DNA from: an uncultured bacterium
Lineage (GTDB): Bacteria > Patescibacteriota > Minisyncoccia > Phycocordibacterales > Phycocordibacteraceae
Length of the DNA stretch: 64,000 nucleotides
Assembly (NCBI GenBank): GCA_903825105.1
Contig: CAIJZI010000007.1
Location: 23,178-87,177 of the forward strand
Direction: 5' to 3'
Shown: positions 1-64,000 of the stretch, one piece after another
Position numbering within the stretch: position 1 is the first letter of the stretch
Layout of the letters: every line of letters begins with the position of its first letter
Notes under the pieces: generated by a model
Told to the model about the DNA's origin: nothing
The model's input: only the letters and a program-made list of their open reading frames with translations
Databases searched by the model: none
Program-made: the position numbers and the translations under genes

Positions 1-1444
1 TCCCTCGCTCGAGCTCGTAGCCCTGGCCTTCAAACTTGGCGACGGGGTGATCGGTATCGCTCGCGATACTCGAGAAATAATTGGCCGAGGGGAGGAGGTG
101 ATAGGCGGTTGGAGAATTCTTGGCGAGGCTCTGCATCGTCGAGTTCGAGACGATAGTGAAGATGGATTTATAAATGCCAGCGTTGTAGCCCTCGAGAAGT
201 ACGCCGAGGTCTTCGGGCGCGCCGCTCTGCGGCGCGCCAACCAAAATAACTTTATCCACCAACTTAGGTGTCTCGCCGCTAAGTTGATTCAAGAGTGCCT
301 TGGCGAGGAGGCCGCCATTACTGTGCGCGACGATCGTCACCTTCCCGCTTTTTGAACTCGAGGCCAGCCCTCTAAGGGTCTGCTCGATATAAGGAGTACT
401 CGTGGATTCTTCATAAAATATTTTACCGTCGCGCTCCGCGCCTTTATTTAACAAATCATCGAGCGAGAGCCGCCAGTCATAGGCGACTGACTTCCAATCG
501 TTTATCTCTCCACTCGCTTTTAATCCATTCATCTCATTTATAAATGAAGCGTAGATATTACTGCCGCCAGCCGAGTCGATAATGTCATTTTCTTTTACAT
601 ACACGCTGTCACAGAGGCTCTCGCCACTCGCATCGAGAAATAATTTTTTTACTTTTGTATTCCCGGCGCCAAATAAAACGCCGATGATCGAGCTGTATGG
701 CTCCCATAATTTTTCTTCTGCTCCTGACGCCGTACAGCCGCTCCCTTCATAGAGTCGACTGCCCTCGATGCCGGGTAGAAATAAGACATTTGAGGGTTTT
801 GGGGATGATGGCGGAGCTGTATCATAAAATTGAAAATATGGCTGATCGAGCCCGCTTTGACCCCACACATATCTATCATCAGCGGCTGGGCGATAACCAA
901 AAAGACTGAGTGGTGTGTCCGGAGAGAATGGCTTGCCGCTGAATGAGACCCATCCGGAACTCCCATACATACCGCTCGTAGACATGAAAAAGATATAATG
1001 ATACCCCGTTGATAGTAGGATTGGCGTATCATTATCGTGCTGATCTATCGTCGTATAGTCACAATTTCCACTAGCATCTGGTGTTGTAGAAACAGAAACG
1101 AGACTTGCTATGAACGGGGCGCCACTCCAATTCGTTGGTGGTGTTGAGGTGGCGGTATATCGCATAACAGCCCCAGCTGGACAAATATACTCTCCTCCAC
1201 CGCTTGTGTTCACACGAAAACGAACACCGTAGACATTTATATTTTGTGTGGGCACATATCCCATTGATACATCATTACCCATTGTTACGCGCACTGACCC
1301 GAACCAAAGATATCCATCGGGCGGTTTGGTCGCTTGTGCACTGTCATCCAATTGAGAATCGAGAACCGCTGCACGAACGAGAAAAGGTCTCACAAATATG
1401 AGCGCGATGAGTATAAAAAATAACGCGGGTATTCTTCCACGCAT
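1..1444 (-). CDS. secreted alpha/beta-hydrolase (lipase/esterase-like), 3' end truncated by window edge
   Basis: Continuous minus-strand frame from ATG at 1442-1444 (MRGRIPALFFILIALIFV.. signal-peptide-like) to the window edge; C-terminal region has nucleophile elbow ..TIVAHSNGGLLAK.. (GxSxG-type) typical of lipase/LCAT/PGAP1-like hydrolases; not in ORF track because there is no in-window stop. Confidence 0.55.
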   Translation of the reverse strand, partial: MRGRIPALFFILIALIFVRPFLVRAAVLDSQLDDSAQATKPPDGYLWFGSVRVTMGNDVSMGYVPTQNINVYGVRFRVNTSGGGEYICPAGAVMRYTATSTPPTNWSGAPFIASLVSVSTTPDASGNCDYTTIDQHDNDTPILLSTGYHYIFFMSTSGMYGSSGWVSFSGKPFSPDTPLSLFGYRPAADDRYVWGQSGLDQPYFQFYDTAPPSSPKPSNVLFLPGIEGSRLYEGSGCTASGAEEKLWEPYSSIIGVLFGAGNTKVKKLFLDASGESLCDSVYVKENDIIDSAGGSNIYASFINEMNGLKASGEINDWKSVAYDWRLSLDDLLNKGAERDGKIFYEESTSTPYIEQTLRGLASSSKSGKVTIVAHSNGGLLAKALLNQLSGETPKLVDKVILVGAPQSGAPEDLGVLLEGYNAGIYKSIFTIVSNSTMQSLAKNSPTAYHLLPSANYFSSIASDTDHPVAKFEGQGYELERG

Positions 1445-1462
1445 TACTTCAAGAATAATGCT

Positions 1463-1483
1463 CCCGCGCGCTTCGCGCGCGGG
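1463..1483. other. perfect GC hairpin CCCGCGCGC-TTC-GCGCGCGGG in divergent intergenic region
   Basis: seen directly; 9-bp stem, 3-nt loop. Confidence 0.6.
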
Positions 1484-1494
1484 TTATGCACACG

Positions 1495-1530
1495 CATAGG
1501 AAACTCCTATGTACATAGGAGTTTCCTATG
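1495..1530. promoter_or_regulatory. two adjacent inverted copies of 17-bp palindromic motif CATAGGAAACTCCTATG (operator-like or TIR-like)
   Basis: copies at 1495-1511 and 1514-1530; each is itself ATAGGA-NNN-TCCTAT palindromic; third copy at 2115-2131. Confidence 0.5.
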
Positions 1531-1606
1531 CAATAATTCGACAAATGTTTCTTCTGTGATAAACTATTTTTGGATAGTTTTTTCAATTCTTAATTCGGGG
1601 AGAGAA

Positions 1607-2053
1607 ATGTACACAATAAATGGATATCGCGATTTGCTCGCGAGAAATGGCTTCGAGGAGGTATCTCAGCCGATACCCTTCACGAGCCATGGCACAACCG
1701 AACATCGTCATCTGTACTTCCATCGCGAGCATGCGGTTCTCGTGGTGTTCGAGACGGAGACGGAGAAAAGGCCCGACCGGACATCAATCAGCGGGAAGAT
1801 GTTTTTCAACTTTAAACCTGAAAACACGGACGAAATGTCGCATATTGCCCCGCTTGGTAAACCTGCCGATAAACATCCAGCGATCTGCGTGTGTGGATCC
1901 GGCCGCTTCGCCAATGTCGCCGACGAAATTTCACGGCTTTTAAAAAAAGGAAGCTTCGTGCAACCGTGGGTCGAGAAGCCGGTAGAATTGGCTGGATATG
2001 AAATCATCCACCGCCTGCCTCTCGATGTCCGCACTGCGATCGGCGCAGAATAA
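1607..2053 (+). CDS. hypothetical protein (149 aa), no recognisable family
   Basis: ORF with GGGGAGAG SD 5-6 nt upstream of ATG 1607; followed by strong terminator; flanked by 17-bp palindromic motif copies. Confidence 0.45.
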   Translation: MYTINGYRDLLARNGFEEVSQPIPFTSHGTTEHRHLYFHREHAVLVVFETETEKRPDRTSISGKMFFNFKPENTDEMSHIAPLGKPADKHPAICVCGSGRFANVADEISRLLKKGSFVQPWVEKPVELAGYEIIHRLPLDVRTAIGAE

Positions 2054-2071
2054 TTCCCAAACCATAAACCA

Positions 2072-2108
2072 CCGGCAGGCGCTCCGCGCCTGCCGGTTTT
2101 TGTTTTTT
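2072..2108 (+). terminator. rho-independent terminator
   Basis: CCGGCAGGCGC-TCC-GCGCCTGCCGG followed by TTTTTGTTTTTT. Confidence 0.7.
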
Positions 2109-2114
2109 CAACAG

Positions 2115-2131
2115 CACAGGAAACTCCTATG
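2115..2131. promoter_or_regulatory. third copy of 17-bp palindromic motif (CACAGGAAACTCCTATG)
   Basis: 16/17 match to the reverse complement of copy 2 at 1514-1530. Confidence 0.5.
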
Positions 2132-2136
2132 CAAGA

Positions 2137-3171
2137 TCACTTCGGATACTTCTGTGCGACCGCGGCATACGCCGCGCGCGACATATTTGAAATAATCGTG
2201 TCTGCCGTTTTTACATCCTTCGCGCTCGTCATCACACAGAGGAGATACGGGTGCGATGGATAATAAATAATGCCGCAGTCAGAGAGCTCGACGCCCGTGG
2301 CGACATTATTTTGAGATAGAACATGCTCGCCATATTTGTGCGCGACGACCGTTCCCTCTGGCACACCTGCGACGAGACCATCAGCGAAGGTCGCCTGCGA
2401 CAAGAGTTTCATCGCCTGCTCTGAACTCTCGGGCGAGAGATAGGTCGCATTATAGAGGACACGGAAGAAGAGCCCGAAGGTGCGCGCAGAAATTTGATAA
2501 TTTTGAGAATCGTCTCCCGGATTTTGGATCCCGAGCGCGACATACACCTGATTCAAAAATTCTGAATTAAGATTCGCGAGGAGCGAGAATGTCGCACCAT
2601 TATCTGAATCGACAACCATCTTATTGATGAGATCTTGTACCGAATAACTATGCCCCGCGACGAGTTCAGACGGCGCCACGAACGGCTCTTTCGGTAAAAC
2701 ACTCGGGTTGTAGTCAATTGTTTTTAAAAAGAGTGACGGATCTTGTTCCATCTGTTTGTAATACGCGATCAAGGTCGGCACCTTGAGAAGACTCGCCGGA
2801 TAATAGGTGTCATTCTGATTTATGCCGATCCACCTGCCCGCGTCCAGATCGCGGAAGTAGACTGCCGCGCGCGTCGCGTCACCACTTTTCACCACAGCAT
2901 CAATAATCGTTTGGAAAGAATTATTTAATGGAATGTAATCACCGAGGAGTGTCGCTTCTGGGGTGTGATAGGCGAGGAGTGGGTGCACAAGCGTGTATGG
3001 TGTTCCCTTTTCTTCAATCGGCGCGAATGATTGTTTGATTGAATCCGAAACAGAGTCACCTGCCAATTTGCCAAAAAAATATCCAGCGATACCTCCGACG
3101 ATTAATCCACCCGCGACGAGAGCCGCGAAGGTTAAAAACTTTTTAGATTTCCATTTTGCCAATATATTCAT
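2137..3171 (-). CDS. membrane-anchored class A beta-lactamase-like serine hydrolase (penicillin-binding fold)
   Basis: SxxK (YPASLLKV), SDN (VVDSDNGAT) and KxG (HKYGEH) motifs; N-terminal TM anchor (FLTFAALVAGGLIVGGIAGYFF); likely start MNILAKW. Confidence 0.55.
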   Translation of the reverse strand: MNILAKWKSKKFLTFAALVAGGLIVGGIAGYFFGKLAGDSVSDSIKQSFAPIEEKGTPYTLVHPLLAYHTPEATLLGDYIPLNNSFQTIIDAVVKSGDATRAAVYFRDLDAGRWIGINQNDTYYPASLLKVPTLIAYYKQMEQDPSLFLKTIDYNPSVLPKEPFVAPSELVAGHSYSVQDLINKMVVDSDNGATFSLLANLNSEFLNQVYVALGIQNPGDDSQNYQISARTFGLFFRVLYNATYLSPESSEQAMKLLSQATFADGLVAGVPEGTVVAHKYGEHVLSQNNVATGVELSDCGIIYYPSHPYLLCVMTSAKDVKTADTIISNMSRAAYAAVAQKYPK

Positions 3172-3272
3172 ACTCCAATAATAACCCGACGGAACCGCCC
3201 TAAACAAAGTGTTACACACCGCGTAGTAAGGGTTGGGAGAGCCATATTATTACTTTATCCTCATTATTACGC

Positions 3273-5024
3273 ATGTCTTTTTCTAAAATTTTAAATACCC
3301 TCAAAAACGCGTGGCATTCTGTCTGGTTGTATGCGATGAGTCATAAAATAATCGCGACGATCGCGGTCATTATTATTTTAGTCGGCGGATATTATGGCTA
3401 CAAGACACTCACTTCTTCGACAACGACGAGTTATATAACTTCTTCTGTCGCTTCGAGCACGATCGTCTCAACCTTGACCGAGACAGGCCAAGTGAGCGCC
3501 TCACAACAGATTTCCCTCTCGCCAAAATCTTCGGGCGAAGTGATTGGCGTGTATGTGAAGCCTGGCGACGCGGTGTATGCCGGCCAGCTCGTCGCACAAC
3601 TTGATGCCACCGATGCGCGGCAATCACTTCAAAATGCCGAGCTCGCGCTTAAGAATGCAGAAATCACTTATGCTCAAACCACAGCGACCTCGACGCTCTC
3701 GCTCAATCTGCTTCAAGCTCAAAACGCTGTCACAAATGCAAACATCTCTCTTCAAAAGACACACGACAGCATCTATTCCTCTCTCGCGAGCACCTATAAC
3801 GATTTTTCAACCATCGTAACGGGGATCGACGGCGTGCTCCACAATTCTGATTCTGCCGGTCGCTCGAATCAAGAAAATGTTGATGCGTATTCTGACATTG
3901 TTTCTTCACACGACGACAATATTCTGATGTATAAAAATTCTGCAGAGACTTCGTATACTGCCGCGCTCGCGGCGTACAACAGCGGACTCGCCACCTATAA
4001 AGCAGTCAGCGGTACCACCGCTTCAAACGACGATCTCGTCGCCCTCGCGAAGACGACTTATGCCACTGCACAAATAATCGCCGAAGCAGTAAAAAATTCT
4101 CACGACTTTTATGACCGCGTGAATACTGATTATTCTCTTTATAAAAATCTCGGTTCTTCTTCGACAGTTTCTAACCTCCTTTCTTCGATCAATTCATACA
4201 CCTCGCTCGTTTCAACAAACTTGAACAATGCACTGACCGTCCAGACCGACATTGTCTCGGCAGAACAGTCGCTAGCCCAAGCTAAGAACGCGCTCGAGTC
4301 GAGCGCGCAGGGTTCGAATGCGCTCACCGTTCAATCTGCCACTCTTTCACTTCAAGAAGCGAAGGATGCGGTGACCACCGCACAAGAAAATCTCGCGAAC
4401 TATTCTGTCGTCGCACCATTCGCGGGAACAATCGCTTCTGTCGGCGTGCAGAAATATGATCAGGCTAGCAACAATACATCGGTCGCGACGCTCGTGAGCT
4501 ACAACAAGATCGCGACACTCTCTGTTTCTGAAGCAGACGAGGTGAATATTAAACAAGGACAGAAAGCGATGCTCACCTTCGACGCTCTTCCTGATGTGAC
4601 CATCGCCGGCACCGTCGCATCTATTTCTAGCGCGGGGAGCGTTTCTTCTGGAGTCGTCTCCTACAGCGTCGATGTTTCGCTCGACACCGCAAATAGCGAT
4701 ATTAAGCCGGGGATGTCTGTCGATGCCGACATTATTACCGCGACAGCAGACGGCATCGCTGTGCCAAATAGTGCGATTAAGACTTCGGGCAATATAAATT
4801 ATGTTCTCGTTATGTCAGCGGCAACGCCGACAAAAGTCCCGGTCACTATTGGCATCACTGACGGCACGAACACCATCGTCACGAGCGGGTTAACTGGTAG
4901 CGAGCAGGTTGTGACGAAGACGGTCACGAGTTCTTCTTCATCAACTTCATCATCTGCAACAAAAACTACATCATCAAGCACAAATAGGAGCGGCCCTCCA
5001 GGAGGAATAATGATGGGATTATAA
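3273..5024 (+). CDS. efflux membrane-fusion (periplasmic adaptor) protein, HlyD/MacA family, with Ser/Thr-rich C-terminal tail
   Basis: N-terminal TM, coiled-coil and beta-barrel adaptor architecture (..VIGVYVKPGDAVYAGQLVAQLD..); directly upstream of MacB-like ATPase and permease. Confidence 0.65.
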   Translation: MSFSKILNTLKNAWHSVWLYAMSHKIIATIAVIIILVGGYYGYKTLTSSTTTSYITSSVASSTIVSTLTETGQVSASQQISLSPKSSGEVIGVYVKPGDAVYAGQLVAQLDATDARQSLQNAELALKNAEITYAQTTATSTLSLNLLQAQNAVTNANISLQKTHDSIYSSLASTYNDFSTIVTGIDGVLHNSDSAGRSNQENVDAYSDIVSSHDDNILMYKNSAETSYTAALAAYNSGLATYKAVSGTTASNDDLVALAKTTYATAQIIAEAVKNSHDFYDRVNTDYSLYKNLGSSSTVSNLLSSINSYTSLVSTNLNNALTVQTDIVSAEQSLAQAKNALESSAQGSNALTVQSATLSLQEAKDAVTTAQENLANYSVVAPFAGTIASVGVQKYDQASNNTSVATLVSYNKIATLSVSEADEVNIKQGQKAMLTFDALPDVTIAGTVASISSAGSVSSGVVSYSVDVSLDTANSDIKPGMSVDADIITATADGIAVPNSAIKTSGNINYVLVMSAATPTKVPVTIGITDGTNTIVTSGLTGSEQVVTKTVTSSSSSTSSSATKTTSSSTNRSGPPGGIMMGL

Positions 5025-5031
5025 AAATAAA

Positions 5032-5754
5032 ATGATTGAGATTAAAAACATTCACAAAGTGTATGGTTCGGGAGCAGAAGCCTTTACCGCACTCAACAAT
5101 ATCTCGTTCTCGATTGACGAAGGCGAATTCGTCGCGATTATGGGCCCTTCGGGGAGTGGTAAGTCAACCTTGATGCACATTCTCGGCTGTCTCGATACGC
5201 CAACCTCTGGCACCTATAAGCTCGACAACAAAGATGTCTCGACGATGACCGATGACGAGCTCGCTGATATTCGAAAGGATAAAATTGGTTTCGTCTTCCA
5301 AGCATTCAACCTGCTCCCGCGCACCACAGTGCTGCGCAATGTCGTCCTACCGCTCGTCTACGCCGGAGTGCCGCGCGAAGAGCGCGAGAAGCGCGCGATC
5401 GAATCGCTCGTCGCCGCAGGATTAACAAAAGAACATTTCACTCACCTTTCGAATCAAATATCCGGCGGACAGATCCAGCGCGTCGCGATCGCACGAGCGC
5501 TGGTCAACGATCCGTCGCTTATTCTCGCCGACGAACCAACAGGCAACCTCGACAGCCGCACGAGTCTTATCGTTCTCGAGACACTTCAAGAATTAAATAG
5601 AAAGCACGGGAGAACGATTGTCCTCATCACGCACGAGCCAGACATCGCCGAACATGCTGATCGCATTATTAAACTCCGCGACGGCGACATCGTCTCTGAT
5701 GAAAAAAATCATTCAGTGCGTAACGCAGAAAAAGAAGGAAAACTTTATGAATAA
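5032..5754 (+). CDS. ABC transporter ATP-binding protein (MacB/LolD-like)
   Basis: Walker [10 protein letters not shown], signature LSGGQ, Walker [12 protein letters not shown]. Confidence 0.85.
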
Positions 5755-6979
5755 AAATGACATTTTAGAAGAGACATACGCTGCCCTTCGCGCGAACAAG
5801 GCCCGCTCGGGGCTCACGATGCTCGGCATCGTTATCGGTATCGCTTCAGTGATCGCTCTTATGGCCGTTGGCACAGGCGCGACAAGCTCGATTACTTCGT
5901 CGATCTCTTCGATCGGTTCGAACCTTCTGATCGTGACGCCCGGGGCGACAAAAAACTTCGGCTTCGGCGCCGCCTCGGCGCGAGGATCGGCGCAGACACT
6001 CACCGTCGAAGATGCTACGGCGATTTCTAACAGCATTTCAAATATCAGCGGGATGTCAGTTGTCGTTTCGAGTCGCACACAAGTGACCACGAAAAATTCG
6101 AACACGAACACTTCGATTACCGGCACCGATCCATCCTATCCGGGTGTGCGCAATGTGACGCTCTCGACGGGCAATTTTATTTCAGATGAAAATGTCGCGA
6201 GCATCGCGAAGGTCGCGGTAATTGGCCCGACCGTTCTCACCGACCTCTTCGGCACAGACGCCGTCGACACCGACTCGATTGGGCAAAAAGTTAGGATTAG
6301 CGGATCACAGTACACCGTCATCGGCGTGACGAAGACGAAAGGCAGCTCGGGCTCGAGTAACGCCGATGACATTATTTATATTCCTTACACCACCGCGCAA
6401 CGCTACCTTTCTGGGAATAAATATCTATCACAAATAAATGTTTCGGCAGCGAGTTCTGACTCAATGACGCAGGTTCAAACAGATATAAACGACCTTCTGC
6501 TCACGCGACACAAGATTACCGATTCTACAAAAACTGATTTCTCGATTACTAATCAGGCTGACCTCGTCTCGACATTATCATCCGTCACCTCGACACTCAC
6601 CTATCTTCTCGGCGCGATCGGCGCGATATCGCTCCTCGTCGGCGGCATCGGCATTATGAATATGATGCTCACCAATGTGACCGAGCGCATGCACGAGATC
6701 GGGCTCCGGAAAGCGGTCGGCGCGAAGAAAAAAGATATCAGCATTCAGTTTCTCGCAGAGTCGGTCGCGCTCACTGTCGTCGGCGGCATCATCGGCATTA
6801 TTCTGGGATGCGCAATCGCGTATGTGGTGAATTGGAGTGGTGTGACGAAAACGAGCGTCACCTTATCATCTGTCCTGCTCGCTTTTGGCGTATCAGCAGT
6901 AATCGGTATCGTCTTCGGCTGGTATCCGGCGAAGCGCGCATCAAACTTAAATCCGATTGATGCACTCAGATATGAGTAG
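5747..6979 (+). CDS. ABC transporter permease, FtsX/MacB family
   Basis: N-terminal TM, large periplasmic domain, C-terminal 3-TM FtsX-like region; start MNKNDIL overlaps the ATPase stop. Confidence 0.75.
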   Translation: MNKNDILEETYAALRANKARSGLTMLGIVIGIASVIALMAVGTGATSSITSSISSIGSNLLIVTPGATKNFGFGAASARGSAQTLTVEDATAISNSISNISGMSVVVSSRTQVTTKNSNTNTSITGTDPSYPGVRNVTLSTGNFISDENVASIAKVAVIGPTVLTDLFGTDAVDTDSIGQKVRISGSQYTVIGVTKTKGSSGSSNADDIIYIPYTTAQRYLSGNKYLSQINVSAASSDSMTQVQTDINDLLLTRHKITDSTKTDFSITNQADLVSTLSSVTSTLTYLLGAIGAISLLVGGIGIMNMMLTNVTERMHEIGLRKAVGAKKKDISIQFLAESVALTVVGGIIGIILGCAIAYVVNWSGVTKTSVTLSSVLLAFGVSAVIGIVFGWYPAKRASNLNPIDALRYE

Positions 6980-6988
6980 AGCGCGAGA

Positions 6989-7053
6989 AATTCAAAAAAT
7001 TGATAGCAAGACTTGGCCACTCGAACCGGAGCGCGATCCGTTTTTTGAATTGA
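6989..7053. repeat. palindromic element, family B (AATTCAAAAAA..AAGACTTGGCC..CCGGAGCGC..TTTTTTGAATT)
   Basis: 11-bp perfect terminal inverted arms; core modules shared with in-frame copy in prmC (9275-9332) and dnaE. Confidence 0.6.
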
Positions 7054-7098
7054 TGGGAGGCGCCGCGCGTATTAAAAAATAATCACTAATTAAAAAAT

Positions 7099-7506
7099 AT
7101 GAAAAATAAAAATATAATGATCACGGGAGTTGTAGCTCTTATTATCGGCGTTAGTCTCGGCTACTTCGGCGGGAACGCTCTTCACCCAGCGGCAGCGACA
7201 CCAACACGCGGGAACTTTTCTGGCATGATGGGCGGTGCGGGACGAGCCGGTGGCAATGGGCTTCTCTCAGGCACGGTCGCGGCAAAGGATTCTGACAGCA
7301 TCACTATCGACACGAAGGACGGTAGCTCGCACATTGTTCTCCTCACGCCAAACACGACATTTCAAAAGAGCGTGAGCGGCACAGAGAGCGATGTGGCTAC
7401 CGGCTCGACGATTATTGTCTCGGGCACGACCAATAGCGATGGCTCGGTCTCTGCCACTTCGATCCAATTGCGCCCCGCGATGCCTCCTGCTACAGTACAA
7501 AAATGA
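7099..7506 (+). CDS. hypothetical secreted/membrane-anchored protein (Gly/Ser/Thr-rich)
   Basis: N-terminal TM/signal (ITGVVALIIGVSLGYF); no family recognised. Confidence 0.4.
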   Translation: MKNKNIMITGVVALIIGVSLGYFGGNALHPAAATPTRGNFSGMMGGAGRAGGNGLLSGTVAAKDSDSITIDTKDGSSHIVLLTPNTTFQKSVSGTESDVATGSTIIVSGTTNSDGSVSATSIQLRPAMPPATVQK

Positions 7507-7590
7507 AACGCGCATTTACCATATTTATCGTTCTTATTCTCGCCTTCGGCATGATCGTAATGTTCTTCCCTGCTCTCTTCGCGGGACATT
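7504..7590 (+). CDS. possible 28-aa single-TM peptide (MKRAFTIFIVLILAFGMIVMFFPALFAGH)
   Basis: ATGA overlap with upstream stop; hydrophobic; followed by terminator. Confidence 0.2.
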
Positions 7591-7616
7591 AGAGGTTCTG
7601 TTTAAAGTTTAAAAAA

Positions 7617-7646
7617 TGAGCAAGGGTAACCCTTGCTCATTTTTTG
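7617..7646 (+). terminator. rho-independent terminator with GGTAACC-core hairpin
   Basis: TGAGCAAGGG-TAA-CCCTTGCTCA followed by TTTTTT. Confidence 0.7.
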
Positions 7647-7703
7647 TCTCCAATTAATATCGCATAGTATAAAAAGAAACCGAGCCCATGGGGCTCGGTG
7701 AGA

Positions 7704-7768
7704 GAAACAAATCATCAGGAAGGAGGTGGGGAGGAAAAAGAATGAATGAAAACGGGATGATTTGTTTC
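7704..7768 (+). promoter_or_regulatory. 13-bp perfect-stem hairpin enclosing SD and start codon of small peptide ORF
   Basis: GAAACAAATCATC (7704-7716) pairs with GATGATTTGTTTC (7756-7768); loop carries AGGAAGGAGGTGGGGAGG SD and ATG 7742. Confidence 0.5.
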
Positions 7769-7837
7769 TGGAAAGAGCTGTCGGTTCTGCGACCGACTCC
7801 TGTAGATGAGAGCCATTGCTGTCACCTACACTTATAG
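7742..7837 (+). CDS. 31-aa Cys/His-rich small peptide ORF (MNENGMICFWKELSVLRPTPVDESHCCHLHL)
   Basis: very strong SD GGAGGTGGGGAGG 8-10 nt upstream; immediately upstream of CPBP protease gene. Confidence 0.35.
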   Translation: MNENGMICFWKELSVLRPTPVDESHCCHLHL

Positions 7838-7920
7838 TTTATTCTTTTCTGTCCCTGTGTCAAGAATTGACTTTTGTAATTAATACTGCTAGATTCAATT
7901 CGGATGTTTGGGGGTTCGCA

Positions 7921-8466
7921 ATGAACAAAATGATTGCGTGGCTCCGAGAAGGTGCCACTTTCTGGGAGCTTTTTAAGTACCTCCCCGGGCTGATCCTCCT
8001 ACAAATGTTCTTGATTGTTGTAGGAGTCAAATTCGCGGGTCTGTTCTTTTCAGAAGCGTCGATCAACTCTAATGACGCTGTGATCGACACTGTGATCGCG
8101 CATTCCAACTTGGCAAAACAGTTCTTCATATTTACGGTGAAAGATCCCTTTTATGAAGAGGTGTTTTACCGGTTTACTCCATTCTGCGCGCTTTTGGTGT
8201 TGATGTGGCTAAAAAAGACCAAAGATGAAAAGGGTGCGGCGTGGGATGTTGCCGTGTACATTGTGGTTACCTCTGCATTCTTTGGATATGTGCATGGTCC
8301 TGGAGGTATTTTCATTCAAGGCCTGTCGGGCATTGTGCTCGCGATCGTATTCCTAAAATGGAGCGCGCTCGGTGCGAAACTGTTTAAAGGCCTGCTCGCC
8401 AGCACGATAGTGCATGGCGCGTACAATGGCGCCCTGCTGATCATACTGTTAAGTCTCCATCGCTAA
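7921..8466 (+). CDS. CPBP-family (CAAX protease/Abi) intramembrane metalloprotease
   Basis: motifs EEVFYRF (EExxxR), FGYVH (FxxxH), HGAYN (HxxxN); multi-TM. Confidence 0.7.
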   Translation: MNKMIAWLREGATFWELFKYLPGLILLQMFLIVVGVKFAGLFFSEASINSNDAVIDTVIAHSNLAKQFFIFTVKDPFYEEVFYRFTPFCALLVLMWLKKTKDEKGAAWDVAVYIVVTSAFFGYVHGPGGIFIQGLSGIVLAIVFLKWSALGAKLFKGLLASTIVHGAYNGALLIILLSLHR

Positions 8467-8481
8467 TCCTGTTCTAACTCG

Positions 8482-8513
8482 AGGCCCTGCCGCTTACACG
8501 GCAGGGCTTTTTC
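8482..8513 (+). terminator. rho-independent terminator
   Basis: GGCCCTGCCG-CTTACAC-GGCAGGGC then TTTTTCTATTT. Confidence 0.65.
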
Positions 8514-8674
8514 TATTTAAAACAGACTTATCCACACCCCTTGCTTTTTTTTACAATTTCTGACATACTATTTCTAACTCGCAGAGTATTCGAGCTTCGC
8601 TCGGTTCGTTCGCCAATCTGGTGAATGACCGCAAGTGTTCAGTTTCGGCGAGGTTACTAAGTTAAATCCAATAC

Positions 8675-9043
8675 ATGGACAATCCGCAATCAGTTCAGGG
8701 GAACAAGCTCTATGTGGGCGGTATCCCTTATCGCTCAACAGAAGATGATATGAAGAAGGCCTTTAGCGAGGCTGGTTCAGTCGTTTCTGCGAGCATTATC
8801 AGTGACCGTATGACGGGCCGCTCACGCGGTTTCGGCTTCGTCGAAATGGCGTCTGAAGCAGAGGCTCAGGCGGCTATCGACCGATGGGACGGGAAGGAAA
8901 TGGATGGCCGAACGCTCTCCGTTTCTTTCGCACGCCCACAGGGTGATCGACCTCCTCGCCGCGATGGCGGTTTCGGAGGTGGTGACCGAGGTGGATACGG
9001 AGGCGGCAATAGCCAAGGTGGCTATGGCCGAGGTGGATACTAA
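8675..9043 (+). CDS. RRM-type glycine-rich RNA-binding protein
   Basis: RNP-2 LYVGGI and RNP-1 RGFGFVEM; C-terminal GGYGGG repeats; ~160-nt 5' UTR. Confidence 0.8.
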   Translation: MDNPQSVQGNKLYVGGIPYRSTEDDMKKAFSEAGSVVSASIISDRMTGRSRGFGFVEMASEAEAQAAIDRWDGKEMDGRTLSVSFARPQGDRPPRRDGGFGGGDRGGYGGGNSQGGYGRGGY

Positions 9044-9079
9044 TCCCCTGTCTGCATAATTTGCAGACTTCGCGAAAAC

Positions 9080-9116
9080 AAAAGCGCTCGCCAAATGGCG
9101 AGCGCTTTTGTTTTCT
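9080..9116 (+). terminator. rho-independent terminator
   Basis: AAAAGCGCTCGCC-AAAT-GGCGAGCGCTTTT then GTTTTCT. Confidence 0.75.
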
Positions 9117-9132
9117 GTGGTAACTTTATTTT

Positions 9133-9846
9133 ATGAATAAAGCTGAGGAGCCCGAGGCGTATACAATCGGCTGGCAACCATTTCTCGGATTAAAAATTTA
9201 TTTGGATTCAAAGCCTTTAATCCCCCGCCCAGAAACGGAGTGGTGGAGCGAATGTTTAATAAGCGAGGCGGCGGAAAAATTTTCGGTAGTAAGACTTGGC
9301 CGAGCGGCCCGGAGCGCTACCGAAAATTCTTTCGCCAACGAGCGACCCAGATTCCTCGATCTCTGCGCAGGATCAGGCGCGATTGGCTGTGCAGCACTCA
9401 AAACACTTCCATATATGGAAGTATTTTTTGGCGAGATCGACCCCGCACATGAAAAAACTATTTTAAAAAATATTGCAGAAAATAATTTAGATACTTCGCG
9501 CTCGCATATTTGCATCGGCGACCTATTCCAGCCATTTGAAAATATAAAGTTTGATGTTATCGCCGCCAACCCTCCCTACATCCCCGAAGACCGCGAGCTT
9601 CCTTCAAGCGTCGCCGACTACGAGCCTGCGCTCGCTCTTCGCGCAGGCAGCGACGGCCTCGCTCTTATTCGCCGCATCGCCACTTCCTTAAGGTTTCACC
9701 TTACTCCAAATGGCGTCGCGTGGATCGAGTGCGACTCTGCACATACAGAAGCCGCCCGTGCATTATTTATCGCTGAAGGCTTTGCTGCAGAGATTAAAAA
9801 TGATCACTATGGCGTTCCGCGCATCATTGTAGCTCGCCACGCTTAG
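9133..9846 (+). CDS. prmC: release factor glutamine N5-methyltransferase PrmC/HemK, carrying an in-frame palindromic-element insertion
   Basis: LIPRPETE and NPPY (IAANPPYIP) motifs, SAM-binding LDLCAGSGAIG; ~20-aa insertion KFSVVRLGRAARSATENSFA relative to E. coli HemK. Confidence 0.75.
   Translation: MNKAEEPEAYTIGWQPFLGLKIYLDSKPLIPRPETEWWSECLISEAAEKFSVVRLGRAARSATENSFANERPRFLDLCAGSGAIGCAALKTLPYMEVFFGEIDPAHEKTILKNIAENNLDTSRSHICIGDLFQPFENIKFDVIAANPPYIPEDRELPSSVADYEPALALRAGSDGLALIRRIATSLRFHLTPNGVAWIECDSAHTEAARALFIAEGFAAEIKNDHYGVPRIIVARHA
9275..9332. repeat. palindromic element family B inserted in-frame inside prmC
   Basis: AAAATTTTCGGTAG..TAAGACTTGGCCGAGCGGCCCGGAGCG..CTACCGAAAATT; 14-bp inverted arms; core shared with 6989-7053. 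Confidence 0.6.
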
Positions 9847-9864
9847 GCACGGTATAATGAGCAG

Positions 9865-11091
9865 ATGACTGAGCCACTTTCGACCGACCCGTATAAAGGC
9901 GTCCGCGACTTTTATCCTAGCGATTATGCACGAATGAACGCGATGTTCGCGCGCATCCGCGAGACATTATTTAAGTGGGGTTATGAAGAATACAACGCAT
10001 CGCCCTTGGAACGCGCCGAGATCTACGAAGCGAAGACTTCAGAAGAAATCGTGAATGAGCAGACCTATACTTTCACCGACCGCGGAGAACGCCGCGTGAC
10101 GCTGCGCCCCGAGATGACACCAACCCTCGCGAGAATGGTCTCGGCGAAGCGCCGCGAGCTCGCCTTCCCGCTCCGCTGGTTCTCTATCGGCAATCGCTTC
10201 CGCTATGAGCGTCCACAAAAAGGCAGGCTGCGAGAGTTTTACCAAACCGACATCGACCTTATCGGCCTCCCTGAAGGCGAAGCAGATCTTGAGATTATTA
10301 AAATCGCTTCAGAAATTTTGAAATCTTTTGGTGCTAAAGAAAGTGACTTTATCATTCGCATCAATTCGCGTTCTCTCTTAAACGAAGCGTGTCGCGAGGC
10401 CGGGCTCACGAGTGACGGTGTGCGCCAGTACCTCCGTCTCCTCGATAAAAAAGCGAAAATAACGGTGGAAGAATTTAAAGAAGCACTCGCCGCGATTACT
10501 ACCAAAGATCCGCTCTCTCTTATTCAGACGGAAAAGATGGACGCATTTCTCGCGACTCTCAAAGAACGCGGCGTTATGAATGCGACCTTTGACGCTGGTA
10601 TCACGCGCGGGTTTGATTATTACACCGGGATGGTTTTTGAAATATATGATACAAACCCGACGAATCCGCGCGCACTCTTCGGCGGCGGTCGCTACGACGG
10701 GCTTGTCGCCCTCTTCGGCGGCGACCCGATCCCTGCAGTTGGGTTCGCGCTCGGTGATGTGACGCTTGCCGACTTCCTCGAGACGCACAATCTTGTACCG
10801 AAGTCAGACTTCGGTAAACCGAAACTCTATATCGGTACCCCGTCGGTAGATACGATTCCTGCGGCACAAACATTCGCTAACACACTCCGCGAACAGGGCG
10901 TGTGCGTCTTCGTTAATCTCACGAGCCGCGGGCTCGGCGACCAGATTAAAGATGCGGTGAAGCGCGACATTCCCTTCTTCCTCGCGTACGGCGCTGATGA
11001 AGAAAAAAATAAAACGGTAAAGATGAAAGTGCTCGCGACGGGTGAAGAAAAAAATATCCCTGTTTCTGAAATCATAAGCGTTATCAAATAA
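9865..11091 (+). CDS. hisS: histidyl-tRNA synthetase
   Basis: class II motifs; LRPEMTP, GGRYDGL; length 408 aa. Confidence 0.9.
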   Translation: MTEPLSTDPYKGVRDFYPSDYARMNAMFARIRETLFKWGYEEYNASPLERAEIYEAKTSEEIVNEQTYTFTDRGERRVTLRPEMTPTLARMVSAKRRELAFPLRWFSIGNRFRYERPQKGRLREFYQTDIDLIGLPEGEADLEIIKIASEILKSFGAKESDFIIRINSRSLLNEACREAGLTSDGVRQYLRLLDKKAKITVEEFKEALAAITTKDPLSLIQTEKMDAFLATLKERGVMNATFDAGITRGFDYYTGMVFEIYDTNPTNPRALFGGGRYDGLVALFGGDPIPAVGFALGDVTLADFLETHNLVPKSDFGKPKLYIGTPSVDTIPAAQTFANTLREQGVCVFVNLTSRGLGDQIKDAVKRDIPFFLAYGADEEKNKTVKMKVLATGEEKNIPVSEIISVIK

Positions 11092-11092
11092 T

Positions 11093-11677
11093 ATGCGCGT
11101 CATTACCTTCGATATTGAATCTATTTCTGACTCGGTGGTGCGCGGGCATATCGATGTACGCGAACAAGAACTCACCGTCGTCGCGATTCACGATTCTGAA
11201 ACAGGAGAATATTCTGCCTATTTTAAAGATGAGCTACCTCAGCTCTGGCCGATTATCGAGCGCGCCGATATGCTCGTCGGATTCAATTCTGACTCATTCG
11301 ATATTCCGCTTCTGAATCGCTATTATCCCGGAGACTTGTCGAGTATTCGTTCACTCGACCTCTTAAGCGAAGTACAAAAAGCGCTCGGTCGCCGTATCCG
11401 CCTCCAGTCAATCGCCGAGGGCACTTTGGGTAAAAGTAAGTCAGGCGACGGGCTCACCGCAGGAGAATGGTGGAAGAGTGGCGACCGAGAAAAGGTGCGA
11501 GAATATTGTATCGACGATGTGCGCATCACGAGAGCAATTTATGAATACGCGCTCAAAAATGGCGTATTAAAATATAAAGACCTGCGCGATATCCGCGATA
11601 TTAAAATAGACACCTCGAGCTGGAGCGCCGAGCCAGAACAAAAACCGGCGGTTATGACACACGCACTTCAATTATGA
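11093..11677 (+). CDS. DEDD-family 3'-5' exonuclease
   Basis: Exo I FDIES, Exo II FNSDSFDIPLL, Exo III YCIDDVRITRAIYEY. Confidence 0.6.
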   Translation: MRVITFDIESISDSVVRGHIDVREQELTVVAIHDSETGEYSAYFKDELPQLWPIIERADMLVGFNSDSFDIPLLNRYYPGDLSSIRSLDLLSEVQKALGRRIRLQSIAEGTLGKSKSGDGLTAGEWWKSGDREKVREYCIDDVRITRAIYEYALKNGVLKYKDLRDIRDIKIDTSSWSAEPEQKPAVMTHALQL

Positions 11678-12363
11678 AAACTTCATTCACTGTCCCTATC
11701 GCTATTATTATCGGAGGCATTGTTGTCGCTGGATCAGTTTATTTTTCAATAAAAAAATCGGTCTTCCCGATTTCAAATAATGGGAACCCTGCACTTGTGC
11801 GCCCAGTGAGCGCAAATGATCATCTCCTCGGCAACCCAGCAGCGCCCGTCGTCGTGGTTGAGTATGCAGACTTTGACTGTGAATTTTGTAAAAACTTCAG
11901 CGACACGATGAACCAGATAATCGCGAATGAAGGAGCGAACGGACGAGTCGCTTGGGTCTATCGCGAATTCCCTCTTATCGAGATCCATCCAAACGCCTTC
12001 TCGAGCGCAGAAGCCGCAGAGTGCGCTGCGAAGACTGCGGGGAATGACGCGTTCTGGAAATTTGCTGATGCCCTATTCGCCAGCCAACCAGCCGACCCTT
12101 CGCAGTATGGAACGCTCGCTGCTTCAGCAGGAATCAGGGGCAACGATTTCGCCACCTGTTTTGAAAACGCATCAACAACAGTCGCCACACGCATCAACGC
12201 TGATCGACAAAACGCCCTCGCTTCTGGCGCCGTCGGCACGCCATATTCACTCATTCTCGTAAACGGCCAAACACCTGTCGTAATGACCGGTGCGTATTCT
12301 TATGATGCAGTGAAGCAACTTATTGATCAGGCGCTCGCGACGGTAAACGAAAACGGTAAGTAA
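11674..12363 (+). CDS. DsbA-family thiol:disulfide oxidoreductase, membrane-anchored
   Basis: N-terminal TM, thioredoxin CxxC active site (DCEFCK). Confidence 0.7.
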   Translation: MKTSFTVPIAIIIGGIVVAGSVYFSIKKSVFPISNNGNPALVRPVSANDHLLGNPAAPVVVVEYADFDCEFCKNFSDTMNQIIANEGANGRVAWVYREFPLIEIHPNAFSSAEAAECAAKTAGNDAFWKFADALFASQPADPSQYGTLAASAGIRGNDFATCFENASTTVATRINADRQNALASGAVGTPYSLILVNGQTPVVMTGAYSYDAVKQLIDQALATVNENGK

Positions 12364-12448
12364 TTTTCGGGACTCCACGGCGCGAGGACTGAACAATTTT
12401 TCAGCAGAAAAATTGTGTGCCCGAAAATTACTTACCGCTTTCGTCATC
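12345..12448. repeat. long palindromic element (family B-related) spanning the convergent 3' ends of two genes and supplying both stop codons
   Basis: ACGAAA[AG]CGGTAAGTAATTTTCGGG on both strands (24/25 nt) encodes ..NGK* for dsbA-like and ..SGK* for the nuclease; centre ACGGCGCGAGG..AATTTTTCAGCAGAAAAATT shared with dnaE insertion. Confidence 0.6.
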
Positions 12449-13291
12449 GATTAATCCGAGTCGATAAATATCAAAAGAGTTTTCGCCTTCGAACATATCG
12501 GAGGGATTGGGCAGGAAAATGCGCTGGCGAGAGATCTCTGCTGTCGCATCGTTAATCAAACGCTCGAAGACTTTAAAATCTTCGGCACATTTTTTAAAAT
12601 CAATTTCATATTTTCGAAGCTGTTTCTTCCCATCGCTATTCTTCGTCTTTTTACATTCGTAGACAATAAACTTCCGCACCGGCTTCTCGAAGAGTGCGCT
12701 CACGGTGTAATAATTAAACACCGCCTGCATAATAAAAAGCGTTTTTGTCGCACCGCCCTTACTAAAAGCGGCGACAAATTTATGATCGACAATATCGACT
12801 GCGCCCTTCTCGCTTCGCGACTCGACGACAAGATCTGAAATCGCTTTAATCGGCAGGTCGAGCCCTCGAACGGCGACCGTGCCTTTTACTTCAACACCAA
12901 GCACCTTATGCCGCGGGGGCTTGGCGAGATAAAATGAAATCACTTGAAGATAGTCCTTTTCCATCGAAGCTCTTTTTTCTTTTTTTGCTGCGCGCGTTTT
13001 GGCTCGGCCAAAATCGATATCAGAATCAGAAATCGCGCGGATATAGTCGAGCCCTTTATTAATTGAACCTTCTTTTTTTTCTTTGTACTTCGCAGCGTTA
13101 GCTGCATATGAATTTCTGTAAAAGTTTTCAAGTGCCAAATGCCCCGCGCTGCCGACAATCGACGCTGGCGTTCTAGGTGTGTCATAAATCTTCTCGACAT
13201 AGCGCTTATGCCACGCAAGCGGATTGCGTAAAAATGCCATTAAACTCGAATGGCTCCAGTACTTTATTGGTGGTTTCCTTTTCCCTGTCAT
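12428..13291 (-). CDS. PD-(D/E)XK (RecB/Cas4-like fold) nuclease-family protein, no Fe-S cysteines
   Basis: ..DLVVESRSEKGAVDIVDHKF.. fits D..(D/E)xK core; family assignment tentative. Confidence 0.4.
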   Translation of the reverse strand: MTGKRKPPIKYWSHSSLMAFLRNPLAWHKRYVEKIYDTPRTPASIVGSAGHLALENFYRNSYAANAAKYKEKKEGSINKGLDYIRAISDSDIDFGRAKTRAAKKEKRASMEKDYLQVISFYLAKPPRHKVLGVEVKGTVAVRGLDLPIKAISDLVVESRSEKGAVDIVDHKFVAAFSKGGATKTLFIMQAVFNYYTVSALFEKPVRKFIVYECKKTKNSDGKKQLRKYEIDFKKCAEDFKVFERLINDATAEISRQRIFLPNPSDMFEGENSFDIYRLGLIDDESGK

Positions 13292-13314
13292 CCGTACAGT
13301 ATAGCAACGCAAAA

Positions 13315-13365
13315 GTAGCAAGGGTAACCCTTACTACTTTTCACTTGGAAGTCGGACTTCCAAGT
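13315..13365 (-). terminator. twin hairpins downstream of rpoD: CTTGGAAG..CTTCCAAG hairpin plus GGTAACC-loop hairpin
   Basis: ACTTGGAAGTCGGACTTCCAAGT (13343-13365, abuts rpoD stop) and GTAGCAAGGGTAACCCTTACTAC (13315-13337). Confidence 0.55.
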
Positions 13366-14619
<1,254 letters not shown>

Positions 14620-14638
14620 TTTTAAATGTATGAAATTA

Positions 14639-16324
14639 TTACATTAGTGAAAAAGATGCGAGACGCGCAGAAATTTTCGCGCACTCGGCTTGTGCATTTT
14701 TAATCGCTTCAGAGTCTCCAAGAGCTTCAATTCGGCGTAAGTGTAGAACAGCCTCTTGATACCTCTCGCGAATGACTGTTTCTTCAAAAGCATGAAGAAG
14801 CTCGTCCGCCACATCTTCGTTCGGTTTTTCTCCGAACATTTGTTCAGCGTTAAAGAGCGCTGGCTCTGGAGGTATCCCAGCCGGAAATGACTGGTCCCCA
14901 ATAATTCGACAATACTCCGTTTTGACACGATTGGCAAGTGGTGTCCCCGGGTAAGCATACACCACCGAGAGTAGCTGTTCTGCACGAATATCTCGAGGCA
15001 TCCTTTTATCAGACTTCTCCGCACTATGTGTAGTACGGCTGGCAGGGTCAGGCTGTTTCGCGACCCTTTTCAACGATTCTTTAATCGTCTCATTCGAGAG
15101 GCCGAGCGAGCGCGCGGTAATTTGGGTAAAATGCTCGCGCTCCATCGGGCTCTGCATCGCGGCGATAAGCGGCAGGACGATTCTCTCTGCAGCCGAAACG
15201 AGGCGGTGAGGATCGCGCTCCCTCTCGCTAAGCGAGGCGAGGAAAAAATCGACAATGGGCTTCGCGGCGACAACACATTTTGAAAATTCCTTCGGATCTT
15301 CGGTAATTAAATCAGCCGGGTCCTTCCCGCTAGTGAGTCGCGCAGCCTTTACCTTAAGCCCAGCAGACAAAGCGAGCATCGCGGAGCGCGCGGTCGCGGT
15401 GAGCCCCGCAGTGTCGGAGTCGAGCACGAGCATAAGATTATCGCTGTAGCGCTTGATAAGCGTGATGTGCCTTTCAGAAAGTGCCGTACCGGACAAGGCA
15501 ATAGTGTTTTCAAATCCTGTTTGGTGCGCGAGGAGCGCGTCCATTTGACCTTCAACGAGGAGTGCGAATTTACGCACGCGCATCGCGTCCTTCGCGCGGT
15601 CGATACCAAAAAGAATTTCTGACTTGTGGTAGAGATCAGTCTCGGGGCTGTTGAGATATTTTGCTTCGTCATCGGGAGAAAGGGCGCGGCCGGTAAAGGC
15701 TACGACCTTTCCAGAGCTGTCGCATATCGGGAACATGAGGCGATTACGAAATCGATCATAAAAAGTCCCTTGCTTCCCGTCTGCTTCTTTGATGAGCCCT
15801 GCGGCGAGCAATTCTTGAGTCGTGAAGCCGAGCATCGCCATCGCCTCGAGAAGCGAGCGCCACGCGTCAGGCGCGAAGCCGAGCCGCCATGAAGAAATCG
15901 ACTCTTCACTTAATCCGCGACTCTTCGCATAGTCGAATGCAGGACTATTTTTAATCTTTTCTGCATACCACTCGCTCGCTTTATTCATCAATTCGCGTAA
16001 GCGCTCTTTCCTCGACTGCGCTTCAGTATCGACACTCCCCGAATATTCTATTTTAACGCCCGCTTTTTCTGCGAGAATTTTTAACGCACCCTTGAAGTCG
16101 ACACCTTCGATCTTTTCTATAAAAGAGAATCCGTCGCCGCCGACTCCACAGCCGAAGCAGTGCCAAGTCCCGCGCTCGGGGCTGACATGAAATGATGGCG
16201 TCTTCTCTTTGTGGAATGGACACAATCCGCGAAGCGACCTTCCGGCTTTTGTAAGCTTCACATAGCCGCCAACGATGTCCTGAATCTCGAGGCGGTCTTT
16301 AATCTGTTGTACCGTGTCTGACAT
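14639..16324 (-). CDS. dnaG: DNA primase
   Basis: CHC2 zinc finger ([20 protein letters not shown]), TOPRIM domain; upstream of rpoD (MMS operon order). Confidence 0.9.
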
Positions 16325-16467
16325 CTTTCAATTCTACCTCGCTTTTCGCGAGCTTGACAAATAAGGTGGAGTATGCTAACCTATCAAAGGTGAATTCACA
16401 ACAACACACACAACACCTCCAAGGAGGTCGAGTGCCGAGGTGGCGATACTTCGCCAGGAGAATTTTC

Positions 16468-16629
16468 ATGAAAAAGTCAACGAAGCTTTTCCTTGTAAGT
16501 GCGGTTCTTTTCTTGATCGGCGCGGTGATGCTCGCGAAAGATCACACTGTAGGGTTAGGATCCCTTCTCGGGCTCATAGGGATTCTGAATCTGGTAGTCG
16601 GAATCATAGAACTCCGGCAGCACAACTAA
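16468..16629 (+). CDS. small 2-TM membrane protein (53 aa)
   Basis: AGGAG SD 7 nt upstream of ATG; hydrophobic helices; followed by terminator. Confidence 0.35.
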   Translation: MKKSTKLFLVSAVLFLIGAVMLAKDHTVGLGSLLGLIGILNLVVGIIELRQHN

Positions 16630-16631
16630 CA

Positions 16632-16676
16632 CAAACCCGGCGCGAGCTCTAGCAGCTCGCGCCGATTCTTTTTTAT
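16632..16676 (+). terminator. rho-independent terminator
   Basis: GGCGCGAGCT-CTAGC-AGCTCGCGCC then GATTCTTTTTTAT. Confidence 0.7.
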
Positions 16677-16771
16677 GTTGGACATCGGAAGTCCAACACA
16701 TTTAGGCGTGCGGTTGACAGTGGCGAATATTTATACTAATCTCAATTTGGATAGATTTTTGCGAGGTGCTT

Positions 16772-16945
16772 ATGTTCTCAAAAATAGGGATGGTTGTCTC
16801 CATTTTGACGCTTCTGTGGGGACTCTGGCGCACATGGATGGGCATGGAATTCAGTGAAATTCATGTCATTGTCCTAGTCGTCGCTGGTTTTTTGTTCATC
16901 ATTTCACTCTTCGCGCGGCTCAAGGCGAGCACAGACGAAGAGTAA
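16772..16945 (+). CDS. possible small 2-TM membrane protein (57 aa)
   Basis: TTGACA -35-like box at 16716; hydrophobic; followed by bidirectional terminators. Confidence 0.25.
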   Translation: MFSKIGMVVSILTLLWGLWRTWMGMEFSEIHVIVLVVAGFLFIISLFARLKASTDEE

Positions 16946-16951
16946 AACCAA

Positions 16952-17022
16952 AACGGCGCGAGGTAACCCTCGCGCCGTTTCTCTTTTGACTTGGAGGTCC
17001 GACCTCCAAGTTTTTTGTTTTT
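16952..17022. terminator. bidirectional twin terminator hairpins (GGTAACC-loop and CTTGGAGG..CCTCCAAG) between small ORF and rpoC
   Basis: AACGGCGCGAGG-TAA-CCCTCGCGCCGTT and CTTGGAGGTCCGACCTCCAAG followed by TTTTTTGTTTTT. Confidence 0.65.
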
Positions 17023-20000
17023 ATAATGAACGCGGTGTGCGCGTGTTGTAGTTCTGTCGCGCAGACGATTCTATCACCGGCTGTTCTGCTTGAAGTTTCG
17101 CGATCATCGCATGCTTCTTGCTCCCCGCGAAGCCTGTTCCTGAAGGGATCAATCGCCCGAGAATAATATTCTCTTTAAGCCCGCGCAGACGATCCACACT
17201 GCCGCGAAGTGCCGCGTTGATGAGAATCTTCGTTGTCTGTTCGAATGACGCAGCCGAGAGGAACGAACGGCGCGAGAGCGCACTCTCTTTAATACCGAGG
17301 ACGATATCGTGTGCCGAGGGCGCGATCTTATTCGCTGCTTCCATCTCTGCTACCGCCTTTCCAAATTCCCAATCTTCGACAACATCGCCGACTGAATATT
17401 CGGTGTCGCCCGGATCAGTGATCTTCATACGCGAGAACATCTGCTTCACGATAACTTCGAAGTGCTTTCTAGACACATGAGCGCCCTGGAGTTCATAAAT
17501 CTTCGAGCCTTCGCCGATGATATATTCCTGAACCGCTTCGCGCGTTGCATATTCGAAGAGTTCATCGAGATCTGCTGAACCGTCGGTAAGAATCTGACCC
17601 TTCGAGACGAGGTCACCCTCCTTCACCAGCGCGACGCGTGGATACGGCGCGAGATATTCGTACGAAGAACCATCCTTCTTGCCCTGCCCTTCTTTCGGAG
17701 CGACAACGATAACCTTCTCGCGACCTGACTCTTTTATTTCAGACACAATGCCATCTGACTTCGAGACAACAGCCGGATTCTTCGGTGAACGCTTTTCGAA
17801 GACTTCTTCAACGCGCGGGAGTCCGCCCGTGATGTCTCCACCAACAGAGGCGACGCCTCCGGTGTGGAAGGTGCGGAGCGTGAGCTGTGTGCCCGGTTCA
17901 CCGATCGCTTGTGCAGCGACGGTACCAACGGCTTCACCGAGATCAACCATCTCTTGTGTGGTGAGGTCGACACCGTAGCAGGTCTGACAGATGCCGTAGC
18001 GTGTTTCGCAGGACATCGGCGAGCGCGCGACAATCGACATTACTGGTGAAGCGGCAATGGTATCTGCATCAAGTGCAGAAATATAATGCCCCTTCTTAAA
18101 GAGAACGACCCCGTCCGTATCTGCTACATCTTCGGCGAGAACGCGACCACGAATCGCTTCTGCATAATCGATTTTAATTCCTGATGCGCTGATGCGATTA
18201 ATCTTCACCCCGCGCTTCGTCTTACAATCTTTTTCAGTAATAATTGAGTCCTGCGCAACATCGAAGAGTCGGCGAGTGAGGTAACCCGCCTTCGCTGTGC
18301 CGAGCGCAGTGTCAGCGAGACCCTTTCTCGAGCCGTGCGTTGACATGAAGTATTCAATCGAATTAAGTCCTTCGACAAGCGAAGAAAGAATTGGGACTTC
18401 GATCGTTTCTCCAACGGTGTTCTGCATGAGGCCCTTCATACCTGCCATCTGATTAATCTGCCCGAGAGAACCGCGAGCGCCCGAGGTGATCATGTCAGCT
18501 ACTGAACCCATAGGATTAAGTCCTTCGACAACGAGCTGCTGGATTTCTTGGTTCACACCCTGCCAGATTTCTATCGCCATTCGACGCTTCTCTTCTACCG
18601 AGAGCAATCCTTCTTGGTAATCACTTTCAATCTTAGCTATTTTTTCTGCTGCCACTTCTATAACCTTCGCCTTTTTCTCTGGCACAAGCATGTCGTCGAT
18701 TGCCCACGAGACGCCTGACTTCGTCGCATATTCGAAACCGAAACGCTTCACTTTATTTACAATTGCTGGTACCGAGTCAAGCCCGTAGAGCACGATACAT
18801 TCATCAACGACTCGAGCGAGAACCTTCTTCGTAATCGTTTCGTTAATAAATGGATAATCTTTCGGCAAGACGGTGTTGAAGAGGAGACGACCGACAGTTG
18901 TCTCAAATGGACGGCCATCAAATTTCTCATATTTCTTTTTACCTGCGATAGGCAAGACTTTAATCTTCGCGCGCATATCGATAGCGCCATATTCGGAGGT
19001 GAGAATCGCGGCATTTGGCGAGGCGAAATATTCTCCTTCTCCCTTTGTCTTTTCAGCAACCTTGGTGAGCCAATACACGCCGAGAATAATATCGAGCGGC
19101 TTTCCGGTGAGCACGATCGTGTCGCCCGAGCCCGGCTTCAAGATGTTCTTATTCGCACTCATAATGTTCGCGGCTTCCCACTGTGCTTCTTCAGAGAGCG
19201 GTACATGAACTGCCATTTGGTCACCGTCGAAGTCTGCGTTGAAAGCGTTACAAACGAGCGGGTGCAACTGAATCGCATCTCCTTCAATAAGACGCGGATG
19301 GAATGCTTGAATACCCTGGCGGTGAAGCGTTGGTGCGCGGTTGAGGAGCACATGTTTATCCGCGATAACTTCTTCGAGAATTTCCCAGACTTCTGGCACA
19401 CCGTCGTCAATGAGGCGACCGGCGCCACGGATGTTGAAGGCGAGTTCGCGCTTCAAGAGTCCAGCGATAACGAATGGGCGGAAGAGTTCGAGCGCCATAT
19501 GCTTCGGCAGACCACATTCATTGAGCTCGAGATTCGGGCCGATAACAATAACCGAGCGGCCTGAATAATCGACGCGCTTACCGAGAAGGTTCTGGCGGAA
19601 ATACCCCTGCTTACCCTTAAGATAATCAGCGAGCGACTTGAGCGGTCGGCGCTGGGCGAGCGTTATCGCGCCAGCAGAAGCGCCACTCTTCCTAATTGAA
19701 TTGTCGAGAAGCGCATCAACGGCTTCTTGGAGAATTCTTTTTTCATTTCGAAGAATAACTTCAGGTGCGTGGATGTCGATGAGTTTCTTCAAACGATTAT
19801 TACGATTGATGACACGGCGATAAAGGTCGTTCACATCTGAGGTCGCGTGGCGGCCACCTTCGAGCGCGACCATTGGGCGGAGCGCTGGTGGGATAACCGG
19901 AATGCGCGTGAGGAAGAGCCACTCTGGACGGATGTTTGCCGCGATGAGCCCGGCAATAAGCGAGAGACGCTTCGCGATTTTTTCTTTTTCTGCCGTTCCT

Positions 20001-20752
20001 GCCTTCTCATAACGAGCGAGAAGCGTCTTTTCAAGATCCTTCAGATTAAGAGCGCGAAAAATATCATAAATAGCCTCTGCACCAATGCGTGCTTCGAAGA
20101 GGCCGCCATATTTTACCGAGAAGCGGTGATACTCGAGCTCGTCGAGCACTTTACCCACAACAATGCCTTCGATTTCATTCTTCGCGAAGGTCATCTTCTC
20201 TTTGAGTGCATCGCGTTCAGAATCTTTTTCAAGAGATTTAAACTTCGATTTATATTCGCTCTCGAGTTCTGCGATAAGTCGCTTCTTTTCTTCTTCAGCA
20301 ACCTTCGTGATGATGTGTCCGGCAAAATAAATAACCTTTTCAACATCAGCCGCTGGCGCGCCGAGAATAAGTGCCATGCGCGAAGGAACACTGCGCAAGA
20401 ACCAGATGTGTGCGACCGGAGTACAGAGCTCGATGTGGCCCATTCGCTCTCGTCGAACGATAGAACGCGTAATTTCTACGCCACACTTATCGCAGACAAT
20501 TCCTTTATAACGAATGCCTTTGTACTTCCCGCAGTAACATTCGTAATCCTTTTCAGGGCCGAAGATCTTTTCGTCGAAGAGGCCGTGCTTCTCTGATCGC
20601 TGGGTACGATAATTGATTGTCTCAGGTTTTGTCACTTCGCCTTTACTCCATTCAAGAATCTTTTCTGGAGAAGCGAGTGCGAGGCGGAGACCATTCCATG
20701 TGTCAATCCTGCCCGGAAGAAGAGTGCGTCGTGTTCGTGGTGTAAGTGCCAT
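17021..20752 (-). CDS. rpoC: DNA-directed RNA polymerase subunit beta'
   Basis: 1243 aa; NADFDGD catalytic motif, zinc-binding CxxC clusters. Confidence 0.95.
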   Translation of the reverse strand: MALTPRTRRTLLPGRIDTWNGLRLALASPEKILEWSKGEVTKPETINYRTQRSEKHGLFDEKIFGPEKDYECYCGKYKGIRYKGIVCDKCGVEITRSIVRRERMGHIELCTPVAHIWFLRSVPSRMALILGAPAADVEKVIYFAGHIITKVAEEEKKRLIAELESEYKSKFKSLEKDSERDALKEKMTFAKNEIEGIVVGKVLDELEYHRFSVKYGGLFEARIGAEAIYDIFRALNLKDLEKTLLARYEKAGTAEKEKIAKRLSLIAGLIAANIRPEWLFLTRIPVIPPALRPMVALEGGRHATSDVNDLYRRVINRNNRLKKLIDIHAPEVILRNEKRILQEAVDALLDNSIRKSGASAGAITLAQRRPLKSLADYLKGKQGYFRQNLLGKRVDYSGRSVIVIGPNLELNECGLPKHMALELFRPFVIAGLLKRELAFNIRGAGRLIDDGVPEVWEILEEVIADKHVLLNRAPTLHRQGIQAFHPRLIEGDAIQLHPLVCNAFNADFDGDQMAVHVPLSEEAQWEAANIMSANKNILKPGSGDTIVLTGKPLDIILGVYWLTKVAEKTKGEGEYFASPNAAILTSEYGAIDMRAKIKVLPIAGKKKYEKFDGRPFETTVGRLLFNTVLPKDYPFINETITKKVLARVVDECIVLYGLDSVPAIVNKVKRFGFEYATKSGVSWAIDDMLVPEKKAKVIEVAAEKIAKIESDYQEGLLSVEEKRRMAIEIWQGVNQEIQQLVVEGLNPMGSVADMITSGARGSLGQINQMAGMKGLMQNTVGETIEVPILSSLVEGLNSIEYFMSTHGSRKGLADTALGTAKAGYLTRRLFDVAQDSIITEKDCKTKRGVKINRISASGIKIDYAEAIRGRVLAEDVADTDGVVLFKKGHYISALDADTIAASPVMSIVARSPMSCETRYGICQTCYGVDLTTQEMVDLGEAVGTVAAQAIGEPGTQLTLRTFHTGGVASVGGDITGGLPRVEEVFEKRSPKNPAVVSKSDGIVSEIKESGREKVIVVAPKEGQGKKDGSSYEYLAPYPRVALVKEGDLVSKGQILTDGSADLDELFEYATREAVQEYIIGEGSKIYELQGAHVSRKHFEVIVKQMFSRMKITDPGDTEYSVGDVVEDWEFGKAVAEMEAANKIAPSAHDIVLGIKESALSRRSFLSAASFEQTTKILINAALRGSVDRLRGLKENIILGRLIPSGTGFAGSKKHAMIAKLQAEQPVIESSARQNYNTRTPRSL

Positions 20753-20776
20753 AAGTAAAAATTTAAATATTTAACA

Positions 20777-23700
20777 TTATTCTTCCGGTTCCGGAGGCAG
20801 ATTAAGTGATTCGACATCAAGTCCGAGACCGCGGATCTGATTGGTAAGCACCGAGAACGATGCTGGCGTGTTGGTGTGACTTATCGGCTCGCCCTTCACG
20901 ATAGCGTCGAATGCCGCTGAACGACCTTGAATATCGTCAGACTTAATCGTGAGCATTTCGCGAAGTGTATACGCCGCTCCATAGCCGAGAAGAGCCCAGA
21001 CTTCCATTTCTCCAAATCGTTGCCCGCCGTTTTGCGCCTTTCCGCCAAGCGGCTGTTGGGTAATAAGTGAGTATGGACCAATCGAGCGCATGTGGATCTT
21101 GTCTTCAACCATGTGGTGGAGCTTCAAGATGTACATATAACCAACCGCGATTGTCTGTGCGAACGCTTCGCCAGTGCGACCGTTGAAGAGCTGCATCTTC
21201 CCGCTCTTGTCGAATCCTGCTTTGACCAATTCTTCTCGAATCTCATCAGGCGTCGCGCCCGCAAATGGTGGGATAATCGCCTGATAGCCGAGCGTGTTCG
21301 CGGCGAGTCCGAGGTGCATCTCGAGAATTTGCCCGAGGTTCATACGAGAAGGAACGCCGAGCGGTGTGAGAATGATGTCAACCGGATTGCCGTCTTTGTC
21401 GTATGGCATATCCTCGACGGGCAACACACAACTGATGATACCTTTGTTACCGTGTCGTCCAGCGAGTTTGTCGCCGACAGAAACATTTCTCACCTGTGCG
21501 ACCGTAACCACAATTTTCTTTATAATACCGGTCTCGAGTTGGTCACCACGCTCGCGTGAGAAGATGCGCACACCAATCACGCGCCCACTCTTCCCGCCTT
21601 CCATACGAAGCGAGGTGTCCTTCACATCCTTTGCCTTATCACCAAAGATGCTGCGGAGGAGGCGCTCTTCTGGCGTGAGTTGTGTCTCGCCCTTCGGAGT
21701 CACCTTCCCGACGAGAATATCGCCCGAGCGCACTTCTGCGCCGATGCGGATAATTCCCTCTTCATCAAGATTTTTCAAACGGAGTTCGCCGACATTCGGG
21801 ATGTCGTGCGTCGTCGTCTCGGGGCCGAGCTTGGTATCGCGCACCACACAATCAAAGTCTTCGATGTGCACCGTCGTGAATTTAGAATTCTCAACAAGTC
21901 GTTCAGAAATAATAATCGCGTCTTCATAGTTGGCACCGTACCAACTCATAAAGGCGACGCGTACATTCTGTCCGAGCGAGAGCTGCCCCTTATCCGTCGA
22001 GGAGTTGTCAGCGAGGACATCACCCTTCTTCACAACGGTTCCGACAGAGACCGATGGTCGGTGCATAAATGCAGAGTTTTGGTTTGTTCGCGTGAGCCCT
22101 TGGAGACGATACTCCTTCACCTTTCCTTCTTTATTTTTAACGAGAATCTTTCGCGCTTCGACATGCGTCACTTCGCCTGCTTCTGCTGCGACGATAAGAC
22201 GATTTGTGCTGCGCGCAGCGTGCTCCTCCATACCCGTCGCCACGAGTGGCGCTTCAGGAATAAGAAGGGGAGTCGCTTGCTTCTGCATAGCAGAACCCAT
22301 GAGTGCGCGGTTCGCGTCGTCGTGGTTTACGAACGGAATCATCGAGGTCGAAATCGACAACATCTGGTAGGTCGAAACATCCATAAGCGTAATCAGATCT
22401 CTCTTGACGATAATCGGCTCGCCCATATGTCGTGCTTCGACGAGATCAGAAATAATCTTGCCATCGTCGTTAATCTTCGTTGCCCCGTGTGCAATATATT
22501 CAACTTCTTCATCAAGAGCGCTCATATAGACGATATCGCGCGTTGTCTTCCCTTTTTCTACTTTCAAATACGGCGTTTCGATAACACCGAAATCGTTGGT
22601 GCGCGAGTGCGTCGCCATATGCAGAATAAGACCGATGTTCTGACCTTCAGGTGTGTGAATTGGACAGAGTCTTCCGTAGTGCGAAGGGTGCACATCGCGT
22701 ACCTCGAAGCCGGCGCGTTCACGCGTGAGCCCGCCTGGGCCGAGTGCTGAGAAGAGGCGCATGTGTTCGAGTTCAGCGAGAATGTTCTGCTGATCCATAA
22801 ACTGCGAGAGTTGGTTCGCGGTGAAGAATTCGTGGATCGATGCGTGGAATGGACGCGGGTTGATGAGCTCGGTTGGGAGCGTCGTCTCGCTGCCAGTCGT
22901 CGACATACGATCTTGGATATTGCGCTTCATACGGCTCATACCAACACGCATACGCGACTGGAGGAGTTCGCCAACGAATCGAACGCGGCGGAATCCGAGA
23001 TGATCGATGTCATCAACTTGAGCGGCAGGATCTGCATTTAACTTGGCGATTTCAGAGACGATATTGACGAAATCAGAGAGTGAGAGTGTGTGATTCTCAA
23101 GCGCCTTTGGCGTGGTCGGGAGACCGAAACGCGTGTTGAATCGGTGTCGGCCAACATTGCCGATGTCATAGCGTTCAGGAGAAAAGAGTGATTGGACAAA
23201 GTTTTTCGCATTATCTGGAGTCGCGAGATCGCCATCGCGCATACGACGATGGATCTCGATATACGCGTCTTCGACAGTCTTTGCTTCGTCACGCGCGAGC
23301 GTTGCCTTAATCATCGCGAGCGCGAGTGGATTATTCGCGAAGTGTTTCGCGACTGATTCGCCAATGCCTCCCCCAAAAATCGCGAGGAGTTCGGTAACCG
23401 GGAACTTACGCTTTCGATCAATCTTCACAAACAGTGCACCATCTGCATCAGATTCAAATTCGATCCAGACACCGCGGAGCGGAATAATCTTCGCGCCGAA
23501 GCACGGCTTCCCGCGCAAAAGTTCAGAAACGAAGAATGCACCGAAGCTTCGCGCGAGCTGCGGGACGATAACTCTCTCAACACCAGAAACAATAAAGGAC
23601 CCGTGCGGGGTCATCAGCGGAATGTCCGCGAGGAAAATCTCTTGGCTCTTTTCAGAACCGAAGGTCTTATTAATGAGCTTCACCGTCGCCTTGACCGGCG

Positions 23701-23998
23701 CTTCGTAGGTGCGGAGATTGTCGCGCGCGAAATCCTCATCATATTTCGGTTCGCCAATTTCAAAACTCTCAAATTTTAGTTCAAACTTCTTTCCCGAATA
23801 ATCGGTGACTGGCGAGAACTCTTTGAAGAGTTCCTTTAAACCATCTTTCAAAAGCCAGTCGAACGATCCGTGCTGATGCTTCACCAAATCAGGAAACGGC
23901 ACGACGGGAGCTCGATACGCACCGAATGTTTTCTGAATGAGATTTTTACGCATGTGATGGTGATGAAGTAATAAAAGAAAACCCTCATTTAAATGCAC
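20777..23998 (-). CDS. rpoB: DNA-directed RNA polymerase subunit beta
   Basis: 1073 aa; conserved rifampicin-cluster region and C-terminal motifs; immediately upstream of rpoC. Confidence 0.95.
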   Translation of the reverse strand: MHLNEGFLLLLHHHHMRKNLIQKTFGAYRAPVVPFPDLVKHQHGSFDWLLKDGLKELFKEFSPVTDYSGKKFELKFESFEIGEPKYDEDFARDNLRTYEAPVKATVKLINKTFGSEKSQEIFLADIPLMTPHGSFIVSGVERVIVPQLARSFGAFFVSELLRGKPCFGAKIIPLRGVWIEFESDADGALFVKIDRKRKFPVTELLAIFGGGIGESVAKHFANNPLALAMIKATLARDEAKTVEDAYIEIHRRMRDGDLATPDNAKNFVQSLFSPERYDIGNVGRHRFNTRFGLPTTPKALENHTLSLSDFVNIVSEIAKLNADPAAQVDDIDHLGFRRVRFVGELLQSRMRVGMSRMKRNIQDRMSTTGSETTLPTELINPRPFHASIHEFFTANQLSQFMDQQNILAELEHMRLFSALGPGGLTRERAGFEVRDVHPSHYGRLCPIHTPEGQNIGLILHMATHSRTNDFGVIETPYLKVEKGKTTRDIVYMSALDEEVEYIAHGATKINDDGKIISDLVEARHMGEPIIVKRDLITLMDVSTYQMLSISTSMIPFVNHDDANRALMGSAMQKQATPLLIPEAPLVATGMEEHAARSTNRLIVAAEAGEVTHVEARKILVKNKEGKVKEYRLQGLTRTNQNSAFMHRPSVSVGTVVKKGDVLADNSSTDKGQLSLGQNVRVAFMSWYGANYEDAIIISERLVENSKFTTVHIEDFDCVVRDTKLGPETTTHDIPNVGELRLKNLDEEGIIRIGAEVRSGDILVGKVTPKGETQLTPEERLLRSIFGDKAKDVKDTSLRMEGGKSGRVIGVRIFSRERGDQLETGIIKKIVVTVAQVRNVSVGDKLAGRHGNKGIISCVLPVEDMPYDKDGNPVDIILTPLGVPSRMNLGQILEMHLGLAANTLGYQAIIPPFAGATPDEIREELVKAGFDKSGKMQLFNGRTGEAFAQTIAVGYMYILKLHHMVEDKIHMRSIGPYSLITQQPLGGKAQNGGQRFGEMEVWALLGYGAAYTLREMLTIKSDDIQGRSAAFDAIVKGEPISHTNTPASFSVLTNQIRGLGLDVESLNLPPEPEE

Positions 23999-24151
23999 AA
24001 CAAAAGCGCAAAGATTCGCCTCGCTTTTGCGTTTTTTCTAGTTCCCGTATGTTTGTACCCCGCATTACTCACTCGTATCTATGCACCTATAATGTACCAA
24101 ACCCCCGATTTTTCTGCAACCCCATGTGGGGATAACGAAATTTGGCACTTT

Positions 24152-24193
24152 GGGAAGGTCAGACCTTCCCACTTGGAAGTTGAACTTCCAAGT
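24152..24193 (-). terminator. twin hairpins downstream of ppa (GGGAAGGTC-AGA-CCTTCCC and CTTGGAAGTTGAACTTCCAAG)
   Basis: seen directly; second hairpin abuts ppa stop codon. Confidence 0.5.
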
Positions 24194-24633
24194 TATGAAA
24201 CCGTGCACTCAGCGAGATATTCTAATGCTTCCTCGATATTTTGAACCGTGATTTTATGATGGTAGCCAAAATAATCTATTATTAATTTGCGCTCATCTAC
24301 TAGCACTTCTGAAAACCTTTTATACGAAACTGAATCATCGACTGCGATTATCTTATGATCTTCATCTTCGCGCTCTAATAAGCCGATAACTTCGACATCT
24401 GTTTCATCTCCTGTTTTGAATTGTTTATTTGAAAAAATAATGACATCGACATTATCTTTTTCTTTTTTGTTAATCGCATTTTCTATATATCCGTAAGCTA
24501 TAGGAATAATTCCATCGTTCACTGGGATTTTTTCTTTTATTGGACCAAAATCTTCAAAGCCGCTACCGTCATATTTAAAATGAATCCTTCTGTCGCACCC
24601 TTTTGGAATCTCAATAACGGCTTTGTATTTCAT
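24193..24633 (-). CDS. ppa: family I inorganic pyrophosphatase-like protein (divergent metal-binding residues)
   Basis: AVIEIPKGCDRRIHFKY and IPIAYGYIE..KDNVDVIIF align with PPase motifs; first Asp of DGDPLD is Glu here. Confidence 0.55.
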   Translation of the reverse strand: MKYKAVIEIPKGCDRRIHFKYDGSGFEDFGPIKEKIPVNDGIIPIAYGYIENAINKKEKDNVDVIIFSNKQFKTGDETDVEVIGLLEREDEDHKIIAVDDSVSYKRFSEVLVDERKLIIDYFGYHHKITVQNIEEALEYLAECTVS

Positions 24634-24667
24634 ATTTTGAATTATCCCTTGGAAGTCTCCCGAGTTG

Positions 24668-25204
24668 CTACTTCTGATTATATTTTAACCAGAGCTGCGT
24701 ATCGTAGCCAGTGAGAACTCTGTCTTCTTCGTTTATTCCCAGTTCTTTTAGAAAATCAAAAAGCTCGTTCTGAACTTTTTCTCCATCTTCGTCTGATATT
24801 TTTTCGACTTCGATAAATGAGCCAAGGTCGCGCACTTCGTCGAGACAAATCTCATATCCGCGACAATTCCCTTTTCGTCTCTTTTTATGAACTTCGACCG
24901 TCTGTTCGAATCCAAGTAATTCGATAATATCTTTTAAGATATTTCGATCGCTGACATCGATTTCTTTTTCTATACAATCGAGCTCGCCACCGCGATTCTG
25001 TTTCAAGGTAAAAATAATTCGGTCTCCCTGCTCACGAATCCGCAGAACGGGCGAGTCATGGTGTTTTAAATCTATGCCTTTTTGATTAAAAATATAATCG
25101 TCCTGAATAATTGGTTCGGACAAAGCGCACCCGATTTCAGTTAGTTTCGAACTAATTGCATCAAAATCTTTTACTTTAGCTTTTACTTCTATTTCGTATG
25201 CCAT
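24668..25204 (-). CDS. CYTH-domain protein (class IV adenylate cyclase / triphosphate tunnel metalloenzyme family)
   Basis: N-terminal YEIEVKAKV (ExExK) signature and overall ~180-aa CYTH layout. Confidence 0.6.
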   Translation of the reverse strand: MAYEIEVKAKVKDFDAISSKLTEIGCALSEPIIQDDYIFNQKGIDLKHHDSPVLRIREQGDRIIFTLKQNRGGELDCIEKEIDVSDRNILKDIIELLGFEQTVEVHKKRRKGNCRGYEICLDEVRDLGSFIEVEKISDEDGEKVQNELFDFLKELGINEEDRVLTGYDTQLWLKYNQK

Positions 25205-25231
25205 AAGTAGATTTTAGCATATAACTTCATC

Positions 25232-25255
25232 CAGTTGGAAGTTTCGCTTCCAAGT
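25232..25255 (-). terminator. CTTGGAAG-family hairpin
   Basis: CAGTTGGAAGTTTCGCTTCCAAGT. Confidence 0.45.
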
Positions 25256-25261
25256 TATTTA

Positions 25262-25431
25262 TAAAAAATACAAAGCCCCATGCAGTCTCTTTCAGGAGAA
25301 ACTACACGGGGCTGATTTGTCCGGCGACTGATACCGGAGGGGCCTATTCAAGGCATTGCTCTTGGACAATAAACTTGGCCTTCGTCTACCGATCAGCTGC
25401 TCCTCTGTGACGAGTGGCGCTAAAAGAGAGG
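25262..25431 (-). ncRNA. candidate structured RNA / highly structured 3' UTR downstream of trmD (unassigned family)
   Basis: ~170 nt with no ORF and at least five stem-loops (e.g. CCGGTATCAGTCGCCGG, AGCCCCG..TGGGGCT followed by U-tract); no family recognised by eye. Confidence 0.2.
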
Positions 25432-26154
25432 TTACTTCTCCATCCTCCATTTGTCAATATTCGCATGATGGCCGGTTTGGAGGACTTTTGGCACGCGATA
25501 ATTTTTACCTTTAAATAGAATAGTTTCGGGTCGCGTGTAGACCGCGCTCGAGGCGATGCGGAGCTCTTCAACCGATGTATCTTTGCCGAGAACCCCTGGC
25601 AGGCGGCGCGTAACAGCGTCGATGATCGCGAGCGCCGGCACTTCTCCGCCAGTATAAGTCGCCTCGCCAACAGCAAATTCTTTGACTGTTGCGAGTGTTT
25701 TCAAAATTTTCTTCGCGCGTTCGTCGATGCCTTCATAACGACCGCAGACGAGAATCACATTCTCGTATTCCGCGAGCGCGTCAGCATCTTTATTGGTGAA
25801 TTGTTTGGCGCTGGGCGAGAACCATACGACCAATGCCTTTCGTCCATGTTTGGACTTACGAAATCCCTCATCAGATGATGGATTTCGTAAGTCCCTCATA
25901 CGGCCCAATGCTTTCTGGACAGCCTTAATCACAGGCTCAGCCTGCATCACCATCCCTGGACCACCGCCATAGGGCTTGTCATCTACTTTTTTATAACTTC
26001 CTTCTGGCCCTTTAATAAAATCACGTGGATTCTGATATTTTATTGAAATCTTTTTTTCTTTTTGCGCACGACCAATGATTGATGTGTTCAGGTACGCATC
26101 GCAGGCTTCTGGAAACAATGTAATGAGATTAAATTTCATCGACCACCTGATCAA
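25432..26154 (-). CDS. trmD: tRNA (guanine37-N1)-methyltransferase TrmD with in-frame palindromic-element insertion
   Basis: MKFNLITLFPE N-terminus, SPOUT knot motifs; 15-aa insert DLRNPSSDEGFRKSK encoded by palindrome 25852-25894. Confidence 0.85.
   Translation of the reverse strand: MIRWSMKFNLITLFPEACDAYLNTSIIGRAQKEKKISIKYQNPRDFIKGPEGSYKKVDDKPYGGGPGMVMQAEPVIKAVQKALGRMRDLRNPSSDEGFRKSKHGRKALVVWFSPSAKQFTNKDADALAEYENVILVCGRYEGIDERAKKILKTLATVKEFAVGEATYTGGEVPALAIIDAVTRRLPGVLGKDTSVEELRIASSAVYTRPETILFKGKNYRVPKVLQTGHHANIDKWRMEK
25852..25894. repeat. palindromic element family A inside trmD coding sequence
   Basis: GGACTTACGAAATCC-CTCATCAGATGAT-GGATTTCGTAAGTCC; arms perfectly complementary; preceded by CATGTTTGG as in other copies. 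Confidence 0.8.
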
Positions 26155-26422
26155 CGGTCTTTATATCCCTTTTACCGCCGACGGGTTCATTTATTTTCAA
26201 ATTCACGCGCGCATTCCCTTTCATCCCGATCACGCGAAGAAGAATACGGAGAGCTTCAGCGGTCTTTCCGCTCTTGCCGATAATTTTCCCCATATCGTCT
26301 GGATGGACGGTGAGTGTGAGTAAAACTCCCATCTGGTCGATGGTTCGAGTGGTCTCAACCGACTCTGGATGTTCGGCGAGGGCTTTAACAGCGTATTCGA
26401 GAAATGCCTGATCTGCTTCCAT
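26129..26422 (-). CDS. KH-domain RNA-binding protein (KhpA/YlqC-like)
   Basis: GKIIGKSGKTAEALR (GxxG KH motif); between rpsP and trmD as in many bacteria. Confidence 0.6.
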   Translation of the reverse strand: MEADQAFLEYAVKALAEHPESVETTRTIDQMGVLLTLTVHPDDMGKIIGKSGKTAEALRILLRVIGMKGNARVNLKINEPVGGKRDIKTVDQVVDEI

Positions 26423-26445
26423 ATTTGGTAGGCTCTTTCGAGCGG

Positions 26446-26868
26446 TTATTCTGCTGGGGTTTCTTCTGGAGCTGGTTCTGCTTCTGCGGCTACCTCTTCT
26501 TCAGTTGGTGCCACGACTTCTTCTACCACAGGCGCTGGGGCTGCTGCTGCCGCGGCGGCTGCAGCTTCGGCAGCTACTTTTTTCTCATCGACGATCGGCG
26601 ATTTCTTCGGCAAGACATTTACCTTCTTCCCTTCGATAATCTTCTTCGAGATAAGGAGATTCCTGATCGAGTCAGTTGGCTGTGCGCCCATCGAGATCCA
26701 GTATTTTACACGGTCCTCTTTTATAGTGAGCGCCTTGCTTCTCGGATTATAGGTGCCGAGCTGCTCGTTCACATTACCAGCTTTAGCCGCGCGCTCCTTT
26801 TCTAATAAGACAATGCGGAACGCCGGATCATTGGTCCGGCCGATGCGCTGAAATCGAATCATCAACAT
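26446..26868 (-). CDS. rpsP: 30S ribosomal protein S16 with Ala/Glu-rich C-terminal extension
   Basis: MLMIRFQRIGRTNDPAFRIVL..YNPRS conserved S16 N-terminus. Confidence 0.85.
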   Translation of the reverse strand: MLMIRFQRIGRTNDPAFRIVLLEKERAAKAGNVNEQLGTYNPRSKALTIKEDRVKYWISMGAQPTDSIRNLLISKKIIEGKKVNVLPKKSPIVDEKKVAAEAAAAAAAAAPAPVVEEVVAPTEEEVAAEAEPAPEETPAE

Positions 26869-26917
26869 ATGTGCGAACTATAGCAGAAGACCATTAATAT
26901 TGCTAGAGTAGCTGTAC

Positions 26918-28861
26918 ATGGACACAAATACACTTCTCGAGGGCCCTATAACAATGACGCGTAAAGGCATTGGGTTCTTTAAGGTCGAAGGGGCTGATGA
27001 GGATCTTCTCATTCCCTCCGAGTGGACCAATCACGCGCTCTCGGGCGACATCGTGAAGGTCGCGCCAATGGGTAAATATAACGACCCTGCAGGGAGAATG
27101 CCGCCAAGAGATTCTGGAAAGGTTGTTGAAATAGTTTCGCGCGCGCGCGAGACATTTGTCGGCACGCTTATCGAAGAAAATGGCGTCACATTTCTCCAAC
27201 CTGATTATAAAAAGATGTATGTGCCACTCGTCATTCTTGATAAAGGGAAAGCAGAACTTGGTGACAAGGTGTTGGCGCGTCTCGGTGTCTGGGATACTGA
27301 TAAAGAATACCCGCTCGGCACGATAGAAGAAATAATTGGTCGAGCGGGCATGCACGAGACCGAGATGCGCGCGCTCGCGCTCGGTCAAGGATTCTCGCCA
27401 ACCTTTCCGCCCGGAGTCCTCGCTGAAGCGAAGAATCTTGAAGAAAACGGCGCAGCGATGCTTCTCGAAGAAACGAAAAATCCTGTGCGCAGAGATTTCA
27501 GAAAAATCAGCACTTGCACTATCGACCCAGTTGATGCAAAAGACTTTGACGACGCTCTTTCTGTTCAGAAACTTGAAAATGGCAATATTGAAGTCGGCGT
27601 GCACATCGCCGATGTTTCTTTCTTCGTGAAGCCCGGAAACGAACTCGACAAAGAAGCTCGCGAGCGAGCGACGAGTGTTTACCTTGTTGATCGCACGATC
27701 CCGATGCTCCCCGAGATCCTCTCGACTGATCTATGCTCGCTGATCCCCAATCAAGATCGTTTGGCTGTCTCTGCGGTCTTCACCCTCGACAAAGAGGCGA
27801 ACATTCTCGACTCGTGGTTTGGCGAAACGGTGATTCATTCTGACAAGCGCTTCACCTATGAAAATGCTCAAGAAGTTTTAGATAATGGAAGCGGGACTTT
27901 GCACGAAGAGCTCTCCACCCTTCTCGAACTCTCTAAAAAAATTCGTGCGAAGCGCCAAGCGAAGGGCGCGATTGAGTTCGACACGGCAGAAGTGAAGGTT
28001 GAATTAAATGCTGAAGGCGCTCCAATCGCGATTCATTTAAAAGAACGAAAGGCGACGAATCTTCTGATCGAAGATTTCATGCTGCTCGCCAACGAAGCGG
28101 TCGCGAAGCATCTTTCTAAATTAACCAGCGACGGCGGAGCCTCATTTGAATCGCTCTACCGAATTCACGATGCACCTGATGCTGACCGCATCGAGAATCT
28201 CGCGAACCTGCTCCGCGTGATGGGCTATAACTTAAAGACTGCGAGCGGGCGAGTCACGGGCGCAGAATTAAACAGGATGCTCGAATCGGTAAAAGGAAAG
28301 CCAGAAGAATATTTAGTAAAGACGGCGACCCTGCGCTCGATGAGTAAAGCGATTTATACGACACGCAATATCGGTCACTTCGGTCTCGCCTTCGACTACT
28401 ACACACACTTCACCTCGCCGATTCGCCGCTATCCAGACCTCATTATCCATCGCCTCGTGAAGTCGCACAGTGGCGGTGATCCGATTTCAAAACAAGAAAT
28501 GAGCGAATTCGATGCGCTCGCGCGCCACGCTTCAGAACGCGAAGTCGCCGCGGCTGATGCTGAACGCGATTCGATAAAAATGAAGCAAGTCGAATTCTTA
28601 ATCGGCAAAATCGGTGAAGAATTCGATGCAGTGATTTCTGGTGTGACCGATCGCGGGCTCTATGTTGAAGAACAATCAACGCATGCTGACGGAATGATAA
28701 ACATTCGCGCCGTGGGCGATGATTATTTTGAATATGACGAAAAGCATTATCGACTCGTCGGTCGCCGCACCCATAAAGCGTTTCAACTCGGCGACCCCAT
28801 CCGCGTGAAGCTCGCCGCCGCCCGCATCGCAGAAAAGGAATTGGATTTTGTACCGGTGTAA
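26918..28861 (+). CDS. rnr: ribonuclease R (RNB family 3'-5' exoribonuclease)
   Basis: cold-shock/OB N-terminus, RNB catalytic domain (..CTIDPVDAKDFDDALSV..), C-terminal S1 domain. Confidence 0.85.
   Translation: MDTNTLLEGPITMTRKGIGFFKVEGADEDLLIPSEWTNHALSGDIVKVAPMGKYNDPAGRMPPRDSGKVVEIVSRARETFVGTLIEENGVTFLQPDYKKMYVPLVILDKGKAELGDKVLARLGVWDTDKEYPLGTIEEIIGRAGMHETEMRALALGQGFSPTFPPGVLAEAKNLEENGAAMLLEETKNPVRRDFRKISTCTIDPVDAKDFDDALSVQKLENGNIEVGVHIADVSFFVKPGNELDKEARERATSVYLVDRTIPMLPEILSTDLCSLIPNQDRLAVSAVFTLDKEANILDSWFGETVIHSDKRFTYENAQEVLDNGSGTLHEELSTLLELSKKIRAKRQAKGAIEFDTAEVKVELNAEGAPIAIHLKERKATNLLIEDFMLLANEAVAKHLSKLTSDGGASFESLYRIHDAPDADRIENLANLLRVMGYNLKTASGRVTGAELNRMLESVKGKPEEYLVKTATLRSMSKAIYTTRNIGHFGLAFDYYTHFTSPIRRYPDLIIHRLVKSHSGGDPISKQEMSEFDALARHASEREVAAADAERDSIKMKQVEFLIGKIGEEFDAVISGVTDRGLYVEEQSTHADGMINIRAVGDDYFEYDEKHYRLVGRRTHKAFQLGDPIRVKLAAARIAEKELDFVPV
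28812..28861 (+). repeat. copy 1 (native) of rnr 3'-terminal repeat
   Basis: ..CGCATCGCAGAAAAGGAATTGGATTTTGTACCGGTGTAA; reiterated at 29391-29440 and 29783-29818. Confidence 0.8.
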
Positions 28862-28899
28862 AAGTAGTTTCTTTAAACTATTTCCGTGTGAAAATATAG

Positions 28900-29286
28900 T
28901 TGATGGATAAAAATTTTGACGAATGGAACGAGTGTAAAAAGAACCGTGACAAAAATGATATTGATATTTATTTTTACGAGCGTGAGATTTGGTGGTGCGC
29001 CATTGGTGTAAATGTAGGATTTGAACAAGATGGGAAAGGTGAGAGATTCGCCCGACCAGTGCTTATAATAAGAAAATTCAGCAAAAATGTATTTCTCGGC
29101 GTTCCACTTACAACAACAAAAAGAGAAAGTAAATATCATCATTCGTTTCCTTTTCTTGAAGCAGAGAGTACTGCGCTTCTTTCGCAAGTACGACTTTTTG
29201 ATTCAAAGAGATTACTTGTAAAAATGGGTAAAGTTTCAGAAAAAATACTTGAGGATGTGCGAGAAAGAGTACGAAAGATCGTCTAG
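28900..29286 (+). CDS. MazF/PemK-family toxin-like endoribonuclease, no adjacent MazE-like gene
   Basis: ..GFEQDGKGERFARPVLIIRKFSKNVFLGVPLTTTKRE.. aligns with MazF core (GSEQ..RPAVVLS....VPCTT). Confidence 0.5.
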   Translation: MMDKNFDEWNECKKNRDKNDIDIYFYEREIWWCAIGVNVGFEQDGKGERFARPVLIIRKFSKNVFLGVPLTTTKRESKYHHSFPFLEAESTALLSQVRLFDSKRLLVKMGKVSEKILEDVRERVRKIV

Positions 29287-29390
29287 AAATTGTTTGAGCC
29301 GCTCTTGCGAGCGGCTCGAGCCCGAAGGCCATTTGTTCAGTTAGTATATACGCCACGCATTGAAAGTCAAATGATGTGTGTGGACAGTCA

Positions 29391-29440
29391 CTGCCGCCGC
29401 GCGCATCGCAGAAAAGGAATTTGATTTTGTTCCTGTGTAA
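29391..29440 (+). repeat. copy 2 of rnr 3'-terminal repeat (47/50 identical to copy 1, keeps stop codon)
   Basis: CTGCCGCCGCGCGCATCGCAGAAAAGGAATTTGATTTTGTTCCTGTGTAA. Confidence 0.8.
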
Positions 29441-29530
29441 TTTATTTTTTATTTGGCAGAGAAATACCTAAATCTTTACAAATCTTGCGCGCCATAAAAG
29501 AATCTATTTCAGAGTGCCGCGGAACAGTGC

Positions 29531-29758
29531 TTATACAATCATTTTTTGGATTCCAAAATATCGTTCACGAACAAGTGAATTACTGCGAGAATTTGTGCGC
29601 TTTGTGAGCGCGCGTCGTGCGAGTAGAAATTCAGAAAGCGCATCTGATAAATTTTCTTTTGCTTCTTTCTTCGAAGAACCCTGCGTATTTACGCCAGGAA
29701 TTTCTTCAAGCCATGCGATATATCCCGTGCGGACTTTTTTATAAATGGCTGTATACAT
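29531..29758 (-). CDS. HicB-family antitoxin-like protein (UPF0150/RNase H-like fold)
   Basis: MYTAIYKKVRTGYIAWLEEIPGVNTQGSSKKEAKENLSDALSEFL matches HicB N-domain consensus (Y.A....dGgY.a..Pe.PG..tqG.T.eEA..n..eA). Confidence 0.45.
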   Translation of the reverse strand: MYTAIYKKVRTGYIAWLEEIPGVNTQGSSKKEAKENLSDALSEFLLARRALTKRTNSRSNSLVRERYFGIQKMIV

Positions 29759-29782
29759 ATCTGAAAGTATACCACACCACAA

Positions 29783-29818
29783 ATTGCCGAAAAAGAATTG
29801 GATTTTGTTCCGGTATAG
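29783..29818 (+). repeat. copy 3 of rnr 3'-terminal repeat (short; encodes IAEKELDFVPV*)
   Basis: ATTGCCGAAAAAGAATTGGATTTTGTTCCGGTATAG. Confidence 0.7.
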
Positions 29819-29820
29819 CC

Positions 29821-29843
29821 AGTGAGAGACTAAAGCTCTCACT
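29821..29843. repeat. hairpin motif AGTGAGAG-NCTAAAG-CTCTCAC, copy 1 of 3
   Basis: AGTGAGAGACTAAAGCTCTCACT; other copies at 32547-32568 and 33072-33093. Confidence 0.6.
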
Positions 29844-29860
29844 ACAAAATTATAAAAGCA

Positions 29861-32122
29861 CTATTTCGCCACGGCGACGGCTTCGTCGAACTTAATCGAC
29901 AGGAGTTTGGAAACGCCATCGCCGCCCATCGTGACGCCGTAGAGAATGTTGGTGCGGCTCATCGTCTCGCGGTTGTGTGTGATGACAATCAGCTGTGATT
30001 TCTTCGCGAGATTTTCTATCATATCGCCATAGCGACGACTGTTCGCTTCGTCGAGCGCCGCGTCGGTCTCGTCGAGAATGAGGAATGGTGGCGGGTTCAC
30101 CTGATTCATCGCGAAGATAAGCGCGATCGAAGTGAGTGCGCGTTCACCGCCCGAGAGCTGCATCAACGAGCGTATTTTCTTTTTCGGCAGACTGATCGTA
30201 ACTTCGATGCCAGCGCGCTGTTTCTCTTTTACTTCGTCAGCTGATTCCTCAGCATCTTCGGACTCATCTAATGAGTCCTCGACTTCCGGCTCCGGTTCTT
30301 CAAGAATGAGTCGCGCGGAGCCTCCGCCAAACATAAGAGCGAAATATTCACTGAAGGAGGCGTTCACGCGTGCGAGTCCATCACTAAAATATTTCGCGAG
30401 TTCGGTATCCAAATCGTGAATGAGCGCGCGAAGCCCCGCCGCCGACTTCGCGAGATCGTCGAGCTCGACTGCGAGGAATGTCTCTCTCTGCGAGACTTCT
30501 TTATGTTCCTGCCGAATATCCTCGCCGCTCCCGCCCGCTTCTTCGAGACGAATTTTATTTCGTTCCAATTTATGCTTGCGTTCCTCCTGCTCACGGCGTT
30601 CTTTCAATTCTTGATCTGAAAGGGTAATCGGTTCATACACCACTGCTTCTGTCCCAGCGACAGCGATTACCTCCCTCTTATTTCTTTCGAGATCTTCTGC
30701 AAAAACGGTCAATTCATATTCACGCGCTTCTGCCTTCGCGACCTCGCCTTCTTGATGTGCCTTTTCTTGTGCAACATCTAGAATGCGGCGGCGGATCTCG
30801 CGCCCCGTTTCTTCAAGCACGACCATCGCCTCGCGCGCTTTCGCGCGTGCTACTTCTGCCTTACCGAGCGCGTCAGACGCTTCTTCATATTTCTTCGCGA
30901 GCTCTGCGCGCTCTGCTTCAAGTTTAAAGGCTGCATTTTCTTCTTCAGAGAAATAATCGTCGCGTGGCGCGCCGTGTCGGGTGAAAAAGAATTTTATCGC
31001 CGAGCGAATCGCAGTCAGCGCGGCGCGCAATGCCTCGGGAGTAACCTCGGCACCTCCGGCGCCCAAAGCGCCTTCGGCTTGTTCGATTTGCTTCTCGATT
31101 TCTTGATGAAGAGACTCGATTTCTTCCCGTGGCACTTTCGCGTACGGCTCGTTCGCGACCCGCGTCGCGCGACGCTTTACCTCCGCGAGAGCACCTTCGA
31201 CGCGGCCGATCTCCCTAGAGAGCGCCGCGCGTGCCGCTGCGAGTTCTGACACTTCTTTTTCTGCATTTCGCAGCGTTTCAGTTCTCTTCATCGTCTCGCT
31301 ATCAGCCGACTGCGAATCGGTAATATGATCAAGCTCTTTATTCGCGGTAGCGAGATTCTCGGCCGCACGCATTTTTTCTTCAGCGACTTTTATTTTTTCG
31401 TGTGCGAGATACGCGTCTTCAATCGAGAAGTAAGTTTGCGCCGCGCTGATTAATTCTTTTCGCAGGTTTTCTGCTTTATCTAATTTTTCAACCTGCTTTT
31501 CTAGAAATTTTAGATGCGGCGCGAGCTCGCGACGCAGAGAATTGACTTGTGCGATATTTTCTTCAGTCTTTATGAGTTTTTTCTCAGCTTCTTGTTTTTT
31601 AAATTCGTAGAGTTTTAATCCGAGAGCATCCTCGAGCATCTCTCTGCGTTCGCGAGGGCTCGCGATAAGGATTCGATCTGCTTCGCCCTGCGAAATGATG
31701 TGGTGACCGGTCTCGCCGATGTTCGCGCCCGCGAGCAATTCTTCGATATCACGCAGGCGCACCCTTGACCCATTAATCGAATATTCACTCGTCCCGTCAC
31801 GGAAGACGGCGCGCTCGATCGTCACTTCATCAAAATCAATTTTGAACGCTCGACGCGAATTGTCGAAAATAACTGCCACCGCCGCGCGCGACGCGCGCGG
31901 CACCGAATGCGAACCGTTCCAAATTAAGTCTTCAGCGCGCTTGCCGCGCATACTCTTCATCGACTGTTCGCCCAGCGCGAAGCGAAAAGCTTCGGCGACA
32001 TTACTCTTCCCTGAGCCGTTGGGCCCCACGATCGCGGTCGCCGCGCTCGGGAAATCTAAAATCGTCTTCTTGGCGAATGACTTAAATCCGACGATCTCGA
32101 GTCGCTTTAACATTACCCTCAT
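29861..32122 (-). CDS. smc: SMC chromosome-segregation ATPase, short hingeless form (753 aa)
   Basis: canonical SMC N-terminal head (LKRLEIVGFKSFAKKT..IVGPNGSGKSNVAEAFRFALGEQSMKSMRG), long coiled coil, C-terminal LSGGERALTSIALIFA..ILDETDAALD; no hinge-like G-rich segment; rnc nearby as in rnc-smc operons. Confidence 0.7.
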   Translation of the reverse strand: MRVMLKRLEIVGFKSFAKKTILDFPSAATAIVGPNGSGKSNVAEAFRFALGEQSMKSMRGKRAEDLIWNGSHSVPRASRAAVAVIFDNSRRAFKIDFDEVTIERAVFRDGTSEYSINGSRVRLRDIEELLAGANIGETGHHIISQGEADRILIASPRERREMLEDALGLKLYEFKKQEAEKKLIKTEENIAQVNSLRRELAPHLKFLEKQVEKLDKAENLRKELISAAQTYFSIEDAYLAHEKIKVAEEKMRAAENLATANKELDHITDSQSADSETMKRTETLRNAEKEVSELAAARAALSREIGRVEGALAEVKRRATRVANEPYAKVPREEIESLHQEIEKQIEQAEGALGAGGAEVTPEALRAALTAIRSAIKFFFTRHGAPRDDYFSEEENAAFKLEAERAELAKKYEEASDALGKAEVARAKAREAMVVLEETGREIRRRILDVAQEKAHQEGEVAKAEAREYELTVFAEDLERNKREVIAVAGTEAVVYEPITLSDQELKERREQEERKHKLERNKIRLEEAGGSGEDIRQEHKEVSQRETFLAVELDDLAKSAAGLRALIHDLDTELAKYFSDGLARVNASFSEYFALMFGGGSARLILEEPEPEVEDSLDESEDAEESADEVKEKQRAGIEVTISLPKKKIRSLMQLSGGERALTSIALIFAMNQVNPPPFLILDETDAALDEANSRRYGDMIENLAKKSQLIVITHNRETMSRTNILYGVTMGGDGVSKLLSIKFDEAVAVAK

Positions 32123-32150
32123 TGTACCAAATAAAATGATGTGCTATTCT
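32122..32150 (+). promoter_or_regulatory. putative sigma70-like promoter for 32190 ORF (TTGTAC-17-TATTCT)
   Basis: spacing 17 nt; ~40 nt upstream of the start codon. Confidence 0.3.
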
Positions 32151-32189
32151 CCCAATCGGAAAAGACTGTTTAGAAAACTGGAGGAACAC

Positions 32190-32468
32190 ATGCCAATTAA
32201 CATCAGTGACCACGCAAAAGCAGAGGCAGAGGCAACGAGAATGGCTGTTGATAGACTCAGTCTTGAGCTCTTGGCATATGTGCGTGTGGATCGGCGCACA
32301 TTTACCTCTTATCTGAGGAAGTACGCGGAAAAGATCGACGATCAAACGGATGAGGATTTTGCGACTGGCTACAGCAATTCGGCACGGAGACTTCGCAGGG
32401 CGAGCTTCGCTCAAGGAGACCTTCCGCCCAGCGTCCGAGCCCCCGAACGGATGGATCCACGCGATTAA
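32190..32468 (+). CDS. hypothetical protein (92 aa), orphan
   Basis: GGAGG SD 6 nt upstream of ATG; followed by strong terminator; no family recognised. Confidence 0.35.
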   Translation: MPINISDHAKAEAEATRMAVDRLSLELLAYVRVDRRTFTSYLRKYAEKIDDQTDEDFATGYSNSARRLRRASFAQGDLPPSVRAPERMDPRD

Positions 32469-32483
32469 ACCACGCAACACCAC

Positions 32484-32522
32484 GGGCCGCCTGAAATCAG
32501 GCGGCCCGATTCTTTTTATTTT
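32484..32522 (+). terminator. rho-independent terminator (module duplicated at 33007-33046)
   Basis: GGGCCGCCTGAAATCAGGCGGCCC then GATTCTTTTTATTTT. Confidence 0.75.
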
Positions 32523-32523
32523 A

Positions 32524-32568
32524 CTTAGGTGTCTCGCCGCTAAGTTAGTGAGAGCCTAAAGCTCTCGC
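32524..32568. repeat. 24-bp sequence identical to lipase CDS (262-285) followed by AGTGAGAG..CTCTCGC hairpin (copy 2)
   Basis: ACTTAGGTGTCTCGCCGCTAAGTT exact at both loci. Confidence 0.7.
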
Positions 32569-32645
32569 TTGGGGGCCGGACACCCAAGCTGCCAACTCGC
32601 TTGTGTAGCAAGGTTAAACCTCGCTAAAACGACCCCTCGAAAAAC

Positions 32646-32674
32646 TTGACTGATAACATTAGATGTGATATTGT
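32646..32674 (+). promoter_or_regulatory. putative sigma70-like promoter (TTGACT-17-TATTGT)
   Basis: seen directly, ~27 nt upstream of ATG 32701. Confidence 0.4.
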
Positions 32675-32700
32675 ATTCCCCAGAAAGGAAAGGGTGGCAA

Positions 32701-32991
32701 ATGCCAAACATTGTTATTGTTGGATTCAAACCTGGGGAGCTTCCAATTGTGAGAGGCCGGATTTCAATCATTGTCACAGGACTTGGAATTGCCGGGGCTG
32801 ATGGTGTTATCACTTGTTTCCAAAACGCATCAGCCGTAGATATAACAAAAGAACACAACGACGCCCCGTACGTCATCGTCCGCGACACAGAAGAAAATCG
32901 TGCAATGTTGATCGCGAGGGAGATCAACCTCAAACTGAATGTCGATGTCGAACTGGAAGTTCTCCACGCATTCTTGCCGAAGAGACATTGA
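32701..32991 (+). CDS. hypothetical protein (96 aa), orphan
   Basis: SD AAAGGAAAGGGTGG; followed by terminator near-identical to 32484-32522. Confidence 0.35.
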   Translation: MPNIVIVGFKPGELPIVRGRISIIVTGLGIAGADGVITCFQNASAVDITKEHNDAPYVIVRDTEENRAMLIAREINLKLNVDVELEVLHAFLPKRH

Positions 32992-33006
32992 GCATGTCCG
33001 CACCAC

Positions 33007-33046
33007 GAGCCGCCTGAACAAGGCGGCTCGATTCTTTTTACTTTTT
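33007..33046 (+). terminator. rho-independent terminator (duplicate of 32484 module)
   Basis: GAGCCGCCTGAACAAGGCGGCTC then GATTCTTTTTACTTTTTT. Confidence 0.75.
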
Positions 33047-33047
33047 T

Positions 33048-33093
33048 ACCGAAGTTTAACTTCGGTATTTTAGTGAGAGTCTAAAGCTCTCAC
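33048..33093. repeat. hairpin ACCGAAGTT-TAA-CTTCGGT plus AGTGAGAG-TCTAAAG-CTCTCAC hairpin (copy 3) overlapping rnc stop codon
   Basis: seen directly. Confidence 0.6.
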
Positions 33094-33779
33094 CAATTCA
33101 TTTTTTTAAGACCTGCTTCGGCGGCGAGCTGTTCGGCTTCTTGCTTACTCTGCCCTTCGCCCCGAGCGATTTCTTTTTCACCAATAAAAACACCGACGGT
33201 AAAGGTGCGTGCATGGTCCGGCCCCACTTCTGAAAGGGTTTCGTAGCGCGGCGTGATGCTCTTCTTTTCTTGTGACAATTCTTGGAATCGACTCTTCGCG
33301 TCCTGGTGTGCACCTTTTGAAATTATTTCGTCAATTTTTATATATACATTTTTTGCAATAAAAGCTTCTGCTTTTTCATATCCAGAATCCAAATAAATCG
33401 CGCCGATAATCGCTTCAAATGCGTCAGCGAGAATCACATCGCGCGCGCGGCCCGTGTCCTTCGACTCGCCTTTTGAAAGCAACATATAATCATTCACGCC
33501 AAGCGCCTTCGCGCTCTCGGCGAGCGACACCGTGTTTACCAAGGCCGCGCGATAGCTCGTGAGCTCGCCTTCTGATTTCGCGGGGAATTTTTTAAAAAGA
33601 AAATCCGTCACGACCAGTTCAAGCACAGCGTCACCGAGGAATTCTAATCGCTCATTATGACTGCCCACATAGTCGCGGTGTTCGTTTAGGTACGAACGAT
33701 GCGTCAAAGCCTCGATGAGAAGGTTTTGATTATTAAATTTGATATTGAGTTCGTTAGAAAATTGAAGAAAATCAGGCAT
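33090..33779 (-). CDS. rnc: ribonuclease III
   Basis: RNase III signature ERLEFLGDAVLELVV, C-terminal dsRBD. Confidence 0.9.
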   Translation of the reverse strand: MPDFLQFSNELNIKFNNQNLLIEALTHRSYLNEHRDYVGSHNERLEFLGDAVLELVVTDFLFKKFPAKSEGELTSYRAALVNTVSLAESAKALGVNDYMLLSKGESKDTGRARDVILADAFEAIIGAIYLDSGYEKAEAFIAKNVYIKIDEIISKGAHQDAKSRFQELSQEKKSITPRYETLSEVGPDHARTFTVGVFIGEKEIARGEGQSKQEAEQLAAEAGLKKMNW

Positions 33780-34719
33780 GTGCGCGTGGGAGCGTAGTCG
33801 TTACATTCGCGTGGTCGAGCAGCTTCTGTACCGCCTCCGTCACGATTGGGAGCATATCATCATAGAAGTTAAGGTCAATGATGTCCTTCAGCCGAAACCA
33901 CTTCGCGTCGTCGAGCCCGCCTTTACCCTGCTGGAGATGGAGCTGCTCGAATTCGGCACGCGCGAGGAAGTAGGTCACATGCTTTCGATACTTCCCCTTC
34001 TCCGGATGCGAAGCGACATACTCGTTTTCGCCGATCTTTCCTTCGAGTTTTATATCGATGCCGATTTCTTCTTTTACTTCGCGAATCGTGCCCTCTTCTG
34101 TAGTCTCGTGCGCGATAGTAGGATTGTCGCCAATCTTACCTTTTGAAAGAGTCCAGTGACCGAAAACATCGTGAACGAGAGCGAGATAATACTGCCCATC
34201 GTGTTTACAATAAACGACCGCGCCGCCGAGTCGCTGTATCGGAATGTCTTCATACTTCACTTTGGTACTCTTCTTTTCTGCCTGCTCATTCTTCCCTGGT
34301 TCGCCGAGCTCTTTGTAGACGGCACCCAAAACGCCGTTGACGAATCTGCCACTCGATTCTCCGCCAAAAGTCTTCGCGAGTTCGATCGCTTCATTAATCG
34401 CCACCTTCGCGGGCACTTGTGTTCGATCGGCGAAAAGGAGCTCGTAGAGCCCGATGCGCAGAATATTTCTATCCACAGGAGCGATGCGCTCCATCGACCA
34501 TTCAGGCGCAGCTTTTTCAATAACTAAATCGATGTCTTCTTTTTTTGATAACACGCCGAGCAGAAGCTTCTCCATAAACGGCCGGTCTGCATCATCACCA
34601 CAAAACTCTTTTACATTTCTTTCGAGAATAATGGCTGAATCTTTTTCTTGTGCATTTGTTGTGTCCCACTCAAAAAGTGTTTGGAGAACAACTGATCGGG
34701 CTAGGTGTCGGTTCGCCAT
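33772..34719 (-). CDS. nusB: NusB antitermination factor fused to C-terminal Nudix hydrolase domain
   Basis: NusB region (..VDRNILRIGLYELLF..AINEAIELAKTFGGESSGRFVNGVLG); Nudix box GKIGDNPTIAHETTEEGTIREVKEEIGI (Gx5Ex7REVxEExGI). Confidence 0.6.
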   Translation of the reverse strand: MANRHLARSVVLQTLFEWDTTNAQEKDSAIILERNVKEFCGDDADRPFMEKLLLGVLSKKEDIDLVIEKAAPEWSMERIAPVDRNILRIGLYELLFADRTQVPAKVAINEAIELAKTFGGESSGRFVNGVLGAVYKELGEPGKNEQAEKKSTKVKYEDIPIQRLGGAVVYCKHDGQYYLALVHDVFGHWTLSKGKIGDNPTIAHETTEEGTIREVKEEIGIDIKLEGKIGENEYVASHPEKGKYRKHVTYFLARAEFEQLHLQQGKGGLDDAKWFRLKDIIDLNFYDDMLPIVTEAVQKLLDHANVTTTLPRAHA

Positions 34720-34839
34720 GTAAAGATCTTATAAATTGAGTATAGCAGATATATACAAGTGGTAAGGGACAAGGTGTTAGTAACAAAAAAATCCCTTGCG
34801 GGATTTTCTTAAACCTTAAACCTTTTAGCTTAAACCTAA

Positions 34840-35190
34840 TTAGGCGCCGCCACCAAAACCACTGCGCGCTTTTGGACGACTCGTTGAAGAAACTTTTTTA
34901 GAAACTTTTGTTGCTTTTACATCTGCGTTCGCGTGCTCTTCTTTCGCATGATCGTGCGCGTGCTTCGCTACTGGCTCTGTGTTTGGGCCCTTCACTTTTA
35001 CCTCTTTCTGCGCTTTTGCCTTTGGAGTAAAGATCTGCTTCCCGCGGTACATACCGGTCTTTTCATCGAGACGGTGAGGCAAGCGGAGATTGCCGCTTTC
35101 TTTATCCTTAACGATAACCATATTCTTGAGCGCGTGATGCGACCGGCGATTACCGGTGTGCCCGCTCGTGTGACGCATTCGAATTGACAT
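34840..35190 (-). CDS. rpmF: 50S ribosomal protein L32 with ~60-aa Lys-rich C-terminal extension
   Basis: N-terminus ..GNRRSHHAL..DKESGNLRLPHRL..YRGKQIF parallels E. coli L32 (RRSHDAL..DKTSGEKHLRHHI..YRGRKV). Confidence 0.6.
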   Translation of the reverse strand: MSIRMRHTSGHTGNRRSHHALKNMVIVKDKESGNLRLPHRLDEKTGMYRGKQIFTPKAKAQKEVKVKGPNTEPVAKHAHDHAKEEHANADVKATKVSKKVSSTSRPKARSGFGGGA

Positions 35191-35279
35191 ACGGCTACCT
35201 TATCACACGCTGTGAAAAAAGAAAAGGACTCTCCTCTGCCGCGCAATTTCTGCGAAGCATTAGAGAGTCCTCAACATAT

Positions 35280-35465
35280 CTAGCTCAGATACACATGACC
35301 CGAGCAGCTTACCTTCACCACTCCGGCGTTGCTGACTTTCATGACTTCGAGTTCGTGGCATGCGACGCAACAATCAGTGTCCGGGACGAAGTCTCTGACT
35401 TCTTTCAATTCGTGACAACGATAACATTCTTTCTCTTCCGGCTCTGTAGATGTGTTGGTGGGCAT
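35280..35465 (-). CDS. small Cys-rich zinc-ribbon-like protein (61 aa)
   Basis: CYRC..CCVAC clusters; directly upstream of rpmF where yceD/DUF177 usually sits. Confidence 0.3.
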   Translation of the reverse strand: MPTNTSTEPEEKECYRCHELKEVRDFVPDTDCCVACHELEVMKVSNAGVVKVSCSGHVYLS

Positions 35466-35523
35466 AAGCTCCTCCTGTTCATGTTAAAACAACAATCCAT
35501 TTGGATAATACACCGAATATTAT

Positions 35524-36111
35524 TTAAATCAAATGTAAAAACGACTTGCGATGAATCGCGCAGGGGCCGTATTTTTTAAGCATTTCATAATGCAGTTTGG
35601 TGCCATAACCTTTGTGCTTCTCGAAGCCGTATTCAGGATATTTGATCGCGAGCTCGAGCATTAAACGATCGCGCAGAACCTTCGCCACGATAGAGGCGAG
35701 CGAGATAATCGGCACGAGGTCATCGCCGTTGATTATGGTCTCCTGTGAATATTCTTTTGGCGCATGTAACCCGCCATCGAGTAAAATGATGGATTTCGTA
35801 AACCCATCATTCGGCGCGAGTTTGTTCACACCGCGCGCGAGCGCTTTATTTATCGCCGGGACAATTCCCTCTTTATCAATCATTTCTGCACTCTCGAATT
35901 CAACAGCGAAACGCGCGTCGCCAAGGGCGACGCGTGCTTCCAGCATTTCAAAAATCTCCTCTCTTTTCTTCTCTGATAGCTTTTTAGAATCCGCGACACC
36001 CTTGAATTCTTTCATTACATCAAATCCCTCTGCCACTACCGCTACCCCAACAGCCACCGGCCCCGCGAGTGGTCCTCGCCCTGCCTCGTCAACTCCAATT
36101 AGAAACTTCAT
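35524..36111 (-). CDS. rnhB: ribonuclease HII
   Basis: GVDEAGRGPLAGPV active-site motif. Confidence 0.85.
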   Translation of the reverse strand: MKFLIGVDEAGRGPLAGPVAVGVAVVAEGFDVMKEFKGVADSKKLSEKKREEIFEMLEARVALGDARFAVEFESAEMIDKEGIVPAINKALARGVNKLAPNDGFTKSIILLDGGLHAPKEYSQETIINGDDLVPIISLASIVAKVLRDRLMLELAIKYPEYGFEKHKGYGTKLHYEMLKKYGPCAIHRKSFLHLI

Positions 36112-36133
36112 CTAGAAAGTATATACTGAATGT

Positions 36134-39100
36134 ATGGCTTCACGATTTATCCATCTCCACGCCCACAGCCACTACTCCTTCCTCCAGGCATTGCCGAAGA
36201 TTGATGAATTGGTAGAAAAAGCGAAGAAAGAAGGAATGGAGGCGATCGCGCTCACCGACGCCGGCAATATGCACGGCGCGATCGAATTCTACAAAGCCGC
36301 GATGAAGGCAGAGATTAAACCGATTCTCGGCGTCGACGCCTATCTCGCCCACCATTCGCGACACGACAAAGACGGCGACAGCTCGAAGCGTTCGCGCATC
36401 GTCCTCCTCGCAGAAAATAATGCGGGATATAAAAACTTACTCGAGCTTGTGACCAAGTCCTGGACTGAAGGCTTCTCTGATAAGCCGCGAATGGATAAAG
36501 AATTATTGCGCGAATATAGCGGCGGCATCATAGCGATTATTCCCTCGTTTGCTGGCGACATCGCACAAATGCTTCGCGCTGGTGACGAGAACGGCGCAGC
36601 TGCTGCGCTCGCAGAATTTAAAAATATTTTTGGAGAAAATAATGTGTTTCTAGAAATCACCCATCACCCCAAAGTGGCTGGCCACGAAGAATTACAGAAA
36701 AAAATAATCGCCCTCGCCCACTCGAGCGACACACCACTTGTCGCCCAGCACGATGTCTATTATCTGAGCCCTAATGATCGTGAAGCGACCGAGACGATGC
36801 GCCGTATCCAACAGGGCTCCCGCGGTAGAAATGAAGATGAGGACTTCTCTTTTATAAATGAATCAACGGCTAAAAAACTTTTTAAAGAAACTCCAGAGGC
36901 GATAGATAATTCAAAACTTATCGCAGACCGATGCTCGGTCGAACTCACGCTGGGAAAATTTGTCTTCCCACAATTCCCTCTTCCTCCGGGAAAAACGGCT
37001 GACGAGGTACTCCGCGAATTAAGCTTAAAAGGATTACAAAAACGCGGGCTCGCCGGAAGAGCCGATGTTATGGAACGCTTTGAATATGAGCTCGGCGTTA
37101 TTAAGATGAAGGGTTACGCCGCCTATTTCCTCGTCGTCGAAGACCTCGTGCGCTTCGCGCGCGAAAATAATATTTACACCAACATTCGAGGCTCGGTCGC
37201 CGGATCTTTGATTACTTATGTATTACAAATCACCAAAGTCGATCCCCTCGAATATAAAATCCCGTTCGAACGATTCCTTAACCCAGAACGCCCCTCAGCT
37301 CCCGATATTGATATGGACTTTGCCGACAATCGTCGCGACGAAGTAATCGAATACGCACGCAGTAAATATGGCAAGGATCATGTCGCGCAGATCGGTACCT
37401 TCGGCACAATGATGGCGCGAGCAGCAGTGCGCGATGTCGCACGCGCGCTCGGCCACTCCTATAGCACTGGAGATCGCATCGCCAAACTTATCCCGATGGG
37501 GTCACAAGGATTCCCGATGACGATCGACAAAGCGCTCAAGCTCGAACCAGAGTTAAAAACGCTCTACCAAGAAGACGACACTTCGCACGAAGTAATCGAT
37601 CTTGCGAAAAGTATCGAGGGCTGTGTGCGACATGTCGGTGTGCACGCCGCGGGCGTTGTGATCGCGCCAACGCCAGTGGTCGAGTGGACGCCGATTCAGC
37701 CCGATCCAAAAGGCACCGGGAAAATTATCACTCAATATGATATGTACTCCGTCGGTGAAGATGGCGTAGGGCTTACCAAATTCGATTTCCTCGGTATTAA
37801 AAATCTCTCGATTCTCGCTGATGTCGTCTCGCGCGTAGAAAAAAGTCGCAATATAAAATTCGACATCGAGGCGATTCCTCTCGATGATAAAAAGACCTTT
37901 GAGATGCTCGCGCGCGGCGAGACTGAAGGAACCTTCCAGCTCAACGGTTCGGGTATGACGCGCTGGCTCAAAGAGCTACGACCAACCACGATTCACGACA
38001 TCAACGCGATGGTCGCCTTATATCGCCCGGGCCCTATGGAAACGATTCCCCAATATATCGAACGAAAAAATAATCCAAAAATGATTCGCTATGTCGACGA
38101 GCGAATGAAAGAGTATCTCGATTTTTCTTACGGGCTGATTGTGTACCAAGACGATGTCCTCCTCACAGCGATTAAACTCGCCGGCTATTCGTGGCTTCAA
38201 GCAGACGCACTGCGTAAAGCGATGGGTAAAAAAATTCCAGCAGTTATGCAGAAGGAAAAAGAAAAACTGCTCACTGGCTTTGCTGAATACGGAAAACTGA
38301 AGAAAGAAACGGCGGACAAACTCTGGTCACTCATCGAGCCCTTCGCGGCGTACGGATTCGGCAAGGCACACGCCGCCTCCTACGGTCGTGTGTCGTATCA
38401 AACAGCGTATATGAAAGCAAATTATCCGGTCGAATACCTCGCCGCACTTCTCACCGCTGACTCGGGCGACACAGAACAAATTTCTATTTTCGTCGCCGAA
38501 GCGAAAAGAATGGGCATCACGATTCTCCCGCCCGATGTCAACGAAAGTGGCACAGACTTCACGGTGATTAAAAACGACGAGAGTGAACTTTTTGAGGAAG
38601 CTCCGGAGCGCGACGGCGCGAGGCCGAGCAAATTTTCAGCAGAAAATTATGCGTCTTCCGAAAAAAGCTCACCGAGTCGTGGCTTTATCCGATTCGGCCT
38701 CTCTTCAATTAAAAACTTCGGCGACGGCATCTCTGAAGCAATTATCGCTGAACGAGAAAAGAATGGCGCTTTCACTTCTCTTTCTGACTTTTTATCTCGC
38801 ATTGGTTCAAAGAACCTAAATCGCAAATCACTCGAATCACTTATTAAGTGTGGAGCACTCGATTCATTAAGCAATCAGATAGGCGGTAGAGGTACCCTCC
38901 TCGAAAATATCGAGAAGCTTCTCACTTTTCATCGCGAGTCAACCGCATCAGCACCACAAGATTCTCTCTTCGCCACCTTCGCGCCACCGTCACTCGTCCT
39001 GCCTGAAGGAAAGCAGATATCCCTTTTTGAAAAATTAATGTGGGAAAAAGAGCTGCTCGGCATTTATGTCTCTGGACACCCACTCGACGCTCACGAAAAG

Positions 39101-39400
39101 TTTGTAGAAAAAACGAAATTCCCTATTTCAAAAATAAAAGAGAATCCAAAAAATGGCATGCCGATTATTCTACCCGTTTTAATTATTTCTCTTCGCGCCT
39201 TTCTCACCAAGAGCGGCGAGAAAATGGCATTTATAAAACTCGAGGACAAAACAGATTCGATCGAAGCGGTCATATTCCCAAAGTTGTTCAAAGAACATTC
39301 GCTCATCCTCGCGCCGGGGAACTGTATTTTGGTAAAAGGAAAAGTCTCGATTAGAAATGGCGAGACAACGCTCGCGATCGACGAACTCAAACCGATTTAA
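36134..39400 (+). CDS. dnaE: DNA polymerase III alpha subunit with a low-complexity in-frame insertion carrying family-B repeat modules
   Basis: PHP domain (HLHAHSHYS), polymerase core, OB fold; ~35-aa insert ..ELFEEAPERDGARPSKFSAENYASSEKSSPSRGF.. between DFTV and IRFGL. Confidence 0.9.
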   Translation: MASRFIHLHAHSHYSFLQALPKIDELVEKAKKEGMEAIALTDAGNMHGAIEFYKAAMKAEIKPILGVDAYLAHHSRHDKDGDSSKRSRIVLLAENNAGYKNLLELVTKSWTEGFSDKPRMDKELLREYSGGIIAIIPSFAGDIAQMLRAGDENGAAAALAEFKNIFGENNVFLEITHHPKVAGHEELQKKIIALAHSSDTPLVAQHDVYYLSPNDREATETMRRIQQGSRGRNEDEDFSFINESTAKKLFKETPEAIDNSKLIADRCSVELTLGKFVFPQFPLPPGKTADEVLRELSLKGLQKRGLAGRADVMERFEYELGVIKMKGYAAYFLVVEDLVRFARENNIYTNIRGSVAGSLITYVLQITKVDPLEYKIPFERFLNPERPSAPDIDMDFADNRRDEVIEYARSKYGKDHVAQIGTFGTMMARAAVRDVARALGHSYSTGDRIAKLIPMGSQGFPMTIDKALKLEPELKTLYQEDDTSHEVIDLAKSIEGCVRHVGVHAAGVVIAPTPVVEWTPIQPDPKGTGKIITQYDMYSVGEDGVGLTKFDFLGIKNLSILADVVSRVEKSRNIKFDIEAIPLDDKKTFEMLARGETEGTFQLNGSGMTRWLKELRPTTIHDINAMVALYRPGPMETIPQYIERKNNPKMIRYVDERMKEYLDFSYGLIVYQDDVLLTAIKLAGYSWLQADALRKAMGKKIPAVMQKEKEKLLTGFAEYGKLKKETADKLWSLIEPFAAYGFGKAHAASYGRVSYQTAYMKANYPVEYLAALLTADSGDTEQISIFVAEAKRMGITILPPDVNESGTDFTVIKNDESELFEEAPERDGARPSKFSAENYASSEKSSPSRGFIRFGLSSIKNFGDGISEAIIAEREKNGAFTSLSDFLSRIGSKNLNRKSLESLIKCGALDSLSNQIGGRGTLLENIEKLLTFHRESTASAPQDSLFATFAPPSLVLPEGKQISLFEKLMWEKELLGIYVSGHPLDAHEKFVEKTKFPISKIKENPKNGMPIILPVLIISLRAFLTKSGEKMAFIKLEDKTDSIEAVIFPKLFKEHSLILAPGNCILVKGKVSIRNGETTLAIDELKPI
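38590..38690. repeat. family-B-related repeat modules inside dnaE
   Basis: CCGGAGCGCGACGGCGCGAGGCCGAGCAAATTTTCAGCAGAAAATTATG shares ~40 nt pattern with intergenic 12385-12418. Confidence 0.5.
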
Positions 39401-39403
39401 ATT

Positions 39404-41197
39404 GTGTTATATTCTGAATATATGGCAAAAATCACACCAGAAAACGATCTCGAAATAAGGCGGAAGCATAGTGGCAGCCACATCATGACCGCTGCGGTTC
39501 AGAAGATCTACGGCGATTCAGTCGGCCTCGGCGTAGGCCCGTGGACGGACGAGGGATTCTATCAAGACTTCGACTTCGGCGCGACGACCCTCGCCGAAAA
39601 TGATTTGGCAAAAATAGAAAAAGAAATGGGTGAAATAGTGAAGAAGAATTTGCCGATTATAAAAGTCGAGATGAATGCTGACGAAGCACGCAAGATCTGT
39701 AAAGGTGACCCGTATAAAACGGAGCTGGTTGAAGAGATTATCGCGCGCGGCGATTTAATTAGTTTTTATTATATCGGCGAGTCACTCGACAAAGCGATCA
39801 GCGTGAACCTCTGCGCAGGGCCACACTTAGAAAAAACGGGCGAGCTCGGCGCATTTAAATTGATGCGTATCGCGGGCGCCTACTGGCGCGGAGATGAAAA
39901 AAATAAAATGCTCACGCGCATATACGGCATCGCTTTCCCGACTCAAGAAGAACTTGATGCTTATTTAAAACAGCGCGAAGAAGCAGAAAAAAGAGATCAT
40001 AAAAAAATCGGCAAAGAGATGGGACTCTTCACCGTCTCTGACCTAGTCGGCAAAGGCCTCCCGATGTATCTGCCCAAAGGCAATATTATCCGCACCGAGC
40101 TCGAGAATTTCATTCGCCATGAGAAAGAAGCGCTCGGCTATTCATTCGTCACGATTCCCCACATTGCAAAAAAGGAATTGTATATTCGCTCCGGACATCT
40201 CGGGAAATATGACGCGATGATGCCGATAATGAAAGATGAAAATGGCGAGGAATTTGTCCTCAAAGCAATGAATTGTCCTCACCATTTCGAACTCTATAAT
40301 GCGCAGCCGCATAGCTATAAAGACTTGCCCTTTCGCATCGCAGAAAATACGGTTGTATACAGAAATGAAAAAAGTGGCGAGCTCTCGGGGCTTCTGCGCG
40401 TCAAAGGTCTCTGTCAAGACGACACGCACCATGTCATTCGATTGGACCAAATCGAATCAGAAATAAAAATGATTCATGGGCTGATGCAGAAGGTGTACAG
40501 CATCTTCGGCTTCGATGATTATAAAGTTGAAATATCGATTCGCGATCCAAAAAATAAAGAGAAATATTTCGGCAGTGATGAAGTCTGGCAAAACGCGGAA
40601 AATATTTTGATTGAGCAGGTGAAGACTTGGGGAGTGCCGTTTTCAATCGAAGAAGGTGAAGCGGCATTTTATGGGCCAAAAATTGATATCCGCGTGAAGG
40701 ACTGTATCGGTCGCGAATGGCAGCTCACCACCATTCAGCTCGACTTCAATCAGCCAGAAAACTTCGATATGGATTATACCGGCGAAGACGGCAAGAAGCA
40801 TCGCGTCGTCGTCCTCCATGTCGCCATCTTTGGCTCCTTCGAGAGATTCTTCGGCATTTTAATCGAACACTACGCGGGTGCATTCCCACTCTGGCTCTCG
40901 CCTACCCAAGTAAAAGTCTTGAGCGTTTCTGAAAAGCACGCGGAGTATGCAAAAGAAGTCGTCGGTGAGTTAAAAGCTGCGGGCATTCGCGCCGAGACCG
41001 ATGATTCAAACGAATCACTGGGGAAAAAGATCCGTGCAGGCAAGATGGAAAAAGTTCCCTACCTCCTCGTCGTCGGCGATAAAGAGGTTGAAGCAAAAAC
41101 CGTTTCTGTCGAAAGCCGCGATGCGGGCAAACTCGACATCAATAAATTGGACGACTTCATCGTGCGCGCAAGTGAGGAAATTAAGAATAAGAAATAG
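39404..41197 (+). CDS. thrS: threonyl-tRNA synthetase
   Basis: class II core with zinc site (..CPHHFELY.., ..CQDDTHHV..), C-terminal anticodon-binding domain. Confidence 0.9.
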   Translation: MLYSEYMAKITPENDLEIRRKHSGSHIMTAAVQKIYGDSVGLGVGPWTDEGFYQDFDFGATTLAENDLAKIEKEMGEIVKKNLPIIKVEMNADEARKICKGDPYKTELVEEIIARGDLISFYYIGESLDKAISVNLCAGPHLEKTGELGAFKLMRIAGAYWRGDEKNKMLTRIYGIAFPTQEELDAYLKQREEAEKRDHKKIGKEMGLFTVSDLVGKGLPMYLPKGNIIRTELENFIRHEKEALGYSFVTIPHIAKKELYIRSGHLGKYDAMMPIMKDENGEEFVLKAMNCPHHFELYNAQPHSYKDLPFRIAENTVVYRNEKSGELSGLLRVKGLCQDDTHHVIRLDQIESEIKMIHGLMQKVYSIFGFDDYKVEISIRDPKNKEKYFGSDEVWQNAENILIEQVKTWGVPFSIEEGEAAFYGPKIDIRVKDCIGREWQLTTIQLDFNQPENFDMDYTGEDGKKHRVVVLHVAIFGSFERFFGILIEHYAGAFPLWLSPTQVKVLSVSEKHAEYAKEVVGELKAAGIRAETDDSNESLGKKIRAGKMEKVPYLLVVGDKEVEAKTVSVESRDAGKLDINKLDDFIVRASEEIKNKK

Positions 41198-41217
41198 TGA
41201 ATTGTGTAAAAGAAAAA

Positions 41218-41250
41218 GTAGCAAAGGTAACCCTTGCTACTTTTTCTTTT
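41218..41250. terminator. GGTAACC-loop terminator hairpin between thrS and gyrB
   Basis: GTAGCAAAGG-TAA-CCCTTGCTAC then TTTTTCTTTT. Confidence 0.7.
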
Positions 41251-41263
41251 TGAAATTTTTATT

Positions 41264-43372
41264 TTACAAATCCACGGTCGCGAGTTTGGCGTTACTTTGA
41301 ATGAAGGATTTGCGCGCGGCGACATCGGTGCCCATAAGAATATCGAAGATGCGGTCTGCCGCTTCGGCGTCGTCAATGCTCACTTGTTTTAGAATTCGTC
41401 GTGCAGGATTCATCGTCGTCTCCCAGAGCTCGCTCGGATTCATTTCGCCCAAACCTTTGTAGCGTTGGACATTTACCTTTGCTGGCTTGGCCGGCTTTGC
41501 GGACTTGCCAGCGTCCTCCGTAGCCTCGGCGGAGGAGGATTCGTTCGTTAATTCATTCAAATCATCCCCTTCACTAACCACCGCGACTTCGTCTGGTGCG
41601 ACGCCAAACTCTTTTAACACTGCATCTTTTTCATTATCAGAATAGGCATACGCCATCGACTTGCCCTTCGTGATTTTATACAGCGGTGGTTGAGCGATAT
41701 AAATAAATCCGCCGTCGATAATCGGTTTAAAATGTCGATAGAGAAGCGTGAGAAGAAGCGTGCGAATGTGCGCGCCATCGACATCGGCGTCAGTCGCGAT
41801 AATAATCTTGTGATAGCGAAGTTTTGAGAGATCGAAGACATCGCCAATCGCGGTGCCCATCGCGACGATGAGGGCGCGGATTTCTATCGAGGCAAGCATC
41901 TTGTCGAGGCGTGCGCGTTCGACATTTAAGATTTTTCCTTTGAGCGGAAGCACCGCCTGCGTGCGGCGGTCTCTGCCCTGTTTCGTCGAGCCACCGGCTG
42001 ACTCTCCTTCTACAATAAAGAGTTCTGCTTCTTCAGCGCTCTTGGTCTGACAGTCAGCGAGCTTGCCAGGCAAGGTCATTCCCTCCAAAGCGCCTTTACG
42101 CAAAACTGAATCCTTCGCGGCTTTTGCCGCCTTACGCGCTTTAAGCGCGAGTAATACTTTATTAATAATCGCGCGCGCATCATCAGGATTTTCTTCGAGG
42201 AAGGTGCCAAGTGCTTCGCCAAAGACGGTCGAGACCGCGCTCTGGGCTTCAACGCTCCCGAGTTTCGCCTTCGTCTGCCCTTCAAATTGAATTTCTGGGA
42301 GCTTTACTGAAATGACTGCTGTGATGCCTTCGAGCACATCGTCACCGGTAAAGTTCTCATCTTTTTCTTTCAAAATGTTTGCATTGCGACCATAAGTATT
42401 AAGCGAGCGTGTGAGTGCTGTTTTAAATCCGGTGACATGCGTGCCGCCTTCGGCATTGTAGGTATTGTTGGCGAAGGCGGTGATGCGTGCTGTGATGTCG
42501 TCGACATATTGAAAGGCGACTTCAACCGCAACATTGTCGATCTCGCGATCGACATAAAAGATATTTTTATGTGCGGGAGTCTGATGACGATTATAGAAAG
42601 CGACGAGCGATTTGAGCCCGCCTTCGAAGTAGAAAGTCATCGACGGACACCCGAGATTTTTCTCACGCAAGAAGACGGTCTCTGTTTCAAATGCTTTTTT
42701 GTCAGAAGTGCGCGCGTCGATTACAGAAATGCGCACACCTTTTACCAAATACGCTTGCTGACGAAGGTGAGAGACGATGCGCTCCAAGTTAAATTCAATT
42801 CCTTCTTTAAAGATTTCTGCATCCGGCTTGAAGAGAACGATGGTGCCATGCTCTTGAGTCGTGCCAATCTTTTTTACGCGTGCAAGTGGCTTGCCGATTT
42901 CATAATCCTGTACATGCATCCCGCCGTCTTGGTGCACCACCACCTTCGTTTCTTTTGAAAGCGCGTTCACCACCGACGCACCGACACCGTGGAGCCCGCC
43001 AGAAACTTTGTACGCATCGTGATCGAACTTACCTCCGGCGTGGAGTGTCGTCATAATCGTCTCGAGCGCAGAGACTTTTGTCTTCGGGTGAATGCCAACG
43101 GGGATACCGTTGCCGTTGTCCGCAACGCGCACGAAGTTGTCTGGGAGAAGAGCGACTTCTATATCGTTACAACGCCCTGCCATCGCTTCATCGCGCGCAT
43201 TGTCGAAGATCTCCCACACGAGGTGGTGGAGACCGTCAGGACCCGTTGTACCGATGTACATCCCGGGGCGTTTACGCACCGGTTCAAGCCCTTCAAGGAC
43301 GGTAATAGAAGAGGCGTCATACGCCTTGGTTTTGGGGTCTTTACCCTGGGGTTTTTGGGCCATTTTAGCCAT
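41264..43372 (-). CDS. gyrB: DNA gyrase subunit B (type IIA topoisomerase ATPase; ParE not excluded)
   Basis: GHKL ATPase (..LHHLVWEIFDNARDEAMAG..), TOPRIM (..EGESAGGS..), C-terminal ..KGLGEMN.. Confidence 0.8.
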   Translation of the reverse strand: MAKMAQKPQGKDPKTKAYDASSITVLEGLEPVRKRPGMYIGTTGPDGLHHLVWEIFDNARDEAMAGRCNDIEVALLPDNFVRVADNGNGIPVGIHPKTKVSALETIMTTLHAGGKFDHDAYKVSGGLHGVGASVVNALSKETKVVVHQDGGMHVQDYEIGKPLARVKKIGTTQEHGTIVLFKPDAEIFKEGIEFNLERIVSHLRQQAYLVKGVRISVIDARTSDKKAFETETVFLREKNLGCPSMTFYFEGGLKSLVAFYNRHQTPAHKNIFYVDREIDNVAVEVAFQYVDDITARITAFANNTYNAEGGTHVTGFKTALTRSLNTYGRNANILKEKDENFTGDDVLEGITAVISVKLPEIQFEGQTKAKLGSVEAQSAVSTVFGEALGTFLEENPDDARAIINKVLLALKARKAAKAAKDSVLRKGALEGMTLPGKLADCQTKSAEEAELFIVEGESAGGSTKQGRDRRTQAVLPLKGKILNVERARLDKMLASIEIRALIVAMGTAIGDVFDLSKLRYHKIIIATDADVDGAHIRTLLLTLLYRHFKPIIDGGFIYIAQPPLYKITKGKSMAYAYSDNEKDAVLKEFGVAPDEVAVVSEGDDLNELTNESSSAEATEDAGKSAKPAKPAKVNVQRYKGLGEMNPSELWETTMNPARRILKQVSIDDAEAADRIFDILMGTDVAARKSFIQSNAKLATVDL

Positions 43373-43421
43373 ATTATTTATACCTCCATTGTATCATAAA
43401 ATGTGATATTCTGAAACAATT

Positions 43422-44564
43422 ATGGAGATAAAAATACCGCGAAATGAGGAGAGAGAGCTCCGCGCCAAGCTCGACGCCAGAACCGACGCAGATGCCGCCA
43501 GAATGAAGCGTTATTTGGCGATGCCCGACCTCTCGAGAACGGTCGGCAACCCGCTGTATGAGCTTGTACAGCGCATTGTAGCGATACCGGATTTTAAAAA
43601 GTACGATGTGATAGAAGTGCCAGAAATAATGGACACAAGCATCGTATTCGACCTCTTCGACTTCCCTAAAGATCACCCTGCTCGCTCGACCTCTGATTCG
43701 TATTTCGTTGATGAAAAAAATGTGCTCCGCACCCACACGACCGTGATGTGGTACTACTGGCTTAAACAGGAACAGGTTCGAAAACAGATTGAAGCAGGAG
43801 AAGCAGTCGGCGCACTATCATTTGGAAAAGTGTATAGAAAAGATGAAATCGACCGAAAGCATATGAATGTCTTCCATCAGATTGATGGCTGGTACCTCGC
43901 GCGCAAAGAAGAAAAAATAATTACGATTGAGGATTTGAAAAAAGTGCTCTCTGACATCGCGAAGGCAGCCTTCGGTCCTGAAGTAAAATATCGATTTAAT
44001 GTCGACACATTCCCCTACACTGATCCCTCGCTCGAAATGGAAATCGACAAAGACGGGAACGACACTTGGGTTGAAGTCTTGGGCGCCGGCGTCGTGAAAG
44101 GAAAAGTGCTCGACAATCTTGGCGTTGATTCTTCAGTTTGGAATGGCTGGGCATTCGGCTTCGGGCTCGAGCGACTCGCGATTATCTCGATGGAGCTACC
44201 CGACATCCGCCTTCTCTGGTCAGATGATGAGCGCGTAAAAAAACAACTCGTCTTGGGCCAACATTTTAAAGAAGTGAGTAAGTACCCGCCGGTGGTGCGT
44301 GACATTTCATTTATCGTGAACAACGATTTCGTGCCCAATAACTATTTTGACCTCGTGCGCGATGTCATCGGCGATATGGCTGAGGAGATGGCACTGCTCG
44401 ATAAATATGAAAATGAAGAAAAACTAGGGGCAGGGAAAGTAAGTTATGCCTATCGAATCACCTATCGCAGTGTTAACAAAACGCTCACGAACGAAGAGGT
44501 AAATACACTCCATAAAGAGCTCGAGGAGGCAACGAAGCGCGTTTTTGAGGCGACCATACGATAA
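43422..44564 (+). CDS. pheS: single-chain (mitochondrial-type) phenylalanyl-tRNA synthetase: PheS catalytic core fused to FDX-ACB anticodon-binding domain
   Basis: class II motif 2 ..FPYTDPS.. and motif 3 ..GWAFGFGLERLAII..; C-terminal ~95 aa ..YPPVVRDISFIV..KVSYAYRITYRSVNKTLTNEEVN.. resembles PheT B8/FDX-ACB domain. Confidence 0.6.
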   Translation: MEIKIPRNEERELRAKLDARTDADAARMKRYLAMPDLSRTVGNPLYELVQRIVAIPDFKKYDVIEVPEIMDTSIVFDLFDFPKDHPARSTSDSYFVDEKNVLRTHTTVMWYYWLKQEQVRKQIEAGEAVGALSFGKVYRKDEIDRKHMNVFHQIDGWYLARKEEKIITIEDLKKVLSDIAKAAFGPEVKYRFNVDTFPYTDPSLEMEIDKDGNDTWVEVLGAGVVKGKVLDNLGVDSSVWNGWAFGFGLERLAIISMELPDIRLLWSDDERVKKQLVLGQHFKEVSKYPPVVRDISFIVNNDFVPNNYFDLVRDVIGDMAEEMALLDKYENEEKLGAGKVSYAYRITYRSVNKTLTNEEVNTLHKELEEATKRVFEATIR

Positions 44565-44593
44565 CGAGATTTTGTGCTATACTATCGCGTGTT

Positions 44594-45829
44594 ATGAGCC
44601 CGCAAATGTTGGCGTACCCTTTCCTTTTCCTCGCGATTTTTTTTGAATCGTTTGTTCTTGTTACCCTCCTTTCGAAGCCTGCTCGGGCTGCCCTAAACCG
44701 CAAAAATAGCGCACTTAACCCGTCTGTCGCGGTTATTGTGCCTTGTTATAACGAATGCGAAACCGTGGCGAAAACCTGCGAATCTCTCCTCGCTCTCGAT
44801 TATCCAAAAGATAAGCTCGAGATCATTCTTGTCGATGATGGATCGACCGACAACACGCCTATAGAGATGGCGCATTTCGCCGATAATCCACAAGTAAAAA
44901 TTATTAGAAAAGAAAATGGCGGAAAGCATACCGCGCTCAATGCGGGAATCGCCGCAACACAAGCAGAAATTGTCGGCTGTCTCGATGCAGACTCATTTGT
45001 CGAACCAAGCGCACTCCTCGAAATCGTCCCCTGCTTTTCTGATCCAAAAACTGCCGCGGTTACCGCAGCGATGTCGATACACCAACCAGAAAGCCTCATC
45101 CAACATATGCAAAACGCTGAATACATTTTCGGCATAACGATGCGCCACACCCTCGCTTCAATAAATGGACTCTATGTGACGCCAGGGCCTTTTTCTTTTT
45201 ATAAACGAGCTATTGTCGAAGAGCTCGGCGGGTTCAGACACGGGCACCAAACCGAGGATATGGAAATGGCACTGTGCATTCAGCAAGCGGGTTATAGAAT
45301 AGAAAACGCCATTCTCGCGCGCGTGTATACCAAATCTCCAAAGACTGTTCTCGCCCTTATCAAACAGCGCACACGCTGGACAACAGGCTTTATGCGAAAT
45401 GTGCTCGGCGAATACCGCGGACTTATCGGCAATAAGCGCTACAGCGTTCTCGGTATGCTGGTGCTCCCCTGCGCTCTTATCGCGATAGTGAGTGGCATAC
45501 TCCTTTTCTTAATGACCGTCTTCACCTTCTTAAAAAATCTGGTCTCTGCCCTTGAGATCCGCGCCGGGATTCCGCTCTCTTACTCGCTCCTGCCACACAC
45601 CTCATTTAGCTGGTTCTACTTCCCCGTGAGCGCGTATATATTCCTCGGCTTCGCGACGCTTATCGCCTCACTCTTTCTTATTGCCGTCGGGAAATATATT
45701 TCTAAAACGCCGGGGAATTTAACTCTTGGACTTATTTCATATACATTTTTGTACGGGATTATCGCACCGCTCTGGCTTATCCGCGCCACCAGCGATGTGG
45801 TATTCGGCAGGCATCGTCGTTGGAAATAA
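44594..45829 (+). CDS. family 2 glycosyltransferase, membrane-integrated processive type (NodC/HasA/PgaC-like)
   Basis: VIVPCYNE, ILVDDGSTD, GCLDADS (DxD) and QRTRW (QxxRW) motifs; multiple TM helices. Confidence 0.7.
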   Translation: MSPQMLAYPFLFLAIFFESFVLVTLLSKPARAALNRKNSALNPSVAVIVPCYNECETVAKTCESLLALDYPKDKLEIILVDDGSTDNTPIEMAHFADNPQVKIIRKENGGKHTALNAGIAATQAEIVGCLDADSFVEPSALLEIVPCFSDPKTAAVTAAMSIHQPESLIQHMQNAEYIFGITMRHTLASINGLYVTPGPFSFYKRAIVEELGGFRHGHQTEDMEMALCIQQAGYRIENAILARVYTKSPKTVLALIKQRTRWTTGFMRNVLGEYRGLIGNKRYSVLGMLVLPCALIAIVSGILLFLMTVFTFLKNLVSALEIRAGIPLSYSLLPHTSFSWFYFPVSAYIFLGFATLIASLFLIAVGKYISKTPGNLTLGLISYTFLYGIIAPLWLIRATSDVVFGRHRRWK

Positions 45830-45844
45830 ATAATTAAAAAAAAT

Positions 45845-46510
45845 ATGTCACTCATCGCTCGTAATGTACTCATCGCTCTTGGTATCACCATCGTGCTTTC
45901 AGGCACCGTCGTCTATGCGGTTAATTATTTAAATCGCGAACGCGTCGCTGAACTTGGCGCGATAGAAAATCAAATCTCTATCGAGACGCTCTCTCTTGAT
46001 ACACAATTTTCTCTTCTCGCCGCCACGCCGTGCGACAGCATCGCTTCTTCTACGGCGCTCACGGGTGAGCTCGCCGATCTCGGCAATCGCCTTGCGTATG
46101 CAGAAGGTCAGCTCGGCACCGATAATGCTCAAGTGGTACAACTTAAGAAACAATACTCACTCCTCGAAATACGCGATTATCTCATCACGAAACAGCTCGC
46201 TGCCGCCTGTGGTACCAAGCCAGTGACGGTTCTTTATTTCTACAGCAATGCGGGCGACTGTAGCGACTGTGACAAAGCTGGCTACGCACTCTCCTACCTC
46301 CGCACCGCCTATCCAACGCTTCGTGTTTACTCCTTTGACTACAACTTGAACCTCGGCGCACTCAAGACATTTGAGGCGGTGACAAAAGTAAAAGATGATC
46401 TCCCTGCCTTCGTGGTAAATGGTAAGCATTCATACGGCTTCACCTCCCTCGCCGACTTCGAAAAGCAGTTTCCGAAGGGTGCGCTGGCGACAACGACTAG
46501 CAGTAACTAG
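45845..46510 (+). CDS. hypothetical membrane-anchored protein with CxxC (CSDC)
   Basis: N-terminal TM; no family recognised. Confidence 0.35.
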   Translation: MSLIARNVLIALGITIVLSGTVVYAVNYLNRERVAELGAIENQISIETLSLDTQFSLLAATPCDSIASSTALTGELADLGNRLAYAEGQLGTDNAQVVQLKKQYSLLEIRDYLITKQLAAACGTKPVTVLYFYSNAGDCSDCDKAGYALSYLRTAYPTLRVYSFDYNLNLGALKTFEAVTKVKDDLPAFVVNGKHSYGFTSLADFEKQFPKGALATTTSSN

Positions 46511-46521
46511 AAACCAAATTT

Positions 46522-46596
46522 GGAGCCGCCTCCCAGACTCGGACTGGGGACCTTCACTTTACAAAAGTGTTGCTCTACCAACTGAGCTAAGGCGGC
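46522..46596 (-). tRNA. tRNA-Thr (anticodon UGU)
   Basis: hand-folded: acceptor GCCGCCU/AGGCGGC, D-arm GCUC..GAGC, anticodon loop UUUGUAA, T-arm CCCAG-UCCGAGU-CUGGG, discriminator U + CCA encoded. Confidence 0.7.
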
Positions 46597-46611
46597 ACTA
46601 TTTATTCTTCC

Positions 46612-47022
46612 CTACTCTAACACATCGGGAACTTCGGGCACAGTCTCCTTCAACTGGTCTTTAAAATCAGAAAGGGTCTTCACAAACTCGCGGGCATTCT
46701 CCCGCGTGCTCGTATCGACGGTCCGCTCCATACGGATGCGCTTGACGAGTCGCGTGAGGAATCGCTCGGCAGAGCGTACGATGGTCAGAGAAATATGCGC
46801 GACTGTGTGCATCACTTTTTGATAGATGCGATGAAGTTCTTCGCGCGCAAACGATTTAAAATCAACATTAACCAAAACAAATTCGATCTGTTCAACCTGT
46901 GCATCGAGCACTCCGCGTTTTTCTCCGAATACCCGCACACCCCGGCGTTCCTCATAATTAGTGAGAACAAAGAATCCTGCGAGAAGCACAAGTGTTATTA
47001 CAACGAAAATAAGGTGCCCCAT
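46612..47022 (-). CDS. hypothetical membrane-anchored protein
   Basis: N-terminal TM; ORF only. Confidence 0.3.
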   Translation of the reverse strand: MGHLIFVVITLVLLAGFFVLTNYEERRGVRVFGEKRGVLDAQVEQIEFVLVNVDFKSFAREELHRIYQKVMHTVAHISLTIVRSAERFLTRLVKRIRMERTVDTSTRENAREFVKTLSDFKDQLKETVPEVPDVLE

Positions 47023-47028
47023 AATCTG

Positions 47029-47610
47029 CTAGCGCAGAGAGATGCGAGCGAACTGGCTTACTTCTACGCGTTCGCCGAACTTCTGTGTTGCTTCGTTCAC
47101 GAGATCGCGGACCTTCTTTGATTCATCTCGAATAAAAGGCTGATCGAGAAGCACCTGCTCTTGGAAGTAGCTCGCGAGTTTCCCTTCCATAATCTTTTCT
47201 CGCATCTCGACAGGCTTTCCTTCAACTTCTTTTTCAAAAACGGTAACGGCTGCCTGCTTCACTTCTCTTGGAATTTCATCGGCTGTTGTATATTTTGGGC
47301 TGGTCGCTGCGACCTGCATCGCGATCAAGCGCGCGAGTTCTCCGAACTCTGGGTTCTTCGAGACGAAGTCGGTCTCAGTCGAGAGAAGTACCATCGCGCC
47401 GATAACGCCTTCGTGTGTATAGACTCCTATCGTCCCCGCCTTAAGCGTTCTCTCTGCCTTCTTTTCAGCGGCTTCTGCTGAACGCTTCTTGAGAATGACT
47501 TCAGCCTGTGCGAGGTCGCCGTTTGCCTCTTCGAGAGCTTTTTTACACTGCATTACCGACACGCTCGTCTTCTCTCGGAGTTCTTTTATTTGTTCAGTAG
47601 TAATTTCCAT
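47029..47610 (-). CDS. tsf: elongation factor Ts
   Basis: UBA-like N-terminus ..EQIKELREKTSVSVMQCKKALEEANGDLAQA.. Confidence 0.9.
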   Translation of the reverse strand: MEITTEQIKELREKTSVSVMQCKKALEEANGDLAQAEVILKKRSAEAAEKKAERTLKAGTIGVYTHEGVIGAMVLLSTETDFVSKNPEFGELARLIAMQVAATSPKYTTADEIPREVKQAAVTVFEKEVEGKPVEMREKIMEGKLASYFQEQVLLDQPFIRDESKKVRDLVNEATQKFGERVEVSQFARISLR

Positions 47611-47638
47611 AGTAATTAAATTATAACACGCGGATGTT

Positions 47639-47683
47639 TGGATTTCGTCATCCCATCACTAATGATGGGTTTACGAAATCCAT
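47639..47683. repeat. palindromic element family A, intergenic copy (imperfect)
   Basis: GGATTTCGTCATCCC-ATCACTAATGAT-GGGTTTACGAAATCC preceded by ATGTTTGG as in the coding copies. Confidence 0.7.
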
Positions 47684-47690
47684 CACATTC

Positions 47691-48389
47691 CTACGATGTT
47701 TGGCCTTTTTTAAATGCTGAAGTAAGTTCAGCGAGAATAAGCTTCACTGTATCGCGAGATGCATCATTCGCGACAATCGGATACTGCGCATCGCGCACAT
47801 CGCAGTCAGAGCTCATAAGAGCGATGACTGGGATACCTGCGTCCTTCGCTTCCTTTACCGCGTATTTCTCGTGTTTCGAGTCAATAACGAGAAGAGCGTC
47901 AGGGCGCTTCGCGAGTGTCGTGATCCCATCGAGGCGCTGCTCGAGTCGTTTCTTCTCGCGATCGAGATACACGAGTTCAAGCTTTGTATGCTGTTTTGCT
48001 CGAATGCCTGCAGCAGACTTTTCAGAGAGTTCTGCGAGACGATCGATACGCTTCTTAATTTCTACCCAGTTCGAGATCGTCCCACCGAGCCAACGAGTCG
48101 CGACATAAGGAGCGGCGATTTCTTGAGCAGCCTTTTTAACCAGGTCGGCTATTTCGACTTTTCCACCAACAAAAAGCACTGTTTTCCCTTCTTTTGCGAG
48201 AGTAGACATTACTGCCTTCGCCGCGTCGAGCTGTTCGGCGGTTTGTACCAAATCGATGATTTCACTGCGGCCCTTGGTACCCATGACAAAAGGCTTCATC
48301 GACGGGTGTCGACGGCTTTTTACCTGCGCGAAATGAGCCCCTGCGCCAAAGAGGTTTTTTAATTCTGCCGAATCAGTTACTGATGTCAT
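47691..48389 (-). CDS. rpsB: 30S ribosomal protein S2
   Basis: conserved S2 N-terminal and central motifs; upstream of tsf. Confidence 0.9.
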
Positions 48390-49189
48390 TCCGATACTTT
48401 ACCTGAATCTTCGAGACTCTGCAACTGTATCTCTTCGATTATGTCGTCGATGCCCCCGGCTACGATCTTCGGCAGATTGTGCCACGACTTCTGTATCCGG
48501 TGATCAGTCACGCGATCTTGGAGGTAGTTATAGGTGCGAATTTTCTCTGACCGGTCTCCGGTGCCTATTTGTGCCTTCCGATTCGCCGCATGCTCCTTAG
48601 CCTCTTTTTCTTCCTGAAGCTGTTCGAGCTTCGCGGAGAGAATCTGCATCGCCTTCTCGCGGTTCGAGAGTTGACTCCGCTCGGAGGACGAGCGTACTTC
48701 GATGCCGGTAGGGATATGGACGAGCCGGACAGCCGTCTCAACCTTGTTCACATTCTGTCCGCCGGCGCCGCCGCTTCTCGAGAATTCCATCTTGAGATCT
48801 GCTGGATTTATTTCCATTTTTGACTTCGTACGAATCGGCAATACGGCAATCGAAGCAGTTGAGGTGTGGACTCTCCCCGATTTTTCGGTAAGGGGCACGC
48901 GTTGGACACGATGTACACCTGTCTCATAACGGAGTGCATCGTATGCGTCGGGGCTAGAAATTTCTATGGTTAAATCGTCGAGAACGCGCGTCTTCCAGCC
49001 GCGGTGTTCGGCATACTTCTGATACATTTCTTTTAAATCTCGTGCGAAGATAGCGGCCTCAGAGCCGCCCGCGCCGGCGCGCAGCTCCATCACCACAGAA
49101 CTCGGACGATCGTCCGATTGCTCTTCTGCTTTACCTTGTGCACCGTATTTTAAATATTCTGCGTAGTCCATATATTTATTAAAGCACAA
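48386..49189 (-). CDS. prfA: class I peptide chain release factor, RF1-like (PxT), short form lacking N-terminal domain 1
   Basis: GGQ ([11 protein letters not shown]), RVQRVPLTE (PxT-type), aligns to E. coli RF1 from ~residue 110; only 267 aa. Confidence 0.7.
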
Positions 49190-49195
49190 AATTCG

Positions 49196-49256
49196 AATAT
49201 CGAAATACGAAACAAATCCAAATTTATTTCGGATTTCGTGCTTCGTACTTCGAATT
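49196..49256. repeat. degenerate family-A-like imperfect palindrome in rpmE-prf intergenic region
   Basis: ACGAAACAAATCCAAAT..ATTTCGGATTTCGT. Confidence 0.35.
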
Positions 49257-49501
49257 TACTTCTTCTGTGCAGCACGCTTCTTGAAGCGTTCGACGCGACC
49301 GGTCTTGTCGAGCATACGGTCTTCACCAGTATAAAACGGGTGTGACTTACTCGAGATTTCTACCGTTACCTTTGGGTATTCTTTACCTTCAAACTTTGTC
49401 GTCTCATTGGTCACCATTGTTGAACCAATCAGAAACTGCCCGCCAGAGGCGAGATCTTCAAAAACGACGGGTCGATACCCTTCTGGGTGAATTTCCTTTT
49501 T
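49256..49501 (-). CDS. rpmE: 50S ribosomal protein L31 (type B, no zinc motif)
   Basis: [27 protein letters not shown]. Confidence 0.8.
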
Positions 49502-49570
49502 CATTCCACAGATACTACCATGCCACTTCGCCAAGTACAAATTCACTTGGCTTCGCGGCACGCAGCACTC

Positions 49571-51760
49571 TTAGAATTCTTGGAATGCAGGGATGATGTT
49601 TACGGTGACTGATTTTACGGCAGTCGTACCTGAATTAGTACTACAGTCAATAGTAAAGGTAGACTGACTATTTATCGTAGCTGTGTACCCACTACTCTTT
49701 GAGAAGTTGCCATTAAAATCAGCGGCCCCGCTCGCGAGTGTGTTACCAGACGAGTCTTTCACCTGACAAGAGCTCACATTAACTGCCTTCCACGAGATTA
49801 TTGATGTCCCGCCACTTTGAACACGCGCAGGATCTGCACTAATCGAAACACTTGGAGAAATAACCGTAACCGTAGCAAAGGCCGGAGTAGAAGTGGCTCC
49901 TTGTGCATTGGCACAAACCACTTGATAATTCTGCGGGCCGACGGTATTCAACTTACCTGTCGAGACATTCCCTGAAGCCGCGCCGCTCGTAGAAAATCCT
50001 GTGCCAGTACAACGCGTCGCACCAGTAGAACTCCAGCGTAGCGTTGTCGAGTAACCCTGATCAACGGTAGAAGAATCTGCAGAAAGCGTCGCGGTCGGGG
50101 CTGGATTGGTACTACAAGCCGGCGGATTCGTCGCTCCATTGTTACAAGTAATTGGCGGGGCACAAAGCGGGTTTGTTGGGCTCCCTCCACAGCCCGTACA
50201 TCCGGTGCCACCGCACGGCGAACAAGTGCCATTCACATATGCTTGATTATTCGGACACTGCGACACGGTAGTACAAGCACTCCCGTCCCAAGTCAGGCCA
50301 GAAGGACAGACGACAGGGCCAACATCCATAGCGACATTAAGCGGTGTACAGCGAGTAGAGAGCGGGCGAGGATCGACTTGTCCATAAATATCAGCGCAGA
50401 AGGCAATGAGGTTTGTCCCTGTAGGCAGACCTCCTGTCGATCCTGTTGGGCTGTATGCATTAATTCGTATTGTTGTGCCCGAATCTACTGTGCTATTAGC
50501 CGCTATTCCAGTAAAATCAGCCATAGCAGACACACCGGTAGAAGGTACTACCGAGTTTAAATCCCAGCTATTTATCCAAGCGTCGCTCGCAGGATCGCCC
50601 TTTTTTAAGACAGGGGGGTAACTAGTTATACCGTTATTTTTACCAACATCTACGAAATAGGCATTTGTGAACGAAGCCTTGGTTTCTACGCCTGAATTGG
50701 TTATTGGTGTTGATAGTTTAAGAGGCTCTCCTGCCGACGGGGCAGTCTGTGCGTATGTCTCTGGCGAGATAATTGATCGAACGAGGTTCATTCCTTTTTC
50801 AAAGAGCTCCGCATACCACGCGAGATGAGATGGCTTATCGAGAACAGCGACATTTTGAGCACTCATAGAACCAACAATAAGAATGGGATATAAAGGATCG
50901 AATTTAATATCGAATTCGGTTGTTGATCCCGCTAATAGAGTCTGTACCAAAGCCGGGTAAACATCAACTGCTAAAGCGGATGGGCCAAAAATATTTTTTA
51001 TAAATGCGAGAATAGGATCTTGTCTAACACTTCTTTCAGAAGGAACGATCTTTATTGAATTTATTGTATAACCTGAAGGGGCTATAATACTTTGTAAGGG
51101 TATGCTATATGGACCCGCTTGTTGATTCGTATAGGTCGTCGAGGTGCCCGTCCCTTGTAGATCGACCATAGTGGTCGTATTTGGTATTGTAGGACCAATA
51201 ATCTCCCATGTGGAACTGACTGGTGCTCCCGTCGCTGAATCTGTCGAGGTGACGACGACCGTACCCGTTGATGGAGTTGGCGTTTGAGCGCGACTTATAG
51301 TGAATGTCTGACTCGTAGAAGATTCGCCATCAGAAACAGTTATTGTATAGGTGCCATTTGACAGAGACGAAACATCTAGATTGAGAGAAAAATTATTTGA
51401 GAAAGGACTGCAGGAACCGCCTGTATTAAATCCATTGCAGTTCATATATTCATTACAACTTTCTCCTGTGCCATCTGTGTTCGTACTCCCCGACAAACTG
51501 CTCGAACCGGTGATATCCCAATCAACCGACATTATTTCTAATGAAAGTTCAGTATATCCTTGCCGTAAACATTTATTGAAATAGACTCCGCTTGTAGTGC
51601 TGCCAGTCGCTGTAAGTGTTGATTGTGTAGAATCTAGCGCGGGACTACTTAAGGTAATGCTCCCGGGCCTATTTTGAGGCAGGGATATTGCATGCGCCAC
51701 TACCGTCGGGATGAAACAAAAAACTGTGGTCAATACTATGATTCCAAAATATTTTTTCAT
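49571..51760 (-). CDS. large secreted Ser/Thr/Gly/Cys-rich surface protein with tandem Ig-like repeats
   Basis: signal peptide; C-terminal ~80-aa repeats (..ATLSADSSTVDQGYSTTLRWSSTG.. / ..VSISADPARVQSGGTSIISWKAVN..). Confidence 0.55.
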   Translation of the reverse strand: MKKYFGIIVLTTVFCFIPTVVAHAISLPQNRPGSITLSSPALDSTQSTLTATGSTTSGVYFNKCLRQGYTELSLEIMSVDWDITGSSSLSGSTNTDGTGESCNEYMNCNGFNTGGSCSPFSNNFSLNLDVSSLSNGTYTITVSDGESSTSQTFTISRAQTPTPSTGTVVVTSTDSATGAPVSSTWEIIGPTIPNTTTMVDLQGTGTSTTYTNQQAGPYSIPLQSIIAPSGYTINSIKIVPSERSVRQDPILAFIKNIFGPSALAVDVYPALVQTLLAGSTTEFDIKFDPLYPILIVGSMSAQNVAVLDKPSHLAWYAELFEKGMNLVRSIISPETYAQTAPSAGEPLKLSTPITNSGVETKASFTNAYFVDVGKNNGITSYPPVLKKGDPASDAWINSWDLNSVVPSTGVSAMADFTGIAANSTVDSGTTIRINAYSPTGSTGGLPTGTNLIAFCADIYGQVDPRPLSTRCTPLNVAMDVGPVVCPSGLTWDGSACTTVSQCPNNQAYVNGTCSPCGGTGCTGCGGSPTNPLCAPPITCNNGATNPPACSTNPAPTATLSADSSTVDQGYSTTLRWSSTGATRCTGTGFSTSGAASGNVSTGKLNTVGPQNYQVVCANAQGATSTPAFATVTVISPSVSISADPARVQSGGTSIISWKAVNVSSCQVKDSSGNTLASGAADFNGNFSKSSGYTATINSQSTFTIDCSTNSGTTAVKSVTVNIIPAFQEF

Positions 51761-51761
51761 A

Positions 51762-52217
51762 TTATTTAACTACGACGGTTATGATTATGTGCGAGCCTTT
51801 ATCTCTTGTACTCACAACCACTTGGAGCTGTTCCGTACCTTTTGTAGCATTTAAGGCATCGAACATCGGGCGTGTCGTGAGCGTGCTGGTAATCGTCCAG
51901 CCATTTTTTGAGAGATAAGACTGGTAGTCGGCGAAGAGCGCTTTAACCGTATTCGAAGAATCGTATTCGGCGGTGTATTGATTCAATGTTGGAGAATAAT
52001 TAATAGCGTAGCTATTATTCACTGCGACGGTCGTGTCGAGAATGAGCTCTTTGGGGAACTGCGGCGTGAGCTGGCCCTTCGGCGCATAGACTGGCTTCCC
52101 TACTTCAGAATTTTTTGGATAAAACTTCCAGACCAAAATTCCTGCAACTGCGATTATTATAATAATTATGACTAGCGCGAGAATAGGCCGCGCGACAGAG
52201 CGTTTATTTTTCTTCAT
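51762..52217 (-). CDS. hypothetical membrane-anchored protein
   Basis: N-terminal TM (ILALVIIIIIIAVAGILVW). Confidence 0.4.
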   Translation of the reverse strand: MKKNKRSVARPILALVIIIIIIAVAGILVWKFYPKNSEVGKPVYAPKGQLTPQFPKELILDTTVAVNNSYAINYSPTLNQYTAEYDSSNTVKALFADYQSYLSKNGWTITSTLTTRPMFDALNATKGTEQLQVVVSTRDKGSHIIITVVVK

Positions 52218-52358
52218 AGGTTAATGATAGCAGACGCGCGAGCGATAAAGAGTGTATAAAAATCTAAAAGTGGAAATCTGAATTTATGTATTTAGATTTT
52301 TCGAATAGAAAACGCCCCTCGATTGCTCGAGGGGCGTTGAAAGAACAACAATTAAAAA

Positions 52359-54149
52359 CTAGCCTTTGCCGCCGATGAGCGGAAAACATGCGGTTCCGTC
52401 AGACGGACAGGCCCAGAAGTCCATACTCCCGCCGTCTGCAGGTACTGCCGGTGCAATTGCGGGGAGGAACGGTATCCCCGGTGTTACCACATTGGCGCTG
52501 CTATCAGAGAGCTTCACTTCCGTGAAGTCCCCGCTATCGTTGCCAATTATGATAACTGTCCCTAAAGCGATCGCGCTGACCGGTTTTTCCCCGGGAGGCA
52601 GTGCGATTACCCCATGGTTGCCGTATGCCGCCACTGGTTTCAAATCGTTCTGACTCAAGACATTGGCGATGTTATCGCCATACGAGATGAGCACGAGGAC
52701 TCCCAAAGAGTCGACTGGGAGGATCTCTGTCCCCTTCGGTGCACCGGCTGTTATGCCGGTGACAGACTGCGACAGAACGAGATTGCAGTTGGTGTCCGAT
52801 TTGGTAAGTGTTAGCCCGCTCGCGTCGAAGACATAGCCGAAGGTATTGCCCCCGACAGTCCCGACACCAAGGGACTGGTTGTTTGTCCCGGCGTTGAGTG
52901 TGTATATCGGATTGGTTGAATTCGGCCCCCCAAGCCAAGAGGTACAGTTTACCGTGTTTTTAGTGATGTACAAAAGTTGGCCATTTCCGGCCTTCACCCC
53001 TACCTTTGTACCAGGATCTCCGCCGCCGCCCATACTAGGGGCGTTAAGAGGGCTCGTGCAGGTAGCGGGATCGATTGGGCTAGGCCCATTCGAAAACCAC
53101 CCCGTCGTACTGTCTGCGGCGATCGCCGCGACCGCGGGCCCAAGGAAGCAGTGCACGCCATTGGGCACTCCTGTTACGGGAGAAAATTCGTCAACATAGC
53201 CCGGCCTTGGTACACCATTGAGCATGTTCTGCCCGGGGATCCTTTCCGCCGAATTCAGCCGAAGCTTTATCCCGGATGGGACAACGACAGCTGGGTTCGG
53301 CCCGTAGAGACCAAACTTAACGGTTGCTGAACACCCGGTCAGATCGGCCGTAAGACAAATCTTGCAGTAACGATTGTCAAAGCCCATATGGCTTTGATCA
53401 AAAGCAAATGCTACCGTCACTTGCGTTGACGAATCCAGCGTAACAGCCATTATGTTGGTGTTTGTTGTACAGCTTAATGTCTGCGAGCCAGCAAATCCTG
53501 ACCCACTAAACACTGCATTCACGGACCCCTGGCCAATGAGCCAGAAAGGTCCGTTGATTGCGGTGAGTGTCGGCGTGACAAGAACCGTCACACTGACCGT
53601 AGCCGTCGTGTAGTTGGCGGTATCCGTCGGGGTGAAGGTCACGCTTTCAGAAACCGATGCTCCGGCGGCGGGGATGGTGCTTGGCGCGGCCCAGGCGAAT
53701 GTGCCCGGCACCGAAGCCACGCCGCCCGAGAGCGTTGACGAGGCGAGTGTTTGACCACTCGTGATCGCCGTCGCAGTCGGGGGCGTCGTAATTGTTGGTG
53801 TTGCTTTGTTTACTGTCAGCTGCACACTTCCACTAGCAGTGTTGTAGTTTGCAGTGTCCGCCGCCGAAGGAGTGAATACCACCGAGAGCGTCTGCGTTCC
53901 CGCCGCGAGCACGGTGCCCGAGGCCGGAGTGTAGACGAAGCTTCCGCCGGCGATGCTCGCTGTCGCGTTCAACTGCGTTGAGCTCAGCGCGATGCCATAG
54001 GTTATGGCGGCCGGCGTAGCCCAGGTGATGGTCGGGGTTGTTTTCGAGGGCGGGGTGTACCCGCCACTAGTCCCTTTACCGCCGCACCCGGAAAGGGTGG
54101 CGGCGAGGAGGACGACGAAGCAAAAAGCAAAAAACCGATTCTTTTTCAT
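52359..54149 (-). CDS. surface lipoprotein with Ig-like/MBG-like repeats
   Basis: lipobox LLAATLSGCGG; repeated ..TPTITWATPAAITYGIALSSTQLNAT..YTP..GTQTLSVVFTPSAADTANY.. units. Confidence 0.5.
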   Translation of the reverse strand: MKKNRFFAFCFVVLLAATLSGCGGKGTSGGYTPPSKTTPTITWATPAAITYGIALSSTQLNATASIAGGSFVYTPASGTVLAAGTQTLSVVFTPSAADTANYNTASGSVQLTVNKATPTITTPPTATAITSGQTLASSTLSGGVASVPGTFAWAAPSTIPAAGASVSESVTFTPTDTANYTTATVSVTVLVTPTLTAINGPFWLIGQGSVNAVFSGSGFAGSQTLSCTTNTNIMAVTLDSSTQVTVAFAFDQSHMGFDNRYCKICLTADLTGCSATVKFGLYGPNPAVVVPSGIKLRLNSAERIPGQNMLNGVPRPGYVDEFSPVTGVPNGVHCFLGPAVAAIAADSTTGWFSNGPSPIDPATCTSPLNAPSMGGGGDPGTKVGVKAGNGQLLYITKNTVNCTSWLGGPNSTNPIYTLNAGTNNQSLGVGTVGGNTFGYVFDASGLTLTKSDTNCNLVLSQSVTGITAGAPKGTEILPVDSLGVLVLISYGDNIANVLSQNDLKPVAAYGNHGVIALPPGEKPVSAIALGTVIIIGNDSGDFTEVKLSDSSANVVTPGIPFLPAIAPAVPADGGSMDFWACPSDGTACFPLIGGKG

Positions 54150-54254
54150 TTTAGTACCCTCTCCTGACACGGTGCTTTACTCGCCACCAATGTCAAAGAA
54201 CTGTTGATTCCCGTTTATTAATATACCCCTTAATACCTCTATTTGTCAAGGCTT

Positions 54255-55607
54255 TTATGACCCGCTTAAAATGTCAATTTCATCTTGGAAGTCGGCTGCG
54301 AAGCGCATCACGCTATCGCCGTAGGGCGCGAATGCGGGGTTGGTGTAGTAGCTACCGGCAAAATATTTCAAAGCTGCGTTTCTTTCTGCAGTCGCTGTTT
54401 GTTTCCCTGCTCCAATATCAGTCATATAGAGCGCGATGGCGGTAAAAGCATCGAGATTGTTCCAAGGATTTGCCTGAACGCCAGAATGCCCAGCTAGTTT
54501 TGCTATACGATTCTGATACATCACCCAAGTTGATGGGATAAATTGTGCTGGGCCCATCGCGCCACCATAGCCAGTCGATTGTGGACAAGAAACGGGCATC
54601 GAATACGGGTCGAGCCCGAGCGCACTCGTTATATCCATAAAAGGGTCGACATCGCGCGAAGGCTTCATCACACGACTAAAGGGCGTGCCGGTATTTTTCC
54701 CTTTTCCATTACCTTTACTTGGAGAATTAGTGAGAAGACACTGCCCCACATTCGCGCCGAGATTCGTCTCTTGTTTCAAAATGCCGAGAATGAATGCTGG
54801 GCGAACCCCTGTCGCCGCGCCAGCCTGCTTCGCGAGAAGGATCGCCGAAGGAAGCGAGATTTGCCCCGCGCCACCGGCGAGATTAAATAATTCTGCGCGA
54901 ATCTGCCCTGCTGTTTTCTGATTATTCGCGATGAGTTTCTGGAAATTCGCTTCGATACCTTTTGTATCGGCGAGGAGTTTTTTCTTATCGGCTTCTTGTG
55001 TCTTCACCGACTGTTCTGCGACTTGTGCCACTTGTCGCAGTTGCTCTTGTTCTGCGAGCCTCGTTTGAAGAGCCTCCTTTTCTGCCTCTGTCGAAGAGCT
55101 CGTCGTCTTTATTTGGCTAAAAGAATCTGCGAGCGAGCTCTTTATAGAAGCGAATGCGTCGAGATCACTAAAGAAGTCTGAGACGCCCTGTGAGCCGAGC
55201 GCGACCGACACGGCAGAATAATTATCGATTACTTCTGTCTGGCGCAGTATCTGTGCGAGAGATTCTTTTTCTGCAGAGAGTTGGCTCGAGAGCGATGAGA
55301 GCGTCTTGTTGTGCGTACTAATATCTCCACTTAATTGTGTTATAGCTATAGTAATCGCTTTTATCTGGAGCTCGGCTTTATTAATTTCTGCATTAAAAGC
55401 ATTGATCTGCGTTTGAAGTGTTTGGTGCTGATTTTGTGCCTGATCCAATAAACCTTGTTGAACTGCGATTTGGCTCTCGAGCTGATCGAGCTGGCTTTGG
55501 AGTTGTTGTTGCCGATTCGCTACCGATTGAGAAATATCCTGTGCATACGCCCCGAACGGCATCGCCGCAAAAATGAATAGAGATAAACAAAAAATAAACC
55601 GGCGCAT
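54255..55607 (-). CDS. secreted MltB-like lytic transglycosylase with N-terminal Gln-rich coiled coil
   Basis: signal peptide; coiled coil; ..ILGILKQETNLG.. (catalytic Glu) and ..GAMGPAQFIPSTW.. MltB-type motif. Confidence 0.55.
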   Translation of the reverse strand: MRRFIFCLSLFIFAAMPFGAYAQDISQSVANRQQQLQSQLDQLESQIAVQQGLLDQAQNQHQTLQTQINAFNAEINKAELQIKAITIAITQLSGDISTHNKTLSSLSSQLSAEKESLAQILRQTEVIDNYSAVSVALGSQGVSDFFSDLDAFASIKSSLADSFSQIKTTSSSTEAEKEALQTRLAEQEQLRQVAQVAEQSVKTQEADKKKLLADTKGIEANFQKLIANNQKTAGQIRAELFNLAGGAGQISLPSAILLAKQAGAATGVRPAFILGILKQETNLGANVGQCLLTNSPSKGNGKGKNTGTPFSRVMKPSRDVDPFMDITSALGLDPYSMPVSCPQSTGYGGAMGPAQFIPSTWVMYQNRIAKLAGHSGVQANPWNNLDAFTAIALYMTDIGAGKQTATAERNAALKYFAGSYYTNPAFAPYGDSVMRFAADFQDEIDILSGS

Positions 55608-55640
55608 TACCGGTTCATTTTATCACAGCTTTGATTATTT

Positions 55641-56288
55641 TTAATTCGCTTCTGCTTCAGCACCTTCGGCATCCTCCGTTTTACCCTTCTTCTCGACTTC
55701 AATCGCAGACAAGTCTGCTGGAGCAACTTCTTCCACCTTCTCTTCGACTACTTCTTGTACAAGAGCGACGATCTCATCCGGATCTGCGACAAGAGTAACA
55801 CCAGACGGGAGCACGAGATCTGCTGTGCGAATTTTATCGCCAACTTTTTCTAGTACTGAAAGATTCACCTCGATATCGTGCGGGAGATTCATCGGATCAG
55901 CCTCCACCTCGAGTTCGTGAAGCACCTTCACCAAGTTCGCGCCAGATTCGACAGCAGCTGATTCGCCAACGAAATTAAGCGGGATCGCGACTTCGACTTT
56001 TTCACCCTTCGTAACCGCATAGAAATCTGCGTGTTCAGGAATATTTGTCATTGGGTCATACACTACTTCGTGGATGAGGGTCGGGAGCGATGCACCGATT
56101 CCTTCAAGCGAGACAATCGTCGCTTCGCCAGCTTCGTGAAGAATCTTGCTGAATTCTTTTGCAGAAATAACAATCGGCGTCGCTTCGTGGTGCGCACCAT
56201 ACACAACAGCTGGGATAAAGCCGTCACGACGCAGCTGTGCTGCGGTTGCACCATCTTCTGCGCGCTTTTCAACTTTGAGTGTAAGCAT
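55641..56288 (-). CDS. rplY: 50S ribosomal protein L25/general stress protein Ctc
   Basis: N-terminal L25 domain plus acidic C-terminal tail. Confidence 0.85.
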   Translation of the reverse strand: MLTLKVEKRAEDGATAAQLRRDGFIPAVVYGAHHEATPIVISAKEFSKILHEAGEATIVSLEGIGASLPTLIHEVVYDPMTNIPEHADFYAVTKGEKVEVAIPLNFVGESAAVESGANLVKVLHELEVEADPMNLPHDIEVNLSVLEKVGDKIRTADLVLPSGVTLVADPDEIVALVQEVVEEKVEEVAPADLSAIEVEKKGKTEDAEGAEAEAN

Positions 56289-56291
56289 ATC

Positions 56292-57335
56292 TCACGAATA
56301 TACTGGAAATGTCGAAATTATGCAATTGTCAGCAAGCACTTTCGCTTTACAAGCAACCGAGACCTTCTCAAGACGCGAGAGGAATGCTTCACGCGCGGCG
56401 GAGACATTTTCTTCTTTTCCTTTCCAAATTGACAATGCCTCATCCTGCAACGCGCGTGCATACGAGAATGAAAGAGGCCACGGTGTGCCGACTTTCTTCG
56501 CCTGCTGAACAATCGCTGCGAGATTTTCTGTCGCCTGATCGGGCGTCTGCCCTCCCGACAAGAAAACAATTCCCGCGATCTGTTTTGGCACCACTTTTAG
56601 CAATGCAGAAATCGTATCTTCTGCCACTTCTTCAGGTGTATCCTTTTTCCCACTTTTTTCTCCCGAGAGCACCATTGATGTTTTTAAAATAACGCTCGCA
56701 CGGTCAACCGCATATTCATTCAGCATAGAGAAAAGTACTTCGAGCGATTCTTCTACCACCGCCTTCGTGCGCGCGCGACCGTGTTTCCCTTCATACAACA
56801 CTTCTGATTCAACAATTGGCACGAGCCCCGCCGCCTGAGACTCCTTCGCATAGCTCGCGAGACGCTTCGCGTTCTCGTGGAGCGCTGTATTCGAAGGCAG
56901 TCTGTCCCCTTCGATAGTCGCGACTGCGCGCCACTTTGTAAACTCTGCGCCCTGCTTTTTATATTCAACGAGTCGCTCGGGCAAATCGAGTAATCCTTGC
57001 GTGATTAACTCACGCGGGCTTTCTGGAAATGGCTCGGTACCGAGATCAACTTTAATCCCCGCTGCGATACCACGAGCGGCAAGAGATTTAGAAAACAGTT
57101 TTTTATCATTCCCTTTTTCAAGCAGCGTCTCGCTAAAAAGAATGATGCCAGAGAGATAGTCTTCGATGCCTTTTGTGCCAATAAACAAGTCGCGATACTG
57201 CCGGCGCATCTCGGCACTCGTCGAGATCCCATGCTCTGCGAGGCGTTCCGTCGCTGTGTGCACACTCTCGTCCGCAGCGAGAATCCCTTTGCCGTCGACA
57301 AAAAGTGAGCGCGCAATCGCGACAAGATCAGTCAT
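56292..57335 (-). CDS. fba: fructose-bisphosphate aldolase class I
   Basis: GILAADES, Schiff-base Lys region, LSGGQ. Confidence 0.8.
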   Translation of the reverse strand: MTDLVAIARSLFVDGKGILAADESVHTATERLAEHGISTSAEMRRQYRDLFIGTKGIEDYLSGIILFSETLLEKGNDKKLFSKSLAARGIAAGIKVDLGTEPFPESPRELITQGLLDLPERLVEYKKQGAEFTKWRAVATIEGDRLPSNTALHENAKRLASYAKESQAAGLVPIVESEVLYEGKHGRARTKAVVEESLEVLFSMLNEYAVDRASVILKTSMVLSGEKSGKKDTPEEVAEDTISALLKVVPKQIAGIVFLSGGQTPDQATENLAAIVQQAKKVGTPWPLSFSYARALQDEALSIWKGKEENVSAAREAFLSRLEKVSVACKAKVLADNCIISTFPVYS

Positions 57336-57378
57336 CCCTTTATGGTAGCACGGTAGTAGCATGATAGAATGTGGATAT

Positions 57379-58365
57379 ATGGACTTTATTGCAATTGGTG
57401 ACACGGTAGTTGATGAATTTATTCGGCTTGAAAAGGCGGAGGTACAGTGCGATGAAAAAAATGAGAATTGCACAGTGACTCTGCCATGGGGTGATAAGAT
57501 TCCCTACGACTTTTCGGTGATGGTGCCGGGCGTTGGGAACGCGGCGAACGCCGCGGTCGCCGCCGCGCGCCTCGGTTTATCCACTGCATTCGTTTCAAAT
57601 GTTGGCGACGATCATTACGGCGCAGAAACGCTCGCGATGTTTAAAAATGAAGGTGTCGATACAAAATATATTGCAGTGAATGAAGGGGTGCCAACGAATC
57701 ATCACTATGTCCTCTGGTATAACGCCGAGCGTACGATTCTTATCCGCCACGAAGTGTACCCATGCATTATCCCCGAAAATTTTGACGCGCCGAAGTGGCT
57801 CTATCTTTCTTCGATTGGTAAGCACGCCGGTGAAGATTTTTATAATCAGCTCGCCGCATGGCTTGGAGAACACACAGATACAAAACTCGCCTTCCAGCCC
57901 GGTACTTTTCAGATTGATCTCGGCATTGAAAAATTAAAAAATCTCTACGCACACACCGAACTCGTCGCTTGTAATAAAGAAGAGGCAGAAAAGATTCTCG
58001 GCACCGGTCCTATCGAAATAAAAAGTCTCTTAGAAAAAATGCATGCCATTGGTCCAAAAATTGTTTTGATAACTGACGGGCCGCAGGGTGCCTACGCGAG
58101 CGATGGCGAGAAGATGTATAAAGTGCCGATGTATCCTGACCAAAAAACTCCCTATGACCGCACCGGCGCAGGCGACGCGACCACTTCTACTATCGTAGCC
58201 GCACTCGCTCTTGGAAAATCACTCGACGAAGCACTGCTCTGGGGACCAATTAATGCGATGGCTGTTGTACAAGAAATCGGCGCACAAAAAGGGCTTCTTA
58301 AAAGCGAACAATTAGAAAAATATTTATCCGAAGCACCAGAAGATTATCGCGTTGAATTATTTTAA
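57379..58365 (+). CDS. PfkB-family carbohydrate/nucleoside kinase
   Basis: N-terminal GG motif (..IAIGDTVVDEF..), C-terminal DRTGAGD anion-hole motif. Confidence 0.7.
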   Translation: MDFIAIGDTVVDEFIRLEKAEVQCDEKNENCTVTLPWGDKIPYDFSVMVPGVGNAANAAVAAARLGLSTAFVSNVGDDHYGAETLAMFKNEGVDTKYIAVNEGVPTNHHYVLWYNAERTILIRHEVYPCIIPENFDAPKWLYLSSIGKHAGEDFYNQLAAWLGEHTDTKLAFQPGTFQIDLGIEKLKNLYAHTELVACNKEEAEKILGTGPIEIKSLLEKMHAIGPKIVLITDGPQGAYASDGEKMYKVPMYPDQKTPYDRTGAGDATTSTIVAALALGKSLDEALLWGPINAMAVVQEIGAQKGLLKSEQLEKYLSEAPEDYRVELF

Positions 58366-58527
58366 AATGGATTTCTGAAGTTCGTGATAGTGAGAACCTC
58401 CGCTGACGAAGGTAGTTGCGAGTGTGCTGTCATTTGCAACATGAATAATAAGTAGTGCTGCACACGCGCCGGCGATGGTGATAAGCAGCGTGGCGAAGTA
58501 GGCATTTACCGTATGAGTATAGGTCAT
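58357..58527 (-). CDS. possible small 1-TM protein (56 aa) translationally coupled to tktB (TAATG overlap)
   Basis: ORF only; hydrophobic core ATLLITIAGACAALLII. Confidence 0.2.
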   Translation of the reverse strand: MTYTHTVNAYFATLLITIAGACAALLIIHVANDSTLATTFVSGGSHYHELQKSILK

Positions 58528-59537
58528 TATCTGATTCTATCAGCAAGAAAATCTTTTATTGCATTTTCTATGTGGAGAGCGTCGAGTCCATAATGAGCAA
58601 GTAATTCATCCGGAGTTCCTGATTGCCCAAATTCGTCATTTATACCAAGTCGAAGAACTGGCACCGGATGTGCCGTTGATAAAAATTCTGAGATCGCGCT
58701 CCCGAAACCGCCAGCGATTTGATGTTCTTCAATCGTAACGACGCGACCGGCGAGCACTGCTGCGTCGAGTACCATTTTTTCATCAAGAGGCTTAATGGTG
58801 GGTATATGTAAAACGATAGATTCTACGCCATTTTTTAGCAAATTTTCTGCTACTAAAAGAGCGGTGTGACTGAGCGAGCCGGTTGATAAAATCGCGACTT
58901 TGGGTGCAGGGGATTCCCAAAGCGTGAGCGCCTTCCCAATAGAAAACGGCGTTTCTACTGTGGTGAAAACGGGCGTCGCTGCGCGTCCGAAGCGAATGTA
59001 TACCGGCCCGTTCGTTTTTGCCGCTTCTATAACCGCCTTTCGCGCCTCTTCGCTATCGCCAGGATTAATCACCGTCATATTCGGTAACACACGCATCATA
59101 CTGATATCTTCGAGCATCTGATGCGTCGCACCATCAGGCCCAACAGAGACGCCCGCGTGCATCCCGCAGATCTTCACCGGCATCTGGTTGAGCGCAATCG
59201 TGGTGCGAATTTGTTCATAATTTCTCCCCGGAGAAAACGCCGCATAGCTCGCGATAAAAGGGATTTCCCCTGCTGCTGCCATTCCTGCCGCGACTGTCGC
59301 CATATTTTGTTCAGCGACGCCCATTTCTATAAATCGTTCAGGAAATACTTTTTCAAATTCTTCTGCGCGTGTTGACTCTTTTACATCTGCGCACAAAACA
59401 ACAACGCGCGAGTCATTCTTCCCCGCTTCAACAATGCCTCTGCCAAAGCCGTCGCGCGTCGGTTCTTTTTTATTATTCTCTTCAAAAATATCACTTGCTA
59501 GATTCGCATCCGCAGACACCATATTACTTATATGCAC
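58527..59537 (-). CDS. tktB: transketolase, C-terminal subunit (split enzyme)
   Basis: pyrimidine-binding and C-terminal transketolase domains (..FIEMGVAEQNM..). Confidence 0.85.
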   Translation of the reverse strand: MHISNMVSADANLASDIFEENNKKEPTRDGFGRGIVEAGKNDSRVVVLCADVKESTRAEEFEKVFPERFIEMGVAEQNMATVAAGMAAAGEIPFIASYAAFSPGRNYEQIRTTIALNQMPVKICGMHAGVSVGPDGATHQMLEDISMMRVLPNMTVINPGDSEEARKAVIEAAKTNGPVYIRFGRAATPVFTTVETPFSIGKALTLWESPAPKVAILSTGSLSHTALLVAENLLKNGVESIVLHIPTIKPLDEKMVLDAAVLAGRVVTIEEHQIAGGFGSAISEFLSTAHPVPVLRLGINDEFGQSGTPDELLAHYGLDALHIENAIKDFLADRIR

Positions 59538-60016
59538 TGAGTTGCGCCGGCAACCATTGCTGCCGTTTCCTGCCGCGAATTACCACTATTGTCCACACAC
59601 CAATATTTCGTATTGTCTGAAACGAGTTGCACCTGAATCGCGTAGGCACTTGTTGAATTATTGCAGGTGACAGTTCCCGAGCCATTTGCAGAGTCTGCCG
59701 CAGCAACAGCCTTCGCGACTGTAGTGTCAACAACAAAGACAGAGCCGGCAACAGCACAAGAGTTGGTCGCTCCAGCGGTACCATAACTATTGTTCCCGCC
59801 GCTTGAATAAAAGATCTCTGCTTGTGTCTGCGCAGAATGCAGGTCTGACTTGATCGCCGCATCACTCCCTTTCGATCTTGCCGTATTAAGAGAAGCAAGC
59901 ACCACGGCGGAGAGAATGCCAATAATGGCGATAACGACGAGTAATTCAATAAGGGTAAACCCAGCACTAACAGTTAGTGCTCGGGTGAAGCCGTTTTTAT
60001 TTATATTATATTTCAT
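59528..60016 (-). CDS. type IV pilin / pseudopilin
   Basis: class III signal/N-methylation motif ..RALTVSAGFTLIELLVVIAIIGIL.. Confidence 0.75.
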   Translation of the reverse strand: MKYNINKNGFTRALTVSAGFTLIELLVVIAIIGILSAVVLASLNTARSKGSDAAIKSDLHSAQTQAEIFYSSGGNNSYGTAGATNSCAVAGSVFVVDTTVAKAVAAADSANGSGTVTCNNSTSAYAIQVQLVSDNTKYWCVDNSGNSRQETAAMVAGATQCI

Positions 60017-60028
60017 AATTATATTGTA

Positions 60029-60892
60029 TCAGATGTAAAGAGCTTTTATAAACTTTTCACCCTCTTCTTTTGCTGGAACTTTCCCGTGCCAACGGTAGTC
60101 ATTTTCTATTTCTGTAACGCCTTTACCAGGGATAGTGCGCGCGACAATAAGCGTGGGCTTATCTTGTACTGATTTTGCCTTTTCAACAGCATCGATAAAA
60201 ATCTGTATGTCATTCCCGTCTATTTCAATCACATGCCAATTAAATGCCCTATATTTATCTGCGAGCGATTCTAACGGCATCACTTTTTCTGTCGTTCCGT
60301 CAATTTGAATATTGTTACGATCTATAATCGCAGTGAGGTTTGATAATTTATTTTTCCCGATGAACATTACTGCCTCCCAGGTATTTCCTTCTTCCTGCTC
60401 GCCATCGCTCATCACGCAGTACACCCTCCGCCCATGTTTGGACTTCGTAAATCCATCATCAGATGATGGATTTACGAAGTCCCTCAATACAAGTGCCATT
60501 CCTGCTGCTTGTGAGAGACCTTCGCCCAAAGGGCCAGAGGTAGTTTCGAGACCTGGTAATCGAATGCGCTCTGGATGCCCTTGCAGCCTGCTGCCAAATT
60601 TTCTTAAAGTTAAACATTCTTCAACAGGAAAATAGCCTGCGTGTGCCATAGCCGCATAAAGAACAGGACAAATGTGCCCATTACTTAAAACAAGCCGATC
60701 GCGCTCCTCCCACTCTGGGTTTTTTGGATCATGTTTCAGAATGTGAAAATAAAGAGCGGTAAAAATATCTGCCATGCCAAGCGCGCCTGCAGTGTGCCCG
60801 CTCCCCGCTTCAACAAGCATTCTGATAATCGTCTCGCGAATCATGCGCGCCTTTTCTTTGAGCGCGGTGATTTCTTCTTCAGTACATTTCAT
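60029..60892 (-). CDS. tktA: transketolase, N-terminal subunit (split enzyme) with in-frame palindromic-element insertion
   Basis: TPP-binding ..GSGHTAGALG.., ..SDGEQEEG..; 17-aa insert RDFVNPSSDDGFTKSKH encoded by palindrome 60440-60482. Confidence 0.85.
   Translation of the reverse strand: MKCTEEEITALKEKARMIRETIIRMLVEAGSGHTAGALGMADIFTALYFHILKHDPKNPEWEERDRLVLSNGHICPVLYAAMAHAGYFPVEECLTLRKFGSRLQGHPERIRLPGLETTSGPLGEGLSQAAGMALVLRDFVNPSSDDGFTKSKHGRRVYCVMSDGEQEEGNTWEAVMFIGKNKLSNLTAIIDRNNIQIDGTTEKVMPLESLADKYRAFNWHVIEIDGNDIQIFIDAVEKAKSVQDKPTLIVARTIPGKGVTEIENDYRWHGKVPAKEEGEKFIKALYI
60440..60482. repeat. palindromic element family A inside tktA coding sequence (perfect 43-bp palindrome)
   Basis: GGACTTCGTAAATCC-ATCATCAGATGAT-GGATTTACGAAGTCC, preceded by CATGTTTGG. 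Confidence 0.85.
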
Positions 60893-60906
60893 CTTCTTAT
60901 TGTACC

Positions 60907-61644
60907 TTATACACCATACGGGCTCTCGAGATTTTCGAATACTGCGAATGCCTCAAGCGGGTCTGTCGCGCGTAAGATGCCTGATCCTATAACCAAATTT
61001 GATACGCCAAGCGCAACAAGTTTTTTAGCGGTATCAAAAGAAATCCCGCCATCAATCTGTAAAGGGATCTTTGGGTGCCGTTCGCGAAAAATGCGCACCT
61101 TTTCTAAAACGCGTGTATCAAATGGCTGTCCCTGTTTACCGATTTGTGCGATGCCCATAAACTGTACAAAATCTATTTCGCCTAGACACTGCTCGATGAG
61201 TGCGAGTTTACTTTCTATATTAAGAGCAAGCCCGAAAGAAATCATAGATGAAAATCCGTTCGCGCCAAACTTCTTCCGTGCCGAAGAAAGAAGCTTTGAC
61301 ACATCACTGACTGATTCGGCGTGAAATAAAATGCGTGTCGCTCCGGACTCTATCCAAGAGTGCGCGACCTGTTCTGGATCAAAACACATCAGATCAATTT
61401 CATATTCTATTCTATCAAGATTGGGTAACATTGCCCCATCTTGCATCATCATTTCAAGTTCTGTTTGACTGCCTTTCGCAGCTTCAGGAGATACGTTGTA
61501 GGGCCAAGTTGGTGGTAATGCAAATTTGCCGTCGACGACATCAATCTGCACACGATTAACTGAAGAGATCTGTGAGAAAAGCGCAAGCTCTTCCTCAAAT
61601 TCTTTTTTTGAGTAGGGAAGGACGGCCGGTATAACAAGGCCCAT
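60907..61644 (-). CDS. rpe: ribulose-phosphate 3-epimerase-like TIM-barrel protein
   Basis: ..IDVVDGKFA.. and ..IDGGIS.. parallel Rpe motifs; assignment by similarity pattern only. Confidence 0.6.
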   Translation of the reverse strand: MGLVIPAVLPYSKKEFEEELALFSQISSVNRVQIDVVDGKFALPPTWPYNVSPEAAKGSQTELEMMMQDGAMLPNLDRIEYEIDLMCFDPEQVAHSWIESGATRILFHAESVSDVSKLLSSARKKFGANGFSSMISFGLALNIESKLALIEQCLGEIDFVQFMGIAQIGKQGQPFDTRVLEKVRIFRERHPKIPLQIDGGISFDTAKKLVALGVSNLVIGSGILRATDPLEAFAVFENLESPYGV

Positions 61645-61686
61645 TCGTATAGTATAGAACGAAAAATCGTTAATAATATGCTTTTC

Positions 61687-62187
61687 CTACAAGCCCTGTG
61701 CGTTCGTAGTATATACCGCACAAGCAGAAGTCGATCGGTTAGGATCGCCAAGTCCACTACCCGCTTCGGTACTTCCATAACACGCTAGTGAAGACGGGCA
61801 GTTATAGAACATATATTTATAATCAGCTCCGCCAATAGGGCTGTCATAGGCATAGCAACAGAGAGAACCTCCATCTGTTTGAGAATCAAGAGGAAGTTGT
61901 TTAATGTAATTAGGGACAAGTCCTGGTATCGCACCATTTTGTGTCGTTTGTGTACCGAGAGTTGAGCAGGCGCTATACCAAACACCATTGGTACTTGGAT
62001 ATTTACCCCCATTATCATTCGCATACATCTCAATCGCCATTTGTACGGATCGAAGATTTGAAACACGCTGTGCGTCATACCCCTTCACGCGAGCAGAGTT
62101 AATCGAAACAATCACAACCGAAGACAATACGCTAATGATTGATATAACGACGAGCAACTCTATCATTGTGAAGCCACGATTTTTCAT
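61687..62187 (-). CDS. type IV pilin / pseudopilin
   Basis: ..KNRGFTMIELLVVISIISVL.. Confidence 0.7.
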   Translation of the reverse strand: MKNRGFTMIELLVVISIISVLSSVVIVSINSARVKGYDAQRVSNLRSVQMAIEMYANDNGGKYPSTNGVWYSACSTLGTQTTQNGAIPGLVPNYIKQLPLDSQTDGGSLCCYAYDSPIGGADYKYMFYNCPSSLACYGSTEAGSGLGDPNRSTSACAVYTTNAQGL

Positions 62188-62195
62188 AGTGTTAT

Positions 62196-62459
62196 TCATT
62201 GTGAAATTGCCCGCGGCCACGAAGCGCTCCAAGGCGTTTGGGGTGCGAGGCTTGAACTACCGAAAATAAACGGAAGAGCAACGGCAATAATAATGAAAAA
62301 AATGGCGACCACAAGCAACACATATTTTGCCTGTTCGTCTGTAGAAACAATTTTCGTAGAGAGCACGAGCCGTATGAAAAATGGCTTCAGCTCAGCCTCC
62401 CAAGAGGCAGTGGCACTTTTCTGCCCCTCATCCTCATCAAAGGTAATTTCTCCTTCCAT
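62196..62459 (-). CDS. hypothetical small membrane protein
   Basis: ORF with TM helix (VLLVVAIFFIIIAVALPFIF). Confidence 0.25.
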   Translation of the reverse strand: MEGEITFDEDEGQKSATASWEAELKPFFIRLVLSTKIVSTDEQAKYVLLVVAIFFIIIAVALPFIFGSSSLAPQTPWSASWPRAISQ

Positions 62460-62480
62460 AAGTATTCATATTATAACACT

Positions 62481-62942
62481 TTAAAATTTAGCCAAGCGAC
62501 GCGTGTGGCGCGCCACGTTTGAGAACGGCGTCTCGATAAACTCTTTCACAGCGATCCGTGCTTCCTCTTCAGAAAGAAAAGCTGCGCCGAGCGAGAGCAT
62601 ATTTGCGTTATTGTGCTCGCGCATAAGCTGTATGATCTCTTCATTCTGCCCTGTCGAAGATTTAATTGAGTTAGGAGTATAAAGCACTCCCGCGCGAATC
62701 CCCCTCACTCGATTCGCACACATCGCCTCGCCCTCGCCCGTTTTTCCGATAATAATTCCAAAAGAATTTTCTTGCGAGGCAACTTCTTGTGCACAAGGCG
62801 TCACGAAGTCTGGATAATCATCCTCCACATTAAACGAATACGGTCCGCAATCTTCGGTCGCATACCCGAGCTCCTGCAGATACACGATAAGTTTTTTCTT
62901 TAATTCAAATCCTTCATGATCAGAAGCGAGAAATATTTTCAT
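62481..62942 (-). CDS. rpiB: ribose-5-phosphate isomerase B (RpiB/LacAB family)
   Basis: MKIFLASDHEGFELKKKL.. and ..GIIIGKTGEGEAMCANRV.. Confidence 0.8.
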   Translation of the reverse strand: MKIFLASDHEGFELKKKLIVYLQELGYATEDCGPYSFNVEDDYPDFVTPCAQEVASQENSFGIIIGKTGEGEAMCANRVRGIRAGVLYTPNSIKSSTGQNEEIIQLMREHNNANMLSLGAAFLSEEEARIAVKEFIETPFSNVARHTRRLAKF

Positions 62943-62970
62943 TTGAAGATTAAGACTGCGCGGCTTTAAT

Positions 62971-64000
62971 TTACGCAGAATCCGCTGACGGATTCTGCGT
63001 GATCGCGCGAGACGCTGCAATCACATGTTGTATGAGTGATTCTGTGTACCCCATCTCATTGTCATACCACGCGAGGACCTTTACCAGATTCCCGTCGACC
63101 ACGCGCGTCATACCGAGATCCGCGATTGAGGCATACGGCTCGCCAACAATGTCACTCGACACGAGCTCTTCGTCCGTCGTTTTAAAAATGCTGGACCAGC
63201 GCGGCGCGGCTGCCGCGCCGCGCAATATCGTATTTATTTCTTCAACGGTCGTTGGGCGCTTCGCAATAAAAGTAATGTCAGCGATTGAACCAGCAGCGAC
63301 CGGCACACGAAGCGAGATACCATCAAATTTCCCTGCGAGCTTTTCATACGCCATTGTCACCGCTGTAGCAGCGCCCGTCGAGGTCGGCACAATATTCTGC
63401 GCCGCAGCTCTACCCTCTTTAAAATCTTTTTTCGAAGGACCGTCAACAATCGCCTGACTCGCAGTGTATGCGTGTGTTGTCGAGAGAATCGCTTTTTCTA
63501 TACCAATTGCTTCGTCGAGAATAGTGATAACCGGACTCGCGGCATTTGTCGTGCAAGACGCATTTGAAGAAATCTTACAGCTGGAGAGCTTTTCTTCGTT
63601 CAATCCCATCAGAACGGTAGCCCCGAGAGCGCTTCCAGAACTGCCGTGCGCAAACGGAGCAGTAATGACAACTCTTTTTGCACCTGCATTTATGTGCCCT
63701 TGCGCTTTTTCGAGGTCGGTAAAAAGCCCCGTTGATTCGACGACGACATCAATAACCAAATCCTTCCACGGCAATACGCTCGGATCTTTTTCTGAAAAGA
63801 ATTTCACTTCCTTCCCGTCTATTAAAAGCATCTTGCTTCCGTCTGCCTCCTGCGAACTACTTACGGCGAACTCAGTTTTTCCATATACCGTGTCATGCTT
63901 GAGGAGGTAGGCGAGATTTTCGACCGAAGCGAGGTCGTTTATCGCGACAATCTCTATTTCTCCAGAATGAGCATACGCCCGTCGTACAAAAGCTCGTCCA
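62971..64000 (-). CDS. gap: glyceraldehyde-3-phosphate dehydrogenase, 5' end beyond window
   Basis: catalytic ..SNASCTTN.., ..WYDNEMGY..; frame continues upstream of listed Met to window edge (..IEIVAINDL..ENLAYLLKHDTVYGK..). Confidence 0.85.
   Translation of the reverse strand, partial: GRAFVRRAYAHSGEIEIVAINDLASVENLAYLLKHDTVYGKTEFAVSSSQEADGSKMLLIDGKEVKFFSEKDPSVLPWKDLVIDVVVESTGLFTDLEKAQGHINAGAKRVVITAPFAHGSSGSALGATVLMGLNEEKLSSCKISSNASCTTNAASPVITILDEAIGIEKAILSTTHAYTASQAIVDGPSKKDFKEGRAAAQNIVPTSTGAATAVTMAYEKLAGKFDGISLRVPVAAGSIADITFIAKRPTTVEEINTILRGAAAAPRWSSIFKTTDEELVSSDIVGEPYASIADLGMTRVVDGNLVKVLAWYDNEMGYTESLIQHVIAASRAITQNPSADSA

Follow-up and report, generated by a model that had tools for sequence, protein, structure and literature searches.

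The locus analyzed here raises the question of how two very small toxin-antitoxin cassettes came to lie between the convergent genes rnr and smc, each followed by a further copy of the rnr end. The genomes of CPR bacteria (Patescibacteria) are tiny and contain few classical mobile elements, and the exchange of accessory genes among these bacteria is poorly understood. The window, i.e., the whole 64-kb stretch of DNA analyzed, comes from an uncultured member of this group. It had initially been annotated as containing the rnr 3' end three times in direct orientation, each time with a stop codon, the copies bracketing a MazF/PemK-like gene and a HicB-like gene on the opposite strand.

Three rnr ends and two cassettes

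This description was found to be correct: the copies end with TAA, TAA, and TAG, respectively, and both bracketed open reading frames have Pfam matches. A truncated hicA remnant and a conserved candidate small-RNA gene convergent with mazF had been overlooked. The features of the junction are:

26918–28861, + strand: the target gene rnr, encoding RNase R (647 aa); ORF with Pfam RNB (1.3e-112), CSD2, OB_RNB, and an S1-type C-terminus
28814–28861, + strand: tail copy 1, the functional rnr end (last 15 codons and TAA)
28872–28900, + strand: promoter-like site for mazF (TTTAAA-17-TATAGT), from a consensus scan only
28903–29286, + strand: MazF/PemK-like toxin gene (Pfam PemK_toxin, 1.5e-11); alternative start TTG at 28900
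29284–29338, - strand: candidate small RNA, convergent with mazF and predicted to form two hairpins (loops UUCG and GCAA)
29343–29370, - strand: promoter-like site for the small RNA (TTGACT-16-TATACT, 10/12); hexamer positions conserved in seven loci
29393–29440, + strand: tail copy 2, a displaced rnr end with its stop TAA kept, outside any translatable ORF
29445–29564, - strand: hicA remnant, C-terminal 40 residues only (tblastn, 62.5% identity to residues 25–64 of the intact HicA of locus L015)
29531–29758, - strand: HicB-like (UPF0150) antitoxin gene (Pfam UPF0150, 1.4e-6; 28.6 bits against a cut-off of 27.3)
29767–29775, - strand: putative extended -10-like box TGGTATACT for hicB, read from the sequence, between hicB and tail copy 3
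29783–29818, + strand: tail copy 3, a displaced rnr end (last 11 codons and TAG)
29821–29843, no strand: palindrome AGTGAGAGACTAAAGCTCTCACT, located between the smc stop and tail copy 3; present three times in the window, each time around smc
29861–32122, - strand: smc (753 aa), the convergent neighbor (Pfam SMC_N, 5.4e-69)

All three direct copies encode IAEKE[L/F]DFVPV followed by a stop, with the reading frame intact in each. Copy 2 is identical to copy 1 at 44 of 48 nt, the differences being three synonymous changes and one L to F replacement. Copy 3 differs from copy 1 at five positions over 33 nt, all of them synonymous third positions, and in its stop codon. A degenerate 23-nt tail pattern had exactly three matches in the 64 kb, namely these copies, with 0.00 expected (100 shuffles). 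Each cassette is followed by one displaced, untranslated rnr end comprising the last 12–16 codons, and rnr proper retains an intact end. The two inserts are 531 and 342 nt long and contain only mazF, the small RNA, and hicB with the truncated hicA. Their GC content of 36–44%, compared to 48–56% in the flanks, suggests a foreign origin. The 30 ORFs neighboring the inserts are housekeeping genes.

The sequence probably stems from a metagenome-assembled genome, and repeats could in principle arise when strain-variant reads are mis-joined. An assembly artefact of this kind, which the initial annotation had named as a refuting case, is very unlikely, since the copies have diverged (4/48 and 5/33 sites), bracket different genes, and belong to an architecture that recurs in 24 other loci and species assembled in independent projects. 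Among these, loci L015, L045, and L076 carry intact hicBA units of ~480 nt between two tails.

The PemK/MazF domain of the toxin scored 44.9 bits (PF02452, cut-off 23.1). We found 440 homologues in Patescibacteria, mostly of 127 aa, and the ATG start is the one they use. A MazE/PemI-type protein antitoxin adjoining mazF was absent; the 38 nt upstream and the small-RNA element alone downstream leave too little space for an antitoxin ORF, and the homologues are likewise solitary without a protein antitoxin. The candidate small RNA has a predicted fold of -24.8 kcal/mol (z = -4.9). Its 44-nt core is invariant in seven loci, the MazF proteins of which are just 67–90% identical to that of the window. 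The region has no match in Rfam, and the small RNA is a possible RNA antitoxin. The cassette ends with strong hairpins. A 20-nt invariant core of the mazF cassette was without an exact match in viral contigs, where carriage on phages was looked for. We also considered a circular mini-element and rejected it, the contig of the closest MazF homologue (591 bp) being linear and without a terminal repeat.

The second cassette is decayed. Aligned to the intact cassettes in L015 and L076, it shows a deletion of ~95 nt that took the start of hicA (the first ~24 codons) and the end of hicB; with the HicA N-terminus gone, the window cassette is not an intact HicA and HicB pair. The L015 reference protein matches Pfam HicA_toxin. 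HicB homologues with 79–86% identity occupy the equivalent position in 11 relatives, and an identical agtatacca precedes the distal tail in L044, L045, and L032.

The junction and the mazF cassette in other genomes

We compared 112 unique Kaiserbacteria/Paceibacterota loci, each 14 kb long, that contain the rnr-smc junction. The gap between the two genes ranged from -7 to 3119 nt. The initial annotation had proposed looking for empty sites in relatives, and in 18 of the 112 loci (gap of 10 nt or less) rnr was indeed followed directly by smc, with the two stops abutting (0–9 nt apart) or the ORFs overlapping by 7 nt. In this lineage rnr and smc converge essentially without a spacer, and the junction is nonetheless a hot spot for small selfish cassettes. 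Nucleotide BLAST, which carries no codon bias, identified 30 extra rnr tails in 25 loci, without exception on the + strand, and 12 loci were found to have extra smc tails. Gap length, number of extra rnr tails (0, 1, or 2), and cargo all differed between relatives, which is the variation that the initial annotation had called for. These observations support the earlier proposal that insertions at the rnr 3' end followed one another, with an intact end regenerated each time.

An empty counterpart was available for L045, which carries hicBA between two tails. Its rnr body is 94% identical to that of the empty locus L143, and the stretch over which the two diverge is bounded by ~-65 nt in rnr and ~+55 nt in smc. 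Over 36 nt, the working tail of L143 matches the distal tail of L045. The same pattern was observed for L081 and L002 (98.8% identical). For the window, genome and metagenome scans gave no strain-level relative (best 82% protein identity), and exact-protein look-ups for RNase R and MazF had no match. No junction was captured during an insertion event.

At least 10 different genomic contexts were found in which the mazF cassette stands alone. In L162, from another species, a cassette 72% identical to that of the window lies behind an ABC-F gene and is flanked by a 62-nt repeat (98% identical) that corresponds to the ABC-F gene end including the stop. The repeats are spaced 583 nt apart in L162 and 579 nt apart in the window. 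Since the repeat is derived from rnr in one case and from the ABC-F gene in the other, it is target-derived and not an att site borne by the element. Seven of the 11 distinct mazF contexts, the window counted, had no flanking repeat, and duplication is thus not obligatory. L180 was left out as a clean case because its 50-nt repeat around mazF covers the small-RNA promoter and further cassette fragments lie upstream. A motif common to the rnr and ABC-F repeats (CCGCATCG ... TGGATTT) was seen by eye with a spacing of 21 vs 17 nt and was taken as chance. A DnaA-box-like motif, present before 6 of 30 tails compared to a 2% background, was rejected as a general feature of cassette ends, as it was limited to the mazF cassette family, two loci with a Y1 transposase, and a single small non-coding cassette.

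Possible origins: site-specific integration, replication errors, and imported DNA

Site-specific integration of the tRNA-island or integron type had been proposed for the locus, together with the observation that the window encodes no integrase. The latter was confirmed: no integrase or recombinase was found among the 30 window ORFs of suitable size, nor among 104 gap ORFs from 80 relatives, where the only mobility gene was an IS200/RAYT-like Y1 transposase. The window consequently has neither the tyrosine or serine integrase in cis of a tRNA island nor an IntI-like ORF, and its separators are coding-sequence copies rather than the attC sites of integrons or CALINs. Repeat length varied from 27 to 75 nt across loci with a variable left boundary, which does not fit a fixed att core with fixed boundaries, even though a boundary mode at -19 to -26 leaves a weak doubt. 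The duplicated smc tails and the ABC-F repeat in L162 also argue against the proposed site-specific integration.

A tyrosine or serine recombinase encoded elsewhere might still act in trans and integrate small circular cassettes at an attB within the rnr tail, for which SCC elements at rlmH, IMEX or pdif modules, and integron cassettes are the models. This would agree with direct repeats of constant orientation, with arrays resembling recombinase-less SCC-type composites, and with the left boundaries clustering at -19 to -26 across different cargoes. The cluster near -19 could reflect a sequence-specific enzyme or an inherited tail-spacer-tail scaffold, not microhomology. The extra tails are also slightly more alike at synonymous sites (0.514) than random sets of working tails (~0.45), with 8 of 2000 resamples reaching 0.514. 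We nevertheless regard a recombinase in trans as unlikely. In addition to the lack of such a gene among the 30 window ORFs and 104 gap ORFs, the variable repeat length, and the smc tails, the mazF cassette has a different repeat at the ABC-F gene and none at seven other sites, and L045 lacks the native -65 to -26 segment that simple circle integration would retain. Nor is the locus a dif site: the cumulative GC skew drops steadily over the 64 kb without a switch at 29.8 kb. A hypothesis placing the terminus or dif here was rejected, the local skew peak at 30 kb being an effect of gene orientation, and neither a 28-bp XerC/D site nor a terminus position was found by GC skew and by inspection for the dif consensus.

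Replication errors at the head-on junction of rnr and smc (template switching or slippage) could first have produced a tandem duplication of the gene end, a neutral landing pad between two tails into which unrelated cassettes dropped later and separately. Tail pairs without cargo do occur: rnr tails are 78–80 nt apart with a palindrome alone between them in L001, L043, L084, L137, and L145, and smc tails are 79–83 nt apart in L010, L016, L029, L054, and L123. A scaffold inherited by descent would also account for the shared -19 boundary. The divergence of the tails makes this order of events unlikely. Differences between extra and functional tails were distributed 34:30:162 over the three codon positions (chi-square p = 3e-33) and comprised 136 synonymous and 47 non-synonymous codons. 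The observed third-position share of 0.72 compares to 0.43 ± 0.03 (maximum 0.51, 500 runs) in simulations of in-situ duplication with neutral drift and to 0.93 with both copies constrained. The bias shows that the displaced tails were once working gene ends and that most of the divergence accumulated while both copies were coding. Moreover, the near-identical repeat in L162 encloses a single mazF cassette next to an unrelated gene; duplication and insertion are thereby connected in time.

Several extra tails were found to be closer to the functional tail of another species than to their own (91% vs 77% in L001, 90% vs 74% in L021, and 93% vs 77% in L032), so some tail alleles appear to have come from other lineages. 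A native-copy comparison with the eight nearest relatives ended in a draw (16 vs 11, one tie), the tails being too short and the species too distant. That the 'GAGTTAGATTTT' proximal tail had spread as one unit was considered for seven loci and rejected; these tails are no more similar (0.78) than the gene bodies (0.77), which argues against a recent spread of that tail.

The Y1 transposase offers another explanation, in which an IS200/RAYT-like Y1 (HUH) enzyme would nick hairpins and mobilize adjacent DNA, giving rise to the tail copies and to the movement, in trans, of cassettes with hairpins. A Y1_Tnp protein (Pfam 2.1e-7, above cut-off; best NCBIfam hit the REP-associated tyrosine transposase model, 45.6 bits vs a cut-off of 80) lies in the rnr-smc junction of 13 relatives with its own palindrome on both sides. 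Nine of these 13 loci have an extra rnr tail, tail copies start 0–35 nt from the transposase palindromes, and the mazF cassette, as noted, ends with strong hairpins. The likeness to REP/RAYT systems, a single Y1 gene between cognate palindromes, is confined to these relatives, and its link to the tail repeats is positional only. The 64-kb window has no Y1 homologue and its palindromes are unlike those flanking the transposase, hicBA and mazF cassettes occur in many loci without the transposase gene, and IS200/IS605-type transposition is not known to leave a long target duplication. We therefore consider such an origin of the repeats quite improbable.

A probable insertion with long target duplication

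The SCC and SCCmec elements of staphylococci accrete in tandem at the 3' end of rlmH (orfX), with a repeat consisting of the last codons and the stop; some lack a recombinase of their own, and Ccr serine recombinases cut at the repeats, which consist of a short fixed core. The rnr locus shares the tandem accretion at a gene 3' end and repeats carrying the last codons and stop, but no recombinase was found, the 27–75 nt repeats have variable ends, and the units are only 0.4–0.6 kb. Integron arrays and the pdif modules of Acinetobacter plasmids consist of very small cassettes, promoter-poor or rich in toxin-antitoxin genes, with a recurring separator. The rnr array similarly has tiny cassettes between a recurring sequence; its separators are, however, copies of host coding sequence and not attC hairpins or 28-bp XerC/D sites, no IntI was found, and the locus does not lie at a skew switch. 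In the minimal mobile elements of Neisseria, cassettes between two conserved genes are exchanged by flanking homologous recombination. Varied cassettes at one site and crossovers in the flanking genes (L045/L143 and L081/L002) are in agreement with this, whereas duplicated flanking gene ends and tandem arrays are not found in minimal mobile elements.

The closest resemblance is to restriction-modification genes whose insertion, with no mobility gene present, produced long (>30 bp) target duplications of variable length. Most of the species concerned are naturally competent, and the repeats overlap gene 3' ends in some cases (PMC2853133). For 'insertion with long target duplication' (Nobusato et al., 2000, cited as reference 37 in Furuta et al., 2010, PMC2853133) we used the criteria of Furuta, Abe and Kobayashi (2010; PMC2853133). 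The rnr locus likewise has small addiction-type units with deviant GC content and far below 20 kb, no integrase or transposase in or beside the insert, variable direct repeats of more than 30 bp derived from the target (48 and 36 nt continuing the rnr ORF; 62 nt in L162), and a single copy at the empty site of related genomes (18/112 loci; L143 for L045). It differs in its cargo, which is PemK/MazF and HicB/HicA and not restriction-modification. It also differs in that the insertions are serial (three tails), are found again and again at one conserved junction (25 loci), and involve smc as well as rnr, and in the coding-type divergence of the displaced copies, a pointer to exchange between lineages. 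A toxin-antitoxin (RNase) cargo is unable to cut DNA, so that DNA breakage, the property proposed for restriction-modification systems, is removed as an explanation and a host process, namely transformation and recombination, is indicated.

Altogether, the observations are best explained by a serial, recombinase-independent insertion with long target duplication, with toxin-antitoxin cargo, a selection filter, and recombination of imported DNA, to which we assign a probability of about 0.5. The driver is probably the recombination of imported DNA. The junction would contain no neutral DNA, and only insertions regenerating a full rnr or smc 3' end would survive, which would explain why every copy reaches the stop codon. 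CPR bacteria are thought to be naturally competent, which for the organism of the window is an assumption; the 64 kb include a pilin-like gene. DNA imported from related strains or species would pair with the recipient via the conserved gene end, and the other junction would form inside the resident tail, preferably at a GC-rich GCCGCCGCCCGC run ~19–26 nt before the EKELDF codons. The incoming tail would become the working end and the resident tail would be displaced downstream. Once a cassette lies between two tails, the distal tail may serve as a right-hand homology arm of 36–62 nt, and ordinary two-arm homologous recombination could then bring the tail-cassette-tail unit into any genome in which the rnr end is conserved. 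The newest units would adjoin rnr and push older ones outward, so that an array like that of an integron would form with no integrase. Crossovers ~55–100 nt inside rnr and smc may also exchange whole junction alleles.

More tentatively, the duplicated gene ends might be portable homology arms, i.e., the tail repeats themselves would be the mobility device by which cassettes spread through the lineage by natural transformation and RecA. If so, cassettes could stack beside a gene in integron fashion without an integrase, att site, or transposase, and toxin-antitoxin modules, including MazF with its convergent small RNA, would be the main passengers in CPR bacteria. The locus is a natural design for testing the spread of cassettes via short homology arms. 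The coding-type divergence of displaced tails could be used, genome-wide, as a simple sequence-based test of whether imported DNA has replaced a tail. Insertion with long target duplication, for which a mechanism has been lacking since 2000, is extended from restriction-modification to toxin-antitoxin systems. For CPR bacteria the junction represents a recurrent route, observed in at least 25 species: very small addiction modules settle between two essential genes that abut each other and leave both undamaged, with no need for an element-encoded recombinase.

Repeated rnr ends and their cassettes in the window

Direct reading of the region, followed by repeat searches, agreed with the coordinates and description of the initial annotation, in which the end of rnr occurs three times in direct orientation and brackets a MazF-like gene and a minus-strand HicB-like gene. 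Both genes were seen between the copies.

Features between rnr and smc in the window
26918-28861, plus strand: rnr (RNase R gene), the target gene; its last 48 nt (copy 1) are repeated downstream
28862-29392: cassette 1, PemK/MazF-like gene and small-RNA element on the opposite strand (Pfam, sequence)
29284-29370, minus strand: putative convergent small-RNA gene with its own -35/-10, 44-nt core and two tetraloop hairpins
29393-29440, plus strand: tail copy 2, recurrence of the last 48 nt of rnr, 44/48 identical
29441-29782, minus strand: cassette 2, hicBA module
29783-29818, plus strand: tail copy 3, recurrence of the last 36 nt of rnr

A degenerate 23-mer matched exactly these three tail sites in 64 kb, with 0.00 matches expected. 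Each copy translates as IAEKE[L/F]DFVPV and then reaches a stop codon, the stop being kept in 3/3 as the annotation had stated. Three synonymous substitutions and a Leu-to-Phe replacement separate copy 2 from copy 1; in copy 3 the only differences are the stop codon and five third codon positions. The insert has a lower GC content than the flanks (36-44% vs 48-56%). In cassette 2 the HicB-like (UPF0150) gene is complete; a ~95-nt deletion has taken the first ~24 codons of hicA, as judged against the intact units of ~480 nt in L015 and L076 (L-numbers denote loci of relatives collected for comparison).

The PemK/MazF-like gene of cassette 1 (Pfam 1.5e-11) leaves too little space for a protein antitoxin beside it. 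The gene is immediately followed, on the other strand, by a strong promoter-like site, TTGACT-16-TATACT. The 44 nt downstream are invariant in seven loci whose MazF is 67-90% identical to that of the window, and fold as two tetraloop hairpins (z = -4.9); the stretch had no match in Rfam. Judged from sequence, we infer a convergent small-RNA gene and candidate RNA antitoxin, which may counteract a MazF-family toxin. The element was present behind every solitary mazF homologue looked at (L161 3513-3600; L162 3283-3375; also L163, L167, L171, L172, and L183), and solitary homologues of the window's MazF occur in at least 10 distinct neighbourhoods. Most mazF cassettes have, at their right end, a DnaA-box-like 9-mer (TGTGGATAA, at most one mismatch) 5-12 nt past the small-RNA promoter (window 29375-29385; L183 565-575; L163; L161; L180).

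The rnr-smc junction in related genomes

The loci of relatives, 160 in all, were collected with an RNase R query from Kaiserbacteria/Paceibacterota genomes and metagenomes; 129 were unique and 112 had both gene ends. The gap between rnr and the convergent smc ranged from -7 to 3119 nt in these 112 loci; it was 11-100 nt in 13, 101-500 nt in 28, 501-1000 nt in 23, and more than 1000 nt in 30. Empty sites, for which a comparison with relatives had been suggested, were found in the remaining 18 loci (gap of 10 nt or less), where the two stop codons are separated by 0-9 nt or the ORFs overlap. Neutral DNA is absent at the junction.

A nucleotide BLAST search with every functional tail as query identified 25 loci with extra rnr tails, 30 in total and without exception in direct orientation. 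Extra smc 3' ends, with 15-70 nt duplicated, were found in 12 loci (L007 ~3400-3470; L046 ~8076-8140; L054 ~6690-6735; L044 ~4446-4480; L016 7995-8078; L010, L029, L032, L083, L123, L131, and L137). The feature is real and recurrent, and the chance that the repeats are an artefact of assembly is negligible. A common arrangement is [rnr tail - X - smc tail] - Z - [rnr tail - Y - smc tail], and several loci have cargo-less smc tail copies spaced 79-83 nt. The working smc tail of L016 is AT-rich in codon use, while the displaced copy resembles the lineage consensus.

The cargo included a hicBA unit like that of the window in 12 loci, several small-ORF families, short palindromes and, for some of the lineages, ordinary genes. 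In 13 loci (L006, L007, L020, L023, L033, L037, L046, L054, L060, L083, L094, L110, and L121) it was a gene for an IS200/RAYT-like Y1 transposase of 217-260 aa. This gene carries its own palindromes on both sides, of one of three types (TTAGGACATCGGATGTCCTAA, TGTGCAACACCAGGTGTTGCACA, ATGGACATCGTAAGTCCAT), with an extra copy inside the coding sequence in L006, L023, and L060. That this transposase mobilizes the units, at whose junction it recurs within palindromes of its own, is highly improbable. Several species have scattered copies of a GC-rich palindrome, CCGCCCGCCCCGTTAGAAATCTGATTTCTAACGGGGCCCGC. It lies in frame within the rnr coding region of L142 (4590-4635), adding GPVRNQISNGAGG; in frame between two rnr tails 78-80 nt apart in five species (L001 6930-6970; L084; L137; L145; L011); and between genes in L021 (3029) and L104 (1466).

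In four relatives (L081 2860-2960; L011 2260-2330; L015 ~5770; L137 ~7575), DnaA-box-like 9-mers, defined as in the mazF cassettes, were clustered in a small non-coding cassette that precedes the distal rnr tail. They occurred at 6/30 tails compared to a 2% background.

Origin of the displaced tails and of the repeats

Differences between extra and working tails of the same locus were distributed 34:30:162 over codon positions 1:2:3 (p = 3e-33), with 136 synonymous and 47 non-synonymous codon differences. Since tail copies were detected at the nucleotide level, this count is unbiased by the search. The third-position share was 0.72. Simulated duplication in situ with neutral drift of the displaced copy gave 0.43 ± 0.03 (maximum 0.51), and strict constraint on both copies gave 0.93; the copies must therefore have diverged mostly while both were coding, i.e., in different lineages. 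By this codon pattern the displaced tails were formerly working gene ends. A replication error that duplicated the tail before anything was inserted, a route in which the first step is such a duplication in situ, is unlikely.

Several extra tails were closer to the working tail of another species than to their own. L045 and L143, with rnr bodies 94% identical, differ throughout from ~65 nt inside rnr to ~55 nt inside smc, and the distal tail of L045 equals the working tail of L143 over 36 nt. The same pattern was found for L081 and L002 (98.8% identical). This indicates that junction alleles were swapped by recombination with crossovers just inside rnr and smc.

In L162, from a different species (MazF 72% identical), the mazF cassette lies behind an ABC-F ATPase gene and is flanked by a 62-nt repeat, 98% identical, made of the last codons and stop of that gene; the sole difference is synonymous. 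The repeats are spaced 583 nt there and 579 nt in the window. In L167 the repeat is 15 nt of a terminator arm. The L180 mazF cassette (55% identical) has a messy 50-nt repeat, 96% identical (1396-1445 and 1961-2010), which contains the -35 of its small-RNA promoter, with more cassette fragments upstream, a layout suggestive of a cassette amplified in tandem or circularly permuted. Seven mazF contexts had no flanking repeat. At the rnr site the repeats are 27-75 nt long, with the mode at the start of the GC-rich GCCGCCGCCCGC run. By these alignments the repeat belongs to the target, not to the element.

The initial annotation had noted that the window lacks an integrase; there was none among 30 window ORFs of suitable size, nor among 104 gap ORFs of relatives. 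Being variable and context-dependent, and with no integrase, the repeats do not fit an att-site-specific integrase, and the integrase- or integron-like reading was left without support. A site-specific recombinase supplied in trans, which would not need to be encoded among these ORFs, is improbable. Serial integration with target regeneration was borne out by the target-derived tails, the intact rnr end and the empty sites.

Genomic setting and proposed route of insertion

The locus lies in a conserved run of housekeeping genes, among them trmD, rpsP, rnr, smc, rnc and nusB. A location of the locus at a GC-skew switch was rejected, as no switch is present there. Another site of insertion, 2.6 kb from the first, is the smc-rnc gap, which measures 9-1681 nt in relatives (9-40 nt in most) and 968 nt in the window.

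Features of the smc-rnc site (window 32478-33094)
32190-32468, plus strand: orphan ORF
32478-32569: first direct repeat (92 nt), terminator and palindromes, ending in AGTGAGAGNCTAAAGCTCTC
32701-32991, plus strand: orphan ORF (96 aa)
33001-33094: second direct repeat (94 nt), same composition and ending

Each ORF is followed by one repeat copy, and the two copies bracket the second ORF. Pfam matched neither ORF, and none of the 160 loci had a homologue of either. Within this genome, mini-insertions flanked by long repeats are thus not confined to rnr. Palindromes of a second family, CCACTTGGAAGTTGAACTTCCAAGT, probably terminators, occur in four intergenic copies (window 13341, 16987, 24169, and 25231); in L074 the 30 nt between rnr and smc are taken up by a related palindrome, TTGGAGGCCGGGCCTCCAA. 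The minus-strand ORF at 61687-62232 is pilin-like, has an N-terminal methylation motif and could by its sequence belong to a type IV pilus or a competence apparatus.

Insertion with long target duplication is, to our knowledge, a known form of gene mobility that is mechanistically unsolved. It has been described for restriction-modification genes, with variable repeats of more than 30 bp, some overlapping gene 3' ends, without a mobility gene and mostly in competent species (PMC2853133). The rnr-site insertions match it in their variable long repeats at a gene 3' end and, in the window, in having no mobility gene.

Altogether, these observations establish that insertion was serial, that the repeats derive from the target, that an intact gene end was restored and that lineages exchanged junctions, with no recombinase in cis. 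Because two essential ORFs abut, only insertions that rebuild a complete tail would survive, and this selection would explain why every tail copy reaches a stop. The first insertion of a cassette may have been a recombination of imported DNA, with one junction homologous, in the gene end, and the other illegitimate or at microhomology within the resident tail; the distal tail would then serve as a short right-hand homology arm. From then on, units of tail, cassette and tail could move into the junctions of relatives, whether empty or already occupied, through ordinary two-arm recombination, new units joining the array next to rnr. We give this whole combination of selection, imported DNA and tail as homology arm a probability of about one half.

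Follow-up and report, generated by a model that had tools for sequence, protein, structure and literature searches.

REP-type palindromes beside small genes in the variable rnc-smc spacer of a Candidatus Kaiserbacteria genome

Genes and repeats at the rnc-smc spacer

The 64-kb window (the whole stretch of DNA that was analysed) comes from a Candidatus Kaiserbacteria / Paceibacterota host of the CPR, as indicated by RNase III relatives at 64-84% identity. It is part of a source contig of 91 kb, and four samples contain the locus. Here rnc and smc lie on the minus strand, and an ORF scan found between them, on the plus strand, the two small genes that an earlier note on this DNA had described, here called g1 and g2 (Table 1). 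We compared 80 related genome loci, of which the 76 with both rnc and smc found were used for counts of synteny and of gap size. All of these 76 loci have nusB(-NUDIX), rnc and smc in that order and rnr facing smc convergently, so the neighbourhood is conserved, as had been claimed, and the spacer within it is a hot spot of unrelated content. The rnc-smc spacer measures at most 69 bp in 39/76 relatives and 103-5450 bp in 37/76, and the smc-rnr spacer runs from overlapping genes up to 2438 bp. Together the smc-flanking spacers of the relatives hold 174 ORFs, mostly unrelated, with 122 singletons among them. Because the spacers vary in size and their ORFs are mostly unrelated, both flanks of smc are turnover hot spots in these relatives. 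Neither g1 nor g2 is present in any of the 80 loci.

Table 1. Features of the rnc-smc spacer and its surroundings, with positions in the window
Feature	Position	Strand	Description
REP1 copy A	29821-29842	+	2 nt after relic rnr 3'-end stop; 18 nt past smc stop; convergent rnr/smc junction
smc	29861-32122	-	
g1 promoter-like site	32122-32150	+	TTGTAC-17-TGcTATTCT; read by eye; overlaps smc start codon
g1	32190-32468	+	92-aa ORF; GGAGG 5 nt before ATG (strong RBS)
T1	32483-32518	+	Intrinsic terminator (hairpin 32483-32508 plus T-run); 11-bp stem
Degenerate palindrome ACTTAGGTGTCTCGCCGCTAAGT	32523-32545		Between T1 and copy B; conserved in L109
REP1 copy B	32547-32568	+	Single A to G change; T-G wobble preserved on + strand only
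Degenerate second-family palindrome GCTTGGGGGCCGGACACCCAAGC	32567-32589		Right after copy B; first element of inserted unit
525-bp unit	32569-33093	+	Absent from L109; palindrome, promoter, g2, T2, palindrome, REP1 copy C
g2 promoter	32646-32674	+	Sigma-70-like, TTGACT-17-TGtTATTGT, upstream TG; found by promoter scan
g2	32701-32991	+	96-aa ORF
T2	33006-33040	+	Intrinsic terminator (hairpin 33006-33030 plus T-run); 10-bp stem
Third-family palindrome TACCGAAGTTTAACTTCGGTA	33047-33067		Between T2 and copy C
REP1 copy C	33072-33093	+	Right arm provides rnc TGA stop (33090-33092, - strand)
rnc	33090-33779	-	

Two additional rnr 3' ends on the other side of smc (29394-29441 and 29780-29818) confirm the 'rnr cassettes' noticed before; they separate two ORFs, one MazF-like and one HicB-like. 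Of the relatives, 11/47 have one or two such additional rnr ends, and extra rnc 3' ends are found in two (L057 and L075). Toxin-antitoxin genes occur near the locus.

Neither small gene has a match in Pfam, NCBIfam, PHROGs or PADLOC. A word-index protein search returned only g1 itself for g1, which has no detectable homologue, and only g2 itself for g2. An exhaustive HMMER search with g2 gave 54 full-length homologue clusters at E <= 1e-3, of which 7 at <= 1e-10, with 33-54% identity. Both genes had been called orphans; the term holds for g1, and for the two of them as far as curated families go, but not for g2. The family comprises proteins of ~90-110 aa (~95 aa typical) with conserved MPNIxIVGF, APYLIVRDT, DVExE and GFLP motifs. 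All homologues with a named source belong to Minisyncoccia or Paceibacterota, and g2 is a member of, and serves to define, an unnamed and uncharacterised small-protein family that is apparently restricted to the CPR. Its family profile found nothing significant in the PDB or Pfam. The models that AlphaFold2 built in the absence of alignments were unusable (pLDDT 35 for g2 and 56 for g1), that of g1 consisting of three helices at low confidence. The idea of a tautomerase-like fold for g2, with an N-terminal Met-Pro and two beta-alpha-beta halves, was unsupported by the profile searches.

Each gene had also been credited with its own sigma70-like promoter. For g2 this agrees with the promoter scan, but the site before g1 scores only 8/12, below the scan threshold, and was picked out by eye, though it is conserved in the nearest relative. 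The two terminators share G+C-rich stems, common flanks and an identical ATTCTTTTTA tail and are nearly identical overall, their stems being one compensatory pair apart (CGGGCC../..GGCCCG in T1 versus CGAGCC../..GGCTCG in T2). Both are one-directional, with a T-run on the plus strand only. The 3' modules that extend from terminator to hairpin, ~92 nt each, align with each other, and both fold much more stably than shuffles do (z = -7 and -8). Alignment, terminator scan and folding thus all confirm that duplicated terminator-plus-hairpin modules follow both small genes. The hairpin after g2 was itself flagged as terminator-like by the scan.

The hairpin, AGTGAGAG-N-CTAAAG-CTCTC[A/G]C (22 nt), occurs three times as AGTGAGAGNCTAAAGCTCTCAC when 1 mismatch is allowed, always on the plus strand and all within 3.3 kb of the 64-kb window; the third copy reported near the rnr cassettes is among them. 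By chance none of these is expected (100 shuffles), and the 64 kb contains no fourth copy at up to 3 mismatches. The hairpin has a stem of about 8-10 bp and a 5-nt loop, and folds as DNA with -6.2 to -7.4 kcal/mol (z about -4.4 to -4.8). Among flanking positions only C at -1 and TG at +1/+2 stand out in frequency, extending the stem and giving the longer consensus C-AGTGAGAG-Y-CTAAAG-CTCTCACT-G.

Other palindromes accompany it. The one between T1 and copy B resembles, by eye, a second repeat family, ACTTGGGGGTCSGACCCCCAAGT, that also occurs at window 16989-17011 and in four relatives (L019, L023, L059 and L062). The third family (TACCGAAGT...ACTTCGGTA) recurs at window 10796-10816 as well as in L026 and L085. 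At a permissive threshold, the sole Rfam match, RAGATH-25, falls on this third palindrome and is sub-threshold (18 vs 49 bits). In the module after each small gene, a cluster of short palindromic repeats comes behind the terminator.

The nearest relative is a metagenome contig, L109, with an smc 87% identical to that of the window and an smc-proximal promoter and 5' UTR ~90% identical. The same module of terminator, palindrome and hairpin is present there, directly next to rnc. Its slot for g1 holds an unrelated 58-aa ORF that has no similarity to g1, a common 12-mer falling in different reading frames. Since the same slot encodes something else in L109, g1 is either a fast-evolving small protein or else no stable gene. 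The 525-bp unit with g2 is a clean indel against L109, with conserved flanks; it starts exactly after copy B and ends with copy C. The alignment supports the earlier view of an inserted unit, at least relative to L109, with the terminator-plus-hairpin module duplicated at its borders. As g2 is absent from all other relatives, gain of this unit is favoured over loss, by parsimony only. The terminators T1 and T2 are more alike than either is to its L109 counterpart, while different palindromes stand between terminator and REP; these modules therefore have a mosaic history. The L109 module combines B-like with C-like parts, which is compatible with either gain or loss.

The hairpin and its RAYT-like gene in CPR metagenomes

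In metagenomes, scanned for exact matches only, the 22-mer occurs in 81 copies on 69 contigs of 31-62% GC, in 66 distinct contexts, the sources being groundwater, sediment and lake data sets. Each contig holds 1-3 exact copies, and contigs of 112-360 kb have been found with a single one. No copy of the 22-mer was seen in 2.9 million viral contigs or, even at 3-4 mismatches, in the 80 related genome loci. By context, 19 of the 66 are linked to a RAYT-like gene, 32 are intergenic elsewhere and 15 lie in frame inside ORFs. An in-frame copy adds only 7-8 codons, and such copies are tolerated in an RT gene, in a CysRS-like ORF and in the RAYT-like gene itself.

The RAYT-like gene is an ORF of 220-228 aa around which, in at least 13 contigs, copies of the 22-mer have a fixed arrangement. 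An inverted copy lies 41-55 nt upstream of the start, a second inverted copy lies in frame at nt +168 to +186 and encodes VRALDSHS, and a direct copy sits on or beside the stop codon, overlapping TAG. All three copies are present in 11/13 contigs, and two copies in the others (L118 and L123). The protein of ~225 aa matches Pfam Y1_Tnp (IS200-like) with 29.2 bits (gathering cut-off 23), and its best NCBIfam match is the REP-associated tyrosine transposase REP_Tyr_transpos (NF047646), at 31.4 bits against an equivalog cut-off of 80. On these scores it is a remote relative of NF047646 and no equivalog. A single sequence matched nothing in the PDB and a profile was required; with the family profile the best match was E. 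coli TnpA-REP (4er8, E = 4.3e-5), followed by weak matches to 2xm3. The H-x-H and Y-x-x-x-N motifs are invariant in the family alignment.

Other clades of this protein, at 25-41% identity, were found in twelve Kaiserbacteria relatives and in L109, mostly in the smc-rnr spacer. Distinct palindromes of their own (TATGGACTTACGATGTCCATA, ACTAGGACATCSGATGTCCTAGT, TGTGCAACACCWGGTGTTGCACA and others) bracket the genes of L109 and of at least 10 relatives (L006, L009, L012, L027, L028, L031, L035, L049, L054 and L063), and one of these other clades also has an in-frame internal palindrome copy, encoding SMDIVSPY. Protein and palindrome thus covary, which is the mark of REP/RAYT units. RAYTs are single-copy genes associated with REPs (PMC5581495). 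Known REPs lie near the 3' ends of genes, can provide stop codons and are also found inside ORFs; an unpaired GTAG or CGTC at one end of the palindrome serves as the REP tag (PMC3733652). Neither tag was found at the flanks of the hairpin. In all 81 metagenome copies the first loop base is C or T, pairing with the opposite G, and, since copy B likewise keeps a T-G wobble, the hairpin fits an element that is read on one strand.

These comparisons show the hairpin to be, at the level of sequence, a REP-type repeat that elsewhere flanks RAYT-like genes. It adds a new family to an established kind of repeat, the REPs, and is no new gene-shuffling system. The odd repeated hairpin of the window is thereby given a concrete identity. 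The literature that we searched contained no report of REP/RAYT systems in CPR bacteria; such systems, known so far chiefly from Proteobacteria and from a few further phyla, apparently exist also in these tiny genomes, with unusual traits: few copies, one 22-mer in very different genomes and an in-frame copy in the transposase-like gene.

The hairpin had been proposed to be the shared boundary of cassettes. This does not hold for a cassette-specific boundary, the repeat being RAYT-linked, intergenic or in frame elsewhere. Against it also, g2 homologues in four other genomes are monocistronic, each with its own promoter and terminator and with no neighbours in common, and none of these four contexts has such a hairpin. 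Finally, in the relatives with large gaps, the rnc-smc gap is devoid of a repeated perfect-stem hairpin.

Origin of the g2 unit

The comparisons with relatives show that the spacer is variable and that the 525-bp unit is present or absent exactly at a REP border. The explanation that we favour, with a probability of about 0.68, is that the tight rnc-smc operon has a lineage-specific insertion spot for small units on the opposite strand, each with its cluster of REP-type palindromes, and that the g2 unit was gained by recombination between modules. There would be two independent plus-strand expression units, each a small ORF between its promoter and an intrinsic terminator, with a palindrome cluster after it, and the exchange that brought in g2 would have taken place inside the terminator-REP module. 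Two possible routes are Campbell-type integration of a circular piece and homology-anchored recombination of taken-up DNA. In place, T1 and T2 would stop the g1 and g2 transcripts before rnc. Transcription of rnc may read through into smc, antisense to g2 and g1, and on the minus strand the REPs would form 3' hairpins ending the rnc and smc coding regions. In E. coli, REPs stabilise upstream mRNA and, at ~15 nt or less from a stop codon, lower translation.

Recombination in a short common segment is the likeliest mechanism, ranked above RAYT-driven transposition, because the duplicated pieces vary in kind (coding 3' ends, terminators, REPs) and because no integrase or transposase was found among 30 mid-sized window ORFs of up to 453 aa and the ORFs adjoining the locus. 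A search by tblastn and six-frame profile found no RAYT in the 64-kb window. For a dedicated shuffling machinery, as the earlier note had suggested, these searches give no evidence. Its picture of a cassette-like invasion stands in part: the site is variable, the unit is inserted and the borders are duplicated, but the boundary is a REP-type repeat and gives no evidence of a new shuffling machine. Recombination with flank duplication appears to be recurrent, as seen in the extra rnr 3' ends, the extra rnc 3' ends and a contig, L091, in which a Phd/ParE toxin-antitoxin pair lies between two ~70-nt direct repeats, each consisting of a weak terminator and the same REP. A second small cassette between terminator-plus-hairpin repeats thus exists. 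The two flanks of smc in Kaiserbacteria stand out as natural gene-turnover sites with duplicated flanks, useful for the study of small-gene gain in reduced genomes.

Several observations count against the favoured explanation. The copy number is low for a REP (3 in 64 kb); the window is without a RAYT, the hairpin is without a GTAG/CGTC tag and the RAYT-like protein falls far below the NCBIfam cut-off; and the history of the module is mosaic, with no donor identified and a polarity of gain that is a matter of parsimony only.

The g2 unit could instead be a non-autonomous mobile cassette, moved by a RAYT or IS200-type single-strand transposase that uses the REP hairpins as ends or target, so that REP-bounded promoter-gene-terminator units hop between REP sites. 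The ends of IS608-type elements are hairpins in direct orientation, as are the hairpins that flank g2. The left border of the insert coincides exactly with the 3' foot of copy B, the wobble pairs suggest recognition of a single strand, and the Phd/ParE cassette has an equal layout, also beginning with a palindrome of another family. However, one REP remains at the empty site of L109, which sets it apart from a clean excision site of the IS608 type, and the terminator is duplicated in addition to the REP. Such cassettes occupy only 2/66 contexts, the duplicated rnr and rnc flanks of relatives are coding 3' ends without the REP1 hairpin, and the gene for the enzyme is missing from the window. 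We consider this origin unlikely.

We hold it equally unlikely that g2 and both modules are ancestral and that L109 lost the 525 bp by recombination between direct terminator-REP repeats. Direct repeats of ~90 nt around 430 bp are a classic substrate for deletion, and the borders of the indel match the repeats. The comparison of relatives speaks the other way, with no homologue of g2 at the site or elsewhere in the 80 loci and with a spacer of at most 69 bp in 39/76 of them.

A bolder proposal, doubtful and a shade less probable than the two preceding ones, is that the terminator-REP modules are attachment sites of a cassette capture in CPR bacteria, in which a trans-acting Y1 (RAYT-like) or other enzyme inserts circularised units beside REPs or gene 3' ends. 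What is inserted would be promoter-gene-terminator units, carrying small accessory genes or toxin-antitoxin pairs, and the attachment sequence would be copied each time. If true, this would be an integron-like system built on REPs in place of attC and IntI.

It is very improbable that a site-specific recombinase acts on the hairpin, whether as an attC-like site of integrons or as a Xer/dif-like one of the IMEX/pdif kind, with the small genes as its cassettes. Each small gene does have a palindrome at its 3' end, in the same orientation; toxin-antitoxin genes are nearby, and attachment-like sequences are duplicated at the rnr 3' end. Both cassettes have their own promoter, however, and no integrase was seen among the 30 scanned ORFs or those around the locus. 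The geometry is that of a 9-bp arm and a 5-nt loop rather than 11-6-11, no R'/R'' GTTRRRY cores were found by eye, and this very hairpin is also found around a Y1 transposase gene and in frame in ORFs. The locus also has no GC-skew switch; the idea of a dif site at a terminus was ruled out by the absence of such a switch near 30-33 kb. Just as improbable is that the hairpins were duplicated locally, have no link to mobile DNA and act only in transcription or as RNA (as an operator, by helping terminators or by stabilising mRNA 3' ends): all three copies are at gene 3' ends, the one after g2 looks terminator-like to the scan and a role of REPs as RNA elements is known (PMC3733652), but the identical 22-mer in 66 unrelated contexts of 31-62% GC, fixed around a transposase-like gene and without an Rfam family match, is not accounted for, and such a role describes a likely function in place and says nothing on origin.

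Likeness to known repeat and cassette systems

The closest comparison is with REP/RAYT of Proteobacteria (REPtrons and REPINs, with E. coli TnpA-REP, 4er8, as an example), which likewise consist of short palindromes at gene 3' ends, on stop codons and inside ORFs (PMC3733652, PMC5581495, PMC3479197). In both, the same palindrome brackets a Y1/HUH transposase-like gene, and different RAYT clades go with different palindromes. Unlike its proteobacterial counterparts, the CPR repeat has no GTAG/CGTC tag and a very low copy number, and occurs mostly as singlets, not as inverted doublets. The identical 22-mer is spread across contigs of 31-62% GC, and in two CPR clades an in-frame copy lies inside the RAYT-like gene. 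The protein is remotely similar (31 bits vs a cut-off of 80), and the host belongs to the CPR.

With IS200/IS605 elements (IS608, ISDra2) and their non-autonomous derivatives the system shares the Y1 HUH family, hairpins read on one strand and direct hairpins at the ends. Unlike them, the transposase-like gene lies outside any multi-copy element and has no TnpB, the empty site keeps the hairpin, and the cargo is a promoter-gene-terminator unit. As in integron cassettes (attC) and Acinetobacter pdif modules, small genes, toxin-antitoxin pairs among them, are each followed by a shared palindromic site, and the content is variable. The differences are that no integrase was found, that the genes have promoters of their own, that both geometry and sequence are unfit for attC or Xer, and that the link is to a Y1 transposase. 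As far as the scanned ORFs and a reading of the sequence by eye show, the rnc-smc locus does not have the make-up of an integron array, with IntI, attI, Pc, promoterless cassettes and R''/R' cores, and the hairpin is without the features of Xer/dif modules, which are a 28-30-bp site, two 11-bp arms, a 6-8-bp spacer and a chromosomal site at the terminus. Finally, Rickettsia palindromic elements (RPE) resemble the CPR repeat in that palindromes are tolerated in frame inside protein-coding genes; RPEs are 100-150 bp long with no dedicated transposase known, whereas the CPR element adds 7-8 codons.

Duplicated gene ends beside smc

In the gap between the convergent smc and rnr genes of the window, the MazF/PemK-like and HicB/UPF0150-like ORFs are set apart by two additional copies of the rnr 3' end (see table), and one or two such copies are present in this gap in 11 of 47 related genomes. 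The extra copies separate small ORFs in the window and recur in these relatives, so the behaviour of the rnr 3' end resembles that of an attachment site used by small cassettes. On the other flank of smc, in the related locus L057, a segment comprising the rnc 3' end, a small membrane ORF and the smc 5' end is duplicated in tandem. Its two small ORFs differ from each other, and there is a chimeric smc5'::rnc3' ORF as well, an arrangement that is either the product of a Campbell-type integration or two strains merged by assembly.

Palindromes within coding regions

The RAYT-like (Y1/HUH transposase-like) genes of two clades carry their cognate palindrome in frame within the coding region, with a conserved nucleotide sequence (0–3 mismatches of 22). 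The loop that the palindrome occupies is missing from a third clade. The REP-type hairpin 22-mer, read as SESLKLSL, is likewise internal and in frame in a CysRS-like ORF, in other ORFs and in a reverse transcriptase gene of about 330 aa (Pfam RVT_1); in the reverse transcriptase, by comparison with the LtrA motif, it takes the place of residues and inserts no extra ones. Directly upstream of this hairpin-bearing reverse transcriptase gene, in L086 and L133, lies a conserved segment that seems not to encode protein and may be a non-coding RNA partner, perhaps of a retron-like kind. Two other palindrome families are represented in the window, and the TACCGAAGTCAGACTTCGGTA site in the His-tRNA synthetase gene corresponds to the linker preceding the anticodon-binding domain.

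Coordinates of the features discussed (L-numbers, related loci or metagenome contigs)
Feature	Location	Strand	Remark
Extra rnr 3' end, copy 1	window 29394-29441		within 28862-29860
Extra rnr 3' end, copy 2	window 29780-29818		within 28862-29860
MazF/PemK-like ORF	window 28900-29286	+	
HicB/UPF0150-like ORF	window about 29531-29758	-	
Tandem duplication	L057:10483-11600		
Palindrome VRALDSHS	L084, L096, L113, L114, L123, L125, L131, L132, L138, L141, L147, L151		nt +168 to +186 of RAYT-like ORF
Palindrome SMDIVSPY	L006, L009, L027, L109		RAYT-like ORF
22-mer in frame	L086:3704, L093, L094, L098, L108, L120, L133, L137; L117:1581; L103:1084		reverse transcriptase, CysRS-like, other ORFs
Conserved stretch	L086 about 2419-2900; L133 about 8180-8710		not protein-coding in appearance
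TACCGAAGTCAGACTTCGGTA palindrome	window 10796-10816		in His-tRNA synthetase gene
ACTTGGAGGTCCGACCTCCAAGT palindrome	window 16989-17011		10 nt beyond stop of ORF 17021-20752 (-)
smc	window 29861-32122	-	only 753 aa
nusB-NUDIX hydrolase domain fusion	window 33772-34719	-	315 aa

The smc and nusB genes

The product of the short smc gene matches SMC_N of Pfam from end to end, with no match to a hinge domain in Pfam, and its alignment spans the same extent in all 76 relatives. The nusB-NUDIX fusion was called from precomputed Pfam matches of an identical gene that a metagenome contig carries, and its final 8 nt are shared with the beginning of rnc.

Follow-up and report, generated by a model that had tools for sequence, protein, structure and literature searches.

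A gene on the minus strand of a 64-kb stretch of DNA from an uncultivated member of the Patescibacteria (the whole stretch is called the window below) raises the question of whether the antitermination factor NusB can truly be joined to a Nudix domain, and of what such a domain would do there. A preliminary description of the locus, in which the strand was left unstated, had read a complete NusB and, further along the same ORF, a Nudix domain whose box (REVKEEIGI) is intact. It proposed that Nudix chemistry, for example removal of 5' pyrophosphates or NAD caps from RNA or hydrolysis of alarmones, was recruited to the transcription elongation complex. Known NusB proteins are ~130-150 aa long and stand-alone; on the latter point that description is correct, if the NusB-like N-terminal domain of RsmB is set aside. 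A full-text literature search found no publication on a NusB-Nudix fusion among the top-ranked papers on NusB with Nudix or Patescibacteria, and the 2017 review of the Nudix clan leaves NusB unmentioned (PMC5389931). In public annotation the fusion proteins are labeled simply 'NusB', so their Nudix domain is currently invisible to annotation-based surveys.

NusB and Nudix domains in one polypeptide

The NusB::Nudix protein is a genuine single polypeptide, made up of a canonical NusB, a flexible linker of ~20 aa and a Nudix domain (Table 1). No stop codon interrupts the frame, and both domains are recognized by profile: Pfam NusB (PF01029) spans aa 7-136 (E 1.4e-35, 123 bits against a threshold of 23.1) and Pfam NUDIX (PF00293) spans aa 174-284 (E 4.4e-10; 40.1 bits, gathering score 21.1). 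A protein identical to the 315-aa fusion (P0001) is present in public assemblies, and both Pfam domains occur in every one of the 120 homologue clusters listed (identity 76-100%, length 297-333 aa), which were drawn from independent NCBI, ENA, JGI and Logan assemblies. A search of other genomes for the fusion, as the preliminary description had advised, gave at least 588 matches among species-representative genomes. NusB and Nudix form a single ORF in 78 of the best 80 of these, the two exceptions being one gene truncated by a contig end and one with a broken frame (L075). Some 37 divergent representatives of 50%-identity clusters (281-358 aa) likewise match both halves and keep the full fusion length.

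Table 1. Features of the fusion gene and its neighbors in the window
Feature	Position (nt)	Strand	Evidence or remarks
nusB::nudix fusion ORF	33772..34719	-	315 aa + TGA stop; ATG start
NusB domain, aa 1-138, seven helices	34306..34719	-	Pfam, TIGR01951, AF2/Foldseek
Linker, aa 139-160, with E-P-G-K motif at aa 140-143 (nt 34291-34302)	34240..34305	-	pLDDT, conservation
Nudix domain, predicted Ap4A/ApnA-hydrolase type, aa 161-307	33799..34239	-	Pfam, PDB profile search, AF2, Foldseek
Extended Nudix box, aa 194-221, GKIGDNPTIAHETTEEGTIREVKEEIGI	34057..34140	-	E205, R213, E214, E217, E218, G220; 5-aa G-to-E loop insertion
rnc (RNase III), 229 aa	33090..33779	-	ATG overlaps fusion stop by 8 nt (ATGCCTGA)
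rpmF (ribosomal protein L32), 116 aa with C-terminal extension	34840..35190	-	Directly upstream; position conserved
rnhB (RNase HII)	35524..36111	-	Upstream, in conserved gene string

The N-terminal half matches NusB in sequence and predicted fold. It scores 128 bits against the NCBIfam nusB equivalog TIGR01951 (cut-off 88.35), over model positions 2-130 of 131. AF2 models helices at aa 2-20, 25-39, 46-58, 60-70, 81-95, 104-119 and 121-138, with pLDDT mostly >90. Foldseek matches this half to the Aquifex and E. coli NusB structures 3R2C, 3R2D, 3D3C and 3IMQ with TMt 0.83-0.89 and rmsd 1.5-1.9. Residues F126, D83 and F16 correspond to NusB F122, E81 and Y18 (E. coli/Aquifex numbering), whose roles in the pocket for BoxA U8 and at the interface with NusE have been described (PMC3177189). 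The BoxA-stacking F126 is invariant (116/116 sequences), D83, a conservative change from E81, is found in 114 of 116, and an aromatic residue, F or Y, occupies position 16 in 113 of them. An RsmB-like identity was considered and rejected: there is no methyltransferase domain, and the RsmB models TIGR00563 and NF011494 score 72 against 319 and 49 against 269 bits. The window holds no second NusB or Nudix paralogue.

The linker leaves NusB right after helix alpha7, the BoxA RNA site. It opens with the E-P-G-K motif and continues as a variable stretch modeled with low confidence (AF2 mean pLDDT 51 for aa 141-150, <50 for aa 146-150), and the arrangement of the two domains is not confidently predicted (pTM 0.70, disordered linker). 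Mean pairwise identity across the linker is 0.39; E140, P141, G142 and K143 are nonetheless shared by 57-58 of the 61 intact-box proteins, and this conservation suggests that the NusB-Nudix junction may itself be functional.

Affiliation of the Nudix domain

Judged by profile search and structural model, the Nudix half belongs to the Ap4A/ApnA-hydrolase clade, and hydrolysis itself is predicted. The top match in a PDB profile search is the Aquifex Ap4A hydrolase 3I7U (E 3.8e-30), followed by Thermus Ndx1 (6e-22) and by CT771, NUDT2 and the C. elegans enzyme (E ~1e-18 to 1e-19); the eight best PDB sequence matches, representing five proteins, are all Ap4A/Ap6A hydrolases or CT771. AF2 models the isolated domain with a pLDDT of 95, and Foldseek ranks 3I7U first for both models (TMq 0.79, TMt 0.88 and rmsd 2.0 for the domain model), with TMt of 0.84-0.89 against 3I7U and 1VC8. 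There are 452 PDB structure matches at E<=0.001, and all 50 of those listed are Nudix-family proteins.

The REVKEEIGI segment (aa 213-221, nt 34057-34083) is preceded by E205 exactly 8 residues ahead of R213, and E205-x7-R213-E214-V-K-E217-E218-I-G220-I221 fits its portion of the GX5EX7REUXEEXGU consensus exactly. Only the Gly-to-Glu spacing is non-canonical (G194-x10-E205 or G197-x7-E205 against G-x5-E), because of a 5-aa loop insertion typical of the clade. The Nudix helix has its full set of residues for metal binding and catalysis (E205, R213, E214, E217, E218). The REx2EE of the segment reported earlier is borne out as intact, and the loss of catalytic Glu residues that might have overturned the earlier reading is not seen in this protein. 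This protein also has the base-stacking Tyr (Y234, Y286) and phosphate-binding Lys (K193, K243, K246) of the ApnA type. Y286, which is invariant, is presumably equivalent to Tyr121 of C. elegans Ap4A hydrolase. Y234 lies 13 residues past the box, matching the 3I7U alignment; 112 of 116 sequences have it, and 3 others have F in its place. An adenine-stacking Tyr past the box is a conserved ApnA specificity motif (PMC5389931).

None of the NCBIfam equivalogs matches the Nudix half. Among the candidates rejected, the RppH model (NF001936) gives a partial match over aa 175-222 at 13.5 bits against a cut-off of 118. The NAD-decapping NudC model (NF001299) scores 21 against 158, with NudC structures at TMq 0.58-0.64 and rmsd >5, and MutT, NudB and other Nudix equivalogs fall far under their cut-offs. 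The activities suggested in the preliminary description fare unequally against these results. NAD-cap removal is left unsupported by the NudC score, and (p)ppGpp hydrolysis has no specific support. Removal of 5' pyrophosphate by a canonical RppH is likewise unsupported, and a 5'-ppp end is retained among the better-supported ligands, alongside Ap4A and Np4 caps, as would suit an ApnA-hydrolase-like domain.

Distribution of the fusion and loss of the catalytic motif

The best 80 of the at least 588 relatives in species-representative genomes all come from Patescibacteria of the Paceibacteria type, and the fusion is a lineage-wide trait of these bacteria. Mean pairwise identity is 0.52 in the Nudix half and 0.58 in the NusB half, and the Nudix half appears from these comparisons to be under purifying selection. 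Nevertheless, the full REx2EE is missing in 55 of 116 fusions, with loss of at least one catalytic residue, so catalysis is not a universally conserved function of the family. The complete catalytic set is found in 51 of 81 sequences (this protein and its 80 closest species genomes), and the state of the motif changes ~15-17 times on a rough neighbor-joining (NJ) tree. W189, K193, Y234 and Y286 are near-invariant across the 116 fusions. Because the catalytic motif is degenerate in so many members but the ligand residues are kept, the family would seem to conserve nucleotide binding and not necessarily catalysis; its shared role may be to bind a nucleoside polyphosphate, with hydrolysis probably retained in the lineage of this genome.

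Midpoint rooting of the NJ tree would make the degenerate box ancestral, a result that we distrust since stand-alone outgroup relatives have canonical boxes; these homologues are ~140 aa long. Two stand-alone relatives, P0156 and P0187, give no support to an unfused ancestral arrangement of nusB beside a Nudix gene: P0156 is flanked by integrase, methylase and Rep_O-like genes, and P0187 is on a 1-kb contig. In a further relative (P0252), the same type of Nudix domain is fused to Sigma70_r4 and DnaA_C helix-turn-helix domains.

Gene neighborhood

The fusion lies in the conserved gene order rnhB-rpmF-nusB::nudix-rnc-smc. In 77 of 80 related genomes rnc is downstream on the same strand, and in 39 of those 77 it overlaps the fusion or lies <=30 nt away; distant fusions likewise have rnc downstream on the same strand. 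The overlap of the fusion stop with the RNase III start suggests that the two genes may be translationally coupled. A promoter and terminator scan of positions 32900-36200 found, on the minus strand, neither a terminator nor a promoter in the rpmF-nusB gap, and the only minus-strand promoter-like matches in that interval fall inside coding sequence. By eye, a candidate hairpin can be seen at ~34786-34812, and it is absent from the output of the terminator scan. An Rfam scan of the window returned one tRNA only, with no rRNA, leader or BoxA.

Models for the function of the fusion

What might a Nudix domain do at the end of a NusB? Nudix chemistry recruited to the elongation complex, as first proposed, is plausible, and our tentative choice among the possible forms of it, which we hold at something short of even confidence, is that the tethered domain works, alongside RNase III, at the 5' end (ppp or Np4) of pre-rRNA that bears BoxA. 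The NusB half would do its usual job, pairing with S10/NusE on the BoxA of the pre-rRNA leader and entering the antitermination complex. The Nudix half would thereby be kept at high local concentration close to the 5' portion of that nascent RNA, where its pocket could bind the nucleoside polyphosphate at the 5' terminus, whether this is pppN or an Np4 cap left by Ap4A-primed initiation. In this lineage the end would be hydrolyzed to a 5'-monophosphate, a mark by which the leader, once cut by RNase III, may be directed to 5'-end-dependent processing or decay. Sister lineages whose box is degenerate would have a pocket that binds the end and does no more. The tether is one point in favor of RNA ends: a macromolecular substrate held by a partner domain should gain from tethering, and a free small molecule should gain little.

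Action of such a Nudix domain on the ends of RNA has precedents. NUDT2 turns PPP-RNA into P-RNA (PMC8616924), bacteria have Np4 caps, which the Nudix enzyme RppH takes off (PMC8833179, PMC7044304), and an RNA cap resembles a dinucleoside polyphosphate (PMC5389931). Against a tethered domain that works on RNA ends stand the 55 degenerate boxes among 116 fusions, the 5-aa G-to-E insertion, the sub-threshold similarity to RppH, a window with no rRNA operon or BoxA, and an arrangement of domains that AF2 does not predict with confidence.

A rival that we rate close, if somewhat unlikely, is that the Nudix half is a sensor. It would bind free Ap4A/ApnA or a related alarmone and tune NusB, and hence rRNA antitermination under stress, with the intact box merely resetting the signal. 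Repeated loss of catalysis on the rough tree alongside the invariant W189, K193, Y234 and Y286 is what such a sensor would lead one to expect. Degenerate-box Nudix domains do serve as effector-binding modules, as in TRPM2 NUDT9-H (PMC6461439, PMC4974056), and non-enzymatic roles of Nudix domains in transcriptional regulation are recognized (PMC5389931). The Nudix domain of the regulator NrtR (3GZ8) is a top structural neighbor, and the Sigma70_r4 and DnaA_C partners of P0252 point the same way. However, a pure sensor would have no need of the complete catalytic set found here and in 51 of 81 sequences, in the AF2 model no allosteric route is evident by which the Nudix domain could act on NusB across a disordered linker, and the idea presupposes Ap4A signaling in these organisms.

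It is also conceivable that the two halves are mechanistically uncoupled, and that a housekeeping Ap4A/ApnA hydrolase was fused to NusB only because co-expression, or a saving of sequence, pays in a reduced genome. The nearest relatives are indeed free-standing Ap4A/Ap6A hydrolases, ~140-aa stand-alone homologues keep canonical boxes, and the linker is disordered. We give this account little credence, since the fusion has persisted, and very rarely split, in hundreds of species at least, catalysis is lost in about half of the sampled lineages despite strong constraint on the domain, and the conserved E-P-G-K motif suggests a functional junction. A purely structural subunit, in which the Nudix fold is a protein-protein or protein-RNA scaffold in the antitermination complex and its nucleotide pocket is vestigial, would explain why many lineages can do without the catalytic motif. 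It has a parallel in SuhB, an enzyme fold that is a subunit of the E. coli rRNA transcription complex (PMC6614801). This seems quite improbable to us, as the best-conserved Nudix residues are those that stack bases and bind phosphate in Ap4A hydrolases and do not form an obvious alternative surface, and this lineage keeps the full catalytic set. Finally, a sequencing or assembly frameshift that merged two neighboring genes, the refutation envisaged in the preliminary description, has no supporting point beyond the broken frame in L075 and virtually no chance of being right against the 78 one-ORF species genomes, the 120 listed clusters and the ~37 divergent fusion-length representatives.

If the NusB-tethered Nudix pocket does meet RNA ends, a more elaborate version can be drawn, which we regard as unlikely in its entirety. 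The rRNA antitermination complex of Paceibacteria might include its own device for reading and erasing RNA 5' ends, whose pocket, tethered at the BoxA site, captures the pppN or Np4 end of the nascent leader. Where the box is intact, this would lead to co-transcriptional decapping or dephosphorylation coupled to RNase III; where it is degenerate, the pocket would form a non-hydrolyzing clamp that keeps the leader on the polymerase. The Nus factors are, to our knowledge, adaptor proteins with no catalytic activity of their own, and such a NusB, if real, would be the first Nus factor to act on the transcript as an enzyme in its own right.

Since the fusion is shared by hundreds of candidate-phyla bacteria, their rRNA transcription machinery probably carries its own module for handling nucleotides or RNA 5' ends. 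That a large class should have fixed a NusB with a domain for hydrolyzing or binding nucleoside polyphosphates implies a direct connection, undescribed in model organisms, between rRNA transcription and processing on one side and, on the other, either dinucleotide alarmones or the chemistry of RNA 5' ends (ppp or Np4 caps). The family is in effect a natural experiment, in which lineages with intact and degenerate catalytic motifs can be compared, and because the fusion protein is small and soluble-looking, in vitro tests are feasible even though the organisms are uncultivated.

Comparison with known systems

The NusB half resembles E. coli NusB (3D3B/3D3C) and the Aquifex NusB-NusE-BoxA complex (3R2C) in its seven-helix fold, its equivalog score and its F126, D83 and F16. 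It differs from known NusB proteins in the ~175 additional C-terminal residues, linker and Nudix domain, that follow straight after the BoxA-binding helix alpha7. RsmB/Sun, a 16S rRNA methyltransferase, also has a NusB-fold domain covalently attached to an enzyme-type domain, and RsmB models match aa 7-156 here, but the partner in our case is a Nudix domain and the NusB half scores as a true NusB. We know of no other well-known case in which a NusB-fold RNA-binding domain is joined to an RNA-directed enzyme.

With Aquifex aq_158 (3I7U), Thermus Ndx1 (an Ap6A hydrolase, 1VC8), Chlamydia CT771 and NUDT2, the Nudix half shares the fold (TMq 0.72-0.79), the W-x-x-P/S-K-G strand, REx2EE, the Tyr 13 residues past the box and the Tyr of the C-terminal helix. 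Unlike those enzymes, it is fused to NusB, has the clade's 5-aa Gly-Glu insertion, is only ~25% identical to them, and has relatives in the fusion family of which many have lost catalytic residues. We propose RppH as a working analogy: its substrates are RNA ends with a 5'-ppp or an Np4 cap, and its action on them triggers processing or decay (PMC8833179, PMC7044304). RppH is, however, free-standing and untethered, and Bdellovibrio RppH (3EES) is merely a distant, partial match (1.5e-8).

In combining a degenerate box with a preserved ligand pocket, many members of the family recall NrtR and the NUDT9-H domain of TRPM2, in which catalysis was lost in evolution and binding retained (PMC6461439). 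The Nudix domains of NrtR and TRPM2 bind ADP-ribose, in contrast to the ApnA-hydrolase-like domain described here, whose box is intact in this genome. SuhB is an enzyme-fold protein in the same Nus-factor complex of E. coli (PMC6614801). The likeness is one of analogy only, as SuhB has an inositol monophosphatase fold unrelated to Nudix and is a separate polypeptide, whereas the Nudix domain of these bacteria is part of NusB itself.

Architecture and spread of the NusB-Nudix fusion

The preliminary description placed a NusB and a Nudix domain in one ORF (table below), and this holds: Pfam matches both within an uninterrupted frame of 315 codons (NusB, aa 7-136, E 1.4e-35; NUDIX, aa 174-284, E 4.4e-10, 40.1 bits vs a gathering score of 21.1). 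NCBIfam likewise assigns the N-terminal half to NusB (nusB equivalog TIGR01951, 128 bits vs a cut-off of 88.35), and the C-terminal half belongs to the Nudix superfamily, where it groups with ApnA hydrolases. The Nudix box proposed there, REVKEEIGI, lies at aa 213-221, with E205 at the canonical spacing of 8 residues from R213, and the Gly-to-Glu part of the box is lengthened by a 5-residue insertion, GKIGDNPTIAHE, that is characteristic of the clade. No second NusB or Nudix gene was found in the 64-kb window. The NCBIfam Nudix equivalogs all scored far under cut-off (MutT1 24 vs 475, NudC 21 vs 158, RppH 13.5 vs 118), and membership failed for RppH, NudC and RsmB.

The fusion is real. An identical protein is present in public assemblies, and both Pfam domains occur in 120/120 homologue clusters listed (76-100% identity, 297-333 aa; NCBI, ENA, JGI, Logan). 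A search of GTDB representatives, one genome per species, by Nudix-domain pattern confirmed at least 588 relatives; every one of the best 80 is a Patescibacteria/Minisyncoccota MAG, with labels such as Paceibacterota, Parcubacteria, Kaiser-, Adler-, Zambryski-, Nomura- and Lloydbacteria, and 78 of the 80 carry both matches within a single ORF, which upholds the frame continuity on which the earlier claim depended. Two genes joined by artefact can be dismissed as an explanation. The two exceptions are one locus at a contig end and one with a broken frame. Of the 79 loci that lie clear of contig ends, only the latter (L075, 3574-4426) lacks an unbroken ORF across NusB and Nudix; the cause could be a frameshift, pseudogene formation or faulty assembly.

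When 1.84 billion cluster representatives were searched exhaustively by phmmer with only the Nudix half as query, 545 matched at E<=1e-3; about 37 of these are as long as a full fusion (281-358 aa) and match in both halves, the NusB N-terminus being clipped by start calls in some. Nudix identity among the latter falls as low as 28%, marking the fusion as old and diverse in its lineage. Source names, where given for the homologue clusters, read 'NusB' only; source annotations overlook the Nudix half, and we found no description of any NusB-Nudix protein in the searchable literature. In one divergent fusion (P0241; locus L087 5001-5873, contigs up to 0.93 Mb, read on a 407-kb contig), divergence of the Nudix half is such that precomputed Pfam gives NusB only; its box is EVIQKELGI, and the order rnhB-rpmF-nusB::nudix-rnc-smc is kept. 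Many MAGs with a Paceibacteria-type gene string (L005-L084) bear the title 'uncultured Candidatus Saccharibacteria bacterium'; the relatives nearest to them carry the labels Paceibacterota, Parcubacteria or Kaiserbacteria, and the titles look like generic or mistaken taxonomy assignments.

Gene neighbourhood

The fusion sits in the string rnhB (RNase HII), rpmF (L32), nusB::nudix, rnc (RNase III), a small opposite-strand ORF and smc, an order kept in a 76%-identical relative, in the 80 species genomes and in very divergent fusions. The fusion TGA and the rnc ATG overlap by 8 nt in the window (ATGCCTGA). A same-strand rnc follows the fusion in 77/80 genomes, overlapping it or within 30 nt in 39 of the 77 and within 150 nt in 67. 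The fusion's conserved partner is thus RNase III, which cuts the stems of pre-rRNA leader and spacer, and from what is established for NusB and this enzyme the fusion would belong to rRNA transcription and processing.

Features of the nusB::nudix neighbourhood (window coordinates)
Feature	Position	Strand	Remarks
RNase R/II-type (RNB) exoribonuclease gene	26918-28861	+	precedes MazF/PemK-like toxin gene
MazF/PemK-like toxin gene	28900-29286	+	directly 3' of RNB gene
SMC homologue	29861-32122	-	753 aa; SMC_N aa 4-738
108-aa ORF	32665-32991	+	between smc and rnc, opposite strand; no Pfam match
GC-rich hairpin	33006-33030		after 108-aa ORF
nusB::nudix ORF	33772-34719	-	ATG start
rpmF-nusB spacer hairpin	34786-34812		candidate terminator
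rpmF (L32)	34840-35190	-	116 aa; Pfam match aa 6-54 only

Beyond its Pfam match the L32 continues as a Lys/Ala-rich C-terminal extension, which brings it to about twice the usual L32 length; the L32 proteins of relatives are 79-125 aa long. The extent of SMC_N implies a much shortened coiled coil, and SMC homologues of relatives are 700-745 aa. A hairpin read in the rpmF-nusB spacer, AAAATCCC-GCAA-GGGATTTT followed by minus-strand TTTGTTAC, looks like a candidate intrinsic terminator after rpmF; it was not reported by the consensus terminator scan. If it terminates, nusB::nudix-rnc would be a separate transcription unit. A strong hairpin, GC-rich and with a T-run (CGAGCCGCC...GGCGGCTCG ATTCTTTTT), comes after the 108-aa ORF, and relatives have two small unannotated ORFs at the position of that ORF.

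The NusB half and the linker

In the AlphaFold2 full-length model (mean pLDDT 91.3), aa 2-138 form seven helices that match NusB of E. coli and of the Aquifex NusB-NusE structures with BoxA RNA or dsRNA (3R2C/3R2D; TMt 0.83-0.89, rmsd 1.5-1.9 A). It is mainly NusB that reads BoxA, over a stretch from its N-terminal amino group up to the interface with NusE; on alpha7, the C-terminal helix, F122 stacks on U8, E81 reads the base, and Y18 belongs to the NusE interface (PMC3177189). Their equivalents are F126, invariant in 116 fusions, D83 (114/116) and F/Y16 (113/116), and the N-terminal R4 and R8 are nearly invariant too. Given the modelled fold and these conserved sites, we treat this half as a predicted working NusB.

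Helix alpha7, on the RNA-binding face, runs straight into the linker (aa 139-160). The linker opens with E-P-G-K(D/E), a motif conserved in 57-58 of the 61 fusions whose box is intact and more loosely in others; then comes a variable Lys/Glu-rich stretch that AF2 leaves unplaced (pLDDT <50 at aa 146-150). Whole-protein pTM is 0.70, with no confident prediction of inter-domain geometry.

The Nudix half: relatives, catalytic motif and pocket

With an alignment of fused and stand-alone Nudix relatives as profile, the best match was Aquifex aeolicus Ap4A hydrolase 3I7U (E 3.8e-30), then Thermus Ndx1, an Ap6A hydrolase (6e-22), Chlamydia CT771, human NUDT2 and the C. elegans Ap4A hydrolase (~1e-18 to 1e-19), mycobacterial MutT1/Rv2985 (a diadenosine polyphosphatase) and Dcp2. 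Foldseek agrees with full-length and domain-only models (the latter pLDDT 95): 3I7U (TMq 0.79, TMt 0.88, rmsd 2.0) is followed by Rv2985, MutT1, the NrtR Nudix domain, Ndx1, CT771 and the C. elegans and human enzymes, with NudC and NUDT12 clearly poorer fits. In alignment the Nudix half and 3I7U share the W-x-x-P-K-G strand, REx2EE, a Tyr 13 residues past the box and a Tyr in the C-terminal helix. A conserved adenine-stacking Tyr downstream of the box is a specificity determinant of ApnA hydrolases, and the likeness of caps to dinucleoside polyphosphates has been pointed out (PMC5389931).

Among other carriers of the domain, P0156 (L085 5001-5453) is a stand-alone 150-aa relative (40% identity, canonical box) beside integrase, DNA methylase and Phage_rep_O-like genes, the neighbours usual in mobile elements or prophages. 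Three metagenomic proteins, each a single sequence that could be chimeric, combine the Nudix subtype with Sigma70_r4 and Bac_DnaA_C (P0252), or NusB and Nudix with a 300-aa N-terminal extension weakly matching a cold-shock domain (P0213) or with a weak Rho_N-like tail (P0139).

The catalytic Glu residues of the preliminary description are present on alignment: the window protein keeps the complete set, as do 50/80 closest species genomes (best 80 of at least 588), including most, not all, of those with the 5-aa insertion. Across a biased sample of 116 full-length fusions (the window protein, 78 species genomes and 37 divergent cluster representatives), R-E-x2-E-E is kept in 61 and not in 55; V, I, K, G or A stands in place of the 'RE' Glu in 50, and substitutions affect the first 'EE' Glu in 23 and E205 in 25. 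A rough neighbour-joining tree requires ~15-17 changes of motif state, so the losses are recurrent, and since stand-alone relatives have canonical boxes, we infer that the intact box is ancestral. The 'RE' Glu is presumably E58 of human Ap4A hydrolase, and the second 'EE' Glu is Ndx1 E50 in the profile alignment. Inactive mutants made for crystallography, E58A and E50Q, fall at these positions (PDB titles).

Despite these losses the Nudix domain is nearly as conserved as NusB in the 116 fusions (mean pairwise identity 0.52 vs 0.58, with 0.39 for the linker and 0.15 for the C-terminal tail). W189, T190, K193, Y234, K246, Y250, W274, F275 and Y286 are near-invariant whether the box is intact or degenerate, which argues that what the family preserves is a predicted nucleoside-polyphosphate pocket, not necessarily hydrolysis.

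Proposed mechanism and alternatives

The architecture, the identity of both halves, the tethering at the BoxA face and the linkage to rnc are settled, as, at the level of alignment, are the window protein's intact catalytic set and the family-wide conservation of the pocket. Beyond these, the NusB half would bind S10 and BoxA of the nascent pre-rRNA leader and thereby hold the Nudix pocket near the 5' part of the same RNA, where it could take the 5'-terminal nucleoside polyphosphate, either pppN or the Np4 cap left when RNA polymerase initiates with Np4N. In the window's lineage the pocket would hydrolyse this end to a monophosphate, readying the leader for processing or decay with RNase III. 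There is precedent in the Ap4A hydrolase NUDT2, which converts PPP-RNA to P-RNA (PMC8616924), and in bacteria RppH, a Nudix enzyme, as well as ApaH and YqeK can take off Np4 caps (PMC8833179, PMC7044304, PMC13010140). We advance this tethered 5'-end mechanism as a whole only tentatively.

The main rival, which we consider rather unlikely, makes the Nudix domain a sensor of free Ap4A or a related nucleotide that modulates NusB. The recurrent loss of catalysis among fusions favours it, and the Nudix domains of NrtR, a top structural neighbour, and of TRPM2 (PMC6461439) are precedents for sensing. A housekeeping Ap4A hydrolase uncoupled from NusB is improbable, and we give equally little credence to a Nudix half that is purely a structural subunit, for which SuhB offers an analogy (PMC6614801).

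The organisms that carry the fusion are uncultivated. The fusion itself should be moderately surprising to a transcription specialist, and it is readily testable. Its nearest architectural precedent is RsmB, in which a NusB-like domain is joined to an RNA methyltransferase.
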